Source of the DNA: Thalassospira sp.
Lineage (GTDB): Bacteria; Pseudomonadota; Alphaproteobacteria; Rhodospirillales; Thalassospiraceae
DNA length: 24,000 nt
Assembly: GCF_040218635.1 (NCBI RefSeq)
Contig: NZ_JAVJRB010000004.1
Coordinates: 67,716 to 91,715, forward strand
Reading direction: 5' to 3'
The notes beneath the pieces were generated by a model. The model searched no databases. It worked only from the letters and a program-made list of their open reading frames with translations, and was not told the origin of the DNA. Positions within the stretch are counted from its first letter, which is position 1. Each line of letters opens with the position of its first letter. The position numbers and the translations under genes are program-made. This document shows positions 1 to 24,000 of the stretch, piece by piece.

Positions 1-7
1 CCAGAGA

Positions 8-562
8 ATGAGAAGCTTCATGCGTGATTTTCCCCTTAACAACGTATCGCCGTTTCCCGCCAAGCGTGATGCCAATGGTCATGCCGCGGTGCATATCGCG
101 CCAATCGGGGCGGGGTTTGTTTTTCATGTGTTGGGCAATGCGCAGGCAGGTGAGGCCAGCCTTAAAAAGCTTATCCATGATATTGCGCCGGATGTGGGCG
201 GGGATCTTCGCAGTTCGTCGCCCGGTCAGTGGTTCTGGATCGGGGCGTGTGAGGTATCACAGGACCGGCAGGGCGAAATTTTGGCAAAATTGCCGGGTGA
301 CTTTGCCATATCCGATCAGACCCATGGGCGTGTCCGGCTTTCGGTTTCCGGGGGCAAAGTCCGCGATGTGTTGGCAAAGGGGACGATGATTGATCTTGGA
401 CCGGATGTTTTTGCGGTGGGGACATCGGCCATGACCCAGATCGGGCATATCGGGGCAATGATCACGCGCACCGATGAGGATTGTTTTGAAATTATGGTGC
501 TGCGCAGCTTTGCGGTTAGTCTGTGGGATGAGCTTCATCATATGGCGGCAGAGTTCGAATAA
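8..562 (+). CDS. soxG: Sarcosine oxidase gamma subunit family protein
   Basis: The 184-aa ORF has SoxG-like blocks (ISDQTHGRVRLSVSGGKVRDVLAKGTMIDL, MITRTDEDCFEIMVLRSFAVSLW). The ATG at 8 overlaps a TGA at 9-11 in another frame (ATGA). This suggests coupling to an upstream gene, presumably soxA, that lies outside the window. Confidence 0.65.
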   Translation: MRSFMRDFPLNNVSPFPAKRDANGHAAVHIAPIGAGFVFHVLGNAQAGEASLKKLIHDIAPDVGGDLRSSSPGQWFWIGACEVSQDRQGEILAKLPGDFAISDQTHGRVRLSVSGGKVRDVLAKGTMIDLGPDVFAVGTSAMTQIGHIGAMITRTDEDCFEIMVLRSFAVSLWDELHHMAAEFE

Positions 563-683
563 CGGTGGTGGTCTGAAACCTTGGGCGATGTAACAGCGGG
601 TTTTTTGATCTCCAAGCCTTGTCATGTCACAATCTTGCGATACCTGATTGGACATAAAGATCAAAACAAGGAGGACGCTTACG

Positions 684-1376
684 ATGACCAAGCTGAATGT
701 GACCACCCCGGATGGTGCCTTTGACTGTTATGTCGCCATGCCGGATATGCTGCCGGCACCGATTGTCGTGGTTATTCAGGAAATCTTTGGCGTCAATGAA
801 GTGATGCGCGGCATTGCCGATGACTATGCCAAGCAGGGCTATGTCGCGGTCTGTCCTGATCTGTTCTGGCGGATTGAGCCGGGCATTGACATTACCGATA
901 AGTCCGAAGCCGAATGGAAACAGGCATTTGGCTATTATCAGGCGTTTAATGTCGATAAGGGCGTTGAAGATATCGCCGCCACCATGAAGGCCGCGCGCAG
1001 TATTGAGGGATCGAACGGCAAGGTTGGTGTTGTTGGCTTCTGTCTTGGTGGATTGCTGACGTTTCTGTCGGCAACGCGGACCGATGGCGATGCCTTTGCT
1101 GCCTATTACGGCGGGGGGATGAATAATTATATGAATGAGGCCGATAACATCAAAAACCCGCTGATTGTTCATCTGGCCGGCAAGGATGAATATATCCCGG
1201 CGGATGCGCAGGCCGTGATCAAGGATGCGCTGGGCGATCATCCCTTGACCGAACTTCATATCTATCCCGACCGCGACCATGCCTTTGCCCGGAAAGGCGG
1301 GGCGCATTACGACGAAGGTGATGCACAAACCGCGAATGCGCGCACGGCGGAGTTTTTTGACGCCAATCTGGTGTGA
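684..1376 (+). CDS. Dienelactone hydrolase family protein (carboxymethylenebutenolidase-like)
   Basis: The N-terminus is typical of the DLH family (PDGAFDCYVAMP...PIVVVIQEIFGVNEVMRGIADDYAKQGYVAVCPDLFWR), with a GFCLGG nucleophile motif and a late DH. I prefer the ATG at 684 over the track's TTG at 648 because an AAGGAGGA Shine-Dalgarno lies at 667-674. Confidence 0.85.
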   Translation: MTKLNVTTPDGAFDCYVAMPDMLPAPIVVVIQEIFGVNEVMRGIADDYAKQGYVAVCPDLFWRIEPGIDITDKSEAEWKQAFGYYQAFNVDKGVEDIAATMKAARSIEGSNGKVGVVGFCLGGLLTFLSATRTDGDAFAAYYGGGMNNYMNEADNIKNPLIVHLAGKDEYIPADAQAVIKDALGDHPLTELHIYPDRDHAFARKGGAHYDEGDAQTANARTAEFFDANLV

Positions 1377-1399
1377 TCAGACGCAGGGCGAAATGACAA

Positions 1400-1427
1400 G
1401 GGGCTGCGAATTTCGCAGCCCCTTTTT
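1400..1427 (+). terminator. Rho-independent terminator between convergent genes
   Basis: GGGGCTGCGA-ATT-TCGCAGCCCC is a perfect 10-bp stem followed by TTTTT. It lies 24 nt after the DLH stop and just downstream of the convergent argE-like gene. Confidence 0.7.
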
Positions 1428-1448
1428 CATGGTCATATGTCTGGGGAA

Positions 1449-2627
1449 TTACTTCGTTAATACGCCAAGCAATTTATCAAGGAACAGTTCGCAGCGGCCA
1501 AGCTGATCCATCTCGATGAATTCATCGGGCTTGTGGGCCTGTTCGATATTGCCCGGACCGCAGACAACCGTTGGAATATCGCCAAGAGCGGAAAAGACGC
1601 CGGCTTCTGTGCCGAAGCTGACCTTGCCGGTGGTGTTGGCCCCGGTCAGGGCCATGACCAGTTTGGTTACTTCTTCGTCATCGCCAGTCGCAAGGCCGGG
1701 CATGTCAGAGATAACTTCGATTTCGACCCCGACATCGTCATAGGTTTCGCGCATTTCCGGGATCAGGGTATCATCGAGATAGGCGAAAATGGATGCCTTG
1801 AGGGCATTGCGATCATCATTGGGCAGATTGCGGAATTCGAAATCGACAAAGCAGTTCTGCGGAATGATATTAAGCTGCGTGCCGCCCTTGATCACGCCGG
1901 TATGGAATGTGGTGTGATTGGGCACAAAATCATTGTCATGCGGGCCATGATCGCGGCACTGGCGACCAAGCTTGCGCAGGAACACAACAAATTCCGATGC
2001 AAATTCAACAGCGTTAACACCTTCGCCCGGAAGGGATGAATGCCCGGAACGGCCGGTGAAATGCGCGCGGGCGGAATATTTGCCTTTGTGCTGGGTAATC
2101 ACCTTCATCTCGGTCGGTTCACCGACAATGCACATGGCGGGTTTGTTCGGCAGATTATTGATCGCCTCAACCAGACTTGGCACACCAAGGCAGCCGACTT
2201 CTTCGTCATAGGTAAAGGCCAGATGGATCGGCACGCGCAGATCAGCGTTTTTAAAGGCTTCGGCCTTGGCCAGAAGGCAGGCCAGAAACCCCTTCATGTC
2301 GCACGATCCGCGGCCATAGAGTTTGTCATCGCGGATATCAACGGTATAGGGATCAGACGCCCAGTTCTGGCCTTCGGTCGGGACCACGTCGCTGTGACCG
2401 GACAAGATCACGCCGCCATCAACCGCCGGACCGATCGAGGCATAAAGATTGGCCTTGGTGTTGCTTTCATCGCGCACAACAAGGGTCTGATAGCCAAGCC
2501 CTTCCAGGAATGCTTTGACCTCGTCGATCAGATCCATGTTTGGCGTCATGCTCACAGACGGGTGGGCAATGAGTTTCGTGCACCAGTCAATGGTGGATTG
2601 CGACGGTGAAAGTGCGGCGGTGGTCAT
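1449..2627 (-). CDS. argE: M20-family metallopeptidase, acetylornithine deacetylase-like
   Basis: The 392-aa ORF carries SGHSDVVP and [10 protein letters not shown] motifs typical of ArgE/DapE-type M20 deacylases. Its start overlaps the nadK stop (ATGA). Confidence 0.7.
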
Positions 2628-3391
2628 TCGACGAATTGTTCCTTCAAGATGCGTTCTTCAAGATTATGTTCCGGATCAAACAGCAGTTTGATCTTCATGG
2701 TGCGATCTTCGCGGATCGTCACATGGGAAACATCGCGCACTTCGGTATAGTCGGCCACAGCCGATACCGGGCGCTTTTCCGGGTTTTCGATATGGAAAAC
2801 GACTTCGGCCCCGTGCGGCAACAGCGCCCCACGCCAACGACGCGGGCGAAACGGACTGATCGGGGTTAAGGCCAAAAGCCCGCTTCCCATCGGAAGGATC
2901 GGCCCATGTGCCGAAAGATTATAGGCGGTACTTCCCGCAGGTGTGCAGACCAGAGCACCATCACAGACCAGTTCGGCCAGACGTTCAACACCATCCACCT
3001 TGATGCGCAATTTGGCGGCTTGTCGGGTTTCGCGCAACAGCGACACTTCATTGATTGCCAGCGCACACAGGCTTTCGCCAGATACGGTGTGGGCTTCCAT
3101 CTGAAGCGGGTTGAGTTCAACGGTCTGGGCTTCGGCGATGCGATCAAGCAGATCAATTTCGCGAAATTCATTCATCAGGAACCCGACCGTTCCCCGGTTC
3201 ATGCCATAAATCGGCACCTTGCGGCCCATGTAACGGTGCAGGGTTTCAAGCATGAAACCATCGCCGCCAAGGGCAACAATCACCTCAGCCTTATCCGGGG
3301 CTGTGTGACCGTATCGGTGTTTCAGCCGATACATTGCATCCTGTGCGATCTTGGTGTCGGCTGCGACGAAGGCGATGGAATCAGTCTGCAT
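2624..3391 (-). CDS. nadK: NAD kinase
   Basis: The 255-aa ORF has the GGDGFML motif, NRGTVGFL, and [17 protein letters not shown], which are the canonical NAD kinase blocks. Confidence 0.85.
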
Positions 3392-3543
3392 CTGCTATCC
3401 GAAGGGTAATTGGGGCTGTCCCATAGGGACATTCGCCAACAATAGAGTACGCTTTGCGTTGAATTGCAAGGGTCTGCGTCATGTTCGTGATCACAGAAAG
3501 GGTTTGAGAACCGGGTTGCCTTGTTGACCTTGTTGCCAAAAGA

Positions 3544-4332
3544 GTGGAACCTGACATTCCAGATCATTTTCCAGTTCCGATTGGCGCAATGTCCAAAGAA
3601 CCTTTTAGCATCTCTGCCGCCCTTTCACGGATTTCACGTTCCGATGACCTTGATGGTGATCAGGTTCTTGAAGTGGGCGAAGGCATGGAAGTTGAAAGCA
3701 CATCCAACGGCGCACTGGTGCCCAAACGGGTGCGTGATCCCGATGCCACACGCCAACGGATCCTTGATGCCGCCTTTGGCGAAATTCGCCGGGCCGGGTT
3801 TGGCGGGGCGTCGATCAATAATATCCTTGATCATAGCGGTGTGACCAAGGGCGCGCTGTATCATCACTTTGCCGGTAAGGCCAAGCTGGTCAATGCCGTG
3901 ATCGAGGATTGCCTGCCGGGCTATGTCGATGAAGTTTGGCTTGATGAACTTGAAGGTGTCGATGATATCCTGCCGGTCATGATGGGGCAGGTCGACCGGC
4001 TTGGCAGCGATGACGCGCCGACCTTGCTTGAAGGCGGCTGTCCGTTGGCACGGTTGGCATCGGGGGCGGGGGAGCTTGATGAGAACCTTCGCAAACGCAT
4101 CGATGGTGTCTATCGCTATTGGCGGCGCAGTCTGGCATCGCACATTGGCAAGGCGCAGTTTAACAAGACGGTGCGCACTGATGTTGAACCTTCTGCCGTG
4201 GCAGAATTCCTGATTGCAGCCTTGCACGGGTTCCTGACCCGTCCACCGGCCTTGCGCAATCTGGAAACCCAGGATGCGTTTGCCCGTGAATTTGCCCGCT
4301 ATCTGAACGGACTTCGCCCGGGCGGCGGGTGA
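3544..4332 (+). CDS. TetR/AcrR family transcriptional regulator (start uncertain)
   Basis: It has a TetR HTH block (RQRILDAAFGEIRRAGFGGASINNILDHSGVTKGALYHHFAGKAKL). The track start is a GTG at 3544. In-frame ATGs at 3589 and 3685 would give a more typical TetR length. Confidence 0.8.
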   Translation: MEPDIPDHFPVPIGAMSKEPFSISAALSRISRSDDLDGDQVLEVGEGMEVESTSNGALVPKRVRDPDATRQRILDAAFGEIRRAGFGGASINNILDHSGVTKGALYHHFAGKAKLVNAVIEDCLPGYVDEVWLDELEGVDDILPVMMGQVDRLGSDDAPTLLEGGCPLARLASGAGELDENLRKRIDGVYRYWRRSLASHIGKAQFNKTVRTDVEPSAVAEFLIAALHGFLTRPPALRNLETQDAFAREFARYLNGLRPGGG

Positions 4333-4374
4333 CCTTATTGCCCAAGGGCATAGGGGGTAAATTCTTTGCTTTGC

Positions 4375-4398
4375 CACATTAAACAAAATATTAGTGTG
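4375..4398. promoter_or_regulatory. Imperfect inverted repeat, candidate TetR operator
   Basis: CACATTAA-N8-TTAGTGTG matches at 7 of 8 arm positions. It lies just upstream of the putative -35 of the rhodanese operon and immediately downstream of tetR. Confidence 0.25.
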
Positions 4399-4410
4399 TT
4401 AATGAAGTTA

Positions 4411-4438
4411 TTGACATTTTTCTGTGCGTGATTACATC
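4411..4438 (+). promoter_or_regulatory. Candidate sigma70-type promoter for the rhodanese-yeeE operon
   Basis: TTGACA (4411-4416), a 16-nt spacer, then TACATC (4433-4438), inside an AT-rich intergenic region. Confidence 0.3.
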
Positions 4439-4483
4439 TATCCCACAGTTTCATGATACTTTTGCAATATGGAGACAGGCCCC

Positions 4484-5407
4484 ATGCGTTCTCTTATCCT
4501 TTCTGCTGTTGCCGCAGCAGCGTTTGTTTTTGCCGGTACGGCTGCGCAGGCGGAACGTCTGACCGACAAGCCGCTGGTGGATGCCAACTGGGTAGAAGCC
4601 AATCTTGGCAATCCGTCACTGGTTGTTGTCGATATCCGTTCGATGACCAAAGAAGGAAGCCCCTATGATGCCGGTCACATTGCCGGTTCGGTTTATGCGC
4701 CATATGGCACATTCGGCTGGCGGGCAAAGGTCGACAATGTTGTCGGCATGCTGCCGCCGGTTGATGTGATTTCCAAACGCATCGGATCGCTTGGCATTGA
4801 TAATGACAAACAGGTCGTTGTTGTGCCCGCAGGTCAGAACAGTTCGGACTTTGGGGCGGCAACCCGCGTTTATTGGACCTTCAAGGTTCTGGGCCACGAT
4901 GCGGTAACCATCCTTGATGGGGGTCAGCGCGCATGGCTTGCCGCAGGCAAAGACGTTTCAAAAGACTCGGTCGCGCCAGATGCAGTTGCCTTTAACGCCA
5001 GTTTCCGCCCGGAACTTCTGGCGTCTGCCGATGATGTCGCCAAGGCGCAAGCCAATGGTGTCGCGCTGATTGATGCCCGTCCGGTATCGCAGTTCAAAGG
5101 CGAAACCAAAAGCGGTGTTGTTGCCCGTGCGGGTGCCGTTCCGGGGGCAAAAAACATCGCCCAGTCCGAGTTTTATAACGATCAGAACGGTGCCTTTGTT
5201 GCATCGGATGTGATTGCAGGTCTGGTTGCGGATGCCGGTGTTGCCAAAGACGCCAAAGAAATCACCTATTGCAATACCGGTCACTGGGCATCGGTTGCAT
5301 GGTTTGGTTTGTCCGAAGTCATGGGCAACAAGAACACTGCAATGTATGATGGCTCCTTGACCGAATGGGCTGCTGATCCAAGCCGCGAAATGGTTATTCC
5401 GGAATAA
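4484..5407 (+). CDS. Periplasmic tandem-rhodanese sulfurtransferase (thiosulfate/3-mercaptopyruvate sulfurtransferase family)
   Basis: There is a Sec-type signal peptide (MRSLILSAVAAAAFVFAGTAAQA/ER), two rhodanese-like halves, and the active-site loop YCNTGHWAS in the C-terminal half. I prefer the ATG at 4484 over 4469 because a GGAGA lies 8 nt upstream of it. Confidence 0.85.
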   Translation: MRSLILSAVAAAAFVFAGTAAQAERLTDKPLVDANWVEANLGNPSLVVVDIRSMTKEGSPYDAGHIAGSVYAPYGTFGWRAKVDNVVGMLPPVDVISKRIGSLGIDNDKQVVVVPAGQNSSDFGAATRVYWTFKVLGHDAVTILDGGQRAWLAAGKDVSKDSVAPDAVAFNASFRPELLASADDVAKAQANGVALIDARPVSQFKGETKSGVVARAGAVPGAKNIAQSEFYNDQNGAFVASDVIAGLVADAGVAKDAKEITYCNTGHWASVAWFGLSEVMGNKNTAMYDGSLTEWAADPSREMVIPE

Positions 5408-5445
5408 TCCGGCATTTCCTTCGGCTTTATGGCAGGTTAAATTTC

Positions 5446-5474
5446 AACGGAATCGGGTTTTGCCCGGTTCCGTT
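5446..5474 (+). other. Intercistronic stem-loop between rhodanese and yeeE
   Basis: AACGGAATCGGG-TTTTG-CCCGGTTCCGTT forms a 12-bp stem with one G-U pair. It has no downstream U-tract, so it is more likely a processing, stability or attenuation element than a full terminator. Confidence 0.3.
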
Positions 5475-5520
5475 CGTGCTTCATGATTGATGAATTTATT
5501 CAAGGTTACTGAGCGTCACC

Positions 5521-6732
5521 ATGTCAGAAACGACCTTAAAAGCGCGCCCGCAGATATCGGGCTTTGAATTTGACAAGGGTCCGGCTGCGATTACGGCTGT
5601 GCTGTTTGTCATTGTCGGGATTGCAATTGCGCAGGCCGTCGATCTGCATCAGGCCGTTCTTTATGGTCTTGGCGGCATACTCGGCATTGCGCTGTATCAC
5701 GCATCATTCGGTTTTACCGGCGGTTGGCGCCGTTTCTCGGTCGAGAAGCGCGGACGCGCGATGCGGGCCCAGCTTTTAATGATCGGTGTTGCTGCCGCGG
5801 CCTTTATCCCGATGCTGGCCCTTGGAAGCCCGCTTGGCAATCCGATTGTCGGGGCGGTGGCACCGGTCGGGACATCGGTTCTGATCGGGGCGTTTTTGTT
5901 CGGGCTTGGCATGCAGCTTGGCGGTGGATGCGGGTCGGGAACCCTGTTCACGGTTGGCGGTGGCAGTGCCCGCATGTTGTTAACCCTTGTCTTCTTTATT
6001 ATTGGTGCGGTGATCGGGACGGCGCATTTGCCGATGTGGCTTGAGCTTCCGGCACTCCCGCCAATGAGCCTTGGCCGTGAATTTGGCATGACCGGTGGTC
6101 TTGTCGTTACCTTTGGCGGCTTGGCCCTGATCGCGCTTATTACGGTGCTGATTGAAAAGCGCGCGCATGGCACCCTTGAAGTCACCCCGACCGCACCACG
6201 CGCCGGGATTGCGCGGTTGTTTCATGGCCCCTGGCCGTTGGTCTGGACCGGGCTTTTGTTGGCCGGGCTGAATGTTGCGACGCTTTTGATTGCCGGTCAC
6301 CCATGGTCGATCACGTTCGGGTTTGGCCTTTGGGGGGCGAAAATCGCGCAAGTGATCGGTATTTCCGTTGAAACATGGGAATTCTGGAACTGGCCCGGAC
6401 CGGCACAGGCGCTGGTAAATTCGGTTCTGGAAGATAATACGTCGGTGATGAATTTCGGCATTGTGATTGGCGCTGCGTTTGCGGCTGCCCTTGCCGGGAA
6501 ATTTGCGCCGAAGGTTTCTGTGCCGGTTGCGTCACTGGTTGCGGCAGCAATTGGTGGATTGCTGATGGGCTATGGCGCGCGTTTGGCGTTTGGCTGCAAT
6601 ATCGGGGCGTTCTTTAGCGGGATTGCATCGGGCAGTGTTCATGGCTGGTTGTGGTTTGTTCTGGCCTTTGCGGGCAGTTGGCTTGGCATTGCACTGCGTC
6701 CTGTCTTTGGAATGGATGGTTTCCGGAAATGA
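5521..6732 (+). CDS. yeeE: YeeE/YedE family sulfur-compound (thiosulfate) transporter
   Basis: The 403-aa polytopic membrane protein has the duplicated YeeE/YedE signature cysteine loops (QLGGGCGSGTLF and RLAFGCNIGAFFSG). Confidence 0.85.
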   Translation: MSETTLKARPQISGFEFDKGPAAITAVLFVIVGIAIAQAVDLHQAVLYGLGGILGIALYHASFGFTGGWRRFSVEKRGRAMRAQLLMIGVAAAAFIPMLALGSPLGNPIVGAVAPVGTSVLIGAFLFGLGMQLGGGCGSGTLFTVGGGSARMLLTLVFFIIGAVIGTAHLPMWLELPALPPMSLGREFGMTGGLVVTFGGLALIALITVLIEKRAHGTLEVTPTAPRAGIARLFHGPWPLVWTGLLLAGLNVATLLIAGHPWSITFGFGLWGAKIAQVIGISVETWEFWNWPGPAQALVNSVLEDNTSVMNFGIVIGAAFAAALAGKFAPKVSVPVASLVAAAIGGLLMGYGARLAFGCNIGAFFSGIASGSVHGWLWFVLAFAGSWLGIALRPVFGMDGFRK

Positions 6733-7418
6733 GCGAGAAAAACACACTTCTGTTTGGTGCGGTCTTCCTTGCTGCGAGCGGGGCGGTTGCCCTGGACCAT
6801 TATAGCCACACAGCAAATATTCCGGCGGTTGCCAATCCGGCACCTGCTGCGTTTCCGGCGGCGGGCAGTAATCCGTGCGGCGCTAATCCATGCGCGGCAA
6901 ATCCCTGTGGTGCCAATCCTTGCGGCGCGAACCCTTGTGGCGCGAACCCGTGCGGGGCTGGATATAACCCGTGTGCCGCGTCGCCTTGTGGTGCAAATCC
7001 GTGTGCAGCATATAATCCGTGCGGTGCGGCCAATCCCTGTGCTGCGGCGAATCCTTGTGCGGCATCGCCGTGTTCAGCCGGGAATCCATGTGGGGCAGGG
7101 TATAACCCGTGCGCAGCGTCACCTTGTGGCGCAAATCCGTGTGCGGCGTATAATCCATGCGGTGCGGCCAATCCCTGTGCTGCGGCGAATCCTTGTGCGG
7201 CATCGCCCTGTTCGGCCGGGAATCCATGTGGTGCGGGATATAATCCGTGTGCCGCATCACCGTGCAGTGCCAATCCATGTGCGGCTTATAACCCGTGTGG
7301 GGCAGGCAATCCGTGTGCGCCATCTAACCCATGTGCGGCGGCGAACCCGTGTGCGGCGGCGAACCCGTGTGCGGCTGTGAACCCGTGCGGTGCCATGAAC
7401 CCCTGTTCTGCCAGTTGA
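6729..7418 (+). CDS. Secreted cysteine-rich (A/G)xNPC-repeat protein, unknown family
   Basis: The ATG at 6729 overlaps the yeeE TGA (ATGA). There is a signal-peptide-like N-terminus (MSEKNTLLFGAVFLAASGAVA/LD). The rest is GANPC/AANPC/AASPC/AAYNPC repeats with 32 Cys, every one preceded by Pro. The two 46-codon repeat copies are identical in protein but differ at 11 synonymous sites, which supports this reading frame. Confidence 0.75.
   Translation: MSEKNTLLFGAVFLAASGAVALDHYSHTANIPAVANPAPAAFPAAGSNPCGANPCAANPCGANPCGANPCGANPCGAGYNPCAASPCGANPCAAYNPCGAANPCAAANPCAASPCSAGNPCGAGYNPCAASPCGANPCAAYNPCGAANPCAAANPCAASPCSAGNPCGAGYNPCAASPCSANPCAAYNPCGAGNPCAPSNPCAAANPCAAANPCAAVNPCGAMNPCSAS
6954..7316 (+). 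repeat. 138-bp (46-codon) higher-order tandem repeat, about 2.6 copies, inside the NPC-repeat CDS
   Basis: Copies start at 6954, 7092 and 7230. Each encodes GAGYNPCAASPCGANPCAAYNPCGAANPCAAANPCAASPCSAGNPC. The third copy diverges after about 29 codons. The shorter 15-18-bp xxNPC periodicity runs from about 6860 to 7410. Confidence 0.9.
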
Positions 7419-7437
7419 AGTCTGTCTGGTCATGAGA

Positions 7438-7465
7438 TTGCGGGCGCAGAAATTTGCGTCCGCAA
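7438..7465 (+). terminator. Stem-loop after the NPC-repeat gene (weak terminator candidate)
   Basis: TTGCGGGCGCA-GAAATT-TGCGTCCGCAA forms an 11-bp stem with one G-U pair. It is followed by TAAAAA rather than a U-tract. Confidence 0.35.
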
Positions 7466-7473
7466 TAAAAAGG

Positions 7474-7532
7474 GAACAAAACGTGATTCTTTGCTTGATC
7501 TAAATTCAGGCTTCCTTATTCTTGTTTTGTTC
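7474..7532. promoter_or_regulatory. 9-bp perfect inverted repeat pair flanking the methyltransferase promoter region
   Basis: GAACAAAAC (7474-7482) and GTTTTGTTC (7524-7532) are separated by 41 bp of AT-rich DNA directly upstream of the HTH-methyltransferase start. It could be an operator pair or a leader stem. Confidence 0.25.
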
Positions 7533-7554
7533 TCTTTTCGGTTTGGGGTGCAAG

Positions 7555-8838
7555 ATGGAACGCAGTTTTCATTCGCTTCGCACAGCAAACGGCTGGTCAG
7601 TGGGTGACGCAGCTGCATGGTTTGGTGTATCAATACAGAAAGTCGAGCAGTGGGATGCAGGTAACGGCAAACCTGACGAGAGATATCTGCAAGACCTTGA
7701 AGATACCTTGATATACAAAAAGAATTTCAACCGGGGCCATCCGATGAGCGACTTTACCTTTATTGACCTGTTTGCGGGAATCGGCGGTGTCCGGCGGGGG
7801 TTTGAAGCGGCTGGTGGAAAATGCGTCTTTACCAGCGAATGGGATTTGTACGCGCAAAAAACGTACCGGGAAAACTTTCCGGACGACGACCACGAGATCG
7901 CAGGCGACATAACCCGGATAAAGGCAGAAGACATTCCCGCCCATGATGTTCTTCTTGCCGGGTTCCCGTGTCAGCCGTTCTCGATTGCCGGTGTGTCCAA
8001 GAAGAATGCGCTTGGGCGCGCACACGGTTTTATGGACAAAGCCCAGGGAACCCTGTTCTTCGATGTGCTGCGTATTCTCAAGCATCACAAGCCTGCGGCC
8101 TTTATGCTTGAAAATGTCAAAAACCTTAGAAGTCATAACAAGGGCGACACATTCAAGACCATCTTGGGCGCTCTGCGTGATGAGCTTGGCTATCATGTCC
8201 AGGCAAGGGTTATCGACGGAAAAGGTTACGTTCCGCAGCACCGTGAGCGTATTTTTATTGTAGGCTTTCGAGAGGATGTGGGCTTCGACTTTGAGGCTTG
8301 TGCGTTTCCGGATGCGACTTCGGGGCCGGTTATCAGCACTATTCTTCATGCCCCGCACGAGGAACCGGAAGATCAGTTCACGTTGCCACCGGAAGATGCT
8401 CTGTCAAATGTCGCGAGCGTTGTAAATCCGAAGTACACTTTATCGGACAAGCTCTGGAAGTACCTGTTCGATTATGCCGCAAAGCACAAGGCAAAGGGCA
8501 ACGGGTTCGGGTTTGGTCTTTGTGGCCCGAATGACAAGGCCAGAACGCTTTCTGCGCGCTACTACAAAGATGGAAGTGAAATTCTGATTGATCAGGGTGA
8601 AGGCAGGAACCCGCGCCGATTGACGCCGCGTGAATGTGCTCGTCTGATGGGGTTTGATGATGACAACTTTACAATGAAAATTCCCGTTTCTGATACTCGC
8701 GCATACAAACAGTTCGGAAATTCTGTTGTTGTGCCGGTGATCAAGGAGATTGCCCGCCAGATGAAGCCTTATGTTCTAAAGAGCCTGGAATCAGAGGGGC
8801 AGGTTATTCCAGGCGAAGAGACGGTCGCAGCAGAGTGA
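7555..8838 (+). CDS. dcm: DNA (cytosine-5)-methyltransferase with N-terminal HTH regulatory domain
   Basis: All canonical C5-MTase motifs are present: I FIDLFAGIGG, IV GFPCQPFS, VI MLENVKNL, VIII QHRERIFIVG, IX RRLTPRECARLMGF, X KQFGNSVVVPV. About 60 aa of XRE-like HTH (WSVGDAAAWFGVSIQKVEQWDAGNGKP) precede motif I. I prefer the ATG at 7555 over the TTG at 7522. Confidence 0.9.
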   Translation: MERSFHSLRTANGWSVGDAAAWFGVSIQKVEQWDAGNGKPDERYLQDLEDTLIYKKNFNRGHPMSDFTFIDLFAGIGGVRRGFEAAGGKCVFTSEWDLYAQKTYRENFPDDDHEIAGDITRIKAEDIPAHDVLLAGFPCQPFSIAGVSKKNALGRAHGFMDKAQGTLFFDVLRILKHHKPAAFMLENVKNLRSHNKGDTFKTILGALRDELGYHVQARVIDGKGYVPQHRERIFIVGFREDVGFDFEACAFPDATSGPVISTILHAPHEEPEDQFTLPPEDALSNVASVVNPKYTLSDKLWKYLFDYAAKHKAKGNGFGFGLCGPNDKARTLSARYYKDGSEILIDQGEGRNPRRLTPRECARLMGFDDDNFTMKIPVSDTRAYKQFGNSVVVPVIKEIARQMKPYVLKSLESEGQVIPGEETVAAE

Positions 8839-8842
8839 TTGT

Positions 8843-9295
8843 ATGACTGACATTGTATCGCCAGCAAAACGTAGCGAGATGATGTCAGGTATACGGGGCA
8901 AAAATACCAAACCTGAAATATTGGTGCGCAAGGCCTTGCACGCCAGAGGGTTTCGGTATCGTTTGCATGGAAGGCGGCTACCGGGAAAGCCGGACATCGT
9001 TCTTCCGAAATACAATGCTGTCATATTTGTCCATGGCTGTTTCTGGCACGGACATGATTGCCATTTGTTCAAGCTGCCCAGATCACGTACCGAATTCTGG
9101 CAAGAGAAGATCAAAAGCAATCGGGAGCGAGATGTTGAAATCCGCAAGTTGTTGCTGGACAACGGTTGGCGTGTAGCCGAAGTTTGGGAATGCTCTGTTA
9201 AAGGGAAATTGCGTATCGACTTGCCCGATTTGATTGTCCGGCTTGTCAACTGGCTTACCGGGGAAGAACCTGAACTGGAAGTGCGTGGGGGATAA
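8843..9295 (+). CDS. vsr: Very short patch repair (T:G mismatch) endonuclease
   Basis: The 150-aa ORF has Vsr hallmarks: RSEMMSGIRGKNTKPE, LPGKPDIVLPKYNAVIFVHGCFWHGH, EFWQEKIKSNRERD, GWRVAEVWEC. It starts 4 nt after the methyltransferase stop. Confidence 0.9.
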   Translation: MTDIVSPAKRSEMMSGIRGKNTKPEILVRKALHARGFRYRLHGRRLPGKPDIVLPKYNAVIFVHGCFWHGHDCHLFKLPRSRTEFWQEKIKSNRERDVEIRKLLLDNGWRVAEVWECSVKGKLRIDLPDLIVRLVNWLTGEEPELEVRGG

Positions 9296-10629
9296 TGTTT
9301 GAAGAAATTTCTGCGCTGATCGGTCGAATGGCGGAATGTGGCGCAAAGAGGTTCTATGCCAAGAGATTGGCTCCAAATGACAATTCGAAGAACCAGATTT
9401 ATCTGGGAGGTGACTTTTCAGCGCTTAACGTTATCCCGCATCAGGAAATTTATACAGATAGCGACGAGGTTTCGGGAAGCAAACGGGACAGGGCCAAAGC
9501 CGGAATTTTGTTTTCATGGATCGATGAAGCAGGCTTGTATGAAGCACCTAATGCTCAGTTGATTCTTTATCCGAAGTATCCCGAAGTCAGAATGTCCGGC
9601 TTTCTGAAGGGGTGCCGGAAAGCCCCGTCAAACATCCTTAAGGTCAGGGATGAAGGTCGCGTGATGTTCCTTGGTATCACCGATGCAGGCCGTGTTTTGG
9701 GCTATGCCGTTGATCAGGTGCATCCCTTGGCTAGAGAACTCGCATCTCACCCGGAAATCTCGGAGATCGGAGTTTTCCTGGAGATCCCGTCTCGCCCCGG
9801 CGCGGGAAGTTCCCGTACCCAGTTGCTGCGAAAGTTGAAGGAAATACACAGAAAGCAATGGATTCCGTCGCAGAAACTGGGGGCGGATGGAGAAGTTCAT
9901 TCTTATGTCGCGCGGAATGGTGGTGGCTATACTCTTGAAGCAGAATTGGGGATTGCTCCGAACGGGTATGCCGAACCCGATTATCTGGGTTGGGAGATCA
10001 AGCAATTCGGAGTGCGTGATTTTAGCAGATACCTTCCAAAGGGCCCTGTTACTCTTATGACTCCCGAGCCGTCTGGAGGAATTTACAAAGACCTCGGTGT
10101 GACTGCATTCCTGCGTTCTTATGGATACAAGGATAAAAACGGTGTTCCGGACAGGCTGAATTTCGGGGGGATATATTCTTGTGATAAACCGCCTCACAAG
10201 GATACGGGACTGCGCCTGGGGTTAATCGGGTATGATGTGGCCACCGAAAAAATAACAGACATTGAAGGTGGACTGGCTTTGTTTTCAAAGGGTGATGAAA
10301 TTGCCGCTCTCTGGAAGTTTGCTTCAATAATGGATCACTGGAACAGAAAGCACGCGCAAGCAGCTTATGTGCCTTCGATTTTCCGTCAGGGGCCACCGGC
10401 TTATGCTTACGGGGCAAAAATTCTGTTATGTGAGAAAACCGACTTTAACCTGTTTCTGAATGCGATTGCTTCCGGGGCGATATATTATGATCCGGCTATA
10501 AAAATGGAACAGATGTCGTCCTTGAGCCCGAAGATAAAACGAAGAAGTCAGTTTCGTGTGAAGCATCAGAGTCTGGCTGCGCTTTATCAGAACGCGGAAG
10601 AGGTCGATCTGGAAAAGTTCGAAGACTGA
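9295..10629 (+). CDS. Putative restriction endonuclease: EcoRII-N-like N-terminal domain fused to an MvaI/BcnI (MutH-like) PD-ExK nuclease domain
   Basis: Its start overlaps the vsr stop (TAATG). The N-terminal FYAKRLAPNDNSKNQIYLGG resembles the EcoRII effector-domain block YIKRLSANDTGATGGHQVGLYIP. The C-terminal half has GGGYTLEAELGI..N..AEPDYLGWEIKQ......VTLMTPEPSG and KIKRRSQFRVKHQSLAALY. These match my recollection of MvaI (GNTGIGKTFEDLL..PDF..IEIKT..LTLFTKSP; HGTAFRI...LLEY). The match is from memory and has not been aligned. Confidence 0.55.
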   Translation: MFEEISALIGRMAECGAKRFYAKRLAPNDNSKNQIYLGGDFSALNVIPHQEIYTDSDEVSGSKRDRAKAGILFSWIDEAGLYEAPNAQLILYPKYPEVRMSGFLKGCRKAPSNILKVRDEGRVMFLGITDAGRVLGYAVDQVHPLARELASHPEISEIGVFLEIPSRPGAGSSRTQLLRKLKEIHRKQWIPSQKLGADGEVHSYVARNGGGYTLEAELGIAPNGYAEPDYLGWEIKQFGVRDFSRYLPKGPVTLMTPEPSGGIYKDLGVTAFLRSYGYKDKNGVPDRLNFGGIYSCDKPPHKDTGLRLGLIGYDVATEKITDIEGGLALFSKGDEIAALWKFASIMDHWNRKHAQAAYVPSIFRQGPPAYAYGAKILLCEKTDFNLFLNAIASGAIYYDPAIKMEQMSSLSPKIKRRSQFRVKHQSLAALYQNAEEVDLEKFED

Positions 10630-10929
10630 GGCGGTTTTTCCGGCTCGACGCGCAATTGTGCGGGGCCTGTGTGCGTAAAACGCGGGGCTGTAACAAATAA
10701 CCCGTTTGACAAGCCGAATAAACTCTGCGCATTGTGTAGTTGATATTTGATCGCTCCAGAAGCGTAGACGGGATGCAAGTCCTTCCCTGTTGAGTGATTG
10801 ACGTAAGAACGCAATGAAGTATCCAGCTACGCGGGTGCTTCCAGAACTGCAAGGCGCAGACCTGATTACTAAAATTCACCGGGCGATAGCCCAGCTGTCT
10901 GCAGCCTCTAATTTACGAGTTACTCTTAT

Positions 10930-12723
10930 TTGACCCAGTTTTCCGAACTCGGCCTGGCCGAGCCGGTCCTTCGCGCACTAGCGCAAGAAGGATATGATGC
11001 GCCCACCCCTATTCAGGCGCAATCCATCCCGTCCCTGCTCCAAGGTAAGGACCTGCTTGGTATCGCTCAGACCGGTACCGGTAAGACGGCAGCATTCGCG
11101 TTGCCGATCCTAGATCGCCTCTCCAAAACCGAAGGTCGTACACCCAAGGGTGCCTGCCGTGTGCTGGTACTTGCACCGACGCGCGAACTTGCTGCGCAGA
11201 TCGGTGAAAGTTTCCGTGCCTATGGCCGCTTCCTGAATGTCCGCGTTGCCGTGGTCGTTGGTGGTGTTGCCCCGGGTCCCCAGATCAAAGCGATTAATCC
11301 AGGTGTCGAGGTGCTTGTCGCCACCCCTGGTCGTTTGCTTGATCATGTTGATAGTGGCAAGCTGAGCCTTAAGCATGTTGACGTCGTGGTTCTTGATGAA
11401 GCCGACCATATGCTTGACCTTGGCTTCCTGCCGCCAATCAAACGCATCATCAAAATGCTTCCGCGTAACCGTCAGAACCTGTTCTTCTCGGCAACCATGC
11501 CGGGGCAGATCGGTCAGCTGGCTGGTGATATGCTTTCTGATCCGGTCAAGGTGTCGGTAACCCCGGTTTCCACCACTCAGGAACGTGTCGAGCAGTCGGT
11601 TTATCTGATCGAGCGGACCCGCAAGCGTCAGCTTTTGGCTGAACTTCTTGATAATCCGGTTTTCAAACGCACCTTGGTCTTTACCCGGACCAAGCGTGGT
11701 GCCGATCGTGTTGCCCGTCATCTTGAGGCAAACAAGATCAGTGCAGCAGCCATTCACGGCAATAAAAGTCAGAACCAGCGCGAGCGCGCTCTGAACGCCT
11801 TTAAGGACGGTCAGATCGGTGTGCTTGTTGCAACCGATATCGCAGCACGCGGTATTGATGTTGATGCTGTGACTCACGTCGTGAATTTCGAACTTCCCAA
11901 CGTCCCGGAAAGCTATGTCCACCGTATCGGCCGTACGGCCCGTGGCGGTGCCAGCGGTTGCGCAATTGCATTCTGTGATGCCGAAGAACGTGGTTTGCTG
12001 CGCGATATCGAAAGAACAACCCGTCAGACGATCCCGGTAATTGATCGTCGCGATGCCAAGCTTGCTGCTGAGCAGGAAGCGCTGTCGGACGAGCCACGCG
12101 AAACCAACCGTGGACGTCGTTCCAGTGGTGGTCAGCCGCGCGGCAACGGTGGTCGCAACAATGGTGGCAATAATAATGGTCGTCGTGGTGGCGAAGGCAA
12201 CCGCAGCGCATCTGCTGGTCGGAATGACCGGGATGGCCGTGCTGCTGGTGGTCCGCGTCGCCCGGATGATGCCCGCAAACCTGCGGTGCGTCGTGACGTC
12301 GAAGTCAATGCCCGTTCGACTGAAAAGGCCGAGGTGAATCCGGCCCTGGAAAAATCGAAAAGCCGTTTTAAAGGCGGGATCAAATCCAAGCCGGAAAATG
12401 GTCGTGGCACCGGTGCCGGTAACGGCGCGGGTCAAGCAGATGGTCGCAAGCGCCCGACGAAACGTGTGGATTCCAATGGAAACCGCCGCGACGGTGTGCA
12501 AGGTGACAATTCAATTTCTTCCGGTCTTTCCTTTATGGGAAGCACCGAGGAACGCCGCGCGAATGGCAACGGGGGCAATGCCGCCCGGACCGCCAGACCG
12601 CAAGGCAAGCGCGGCGGTGCGAACCGCAATCGCAATCAACGTGGTCCACAACCTGGCGGGCAGCCGGGTGGGGCGGGCCGCGATACATCTTCCGGTAATC
12701 AGAGAAAGCGTGACCACGCCTGA
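10930..12723 (+). CDS. rhlE: DEAD-box ATP-dependent RNA helicase (RhlE-like) with a long Arg/Gly/Asn-rich C-terminal tail
   Basis: It has a Q-motif (GYDAPTPIQ), motif I AQTGTGKT, PTRELA, VLDEADHM, SAT, and HRIGRTARGG. About 200 aa of RG/RGG/NGG low-complexity tail follow. The only in-frame start after the upstream stop is the TTG at 10930. Confidence 0.9.
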   Translation: MTQFSELGLAEPVLRALAQEGYDAPTPIQAQSIPSLLQGKDLLGIAQTGTGKTAAFALPILDRLSKTEGRTPKGACRVLVLAPTRELAAQIGESFRAYGRFLNVRVAVVVGGVAPGPQIKAINPGVEVLVATPGRLLDHVDSGKLSLKHVDVVVLDEADHMLDLGFLPPIKRIIKMLPRNRQNLFFSATMPGQIGQLAGDMLSDPVKVSVTPVSTTQERVEQSVYLIERTRKRQLLAELLDNPVFKRTLVFTRTKRGADRVARHLEANKISAAAIHGNKSQNQRERALNAFKDGQIGVLVATDIAARGIDVDAVTHVVNFELPNVPESYVHRIGRTARGGASGCAIAFCDAEERGLLRDIERTTRQTIPVIDRRDAKLAAEQEALSDEPRETNRGRRSSGGQPRGNGGRNNGGNNNGRRGGEGNRSASAGRNDRDGRAAGGPRRPDDARKPAVRRDVEVNARSTEKAEVNPALEKSKSRFKGGIKSKPENGRGTGAGNGAGQADGRKRPTKRVDSNGNRRDGVQGDNSISSGLSFMGSTEERRANGNGGNAARTARPQGKRGGANRNRNQRGPQPGGQPGGAGRDTSSGNQRKRDHA

Positions 12724-12803
12724 TTTGATTACCGAACACAAATAGGCCCACCCACACGGGGTGTGTCGTAACGCCAATCAATACTCGATAAGGAGATTTA
12801 AAG

Positions 12804-13013
12804 ATGGCAACTGGTACAGTTAAATGGTTCAACGCAACTAAAGGTTTTGGTTTCATTCAGCCTGACGAAGGCGGAAATGACGTATTCCTGCACATCAGCG
12901 CTGTTGAACGCGCTGGTATGGGTCACCCACAGGAAGGCGACAAAATCAATTACGAACTGCGTACCGACTCACGTTCGGGCCGCGTTTCGGCTGACGACCT
13001 GACTGCTGCTTAA
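12804..13013 (+). CDS. cspA: Cold-shock protein, CspA family
   Basis: The 69-aa ORF has the RNP1 motif KGFGFI (in TGTVKWFNATKGFGFIQP) and the RNP2 motif VFLHI. AAGGAGA lies upstream. Confidence 0.95.
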   Translation: MATGTVKWFNATKGFGFIQPDEGGNDVFLHISAVERAGMGHPQEGDKINYELRTDSRSGRVSADDLTAA

Positions 13014-13056
13014 TTCGGCTTGTCGTTCTTTTTGAACGGCACCGTATTATACGAAA

Positions 13057-13090
13057 CCCCCATCCGCGAAAGCGGGTGGGGGTTTTGTGT
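13057..13090. terminator. Rho-independent terminator, probably bidirectional (cspA / gntR-family gene)
   Basis: CCCCCATCCGC-GAAA-GCGGGTGGGGG is followed by TTTTGTGTTTT on the + strand. TTTCGT follows the same stem on the - strand. Confidence 0.8.
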
Positions 13091-13144
13091 TTTCGCCCGA
13101 AGCTGTCGCCATGGTTGCGGGTGATGGCATATGTGGTCCTGGTC

Positions 13145-13822
13145 CTAGGGCCGCAAGAAAGCGATCTTGGCACGGGTCGCGGCACTTAGAACATGGAAAT
13201 GCATGGCATCGCGGGCACCTGACGGGTTGTGGTCGCGGATATAGCGCAAGACCTGTTCATGTTCGGAGAGCGGGGCGGCAATCGCATTTGCATTGGCAAA
13301 GGGCAGCATCTGATTTTCATGAATGATCTGGGCTGCCGGATGCATGGCATCGGCAAACATCGGGTTGCCAGATGCCAATAGAAGAACTTCATGAAATTCC
13401 GTATCGGCCATGGCAGCCGCGATCAAATCATCGGCCTCAAGGGCGGCACGCATGTCATTGATGCTGTTTGCAAGTGTCTCAAGATGTTCTGCATTGCGCA
13501 TCTGGGCGGCAAGCCCTGCGACATAGGGTTCAATCGCCAGACGGAACTGATAGACCTGTGCCGCATGACGGTTGCGGTCCTGATCCATCGGTGTGTGAAT
13601 TTGGCGATCGGTGATGTATACGCCTTTGCCTGCATGGATATGGACAATGCCAAGGGCCTCAAGTGTGGCCAATGCTTCGCGCAGGCTGGTGCGGCTAATG
13701 CCAAGCTCGTTGGCGAGGCTGCGCTGAGGAGGTAGCGAGTCACCAGCGCCTAGCCCCTTGTTTTTTATCAAATTTCGAATGTCTCGCGCGGCGCGTTCTG
13801 GCGCGGTTTCGCTGCGTGTCAT
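13145..13822 (-). CDS. GntR family transcriptional regulator (FadR/FCD subfamily)
   Basis: It has a winged HTH (LPPQRSLANELGISRTSLREALATLEALGIVHIHAGKGVYI) and a helical FCD-type C-terminal domain with His residues. Confidence 0.85.
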   Translation of the reverse strand: MTRSETAPERAARDIRNLIKNKGLGAGDSLPPQRSLANELGISRTSLREALATLEALGIVHIHAGKGVYITDRQIHTPMDQDRNRHAAQVYQFRLAIEPYVAGLAAQMRNAEHLETLANSINDMRAALEADDLIAAAMADTEFHEVLLLASGNPMFADAMHPAAQIIHENQMLPFANANAIAAPLSEHEQVLRYIRDHNPSGARDAMHFHVLSAATRAKIAFLRP

Positions 13823-13836
13823 CTGCGTTCCTTATT

Positions 13837-13849
13837 CTGGTCAGACCAG
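13837..13849. promoter_or_regulatory. Perfect 13-bp palindrome, candidate GntR-family operator
   Basis: CTGGTCAGACCAG fits the GntR/FadR-type t.GT-N-AC.a half-site logic. It lies 15 bp upstream of the GntR start codon in the divergent intergenic region shared with the ABC operon. Confidence 0.5.
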
Positions 13850-14023
13850 TGAGGGGCGGGCGTGTATCCCGAAATTCCCTAGGTTCTGCCAGTTATGATT
13901 GCTCGGTGAGTTGAATTTACGCTTAGGAAAAAAATATTCATAGACAAAAGATCAAAAAATATGCAGCCTTCGTGTCAGGTTAAAAAAAGTGCATTAAACT
14001 CTTAGCAAAACGGGTAGAGGCTC

Positions 14024-14806
14024 ATGAAACAATTCTTCAAAACCGCAATTGCGGCTGTGGCGATGCTTGCCGCACCACTTGGTGCAGCGTCAGCCGGTGC
14101 TTTGGATACGATTGCCGAAGCAGGTGTCTTAAAGGTCGCCGTGCCGCAGGACTTTCCGCCATTTGGATCGGTCGGGACCGATATGCAGCCAAAGGGCTAT
14201 GACATCGATATGGCAGCGCTGATTGCGGAAGAACTTGGTGTGAAGCTTGAGCTGGTGCCGGTTGCATCCAGCAACCGCATTCCGTATTTGACCACCGGCA
14301 AGGTTGATCTGGTGATTTCCAGCCTTGGCAAAAACCCGGACCGTGAAAAGGTGATTGATTTCAGTGATCCATACGCCCCGTTCTATAACGGCGTGTTTGG
14401 CCCGGCGGATTTTTCGGTTGAAAAGGCGGCTGATCTTGCGGGTATGTCGGTTGGTGTCACCCGTGGTGCCATCGAAGACCTTGAGCTGACCAAAATTGCC
14501 CCGTCTGATGTTGATATCAAACGCTATGAAGACAATAACGGCACGATTTCGGCTTTCCTGTCCGGTCAGGTTGACCTGATTGCCACGGGCAATGTAACGG
14601 CGGCTGCGATTATTGAACGTGATCCGCCGCGCAAACCGGAACCGAAATTCCTGATCAAAAATTCGCCATGCTATGTCGGTTTGAACAAGGAAGAACCGGA
14701 ATTCATGGCAAAGGTCAACGAGATCATTGCCGCATCCATGGCCGATGGTCGCTTGAATGCGATTGCCGAAAAATGGCTTGGCATTCCGCTTCCGGCGGAA
14801 CTTTAA
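14024..14806 (+). CDS. Polar amino-acid ABC transporter substrate-binding protein (family 3)
   Basis: A signal peptide (MKQFFKTAIAAVAMLAAPLGAASA) is followed by an SBP_bac_3-like sequence (LKVAVPQDFPPFG..., GYDIDMAALIAEELGVKLELV). Confidence 0.85.
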   Translation: MKQFFKTAIAAVAMLAAPLGAASAGALDTIAEAGVLKVAVPQDFPPFGSVGTDMQPKGYDIDMAALIAEELGVKLELVPVASSNRIPYLTTGKVDLVISSLGKNPDREKVIDFSDPYAPFYNGVFGPADFSVEKAADLAGMSVGVTRGAIEDLELTKIAPSDVDIKRYEDNNGTISAFLSGQVDLIATGNVTAAAIIERDPPRKPEPKFLIKNSPCYVGLNKEEPEFMAKVNEIIAASMADGRLNAIAEKWLGIPLPAEL

Positions 14807-14852
14807 GCCCCTTTGACGGACTTGCCGGAATTGACGGGATTGTTGCAGATCA

Positions 14853-15524
14853 ATGGCATATAAATTTGACTTCGGCGCCATCGTGCCACATTGGGAATTG
14901 CTGTTTGACGGGGTTATTTTAACCACACAGCTGACAGTTATCGGTGCGGTGGTTGGTGTCGGGTTCGGAATCCTGGGCGCGTGGGCACGGGCATCACGCG
15001 CCCCGGTAATCAGTCCGATTGTCGGGATCTATGTCGAGCTGATCCGCAACACCCCGTTTCTGGTTCAACTGTTCTTTATCTTCTTCGGGCTTCCGGCACT
15101 TGGCGTCAAACTGACGGAATTTCAGGCTGCGGTTTTGGCGATGATTGTCAATCTGGGGGCCTATTCGACCGAGATTGTCCGGGCCGGTATTCAGGCCATC
15201 CCGCAAGGTCAAATTGAAGCGGCCCAGACGCTTGCGATGAACCGGGTTCAGATTTTCCGTTATGTGGTGATCTTGCCGGCGTTGCAGAAAATCTGGCCGG
15301 CACTTTCCAGTCAGATTGTGATTGTCATGCTTGGATCATCGGTTTGTTCGCAGATCGCGGCCGAGGAGCTGACCTTTGGGGCGAACTATATTCAGGCCCT
15401 TAATTTCCGGGCGTTTGAAGTTTATTTCGTCGTCACGGCACTTTATCTGGTGATGTCGATTTTGCTGCGTATGGGGTTAAAGGTTTTGGGCAACTTCCTG
15501 TTTGAACGGCGGCGTCATGTCTGA
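14853..15524 (+). CDS. Amino-acid ABC transporter permease (His/Glu/Gln/Arg/opine family)
   Basis: The 223-aa membrane protein has the EAA-loop region (IEAAQTLAMNRVQIFRYVVILPAL) and the NTPFLVQLFFIFFGLP block. Confidence 0.85.
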   Translation: MAYKFDFGAIVPHWELLFDGVILTTQLTVIGAVVGVGFGILGAWARASRAPVISPIVGIYVELIRNTPFLVQLFFIFFGLPALGVKLTEFQAAVLAMIVNLGAYSTEIVRAGIQAIPQGQIEAAQTLAMNRVQIFRYVVILPALQKIWPALSSQIVIVMLGSSVCSQIAAEELTFGANYIQALNFRAFEVYFVVTALYLVMSILLRMGLKVLGNFLFERRRHV

Positions 15525-16170
15525 GTTTTCATTGTGGGATATTGTCTATAACTTGCTGCTTGCCGGGCGCTGGACTGTTTTGCTGTCGCTGAGCGCCTTT
15601 GTTCTGGGGGGCTTGGTCGGTGTGGTGCTTTTGATGTTGCGCACGGCGGGCAACCCATGGGTGATCCGGCTTGTGCGCGGCTATGTCGAACTGTTTCAGG
15701 GCACGCCGCTTTTGATGCAGCTTTTCATCGTGTTCTTTGGCCTGCCTTTGATCGGGATTGATGTGTCGCCCTGGACGGCGGCGATCCTTGGCCTGACGCT
15801 GTTTACCAGTGCGTTTCTGACCGAAATCTGGCGCGGATGTGTTGAATCGATTGGCAAAGGCCAATGGGAAGCATCGGCCAGTCTTGGCATGGGGTTCACC
15901 CAACAGATGCGTTACATCATTCTGCCGCAGGCCTTGCGGATTGCGGTTCCGCCAACGGTTGGTTTTTCCGTGCAGGTGGTCAAGGGAACGGCCGTGGCAT
16001 CGATTATCGGTTTTGTCGAACTGACCAAGGCCGGCACCATGATCACCAACGCGACCTATGCGCCGTTTACCGTCTATGGCTGTGTCGCGGTGATGTATTT
16101 CCTGATTTGTTATCCGCTGTCGCTTTTTGCCGGTCATCTGGAAGGGAAGTTCCGTCATGCCGCTCGTTGA
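15517..16170 (+). CDS. Amino-acid ABC transporter permease (second subunit)
   Basis: GTPLLMQLFIVFFGLP and EASASLGMGFTQQMRYIILPQAL form the EAA loop. I prefer the ATG at 15517, which overlaps the upstream stop by 8 nt, over the TTG at 15502. Confidence 0.85.
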   Translation: MSEFSLWDIVYNLLLAGRWTVLLSLSAFVLGGLVGVVLLMLRTAGNPWVIRLVRGYVELFQGTPLLMQLFIVFFGLPLIGIDVSPWTAAILGLTLFTSAFLTEIWRGCVESIGKGQWEASASLGMGFTQQMRYIILPQALRIAVPPTVGFSVQVVKGTAVASIIGFVELTKAGTMITNATYAPFTVYGCVAVMYFLICYPLSLFAGHLEGKFRHAAR

Positions 16171-16885
16171 ACTGCACGCCATACATAAAAGCTTTGGCGC
16201 GCTGGAAGTCCTTAAGGGCATCGACCTTTCGATTGAAGAAGGTCAGGTCATTGCCCTGATTGGCAAAAGCGGGTCGGGCAAAAGTACATTGCTGCGCACG
16301 ATCAACGGGCTTGAGGCGATTTATGATGGCGTGATCATGGTTGGCGGTAAAAAGGTCAGCGACCGTGATTCCGATCTTTTGGCGTTGCGGCTTCAGGTCG
16401 GAATGGTGTTTCAACAGTTCAATCTGTTTCCCCATTACACCGCCCTTGAAAATGTCATGCTCTCCCCGCAGGTGGTGAAAAAGCAATCGAAAGCCGAGGC
16501 AAAAGAGATTGCCGAGGAAATGTTGGCCAAGGTTGGGCTTGCCGACAAGATGATGCATTACCCCGATCAGCTTTCCGGCGGCCAACAGCAACGCGTTGCC
16601 ATTGCGCGCGCCCTTGCGATGCAGCCCAAGGTTCTTTTGTGCGACGAAGTCACCTCTGCCCTTGATCCGGAACTGGTCAACGAGGTCTTGGCCGTTGTCC
16701 GTCAATTGGCCGAAGAAGGCATGACATTGGTGATGGTCACCCATGAAATGCGCTTTGCCCGCGAAGTTTGCGACAAGCTGGTCTTTATGCATCAGGGGCG
16801 CATTCATGAAACCGGCGATCCCGAAGAAGTGTTTTCCAATCCCAAAACACCCGAACTTTCCAGTTTTGTTGGCGGTCTTTCATAA
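16157..16885 (+). CDS. Amino-acid ABC transporter ATP-binding protein
   Basis: Walker [10 protein letters not shown], signature LSGGQQQR, Walker [12 protein letters not shown], and H-loop VTHEM are all present. The ATG at 16157 has GAAGGGA 9 nt upstream. Confidence 0.9.
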
Positions 16886-17006
16886 GTTTTCGATGATGGT
16901 TTTATGACATCTTTTCCGTAGTGATCGGAAATGTTTAACCATTTTCTGTTGAGCCTGTAGAACGTTTCCTTGATGCCGATAGGGGTGGATAAGGGATGTG
17001 CTGCAG

Positions 17007-18251
17007 ATGAAAGACGACGTCACCAATGAACTTGGAGAAGGCGGGACCAAACACCGTTCATCTGTCATCGCGATTCTGGATCGCTATCCCCTTTTGGTGT
17101 TGGGATTGCTTCTTGTCGGGGCGTTTACATCCTCCTGTGCGGTGCCCCTGGCCGGGCTTTATGTGGTTGAAGGTTTGGGGCAATCCCCCTGGAAGCTCAG
17201 CATGGTTGCCATCGTGCAGGTGTGCGTGACGTTGATCACCAACCGGGCCTTTGGCCGGGCGATTGACCGGGCTGTGCCGGTCAAGTTTTTGCTGGTGACC
17301 AGCATTGTGTGCTTTGGCACCGGGATGCTGATCCTTGGTGTGTTTCAAATCTATTGGGTTTATCTCGGTATCGTTTCGATCTTGCTCGGGATCGGGTCGG
17401 GGGCCTTGTCCGTGATGTATTCGTTTGGCCGGTTGTTTGCCGAACAAACCAACCGCGATGTCGTGAAGTTCAACGGGTTCTTGCGGATGCAGACGTCATT
17501 AGGCTGGATGGTGGGGCCTGCGGCGGCGTTGTCATTTTATGGCGTGTTTGGCTTTGCGGCGACCTATTACGGGATTGCCGGATTGTCGTTGATCTGGTTT
17601 GCCGCCTGTCTTTTGATTGTGCCGCATGCGTTTAAAACCCACCACCCCAACAGCCTTGAAACCGGGGTAAAAATTCCGTTCAATTTTGGCCTGTTGCAGG
17701 CCTGTATTCCGGTGTTTTTCATTGGCGCGGCCAATGTTGTGTTTGTTTCGGCCATGCCGCTTTACTTCTCGACCGAGATCGGATTGATCGCATCATCGGC
17801 GGGCTTTGCTTTGAGCGTTAAATGCCTGGTCGAAGTGGTGGCGATTTATTTCTGTGCATCGCTGATCAAGCGTGTGGGCGAACGCAAGGGCATGTTGATC
17901 GCATCGGTTTTGGCGGCGGTGTTTTTTGGCCTGATCTATCACGCCAGCAGCCTTGAGGATGTTTTACTTCTGGCTGTGCTGGACGGCATTTATTACGGCA
18001 TCTTTGCCGGGATCAGCATGACGTTTGTTCAGAATTTTGCCCCCGACCAACCCGGTGTGGCGACAAGTTATTATGTCAGCACGCTCTTTGTTGGCGGGCT
18101 TATTGGTAATCTTCTGACCGGTGTGGTCGCCAGCATCTTTGATTTCCAGACCACGGTTGTTTTGGCCTGTGGCTTTGCCTTGATCGGGGGGGTGGTTTTG
18201 ATGGGGATGCGCGATGCCAGACCTGACGAACGGGTCAGGGATGCTTCATGA
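17007..18251 (+). CDS. MFS transporter
   Basis: The roughly 414-aa ORF has about 12 predicted hydrophobic helices and an MFS-like loop (NRAFGRAIDR). I prefer the ATG at 17007 over the GTG at 16998. Confidence 0.75.
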   Translation: MKDDVTNELGEGGTKHRSSVIAILDRYPLLVLGLLLVGAFTSSCAVPLAGLYVVEGLGQSPWKLSMVAIVQVCVTLITNRAFGRAIDRAVPVKFLLVTSIVCFGTGMLILGVFQIYWVYLGIVSILLGIGSGALSVMYSFGRLFAEQTNRDVVKFNGFLRMQTSLGWMVGPAAALSFYGVFGFAATYYGIAGLSLIWFAACLLIVPHAFKTHHPNSLETGVKIPFNFGLLQACIPVFFIGAANVVFVSAMPLYFSTEIGLIASSAGFALSVKCLVEVVAIYFCASLIKRVGERKGMLIASVLAAVFFGLIYHASSLEDVLLLAVLDGIYYGIFAGISMTFVQNFAPDQPGVATSYYVSTLFVGGLIGNLLTGVVASIFDFQTTVVLACGFALIGGVVLMGMRDARPDERVRDAS

Positions 18252-18289
18252 AGTCTTGACTTTCACCGCGTCCCGGCGATGATCGCGCC

Positions 18290-18763
18290 ATGTCTGAGAT
18301 AGTTGAAAATAGTCGCCCGCGTTTGTTTGTTGATGCCGATGCCTGCCCGGTAAAGGTGGAATGCGAACGTGTGGCTGAACGTCACCGGATCGAGATGATT
18401 GTTGTCTCTAACGGTGGTATCCGCCCGTCGCGTAATCCCTTGATCCGAAATGTTATTGTGCCGCCCGAACCCGATGCGGCGGATGACTGGATTGCGGAAA
18501 ATGCCCGTGCGCGGGATGTGATCATTACCAATGATATTCCACTGGCCTCACGCGGGATTGAAATTGGCGCGCGGGTGTTAAAAGCCAACGGGCAGGAATT
18601 CACCGAAGCCAATATCGGTAATGCGCTGGCAGGCCGCGAGATCGCAGCCCATATGCGCGAAGTCACCGGTGAGCAGGGGCGTAATGCGTCCTTTACCCAG
18701 AAAGACCGGTCAAAATTTTCCAGCGCGCTTGAAGTTTTGGTGCAGGCGGTTTTGCGGGGTTAA
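18290..18763 (+). CDS. yaiI: YaiI/YqxD family protein (UPF0178/DUF188)
   Basis: It has the hallmark N-terminal LFVDADACPV motif and a size (157 aa) typical of the family. Confidence 0.8.
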   Translation: MSEIVENSRPRLFVDADACPVKVECERVAERHRIEMIVVSNGGIRPSRNPLIRNVIVPPEPDAADDWIAENARARDVIITNDIPLASRGIEIGARVLKANGQEFTEANIGNALAGREIAAHMREVTGEQGRNASFTQKDRSKFSSALEVLVQAVLRG

Positions 18764-18907
18764 TTCGTAAGATCGATGTTGCCTAACCTGAAACGACGCA
18801 GGCCGCCAATTCATTTAAGAACTGACGGCCTGCACACAGGTCCTGATTTGTAAGGGAACTAGAACAAATCAGGCTTCCCCCCTGCGTGTTCGGATATCCA
18901 TGGAATG

Positions 18908-18931
18908 CCGGGTGGGTGACCACCCGGTTTT
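18908..18931 (+). terminator. Rho-independent terminator
   Basis: CCGGGTGG-GTGA-CCACCCGG is a perfect 8-bp GC-rich stem followed by TTTT. It lies between the convergent yaiI and aldehyde dehydrogenase genes. Confidence 0.6.
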
Positions 18932-18945
18932 AAGGTGTTTGCGGC

Positions 18946-20403
18946 TTAGAACGGGTAGTGGCGTTTGCCGCTCTGGATCGTGATCCAGCGCATTTCGGTG
19001 AATTCATCGATCGATGCCTGCGACCCAAACCGGCCATAACCAGACGATTTGACACCACCAAACGGCATTTGTGCTTCGTCCTGAACGGTCGGGCTGTTGA
19101 TGTGGCAGATGCCGCTTTCGATGCGTTTGGCGACTTCCATCGCGCGCGGAATGTTGGTCGAGAAGACCGCAGATGACAGGCCATATTCGCTGTCATTGGC
19201 GATGCGCACGGCTTCGTCTTCGTTACCGGCACGAATAACCACACAGATCGGACCAAAGCTTTCTTCGGAATAGATCTTCATCGCCGGGGTGACGTGATCA
19301 AGCAAGGTGGCATCCATCAGAACGCCGTCTTTGGCCTTGCCCGAACCGGCAACCAGTTTCGCACCCTTGGAAACGGCGTCTTCGACCAGTTCTTCGATGC
19401 GGTTGATGGCCTCAACACTGACAACACCCCCAAGGATATGTTCGGCCTTGGCCGGATCGCCCGCGGTGAGGGTTTTGGTCTTGGCGGCCAGTTTGGCAAC
19501 AAAGTCATCAGCAACGGCGTTATCGACGATCAGGCGTTCGGTCGACATGCAAATCTGGCCCTGATTCATATAGGCGCCAAAGGCCGCACCATTGACGGCT
19601 TCGTCAATATCCGCGTCATCGAGAACGAGGAACGGTGCCTTGCCACCCAGTTCAAGCAGAACCGGTTTAAGATGTTCGGCACCCAGTTTGGCAACAATGC
19701 GCCCGACACGGGTGGAGCCGGTAAAGTTGATGCGACGCACCGCCGGATGGGCAATCAGGGTTTCAACGATTTCCGGGGCATCTTCCGGGGCGTTGGTGAC
19801 AACATTGACCACACCAGCCGGGGCGCCAGCTTCGACCAGGCATTGACCAATCAGGTGATGCAGGGCCGGGCACAGTTCGGATGCCTTGAGGATCACGGTG
19901 TTACCGCAGGCAAGCGGCATGGCAATCGCACGGGTGCCAAGAATAACCGGCGCATTCCAGGGGGCGATGCCCAAAACAACACCGACCGGCTGACGAATGC
20001 CCATTGCCATCAGACCCGGATGGTCAGACGGAATGATGTCGCCTTGAATCTGGGTGGTCATGGCACCGGCTTCGCGGAGCATGTTTGCTGCGAGATTGGC
20101 GTTAAAGCCGCCCCACATGCGCGTGCTTCCGGTTTCATCAAGAACCAGCTGACCGAATTCACCGGCCTTTGATTCCATAATGTCAGCAGCCTTTAACAGG
20201 ATCTTGCGGCGTGCGCCCGGACCCATTTTTGACCATTCCGGAAAGGCCGCGGCAGCCGCATCAGCCGCCTTGCGGGCATCGGCGGCACTGGCGGCGGCGG
20301 CAACGGTTGCCGTTTCACCGGTCACCGGGTTTTTGCGTTCAAACGTGCGGTTGTTTGAAGCGCTTACATCCTGATTGTCGATCAACAGTTTTACATCGTT
20401 CAT
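18946..20403 (-). CDS. NAD(P)+-dependent aldehyde dehydrogenase (aromatic-aldehyde/vanillin/salicylaldehyde-DH-like)
   Basis: The 485-aa ORF has ALDH motifs: ELGGKAP (catalytic Glu), NQGQICMSTER (catalytic Cys), FTGSTRVG, and PFGGVKSSGYGR. Confidence 0.9.
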   Translation of the reverse strand: MNDVKLLIDNQDVSASNNRTFERKNPVTGETATVAAAASAADARKAADAAAAAFPEWSKMGPGARRKILLKAADIMESKAGEFGQLVLDETGSTRMWGGFNANLAANMLREAGAMTTQIQGDIIPSDHPGLMAMGIRQPVGVVLGIAPWNAPVILGTRAIAMPLACGNTVILKASELCPALHHLIGQCLVEAGAPAGVVNVVTNAPEDAPEIVETLIAHPAVRRINFTGSTRVGRIVAKLGAEHLKPVLLELGGKAPFLVLDDADIDEAVNGAAFGAYMNQGQICMSTERLIVDNAVADDFVAKLAAKTKTLTAGDPAKAEHILGGVVSVEAINRIEELVEDAVSKGAKLVAGSGKAKDGVLMDATLLDHVTPAMKIYSEESFGPICVVIRAGNEDEAVRIANDSEYGLSSAVFSTNIPRAMEVAKRIESGICHINSPTVQDEAQMPFGGVKSSGYGRFGSQASIDEFTEMRWITIQSGKRHYPF

Positions 20404-20457
20404 GACGTTTCTCCTGAGTTTCTGATGGTCTGCTGTGAGGTGGCGAAAAGCGGCATG

Positions 20458-21174
20458 TTATGCAGCCCCAAGGCCAAGGAAGGCCTTTTGCACAGCAGGG
20501 TCGGATTGCAGGGCCTTGGCAGTGTCCTGCCCGGTGATGGCCCCGTTTTCGATCAGATATCCCCGATCTGATATGGCAAGGGACTGATGGGCGTTCTGTT
20601 CGACCAGAAGCACACCAACCCCGGTTTTACGAATGGCGGCAAGTGCCTTGAACAAATCACCGGTCATAATCGGCGACAGACCAAGGGAGGGTTCATCAAG
20701 CAACAGGATATCCGGGTTGGACATCAAGGCACGACCAATGGCGACCATTTGCTGTTCGCCGCCGCTCATGGTGCGGGCGGCCTGATCAAGCCGTTCTGCC
20801 AGTTTGGGGAAAAGATCAATCACACGTTCGAGATTTTGCTTTTCCGCCGCGCGGGCGCGTTTGGCAAAGGCCCCCAGTTCAAGATTTTCGCGCACCGTCA
20901 GTTCGCCGAAAATCCCGCGACCTTCGGGGACAAGGGCCAAGCCTGCCTCGACAATTTTATGGGCCGGAAGATCGGTAAGCTCGCTTCCTGATAAATTGAT
21001 GCTGGTGTCATCATGAGCGGTAACCAGACCGGCACAGGCTTTGAGCAGGCTGCTTTTCCCCGCACCATTAGCACCAAGCATGACAACGATTTCGCCACGC
21101 TGCACATTGACATCAACCCCGCGCAGGGCAGCATGTTTGCCATAGGAAACAGACAGGTTTTTAATTTCAAGCAT
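20458..21174 (-). CDS. livF: Branched-chain-amino-acid-type (HAAT family) ABC transporter ATP-binding protein, LivF-like
   Basis: MLEIKNLSVSYG..., Walker A GANGAGKSS, signature MSGGEQQM, Walker B LLLDEPS. I prefer the ATG at 21174, which overlaps the livG stop by 8 nt, over the track start at 21243. Confidence 0.85.
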   Translation of the reverse strand: MLEIKNLSVSYGKHAALRGVDVNVQRGEIVVMLGANGAGKSSLLKACAGLVTAHDDTSINLSGSELTDLPAHKIVEAGLALVPEGRGIFGELTVRENLELGAFAKRARAAEKQNLERVIDLFPKLAERLDQAARTMSGGEQQMVAIGRALMSNPDILLLDEPSLGLSPIMTGDLFKALAAIRKTGVGVLLVEQNAHQSLAISDRGYLIENGAITGQDTAKALQSDPAVQKAFLGLGAA

Positions 21175-21901
21175 GGCTGTCTCCAAGATAGGCGCGGACA
21201 ACTTCCGGGTCGGAAAGAACTTCATCAGGCGTGCCATCGGCAATCTTGGCCCCGGCGTTCATGACAACACAGCGATCACACAGGCTGCGGATGGCATCCA
21301 TGACATGTTCTACCATGATGATGGTCAGGCCTTCGTCCTTGAGTTTGCGCACAAGCGTGATGCCATCTTGAAGTTCCGAGGGGTTCAACCCGGCCAACCA
21401 TTCATCAAGTAACAGTAACTTGGGTTGCAGGGCCAAGGCACGACCCAGTTCCAAACGTTTTTGATCGATATAGGTCAGATCACCAGCAGGTGTGTGGGCC
21501 TGTTTGGCAAGACCGATCCGGTCCAGAAGGTCATGGGCTGCTTTATGGGCACTTTCACCCCAAAGCGGATTGTTGCGATAGGCAAGACCGGCTTCGATAT
21601 TTTCGATGCAATCAAGATCGGGCAGAACGCGCACCAGTTGGAAAGTACGTGCAACGCCGGAATGGCTGATTTTGTGAGCCGGAAGGCTTGTGATGTTTTT
21701 GCCGCCAATGACGACCTTGCCTTCGTCAGGTGACAGGGCACCCGATATCAGGTTCATCACGGTTGTCTTGCCTGATCCATTGGGGCCCAGAAGGCCGACA
21801 ATTTCGCCTTCATGGACATCAAACTGCATCTGGTTGACGGCAATCAATCCGCCAAAGGCCTTATGCAGACCATCAATCGACAGAAGAATTTGCGATGTCA
21901 T
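21167..21901 (-). CDS. livG: HAAT-family ABC transporter ATP-binding protein, LivG-like
   Basis: Walker A GPNGSGKTT, FGGLIAVNQMQFDV, and Walker B LLLDEWLAGL with LivG-style spacing. Confidence 0.85.
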   Translation of the reverse strand: MTSQILLSIDGLHKAFGGLIAVNQMQFDVHEGEIVGLLGPNGSGKTTVMNLISGALSPDEGKVVIGGKNITSLPAHKISHSGVARTFQLVRVLPDLDCIENIEAGLAYRNNPLWGESAHKAAHDLLDRIGLAKQAHTPAGDLTYIDQKRLELGRALALQPKLLLLDEWLAGLNPSELQDGITLVRKLKDEGLTIIMVEHVMDAIRSLCDRCVVMNAGAKIADGTPDEVLSDPEVVRAYLGDSHA

Positions 21902-22884
21902 GCTGCTTTCTCCTCTGACTTGGTGGTGCCATCTGTGCCGTTCGGCGGCGAAAGGGTGCGCTTTTTCGGCGCACGGTACTTTTCATAAAGTCCAAGCACA
22001 CCGCCGGGCAAAAGATAGACAATCACCATGAACACACAGCCCAGAAGGATGCTGAAATGGTTCGGGAAACTTGCGGTCAGAACTTCAAACAGCAAGGTCA
22101 GCGGAATAACCCCCAACAGCGGACCGAGTAACCGGCGCGGACCACCCAAAAGCGCCATAATGACAACCTGGAAGGACAGCATCGGGTTAAAGGCAATCAA
22201 GGGATCGATATAGGTCCAACGTGGCGCCATGATGGCACCGGTCAGGGTCATGAACAAAGCCGAGAGAACAAACAGGGCAACTTTGACCCGGGTAACATCA
22301 ATGCCGCAATGTTTGGCGACGGTTTCGTCTTCGCCAATGATGCGCAGCGCAAAGCCAAGCCGGGACCGGGCCAAGATAAAGCCGGTCAGAAGCAGGACGG
22401 CAAACAGGGCCAGCAACTGCCAGTAAATGTCGTTCTGGGTGATATCAAGAAAGACATAACGACCCATTTCGCGGGTGACATTGACTTCGTACCAACTGAC
22501 AACCTGACGCACCAGTTCGGTCAGGCCAAAGGTAAAGATCACGAAGTAAACACCGGCCAGCCGCAGGGTGGAGAACCCGACCAGAAGGGCAACGACCGTA
22601 CCGGCCAGTGCGGCACAGACAAGAACCAGCGGAAAGGCCATATGTTCGCCAAGAACGGCCACCGTATAGGCACCGATGCCAAAGAACACGACGGTTGCCA
22701 ACGAGATATAGCGCGTCGGGCCAGAGAACATTGACCAAGCGGTCGCAAGCACGGCAAAGCTGACCACACTGATGGCAAGCGACATATAGTAGTTGTCGAC
22801 AAAGTTCGGCAGGAAGGCAAGGGCGGCAAAGATTACGGCACCCAAGCCAACGGGCTTGATGAAGTCAGGTTTCAGGATGCTCAT
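21898..22884 (-). CDS. livM: HAAT-family ABC transporter permease, LivM-like
   Basis: The 328-aa polytopic membrane protein overlaps both neighbours by 4 nt, which is the typical livHMGF arrangement. Confidence 0.8.
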   Translation of the reverse strand: MSILKPDFIKPVGLGAVIFAALAFLPNFVDNYYMSLAISVVSFAVLATAWSMFSGPTRYISLATVVFFGIGAYTVAVLGEHMAFPLVLVCAALAGTVVALLVGFSTLRLAGVYFVIFTFGLTELVRQVVSWYEVNVTREMGRYVFLDITQNDIYWQLLALFAVLLLTGFILARSRLGFALRIIGEDETVAKHCGIDVTRVKVALFVLSALFMTLTGAIMAPRWTYIDPLIAFNPMLSFQVVIMALLGGPRRLLGPLLGVIPLTLLFEVLTASFPNHFSILLGCVFMVIVYLLPGGVLGLYEKYRAPKKRTLSPPNGTDGTTKSEEKAA

Positions 22885-23753
22885 GAAGATGCCCTCCCGA
22901 ACAGGCCGGATGGTTTGATCAGCAAGACCAGAAGGAAGATGACGTAAGTGACCGCAATGGTCAGGCCGGGATCAACATAGGTCGCGACCAGACTTTCCGC
23001 CACGCCAAGGATCAGACCGGCGATCAGCGCACCAAGCAGGTTGCCAACCCCGCCCATGATCACGACAATCAATGCCTTCATGGTAAAGACAACGCCCATC
23101 GATGTTGAGAAGGTCAGAAACATGCTGACCAGAACGCCACCGACAGCGGCCATTGCACCACCAAGGGCAAAGGCAAAGCAGGAGGCAAAATTAACATCAA
23201 TCGCAACCAGACGGGCAGAGGTCGGATCAACAGCAACCGCGCGAAGAGCCGTGCCAATCCGTGTTCTGGTCAGGATGACATAAAATCCAAGCCCGATAAC
23301 AACAGCAAAGCCAAGGGCAACCAGACGGTTGGCAGCAATCACTGCGCCAAACACATTCACGGCACCATTCATGAAGTCATAGCTGTAATAATTACCGCCA
23401 AACCAGACCAGCAACACGCCCTGAACAATGAACAGCAGGCCAAAGGTGGCCAGAATGCTGTCGACTTCAAGCATGCCGCGGTTCTTTGCCCGTGCGACCA
23501 GCGGGGTCAGCAGGATGCGATAGATCACCCAGTTCAGAGCAAAGCTTAGCGGGATAATGATCAGAAGACCGACAATCGGGTTAATCCCGAACGAGGTCAT
23601 GAAAACAAAGGCAATAAAGGATGCGACGATCACCAGCTCGCCATAGGCGAGGTTCATGATGCGCGATACTCCGTATTGCAGGGTCAGCCCCATGGCGACG
23701 AGTGCATACATGCCGCCAAGCGTGATCCCGGAAAATATTGCGTAGCTTAACAT
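22881..23753 (-). CDS. livH: HAAT-family ABC transporter permease, LivH-like
   Basis: The 290-aa ORF has the LivH-like N-terminus (GITLGGMYALVAMGLTLQYGVSRIMNLAYGE). Confidence 0.85.
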   Translation of the reverse strand: MLSYAIFSGITLGGMYALVAMGLTLQYGVSRIMNLAYGELVIVASFIAFVFMTSFGINPIVGLLIIIPLSFALNWVIYRILLTPLVARAKNRGMLEVDSILATFGLLFIVQGVLLVWFGGNYYSYDFMNGAVNVFGAVIAANRLVALGFAVVIGLGFYVILTRTRIGTALRAVAVDPTSARLVAIDVNFASCFAFALGGAMAAVGGVLVSMFLTFSTSMGVVFTMKALIVVIMGGVGNLLGALIAGLILGVAESLVATYVDPGLTIAVTYVIFLLVLLIKPSGLFGRASS

Positions 23754-23775
23754 TCAATTCTTCCCAGAGGGGTGT

Positions 23776-23813
23776 CGGGGTTCCCGCGCGGTTGTGCGTG
23801 CGCAGGAACCCCG
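23776..23813 (-). other. Intercistronic GC-rich stem-loop between the binding-protein gene and livH
   Basis: CGGGGTTCC (23776-23784) pairs with GGAACCCCG (23805-23813). There is no U-tract. This is the usual position of hairpins that set binding-protein versus permease stoichiometry. Confidence 0.4.
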
Positions 23814-23833
23814 GCTTTCCTTGTCAGCTGCAC

Positions 23834-24000
23834 TTATTGTGCTGCTTTCCATTCAGGTTTCGGGAAGACAAGTTCTTGTGCGCCTTCCATGCTGGTTGGG
23901 GCAACACCGACAAATTTGCCGTCCTGCCACTGGCCAACCTGCCAGAAATTCTGATCGCCCGGCTTATAGGTGCCCAGAATGGTGTCAAAGCCACCTTTGG
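23834..24000 (-). CDS. C-terminal fragment of a LivJ/LivK-type periplasmic substrate-binding protein (continues beyond the window)
   Basis: My own translation of the minus strand gives ...KGGFDTILGTYKPGDQNFWQVGQWQDGKFVGVAPTSMEGAQELVFPKPEWKAAQ*, with the stop at 23834-23836. This pattern is typical of type I SBP C-termini. Confidence 0.6.
   Translation of the reverse strand, partial: KGGFDTILGTYKPGDQNFWQVGQWQDGKFVGVAPTSMEGAQELVFPKPEWKAAQ

What the first reader, a model, noticed from the sequence alone, without database searches (positions are those of the whole stretch)
6729..7418. Unrecognised secreted protein made of (A/G)xNPC repeats with 32 Pro-Cys dipeptides, translationally coupled to YeeE
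The sequence shows an ORF whose ATG overlaps the yeeE stop (ATGA at 6729-6732). It encodes a signal-peptide-like N-terminus (MSEKNTLLFGAVFLAASGAVA/LDHYSH). About 190 residues follow, composed almost only of A, G, N, P, C, S and Y. They are arranged as GANPC, AANPC, AASPC, AAYNPC and SAGNPC units. By my count there are 32 cysteines, about 14% of residues, each directly preceded by proline and spaced 5-7 residues apart. I do not recognise this as any named family. It is not a metallothionein pattern, a sulfur-globule protein, or a classical A(D/N)LxG pentapeptide repeat, although ANPCG loosely echoes the last. Its position immediately after and coupled to a YeeE/YedE transporter, downstream of a periplasmic rhodanese, is where a thiol-bearing sulfur-relay partner (YeeD/TusA) normally sits. 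One inference is that it is a periplasmic poly-thiol acceptor or carrier for sulfane sulfur (persulfide/polysulfide). Another is that it is a soft-metal or selenium sponge working with the rhodanese and YeeE.
Basis: partly seen in the sequence, partly recalled or inferred. Interest (0 to 1): 0.85.

Follow-up and report, generated by a model that had tools for sequence, protein, structure and literature searches.

The report
Poly Pro-Cys protein coupled to YeeE
A real, conserved gene in the marine bacterium Thalassospira encodes an exported, disordered protein carrying 32 Pro-Cys thiols; it is a greatly expanded member of an undescribed family of small proteins always made together with a rhodanese-linked YeeE sulfur transporter, and most likely acts as a thiol arm that hands sulfur to that transporter.

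Summary
ORF 6729-7418 (+) encodes 229 aa with 32 Cys, all in Pro-Cys (27 NPC, 5 SPC), spaced 5-7 residues. Its ATG overlaps the yeeE stop (ATGA).

It is a real gene:
- It is intact in 23 Thalassospira loci, and it is the only frame open in all of them.
- The N-terminus is under purifying selection.
- Two 46-codon repeat units differ at 11 bases, all synonymous.

It matches no Pfam, NCBIfam or PDB entry, and motif searches of the literature found nothing.

It is not an orphan. A profile of its N-terminus ([KR]NTxLFGA...AxA-xDH) finds about 60 small proteins (49-137 aa, usually 2 Cys, 161 of 165 Cys in Pro-Cys) in Alpha- and one Betaproteobacteria. In all 13 contexts examined outside Thalassospira, the gene follows a YeeE-type transporter, usually with overlapping stop and start. 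In the 12 with readable downstream sequence it precedes DUF6969. A rhodanese lies nearby in all 10 that could be checked. Fifty YeeE loci without a rhodanese lack it.

Thalassospira expanded the tail to 14-34 Pro-Cys units and has no DUF6969 at the locus. Similar NPC repeats also flank many periplasmic redox domains.

Function is inferred, not shown. The best reading is a periplasmic thiol carrier arm for sulfane sulfur. Metal binding and selenium handling remain open.

The parts
3589..4332 (+). TetR-family regulator, first gene of the conserved four-gene block. The ORF is open from GTG 3544; gene callers use the 247-aa form.
   Evidence: Pfam TetR_N and TetR_C_13. The 247-aa gene call comes from the near-identical contig L081. 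It is syntenic in all Thalassospira loci.
4484..5407 (+). Two-domain rhodanese with a signal-peptide-like N-terminus (MRSLILSAVAAAAFVFAGTAAQA/ERL), so predicted periplasmic.
   Evidence: Pfam Rhodanese, two stretches. NCBIfam gives only sub-threshold hits to 3-mercaptopyruvate sulfurtransferase and ExtH. A rhodanese lies next to yeeE in every locus that carries the Pro-Cys partner and could be checked.
5521..6732 (+). YeeE/YedE-family membrane transporter (Sulf_transp), 403 aa, with only two Cys (GGGCGSG and FGCNIG motifs).
   Evidence: Pfam PF04143, E=3e-74. It scores below the curated NCBIfam cut-offs for YedE/FdhT and TsuA. It is 98% identical to Thalassospira lucentensis Mv1.
6729..6732 (+). 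ATGA overlap: start codon of the Pro-Cys gene and stop codon of yeeE. This is a translational-coupling junction with no well-spaced Shine-Dalgarno sequence.
   Evidence: Sequence. The same overlap, or a gap of at most 12 nt, is seen in Thalassospira, Aliihoeflea/Mesorhizobium, Pseudothauera, Daeguia and metagenome loci.
6729..7418 (+). Gene for the 229-aa poly-(Pro-Cys) protein (the finding).
   Evidence: It is the only frame open in all 23 orthologues. A gene caller calls the 240-aa orthologue in the near-identical contig L081. There is no Pfam, NCBIfam or PDB match. AlphaFold2 gives pLDDT 36, that is, predicted disordered.
6729..6791 (+). Conserved N-terminal targeting segment (residues 1-21, MSEKNTLLFGAVFLAASGAVA). 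It is either a Sec signal peptide or a single-pass anchor. It is the family signature [KR]-N-T-x-L-F-G-A...A-x-A.
   Evidence: Alignments A1 and A2: N5, G10, A16, A19, D23 and H24 are invariant; T6, L8, F9, A11, A21 and H27 are at least 90% conserved. Pairwise codon differences among 23 orthologues are 2633 synonymous against 745 non-synonymous. The motif is present in 82 of 85 family members.
6792..6809 (+). L-D-H-Y-S-H (residues 22-27), directly after the A-x-A site. If the protein is cleaved there, the mature N-terminus is X-D-H, with His at position 3.
   Evidence: x-D-H follows A-x-A in about 75-78 of 85 members; the second His is not universal. Cleavage itself is not shown.
6870..7406 (+). 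Pro-Cys repeat region (residues 48-226): 32 units of 5-7 residues, (A/G/S)(A/G)(x)(N/S)PC.
   Evidence: Twelve different 9-mers encode NPC. The unit number varies from 14 to 34 among Thalassospira species while the frame is kept.
6954..7367 (+). Three 46-codon higher-order repeat units (6954-7091, 7092-7229, 7230-7367).
   Evidence: Tandem Repeats Finder: period 138, 2.6-2.9 copies, 82-85% matches. Units 1 and 2 are identical in protein and differ at 11 nt, all synonymous.
7419..10641 (+). Strain-specific insertion directly downstream, not part of the system. It carries a Dcm C5-methyltransferase (7522-8838), Vsr (8843-9295) and an MvaI/BcnI-type restriction endonuclease (9295-10629).
   Evidence: Pfam. 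In L002, L009 and L038, homology to the window resumes at about 10642-10650, roughly 40-50 nt after the stop of the Pro-Cys gene. L001 and L081 have an HNH_2 gene at the same position. This shows the Pro-Cys ORF is complete and not truncated.

Best explanation
**What it is**
The ORF is a real gene from a Thalassospira genome. It encodes an exported, intrinsically disordered protein whose only reactive groups are 32 cysteine thiols, each in a Pro-Cys dipeptide.

It is a lineage-specific expansion of an undescribed family of small proteins. Members have a conserved N-terminal hydrophobic segment ending A-x-A-x-D-H. A low-complexity Ala/Pro tail follows with 1-9 Pro-Cys motifs, or 14-34 in Thalassospira. 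These proteins are co-translated with a rhodanese-associated YeeE-type transporter.

**Proposed mechanism (inferred, not shown)**
1. The N-terminal segment takes the tail across the inner membrane. It then either stays as an N-in anchor beside YeeE or is cleaved after A-x-A.
2. In the periplasm the flexible Pro-Cys tail acts as a thiol carrier arm, functionally like the C-terminal Cys arm of SoxY.
3. It accepts sulfane sulfur as a persulfide or polysulfide, either from the persulfidated periplasmic rhodanese (thiosulfate -> rhodanese-SSH + sulfite) or directly from polysulfide.
4. It presents that sulfur at the mouth of the YeeE channel for import.
5. Outside Thalassospira a cytoplasmic DUF6969 protein, with an invariant Cys and a His cluster, is the likely receiver.

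The Thalassospira expansion would multiply the capacity or reach of the arm.

**Shown:** gene reality, selection, family, operon linkage, predicted disorder.
**Inferred:** export and topology, the thiol state of the Cys, the sulfur chemistry.
For: **Real gene under selection**
- The frame is intact in 23 of 23 loci, and every other frame has stops in 17-23 of them.
- The first 29 codons show 2633 synonymous against 745 non-synonymous pairwise codon differences.
- Repeat units 1 and 2 differ by 11 synonymous and 0 non-synonymous changes.
- Twelve different 9-mers encode NPC.
- A gene caller calls the 240-aa orthologue in the near-identical contig L081.

**Family**
- The N-terminal profile A2 finds 55 proteins, all annotated as hypothetical, with one spurious Pfam hit (P0284) and none otherwise.
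- 161 of 165 Cys outside Thalassospira, and 562 of 569 inside it, are in Pro-Cys.

**Linkage**
- The block TetR-rhodanese-YeeE-PC is conserved in all Thalassospira loci.
- L023-L028, L032, L087, L088, L089, L090, L093 and one ENA contig all show Sulf_transp -> PC protein -> DUF6969, with the PC gene start overlapping or within 12 nt of the YeeE stop. A rhodanese is adjacent in all of these except the short contigs L088 and L089; in L032 the match is weak (27% identity).
- Fifty YeeE loci without a rhodanese have no such partner.

**Periplasmic location**
- The N-terminus is Sec-like with positive charges before the hydrophobic core.
- The same NPC repeat is fused to obligately periplasmic domains such as c-type cytochromes and cytochrome P460.

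**Need for reduced periplasmic thiols**
- In Daeguia, thioredoxin, DsbD_TM and rhodanese genes lie divergent from YeeE-PC-DUF6969.

**Precedent in the literature**
- YeeE-like SoxT1A is proposed to receive sulfane sulfur from the SoxY cysteine. TsuA/YeeE needs the thiol protein TsuB/YeeD. YeeE-like proteins take up zero-valent sulfur (PMC11582611).
- NPC repeats are often attached to SoxA/TsdA-type cytochrome domains.
Against: - There is no experimental or expression evidence of any kind.
- No tool could test persulfide chemistry.
- In an oxidising periplasm, 32 Cys would tend to form disulfides unless kept reduced, and no reductant system lies in this window.
- The substrate of this YeeE subfamily is unknown. 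It scores below the curated cut-offs of both TsuA and YedE/FdhT.
- NPC repeats also flank domains with no obvious sulfur role (cytochrome P460, YHS, DM13), so the repeat may have a more general function.
- The conserved X-D-H after the predicted cleavage site and the His/acidic residues in some stand-alone NPC proteins point towards metals.
- DUF6969, present in every non-Thalassospira module with readable downstream sequence, is missing from this locus.
- Whether the N-terminus is cleaved or remains an anchor is unresolved.
Confidence: 0.42

Rival explanations
1. Periplasmic soft-metal (Cu, also Zn/Cd/Hg/Ni) binding or buffering peptide. After signal-peptide cleavage the free N-terminus X-D-H(-x-x-H) would form an amino-terminal Cu(II)/Ni(II)-type site. 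The Pro-Cys thiolates would bind Cu(I) or other thiophilic metals. The Thalassospira expansion would be a metal sponge.
For: - A-x-A-x-D-H is present in about 75-78 of 85 family members, which puts His at position 3 of the predicted mature protein.
- Several stand-alone NPC proteins begin with AHHE, DHHE, DSHE or MSH after their predicted cleavage sites and are rich in Asp/Glu next to NPC.
- NPC repeats are fused to YHS and DM13 domains.
- An ECF sigma factor with NrsF lies next to the NPC-P460 protein P0024. An RND/CzcB-like pump lies near P0002.
- The resemblance of X-D-H-x-x-H to the MDHSHH N-terminus of human Ctr1 is recalled from memory, not tested.
Against: - The conserved module (rhodanese, YeeE, DUF6969) contains no recognised metal-resistance, chaperone or efflux gene.
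- Most family members have only 2 Cys, and one has a single Cys. That is too few for a thiolate cluster.
- Cys spacing of 5-7 residues with intervening Pro matches no known metallothionein, CxxC or copper-storage pattern.
- The His at position 3 is Tyr or Thr in 4 members, and the second His is often absent.
- Cleavage is unproven.
Confidence: 0.2
2. Selenium rather than sulfur trafficking. The thiols would capture selenite as selenotrisulfides (RS-Se-SR). The rhodanese would carry perselenide, and the YedE-like transporter would import it.
For: - The best NCBIfam hit of the transporter is YedE/FdhT, a selenium-metabolism membrane protein. The rhodanese partly matches ExtH (selenite/tellurite reduction) and a rhodanese-related (seleno)protein. 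All of these are below the curated cut-offs.
- NPC repeats are fused to 'YHS domain-containing (seleno)protein' family members.
- YedE-like proteins are implicated in selenium transport (PMC11582611).
Against: - Every NCBIfam score is far below the curated threshold (134 bits against 350; 76 against 200).
- No selD, selA, selB or selenoprotein gene lies in the window or in the related modules.
- The chemistry is equally compatible with sulfur, which is far more abundant.
Confidence: 0.13
3. Precursor of a modified peptide, like a bufferin or methanobactin. The conserved N-terminus would serve as leader and export signal, and the Cys-containing tail as the core. The adjacent DUF6969 would be a new Cys-modifying enzyme, with export to the periplasm after modification.
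For: - The layout is a conserved N-terminus, a hypervariable Cys-bearing C-terminus and small size.
- An uncharacterised, His-rich, confidently folded enzyme-like protein is encoded immediately downstream in every non-Thalassospira case with readable downstream sequence.
- FGE-sulfatase genes, whose family modifies Cys, lie next to NPC proteins in L033 and L085.
Against: - DUF6969 is absent from the Thalassospira locus, yet the gene is maintained and expanded there.
- No known RiPP enzyme (MNIO/DUF692, radical SAM, YcaO) is in the window or in the called genes of the related modules.
- The universal partners are a transporter and a rhodanese, not a peptidase or exporter.
- DUF6969 has no fold match to any solved enzyme.
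Confidence: 0.08
4. The tail has no specific chemistry. The protein would be a small accessory subunit of YeeE whose conserved helix is the functional part. The low-complexity tail would be a tolerated, drifting spacer, or the ORF would be an artefact of a repetitive sequence.
For: - The N-terminal segment is the only well-conserved part.
- Tail length and composition vary widely (NPC, APC or GPC units; PPPPP stretches).
- AlphaFold2 predicts disorder.
Against: - Cys is almost always kept in the Pro-Cys context across the family (723 of 734 Cys).
- Duplicated repeat units show 11 synonymous and 0 non-synonymous changes.
- The frame is preserved through many repeat-number changes.
- Only 2 of 85 listed members lack Cys altogether (P0284 and P0308), and these, like P0273, look frameshifted or chimeric.
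Confidence: 0.07

Closest known systems
SoxY (sulfur carrier of the periplasmic Sox system, C-terminal GGCGG arm)
   Same: It is periplasmic. Its working group is a Cys thiol on a flexible stretch of small residues at or near the C-terminus. Many family members end ...PC(A/S/G)(A/G)x-COOH, for example YAPCGAI, NPCSAGAI and NPCSAS. SoxY is proposed to hand sulfane sulfur to a YeeE-like transporter (SoxT1A; PMC11582611).
   Different: There is no sequence or fold relationship: no Ig-like domain, no SoxZ partner, and no soxXAB genes nearby. The protein is predicted disordered. It has 32 Cys rather than one. It is coupled to a rhodanese rather than to SoxXA.
YeeD/TsuB and TusA (cytoplasmic thiol partners of YeeE/TsuA)
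   Same: It is encoded immediately downstream of yeeE. It is a small Cys-bearing protein, so it is presumed to act as a partner of the transporter.
   Different: YeeD/TusA are folded cytoplasmic alpha/beta proteins with a CPxP active-site motif. This protein has a Sec-type N-terminus, a Pro-Cys (not Cys-Pro) motif, no TusA-like Pfam match, and is predicted to be on the periplasmic side. The cytoplasmic slot in the wider family is taken by DUF6969.
Bufferins and other Sec-exported Cys-containing RiPP metallophores
   Same: They are small, have a Sec signal peptide, carry Cys residues in a variable region, act in the periplasm, and have an uncharacterised enzyme-like neighbour.
   Different: No MNIO (DUF692)/DUF2063 pair is present. 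The neighbours are a transporter and a rhodanese. The Thalassospira locus has no candidate modifying enzyme.
Metallothioneins and copper storage proteins
   Same: Very high Cys content and low complexity.
   Different: There are no CxC, CC or CxxC clusters. Spacing is a regular 5-7 residues with Pro before each Cys. The protein is exported. It is not helical, whereas Csp proteins are four-helix bundles. Most family members have only 2 Cys.
Pentapeptide-repeat proteins (A(D/N)LXX, PF00805)
   Same: A-N-P-C-G/A units of five residues echo the A(D/N)LXX register at the first two positions.
   Different: The central Leu/Phe is replaced by Pro. Unit length varies between 5, 6 and 7. There is no Pfam match at E<=1. 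AlphaFold2 gives no beta-helix.
NPC-repeat modules on periplasmic cytochromes c, cytochrome P460, YHS and DM13 proteins (unnamed, unannotated)
   Same: They have the same (A/G)(A/K)NPC repeat, the same cellular compartment, and mostly marine or environmental Proteobacteria and Cyanobacteria as hosts. Some lie near DUF6969 genes (L033, L085).
   Different: Those proteins carry a folded catalytic or redox domain between or after the repeats. They lack the [KR]NTxLFGA...AxAxDH N-terminus and are not coupled to yeeE. The relationship may be shared function or convergence of a low-complexity motif.

Membership tests
YeeE-coupled Pro-Cys tail proteins (family defined here; no database name) | N-terminal segment [KR]-N-T-x-L-F-G-A-[AS]...A-x-A-x-D-H | tested here: met
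   The window protein has MSEKNTLLFGAVFLAASGAVALDH. The invariant and near-invariant columns are in alignments A1 and A2. The profile retrieves 55 proteins.
YeeE-coupled Pro-Cys tail proteins (family defined here; no database name) | Low-complexity tail in which essentially every Cys is in a Pro-Cys dipeptide | tested here: met
   32 of 32 in the window. 562 of 569 in Thalassospira and 161 of 165 in other members.
YeeE-coupled Pro-Cys tail proteins (family defined here; no database name) | Gene starts at or overlapping the stop of a ~400-aa Sulf_transp (YeeE) gene, with a rhodanese gene adjacent | tested here: met
   ATGA at 6729-6732, with the rhodanese at 4484-5407. The same arrangement is seen in all related loci examined, except that rhodanese adjacency could not be checked on the short contigs L088 and L089.
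YeeE-coupled Pro-Cys tail proteins (family defined here; no database name) | DUF6969 gene immediately downstream | tested here: not met
   tblastn with three DUF6969 proteins finds nothing in the window or in any Thalassospira locus, but finds it in L023-L028, L032, L033, L085 and L087-L089. Whether DUF6969 lies elsewhere in Thalassospira genomes could not be tested.
YeeD/TsuB - TusA sulfur carriers | TusA-like alpha/beta fold with a CPxP active-site motif; cytoplasmic | tested here: not met
   No Pfam or NCBIfam hit at E<=1. No Cys-Pro motif, only Pro-Cys. Sec-like N-terminus. AlphaFold2 predicts disorder.
SoxY | Ig-like SoxY domain ending in GGCGG, paired with SoxZ, within a sox cluster | tested here: not met
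   No Pfam hit. No sox sulfur-oxidation genes in the window (the Pfam 'SoxG' hit at 8-559 is sarcosine oxidase). Only the general idea of a Cys on a flexible small-residue arm is shared.
Metallothionein | Clustered CxC, CC or CxxC motifs forming metal-thiolate clusters; intracellular | tested here: not met
   All Cys-Cys spacings are 5-7 residues; there is no CC, CxC or CxxC. Signal-peptide-like N-terminus. No family hit.
Pentapeptide repeat (PF00805) | Tandem A(D/N)LXX units of constant length 5 forming a right-handed beta-helix | tested here: not met
   No PF00805 hit at E<=1. Units are 5, 6 and 7 residues long. No beta structure in the model, although the model has low confidence.
Bufferin / MNIO-modified RiPP precursors | Adjacent MNIO (DUF692) enzyme and DUF2063 partner | tested here: not met
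   Pfam annotation of every large ORF in the window shows neither. They are also absent from the called genes of the related modules.
Amino-terminal Cu(II)/Ni(II) (ATCUN-type) site | Free N-terminus with His at position 3 | not testable with these tools
   His24 would be residue 3 only if signal peptidase cuts after A19-V20-A21. The A-x-A-x-D-H pattern is conserved, but cleavage cannot be shown computationally here.

The most novel reading that the evidence does not exclude
The Pro-Cys tail proteins are a new, non-homologous class of periplasmic chalcogen carrier. Each is a disordered, thiol-studded 'fishing line' made together with a YeeE-type channel. It collects sulfane sulfur (or selenium) from a periplasmic rhodanese and feeds it into the transporter, with DUF6969 as a new cytoplasmic receiver. 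The widespread NPC repeat on periplasmic cytochromes, P460, YHS and DM13 proteins would be the same thiol module reused as a built-in substrate or electron-coupled carrier.
Probability: 0.3. Interest if true: 0.8.

Novelty: new variant of a known kind. Interest (0 to 1): 0.68.

Why it matters
How sulfur reaches YeeE/SoxT-type transporters from the periplasm is an open question; PMC11582611 says the transfer happens 'by unknown means'.

A conserved thiol-bearing partner made together with the transporter and linked to a periplasmic rhodanese makes that step directly testable. Candidate tests are persulfide loading, Cys-to-Ser tails and pull-downs.

The work also defines three unannotated things that now have a context:
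- a family of about 85 small proteins that annotation treats as hypothetical;
- DUF6969, with 2750 homologues, a confident model and no solved fold match;
- the NPC repeat, found on hundreds of periplasmic redox proteins in marine and environmental bacteria.

If the rival reading is right, it would instead be a new kind of periplasmic metal-binding peptide.

Tried and rejected
**Searches that found nothing**
- Pfam and NCBIfam scans of the protein, no hit at E<=1.
- PDB sequence search; the only hits were meaningless low-complexity matches to FLVCR2.
- AlphaFold2 on the single sequence gave pLDDT 36 and no usable model.
- Literature string searches for NPCAA, ANPCA, KNPCA, NPCGAN, PCAANP and NPCAAN found only unrelated text.
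- Literature searches for DUF6969/PF22308, for 'cysteine-rich + YeeE + small protein', and for 'Thalassospira + thiosulfate + rhodanese' found nothing.
- An exact-sequence look-up of the window protein is not on record. A near-identical contig does carry the called gene.

**Ideas tested and rejected**
- That the ORF is a C-terminally truncated NPC-plus-domain gene cut by the restriction-modification island. The C-terminus ...NPCSA(S/Y/N) and the downstream junction are conserved in relatives without the island.
- That an alternative frame or strand is the real gene (for example 6754-7380 + or 6800-7273 -). All other frames carry stops in 17-23 of the 23 orthologues.
- That X-X-His after the signal peptide is a general feature of NPC-repeat proteins. 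Most domain-fused NPC proteins start the repeat directly after the signal peptide.

**Neighbourhoods of domain-fused NPC proteins**
P0002, P0024 and P0022 have heterogeneous neighbourhoods with no universal partner.

**DUF6969**
- Foldseek against the PDB gave no match at E<=0.001.

Full report
**1. The observation**

ORF 6729-7418 (+) encodes 229 residues. ATGA at 6729-6732 is at once its start codon and the TGA stop of the upstream 403-aa gene, which is a clear Sulf_transp/YeeE-family transporter (Pfam PF04143, E=3e-74).

The product is A65 P37 C32 N30 G22 S15 Y7 plus 21 other residues. All 32 Cys follow Pro (27 NPC, 5 SPC). Successive Cys are 5, 6 or 7 residues apart.

Tandem Repeats Finder sees nested periods of 15, 18, 36 and 138 nt. 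The 138-nt period corresponds to three 46-codon units at 6954-7091, 7092-7229 and 7230-7367.

The N-terminus (MSEKN / TLLFGAVFLAA / SGAVA | LDHYSH) has the n-, h- and c-region layout of a Sec signal peptide, with Ala at -3 and -1. This is read from the sequence; no signal-peptide predictor was available. Everything countable in the finding is confirmed.

**2. Is it a gene?**

The window comes from Thalassospira. Its YeeE is 98% identical to that of T. lucentensis Mv1 and 80-94% identical to those of about 20 other species or MAGs.

- In every Thalassospira locus that extends far enough, 23 including the window, an ORF with the same start (MSEKNT..., MSDKNT... in L008) follows yeeE. It carries 14-34 Pro-Cys units.
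- Repeat number changes even between strains with 98% identical YeeE: 32 in the window against 34 in L001.
- Despite this, the +1 frame is open in 23 of 23 loci. Each of the other five frames contains stops in 17-23 of them.
- Over the first 29 codons, pairwise comparisons give 2633 synonymous against 745 non-synonymous codon differences. Many columns are invariant in amino acid but use 3-4 codons.
- Within the window, NPC is written with 12 different 9-mers.
- The first two 46-codon units are identical in protein yet differ at 11 nucleotides, all synonymous.
- A gene caller calls the 240-aa orthologue on a near-identical metagenome contig (L081).

This is strong evidence for a translated gene whose repeat sequence is itself under purifying selection.

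The ORF is not a truncated fragment. The Dcm/Vsr/MvaI-BcnI restriction-modification cassette at about 7419-10641 is a strain-specific insertion. In L002, L009 and L038, homology to the window resumes at about 10642-10650, roughly 40-50 nt after the stop of the Pro-Cys gene. L001 and L081 carry an HNH gene at the same spot.

**3. Database status**

- No Pfam or NCBIfam family matches at E<=1.
- No PDB sequence matches, apart from chance low-complexity alignments.
- AlphaFold2 on the single sequence gives pLDDT 36 with almost no secondary structure, consistent with intrinsic disorder.
- Full-text searches for the motif strings found nothing relevant.

**4. The NPC repeat elsewhere**

A word-indexed search found 690 proteins. 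An exhaustive phmmer scan found 296 cluster representatives at E<=1e-3. All the top hits from the word-indexed search whose sequences I read carry (A/G)(A/K)NPC repeats at the N-terminus, the C-terminus or both, flanking a folded periplasmic domain. The domains are:
- SoxA/TsdA-type mono-haem cytochrome c (PF21342, PF03150);
- cytochrome P460 (PF16694);
- YHS 'seleno-protein' family (PF04945);
- DM13 (PF10517);
- a small beta-rich domain without a Pfam entry.

Many 60-120-aa proteins consist of only a signal peptide and NPC repeats. So the repeat is a widespread, unannotated periplasmic module, mostly in marine and environmental Proteobacteria and Cyanobacteria. The gene neighbourhoods of three domain-fused examples share no common partner.

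**5. The true family and its context**

Four short hits (P0136, P0158, P0168, P0253) match the Thalassospira protein from residue 1. They share its N-terminus, not just its repeats.

Aligning these with Thalassospira and six genome loci gives the signature [KR]-N-T-x-L-F-G-A-[AS]...A-x-A-x-D-H. A profile search with it returns 55 proteins of 49-112 aa. All are annotated as hypothetical, with one spurious Pfam hit (P0284) and none otherwise. The named sources are Caenispirillum, Devosia, Roseitalea and Daeguia.

Pooling everything gives 85 sequences:

| Feature | Count |
|---|---|
| N-terminal motif present | 82 of 85 |
| A-x-A before x-D-H | about 75 of 85 |
| Cys in Pro-Cys, Thalassospira | 562 of 569 |
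| Cys in Pro-Cys, other members | 161 of 165 |
| Modal Cys number outside Thalassospira | 2 |

A 60-aa member in the betaproteobacterium Pseudothauera has a single Cys in a C-terminal ...YAPCGAI. Tails are NPC-, APC- or GPC-type. In Hyphomicrobiales they continue into PPPPP stretches.

Context is very consistent. All six metagenome or genome look-ups (L087, L088, L089, L090, L093 and an ENA contig) and seven GTDB loci (L023-L028, L032) show the gene directly after a ~400-aa Sulf_transp gene. The two usually share an ATGA-type overlap. In the 12 contexts with readable downstream sequence, a DUF6969 (PF22308) gene follows directly. A rhodanese gene is adjacent in all except the short contigs L088 and L089, usually upstream on the same strand; in L032 the match is weak (27% identity). 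In Daeguia the rhodanese lies in a divergent operon with a thioredoxin and a DsbD_TM/CcdA-type protein.

Conversely, 50 YeeE loci from Halomonas, Pseudomonas and others at 51-60% identity have no adjacent rhodanese. They have no such partner and no DUF6969.

In Thalassospira the block is TetR-rhodanese-YeeE-PC protein. DUF6969 is absent from the locus and the tail is expanded.

Two further loci (L033, L085) place a small signal-peptide NPC protein, an NPC-cytochrome P460, FGE-sulfatase genes and DUF6969 together. In L033 this cluster lies 3 kb from a rhodanese-YeeE pair. This ties the general NPC module loosely to the same set of genes.

**6. DUF6969**

This family is not in the window, but it informs the pathway.
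- It has 2750 homologues.
- It has no signal peptide.
- It has an invariant Cys and an invariant YYHAH...EHGHFH cluster.
- Its AlphaFold2 model is confident (pLDDT 89, pTM 0.90).
- It has no Foldseek match in the PDB, no PDB sequence match and no literature.

It is a plausible cytoplasmic receiver or enzyme of the module, but its function is unknown.

**7. How it most likely works**

Established knowledge: YeeE/TsuA imports thiosulfate and needs the cytoplasmic thiol protein YeeD/TsuB. YeeE-like SoxT1A imports sulfane sulfur that arrives on the Cys arm of periplasmic SoxY 'by unknown means'. Related proteins take up zero-valent sulfur, and YedE-like proteins are linked to selenium (PMC11582611). 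Rhodaneses form a Cys-persulfide from thiosulfate; this is textbook chemistry, not tested here.

Given the invariant trio of periplasmic rhodanese, YeeE and a Pro-Cys protein made with YeeE, the best-supported model is as follows.
1. The Pro-Cys tail is exposed in the periplasm.
2. It is either tethered by its N-terminal helix next to YeeE or released by signal peptidase.
3. It serves as a flexible thiol arm that takes sulfane sulfur from the rhodanese or from polysulfide.
4. It delivers that sulfur to the channel.

The Cys near the C-terminus on small residues in many members resembles the SoxY arm in principle. The thioredoxin/CcdA genes in Daeguia fit a need for reduced periplasmic thiols. 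The Thalassospira expansion would raise capacity or reach.

I put this at about 0.4. Gene reality, family membership and linkage to YeeE and rhodanese are at least 0.9.

**8. Rivals**

(a) *Metal binding (0.2).* The conserved A-x-A-x-D-H would give a mature N-terminus with His at position 3, and some stand-alone NPC proteins are His- and acid-rich. Against this, the module has no metal genes and most members have only 2 Cys.

(b) *Selenium instead of sulfur (0.13).* The best NCBIfam names point that way, but all scores are far below the cut-offs.

(c) *A RiPP-like precursor modified by DUF6969 (0.08).* This is weakened by the absence of DUF6969 in Thalassospira.

(d) *A chemically inert tail on a small transporter subunit (0.07).* This is contradicted by selection on the repeats and by the near-absolute Pro-Cys context.

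**9. Comparison with known families**

The protein is not a member of YeeD/TusA, SoxY, metallothionein, pentapeptide-repeat or bufferin families. Defining features were tested and not met; see the membership table.

It may work like SoxY, as a periplasmic Cys carrier arm feeding a YeeE-type transporter. It sits in the operon where YeeD sits, but on the other side of the membrane.

**10. Verdict**

The specific biochemical role remains inferred.

I rate it a new variant of a known kind, namely thiol partners of YeeE-type sulfur transporters, carried by a protein family with no known homologues. Interest is about 0.7. A specialist in sulfur trafficking would find a conserved, unannotated, transporter-coupled poly-thiol partner surprising and immediately testable.

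Noticed in passing
window 7419-10641: A restriction-modification cassette is inserted directly after the Pro-Cys gene: Dcm C5-methyltransferase 7522-8838, Vsr 8843-9295, and an MvaI/BcnI-type endonuclease 9295-10629. The site is an insertion hotspot. L001 and L081 carry an HNH_2 gene there, L006 carries a related Dcm-Vsr, and L002, L009 and L038 have nothing.
   Followed up: partly
L087:4930-5652, L085:3382-4110, L088:1093-1779; also L023-L028, L032, L090, L093: DUF6969 (PF22308) directly follows the Pro-Cys gene in every non-Thalassospira context with readable downstream sequence. It has 2750 homologues, an invariant Cys and a YYHAH...EHGHFH cluster. Its AlphaFold2 model has pLDDT 89 and pTM 0.90. 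It has no Foldseek match in the PDB and no literature. It may be a new fold or enzyme tied to YeeE-type transport.
   Followed up: partly
proteins P0001-P0257: (A/G)(A/K)NPC repeats form an unannotated module at the N- and/or C-termini of SoxA/TsdA-type cytochromes c, cytochrome P460, YHS '(seleno)proteins', DM13 proteins and a small beta domain. Many 60-120-aa proteins have only a signal peptide and NPC repeats. Some begin AHHE, DHHE or DSHE after the predicted cleavage site.
   Followed up: partly
L033:1-3100 and L085:1500-7000: A recurring cluster contains a small signal-peptide NPC protein, an NPC-cytochrome P460, one or two FGE-sulfatase-family genes and DUF6969. In L085 it lies next to an ECF sigma factor with an NrsF anti-sigma factor. 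In L033 it lies 3 kb from a rhodanese-YeeE pair that has no coupled Pro-Cys gene.
   Followed up: partly
L090:1042-3606 (Daeguia caeni): A thioredoxin, a DsbD_TM/CcdA-type membrane protein and a 434-aa rhodanese are encoded divergently from YeeE-PC protein-DUF6969. This suggests reducing power is delivered to the periplasm for this module.
   Followed up: no
window 5521-6732: This YeeE has only two Cys (GGGCGSG and FGCNIG motifs). The paper read here says the structurally characterised TsuA has three conserved Cys. Whether a partner thiol substitutes for the missing one was not examined.
   Followed up: no
protein P0096 (Logan assembly): One Thalassospira-like copy reads MSEKNTLLFGAVFLAATGAVTLDHYTH...AKRP and then shifts into the +2 frame. 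This is either an assembly error in the repeat or a rare frameshifted allele.
   Followed up: no
window 10930-12723: The DEAD-box helicase has a roughly 200-residue Arg/Gly/Asn-rich low-complexity C-terminal tail. The gene is conserved downstream of the module in all Thalassospira loci that extend far enough.
   Followed up: no

Follow-up and report, generated by a model that had tools for sequence, protein, structure and literature searches.

A two-domain endonuclease in a mobile Dcm-like methyltransferase and Vsr operon of Thalassospira is a probable UbaLAI-like restriction enzyme

What does a 444-amino-acid protein encoded beside a cytosine-C5 DNA methyltransferase do for its host? The question arises from a 24,000-nucleotide stretch of Thalassospira sp. 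DNA, referred to here as the window, in which the original prediction saw an effector domain resembling EcoRII-N joined to an MvaI/BcnI-type catalytic domain, a combination held not to be a characterised enzyme. The open reading frame and every sequence block quoted for it are present, namely FYAKRLAPNDNSKNQIYLGG (residues 20-39), GGGYTLEAELG (209-219), EPDYLGWEIKQ (227-237), TLMTPEPSG (253-261) and RSQFRVKHQSLAALY (417-431). Because the protein has >4350 homologs, the best of them full length and 59-84% identical, and because exact copies of it occur on five public contigs, we concluded that the endonuclease gene is real and not a chance reading frame. The features of the locus are collected in Table 1.

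Table 1. Coordinates of the features in the window and the basis of each.
Feature	Position	Strand	Basis or description
Inverted repeat ATTGCGGGCGCA-N6-TGCGTCCGCAAT	7437..7466	.	12-nt arms, 92% complementary; ~90 bp upstream of methyltransferase ATG
Dcm-like cytosine-C5 DNA methyltransferase	7555..8838	+	Short N-terminal HTH-like region
Vsr very-short-patch repair endonuclease	8843..9295	+	PF03852, 2.5e-34; TIGR00632, 151 bits, cutoff 97.85 exceeded
Two-domain restriction endonuclease	9295..10629	+	444 aa, ATG start
B3-type DNA-binding pseudobarrel, predicted effector/tether, residues 1-172	9295..9810	+	AF2 and Foldseek
Predicted N-arm K23-Q34, KRLAPNDNSKNQ	9361..9396	+	Aligned to EcoRII KRLSANDTGATGGHQ (hhalign)
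Predicted C-arm Y92-P-K94-Y95-P-E97-V-R99	9568..9591	+	Conservation and EcoRII alignment
MvaI/BcnI-type PD-(D/E)XK nuclease domain, residues 178-431	9826..10587	+	PF15515, Foldseek, profile match
Catalytic core E215...D229-x4-E234-x-K236	9937..10002	+	Invariant in 120 sequences
Predicted major-groove recognition elements	10489..10557	+	Profile alignment read against MvaI contacts

The C-terminal domain matches PF15515 over the whole of the model (positions 1-227 of 227) with an E value of 1e-40 and 140.6 bits against a cutoff of 25. A Foldseek search with a predicted structure (pLDDT 87.5) retrieved BcnI (2odi; E = 1.4e-11, TM 0.73) and MvaI (2oaa; E = 2e-11, TM 0.71), so that the model matches the two-lobed MutH/MvaI-like fold. 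When PDB sequences were searched with the protein itself by phmmer, or with a narrow family profile (A1), nothing relevant was found; among the family profiles, only one built from 120 sequences (A4) reached MvaI (1.1e-10) and BcnI (1.3e-6). Residues E215, D229, E234 and K236 align residue for residue with MvaI E36, D50, E55 and K57. Judged by sequence and model, the C-terminal half is clearly assignable to the MvaI/BcnI nuclease family, with an intact catalytic tetrad, much as had been predicted. The size of about 240 aa given for MvaI and BcnI also agrees with their PDB chains, which run to 238-249 aa.

The A4 alignment extends to the predicted recognition elements. D399 in the YYDP block aligns to MvaI D207, and the counterparts of MvaI H223, H225 and R230 are K415, R417 and R421 in the KRRSQFR block. 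In MvaI, D207 and R230 read the CC/GG pairs and R209 reads the central T; R209 is replaced here, with A401 at the aligned position.

For the N-terminal domain, the AF2 model (pLDDT 88.9, pTM 0.87) found its best PDB match by Foldseek in the C-terminal domain of BfiI (3zi5; E = 1.6e-3, probability 1.0, TM 0.52-0.54), followed among the leading matches by ARF5, TEM1 B3, LlaJI.R1-N and At1g16640. All of the high-probability matches were B3 pseudobarrels, which have a double-split beta-barrel fold, and from the model we confidently place the domain among the B3-type pseudobarrels, the superfamily that includes EcoRII-N. The narrower claim of likeness to EcoRII-N itself stood in part. PF09217, the EcoRII-N family, gave no match to the 444-aa protein even at E<=1, and another family profile (A2) set against a single EcoRII-N sequence aligned only a 13-residue motif (probability 0.7%). 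Comparison of the domain with the EcoRII-N family by hhalign gave a weak collinear match over 106 columns (P = 3.4e-4, probability 38%). Its score of 30.6 lay above every control, of which 30 were shuffled, one was reversed and two used unrelated profiles; the best of them reached 23.8 over 15 columns. The domain thus has the B3 fold and a weak, above-null similarity to EcoRII-N, but no Pfam match to it.

Pfam, AF2 and Foldseek together bear out the proposed combination of a B3-type and an MvaI/BcnI-type domain in one chain. The architecture had been read correctly, but it was already known: UbaLAI (NAR 2017, PMC5766183; UbaLAI-N, PDB 5o63) combines EcoRII-N-like and MvaI-like domains and has been characterised biochemically and structurally as a Type IIE monomer cutting both strands at CC/WGG. 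Since UbaLAI is a characterised prototype, the claim of novelty falls.

We then considered where conservation lies in the N-terminal domain, using 120 diverse family members. K23 and N28 of the predicted N-arm are invariant, with conservation of 90% or more at L25, D29, N30, S31, K32 and Q34; in the predicted C-arm, Y92, E97 and R99 are invariant and Y95 is at least 90% conserved. By hhalign, E97 and R99 align to E96 and R98 of EcoRII, and the C-arm block YxKYxExR is spaced just as Y84, R86, Y87, E89 and R91, the residues with which UbaLAI-N contacts bases. The domain was found only at the N-terminus of MvaI_BcnI proteins of ~430-460 aa or in fragments of them. No other domain partner was seen among the ten matches of intermediate length that were scanned, each of which carried part of an MvaI_BcnI domain or lacked a Pfam match.

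These patterns bear on whether the enzyme could be an ordinary Type IIP MvaI-like nuclease whose pseudobarrel is an appendage with a structural, regulatory or non-specific DNA-clamping function, in which case there would be no two-site requirement. Such a reading would sit well with the weak likeness of the domain to EcoRII-N and UbaLAI-N, and with the fact that MvaI and BcnI are efficient without an extra domain. We nonetheless consider it unlikely, given that the most conserved residues of the domain sit exactly in the two predicted arms, that K23, N28, Y92, E97 and R99, polar and charged residues of the base-readout type, are invariant down to 29% identity, and that the EcoRII residues to which E97 and R99 align are base contacts. 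Moreover, all characterised restriction-enzyme B3 domains in PMC5766183 bind DNA specifically.

The neighbouring gene does encode a C5 methyltransferase, as the original prediction had it, with matches to PF00145 (1.6e-84, 284.6 bits) and to TIGR00675 of NCBIfam (312 bits, cutoff 100.65 exceeded); its N-terminal matches to HTH_28 and HTH_31 were weak and sub-threshold. The likely start is the ATG at 7555, the mechanically called reading frame having begun at a TTG at 7522. Because its score against the Dcm-subfamily model PRK10458 (1.6e-126, 422.7 bits) lies under the curated cutoff of 710, we describe the enzyme as Dcm-like and not as an equivalog. Its identity is 49% with E. coli Dcm, variable region included, and 55% with a methyltransferase encoded beside an EcoRII-C endonuclease on an Enterobacter plasmid. 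The inverted repeat upstream could serve the methyltransferase HTH as an operator, or it could be the preceding gene's terminator. A promoter and terminator scan around the cassette found sites no more numerous than in shuffled sequence, and we therefore claim no promoter.

A Vsr gene, which had gone unmentioned in the earlier description of the locus, lies between the methyltransferase and endonuclease genes. It begins 4 nt past the methyltransferase stop, and its own stop overlaps the endonuclease ATG (TAATG). The three genes are thus tightly packed on one strand, with stops and starts overlapping or nearly so, and in the window GC content dips to ~0.50 at the cassette versus 0.55-0.59 in its flanks.

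Relatives of the endonuclease occur in at least 534 species genomes, mostly of Alphaproteobacteria, and form a large, very divergent and uncharacterised clade. A methyltransferase of the Dcm-like C5 type was located no more than 3 kb from the endonuclease in 76 of 80 species loci, and in three of the other four a contig end truncates the locus. In 65 of the 80 the genes run methyltransferase, Vsr, endonuclease, so that their order is not the same throughout. Often plasmid-borne, the cassette is also carried by small mobilizable and conjugative plasmids. One homolog sits amid defence-like genes. In the literature, a search for pairings of Vsr with enzymes of the MvaI/BcnI type turned up reviews and unrelated enzymes only. 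Given the conserved methyltransferase linkage, the plasmid carriage, the GC dip and the tight gene packing, we read the locus as a Type II restriction-modification (R-M) system. We think it probable that the protein is the endonuclease of a mobile operon of this kind and a UbaLAI-like Type IIE enzyme with a CCWGG-type target.

The choice of target draws on the methyltransferase, on site frequencies and on the family profile. The observed-to-expected ratio of CCWGG is 0.40 in the window and 0.63 (rank 2 of 512) across 75 carrier loci taken together, with CCSGG at 0.89-0.97. Because four control replicons also gave 0.70-0.83 for CCWGG, we downgraded its depletion from strong to suggestive evidence. 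The family profile, which ranks MvaI (CCWGG) over BcnI (CCSGG), likewise points toward CCWGG. The likeness of the methyltransferase to E. coli Dcm and the retention of the MvaI CC/GG readers as D399 and R421 agree with such a target. We infer that the target is probably CCWGG, less likely CCNGG, that the cut would be CC/WGG, and that C5 methylation of the inner cytosine would probably block it. The caution originally voiced about C5 methylation was well placed, since MvaI is tolerant of 5mC and is paired with an N4 methyltransferase.

The earlier suggestion of a nicking or methyl-directed function is not one that the conserved, mobile cassette favours. Here the protein would be a MutH-like, 5mC-keyed and B3-guided nickase with a single active site, serving repair and not defence together with Vsr and the methyltransferase, and the unmethylated strand would be marked or nicked at hemimethylated CCWGG sites. 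The structural relationship of MvaI and BcnI to MutH is in keeping with this, as is the translational coupling of the endonuclease gene to Vsr, and MvaI's indifference to 5mC leaves room in how enzyme and methylation relate. However, methyltransferase-Vsr-endonuclease is a standard arrangement in m5C R-M systems, and the mobile, patchy occurrence of the cassette, with its plasmids, GC dip and variable order, is typical of R-M systems. The homolog amid defence-like genes and the avoidance of CCWGG in carrier genomes, which fits restriction pressure, also tell against a repair role. Given in addition that UbaLAI, which is built from the same kinds of domain, acts as a restriction enzyme and cuts both strands, we regard such a role as very unlikely.

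We give still less credence to a modification-dependent (Type IIM/IV) nuclease directed at foreign DNA bearing 5mC and encoded next to a methyltransferase of other specificity, which seems to us extremely improbable. In other nuclease families, modified bases are sometimes read by accessory domains, B3-like ones among them. MvaI is also reported to nick some C5-methylated BcnI sites (PMC3001055). Yet the C5 methyltransferase is linked in nearly all of the loci surveyed, mostly within one operon, where a 5mC-dependent nuclease would be self-destructive unless the two specificities were disjoint. The fold matches, moreover, are B3 sequence readers and not 5mC readers of the SRA or EVE type, and PADLOC gave no match to modification-dependent systems.

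Under the Type IIE reading that we prefer, the Dcm-like methyltransferase would methylate host sites, Vsr would repair the T:G mismatches left by deamination of 5-methylcytosine, and the 444-aa enzyme would cut unmethylated incoming DNA. The enzyme would most likely be monomeric and share the build of UbaLAI. By binding one copy of the recognition sequence, its N-terminal pseudobarrel would tether the protein, and the C-terminal domain, with E215, D229, E234 and K236 as its single active site, would nick both strands of a second copy in succession. With this two-site "safety catch" it would count as Type IIE. For both the combined B3 and MvaI architecture and the mechanism, UbaLAI provides a characterised precedent.

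An architecture that came to light in a single environmental clone (PMC5766183) is widespread, extending across the 534 or more species genomes noted above. The N-terminal domain of the clade is covered by neither Pfam nor NCBIfam, and PADLOC lacks a model for the endonuclease; automated defence-system surveys therefore probably score these loci as orphan Dcm plus Vsr. Should Dcm-type 5mC block the enzyme, it would combine the MvaI fold with a methyl sensitivity opposite to that of MvaI, which would make it a useful comparison for 5mC sensing and possibly a practical Dcm-sensitive CC/WGG reagent. Were the MutH-like role true instead, the cassette would be a mobile, methyl-directed strand-discrimination device for bacteria without Dam/MutH.

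Among known systems, UbaLAI shares the domain order, with an N-terminal pseudobarrel of ~165-172 aa followed by an MvaI-like PD-(D/E)XK domain with a single active site, the C-arm contact pattern Y-x-R/K-Y-x-E-x-R at identical spacing and, by analogy, the mechanism predicted for the Thalassospira enzyme. Our comparison draws on the published domain description and the spacing of contact residues: UbaLAI-N (5o63) matched none of the profiles at E<=10 and was absent from the top 50 Foldseek matches, and its sequence was reached neither by the EcoRII-N family profile, nor by a scan for UbaLAI landmark residues, nor by an MvaI-seeded homolog search. The two enzymes differ in length (405 aa for UbaLAI versus 444 aa), and whereas UbaLAI-C is closely related to MvaI (PMC5766183), the present clade reaches MvaI (1e-10) only through the 120-sequence profile. 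The partners here are a Dcm-like C5 methyltransferase and Vsr, whereas the main text of PMC5766183 describes no UbaLAI methyltransferase and makes no statement on its type or on methyl sensitivity.

MvaI and BcnI (2oaa, 2odi; PF15515), which are monomeric Type IIP enzymes of a family that cleaves CC/NGG-type sites in two successive nicks with 1-nt 5' overhangs, share the catalytic family, the fold and the E-D-ExK tetrad, and the CC/GG readers of MvaI are conserved as D399 and R421. They are, however, single-domain proteins of ~240 aa with ~16-18% structure-based identity to the Thalassospira protein; N4 methylation protects against MvaI whereas 5mC makes no difference to it, and its central-base reader R209 is not kept here. 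EcoRII (1na6, 3hqf), a dimeric Type IIE enzyme, shares the pseudobarrel superfamily of the N-terminal effector, the KRLxxND motif of the N-arm, the E-x-R of the C-arm and a Dcm-type C5 methyltransferase partner with an N-terminal HTH-like region. It differs in that EcoRII-C is a PspGI-like base-flipping dimer where the present domain is MvaI-like and a predicted monomer, in the lack of a PF09217 match here, and in cutting at /CCWGG as opposed to the predicted CC/WGG. In structure, the N-terminal domain is matched best by the BfiI C-terminal domain and plant B3 domains, but these share only 8-12% identity with it, have a PLD nuclease partner or occur in transcription factors, and bind other DNA targets. 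We tentatively raise the possibility, which we hold to be somewhat doubtful, that the clade arose by a fusion of its own, convergent with UbaLAI, and that its MvaI-type nuclease has turned 5mC-sensitive.

Sequence comparison shows that the open reading frame of the endonuclease is a genuine gene. More than 4350 homologs were found among 5.8 billion proteins; the top 120 of these align over their full length at 59 to 84% identity, and five public contigs carry an identical protein. The commonest labels among these homologs are "MvaI/BcnI family restriction endonuclease" and "hypothetical protein." The open reading frame lies exactly at the position originally given (9295-10629), on the + strand, with an ATG start and a length of 444 aa, and all of the sequence blocks quoted for the protein were found in it.

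The original prediction placed a nuclease domain of the MvaI/BcnI type at the C terminus, and this assignment is strongly supported by family membership, fold, and invariant catalytic residues. Residues 178 to 431 align with the full length of the Pfam model PF15515 (MvaI_BcnI), scoring 140.6 bits where the cutoff is 25. When the complete protein was modeled with AlphaFold2 (pLDDT 87.5; pTM 0.82), the model matched BcnI (2odi; E = 1.4e-11; TM 0.73) and MvaI (2oaa; E = 2e-11; TM 0.71) in the PDB. Sequence searches of the PDB with the single endonuclease sequence or a narrow family profile did not find the BcnI and MvaI structures; the profile that reached them (MvaI, E = 1.1e-10; BcnI, E = 1.3e-6) was a broad one, built from 120 sequences with identity down to 29%. 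In the family-profile alignment, E215, D229, E234, and K236, invariant in 120/120 family sequences, align with the published MvaI active site, E36, D50, E55, and K57 (MvaI PDB chain numbering is offset by +3 from these residue numbers). D207 and R230, with which MvaI reads the major groove, have conserved counterparts in D399 and R421; H223 and H225 align with K415 and R417 in a conserved KRRSQFR strand. MvaI R209, the reader of the central T, is not conserved.

For the N-terminal domain, which had been likened to EcoRII-N, the resemblance held at the level of the B3 superfamily but not at that of the Pfam family. Neither Pfam, PF09217 (EcoRII-N) included, nor NCBIfam gave a match to residues 1 to 177 at a threshold as loose as E ≤ 1, and by this comparison the domain is not a PF09217 member. 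When it was modeled alone, with high confidence (pLDDT 88.9; pTM 0.87), the only high-probability PDB matches were B3-type DNA-binding pseudobarrels, led by the BfiI C-terminal domain (3zi5; E = 1.6e-3; probability 1.00; TM 0.52 to 0.54) and including ARF5, TEM1, LlaJI.R1-N, and At1g16640. From the model we conclude that the domain adopts a B3-type pseudobarrel fold. A broadened profile of the domain was also aligned by hhalign with an EcoRII-N family profile, built from an EcoRII-N sequence 100% identical to PDB 1na6. The match was weak (score 30.6; P = 3.4e-4; probability 38%) and covered 106 collinear columns (19 to 141 versus 17 to 139); null controls scored distinctly less, with at most 23.8 (15 columns) among 30 column shuffles and 14.8 (7 columns) for the reversed profile. 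The alignment pairs KRLAPNDNSKNQ in the N-arm with EcoRII KRLSANDTGATGGHQ, and invariant E97 and R99 with EcoRII E96 and R98. EcoRII E96 and E89 of UbaLAI, an enzyme combining EcoRII-N-like and MvaI-like domains, make matching cytosine contacts (PMC5766183). The block Y92-P-K94-Y95-P-E97-V-R99, conserved across the endonuclease family, has spacing identical to that of the UbaLAI-N contact residues Y84, R86, Y87, E89, and R91. We conclude that the domain is probably a remote relative of EcoRII-N.

The combination of B3 and MvaI_BcnI domains appears fixed. A phmmer search of 1.84 billion representatives gave 504 matches to the N-domain; among the 150 listed, the match lay at or near the N terminus, mostly in proteins of 400 to 480 aa. 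Ten matches of intermediate length were scanned, of which five carried a partial MvaI_BcnI domain and none a different partner domain.

The endonuclease gene follows genes for a C5 methyltransferase and a Vsr endonuclease, the latter absent from the original prediction. The three look like one operon, because they share a strand, the Vsr ATG lies 4 nt past the methyltransferase stop, and the endonuclease ATG overlaps the Vsr stop (TAATG). The GC content of this cassette is ∼0.50, versus 0.55 to 0.59 in the flanks, which hold genes of housekeeping type (rhodanese, a YeeE-type sulfur transporter, a DEAD-box helicase, and CspA).

Features of the cassette and its surroundings (window positions)
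Feature	Position	Strand	Remarks
Rhodanese gene	4469-5407		
YeeE/YedE sulfur-transport gene	5521-6732		
Pentapeptide-repeat ORF	6651-7418	+	No Pfam match
Inverted repeat ATTGCGGGCGCA-N6-TGCGTCCGCAAT	7437-7466		12-nt arms; between repeat-protein and methyltransferase genes
C5 methyltransferase	7555-8838	+	PF00145, 1.6e-84; weak N-terminal HTH matches
Vsr endonuclease	8843-9295	+	PF03852, 2.5e-34
Two-domain endonuclease	9295-10629	+	ATG start, 444 aa
DEAD-box helicase	10930-12723	+	Directly downstream of cassette
CspA-type cold-shock gene	12804-13013		After DEAD-box helicase

The inverted repeat could terminate transcription of the upstream gene, or it could be an operator bound by the N-terminal HTH of the methyltransferase, for which SsoII-type autoregulation offers a precedent. 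The pentapeptide-repeat ORF consists almost wholly of NPC(A/G)A-type repeats with a cysteine at every fifth residue, and its DNA forms tandem arrays with periods of 15, 18, 69, and 138; since the rhodanese and YeeE/YedE genes lie directly upstream, its product may be a secreted Cys-rich protein tied to sulfur or metal handling. The DEAD-box helicase ends in an Arg-, Gly-, and Asn-rich C-terminal tail of ∼200 aa.

With one genome per GTDB species, relatives of the endonuclease occur in at least 534 species, mainly Alphaproteobacteria. Among the best 80 of these loci, 65 keep the order methyltransferase, Vsr, endonuclease, and 76 have a C5 methyltransferase within 3 kb of the endonuclease; three of the remaining four are broken by contig ends. 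Small mobilizable and conjugative plasmids also carry the cassette, with somewhat varying gene order. In Loktanella atrilutea, the homolog (9962-11320) has full flanks and no C5 methyltransferase was found within 3 kb; it adjoins defense-like genes (a NERD-helicase protein, an MrfA Zn-binding-domain protein, and an AAA ATPase beside an S8 peptidase) and is possibly a lone endonuclease within a defense island. PADLOC-DB v2 recognizes the methyltransferase and Vsr but holds no HMM matching the endonuclease family, so automated defense annotation would likely overlook the restriction component.

The methyltransferase shares 49% identity with Escherichia coli Dcm across the core, variable region included, and 55% with an Enterobacter plasmid methyltransferase adjoining an EcoRII-C-family endonuclease, which points to CCWGG or CCNGG as its target, with C5 methylation of the inner cytosine. 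On Enterobacter cloacae plasmid CP033469, a 412-aa endonuclease (4254-5492) has EcoRII-C (PF09019) at residues 236 to 403 and no EcoRII-N (PF09217) match in its N-terminal 235 aa; this EcoRII-type nuclease may thus carry a further effector domain, either divergent or of a different kind. In the window, CCWGG is depleted (24 sites versus 59.5 expected; observed/expected [O/E] 0.40) and CCSGG is not (0.89); pooled over 75 carrier loci, cassette excluded, CCWGG ranks 2 of 512 (0.63) and CCSGG stands at 0.97. This depletion is only suggestive of the target, because four control alphaproteobacterial replicons lacking the family also give 0.70 to 0.83 for CCWGG. Beside CCWGG among the most depleted 5-mers are the two GANTC words (GAATC/GATTC and GACTC/GAGTC), which rank 1 and 3 of 512 in the 75 alphaproteobacterial loci and show O/E of 0.42 to 0.63 in the control replicons (GAATC in the window, 0.37); this fits GANTC being, as we take it to be, the CcrM methylation site of Alphaproteobacteria, and it suggests that the host of the window is alphaproteobacterial. 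MvaI itself tolerates 5mC, a property that its authors considered hard to predict because modeled methyl groups approach the recognition strand to within ∼3 Å. Given that proximity, the divergent KRRSQFR strand could plausibly make the endonuclease 5mC sensitive.

The domain interpretation originally offered is therefore largely right, with strong support for the C-domain and support at the level of the superfamily for the N-domain, but the domain combination is not, as had been supposed, uncharacterized. UbaLAI (Sasnauskas et al., NAR 2017, PMC5766183) joins an EcoRII-N-like domain (residues 1 to 164; crystal structure 5o63) to an MvaI-like one (residues 165 to 405). None of the profiles searched against PDB sequences reached 5o63, and the endonuclease is either a very divergent relative of UbaLAI or possibly an analogue that arose by independent fusion. 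We consider it likely that the endonuclease is a UbaLAI-type monomeric Type IIE enzyme in a Dcm-like/Vsr restriction-modification (R-M) operon, probably targeting CCWGG. We are more confident that it is an R-M endonuclease with B3 and MvaI-like domains, and less so of its exact target and of a two-site mechanism like that of UbaLAI, in which one site is bound by the N-domain, which thereby serves as a tether as the C-domain, with its single active site, nicks each strand of a second site (PMC5766183).
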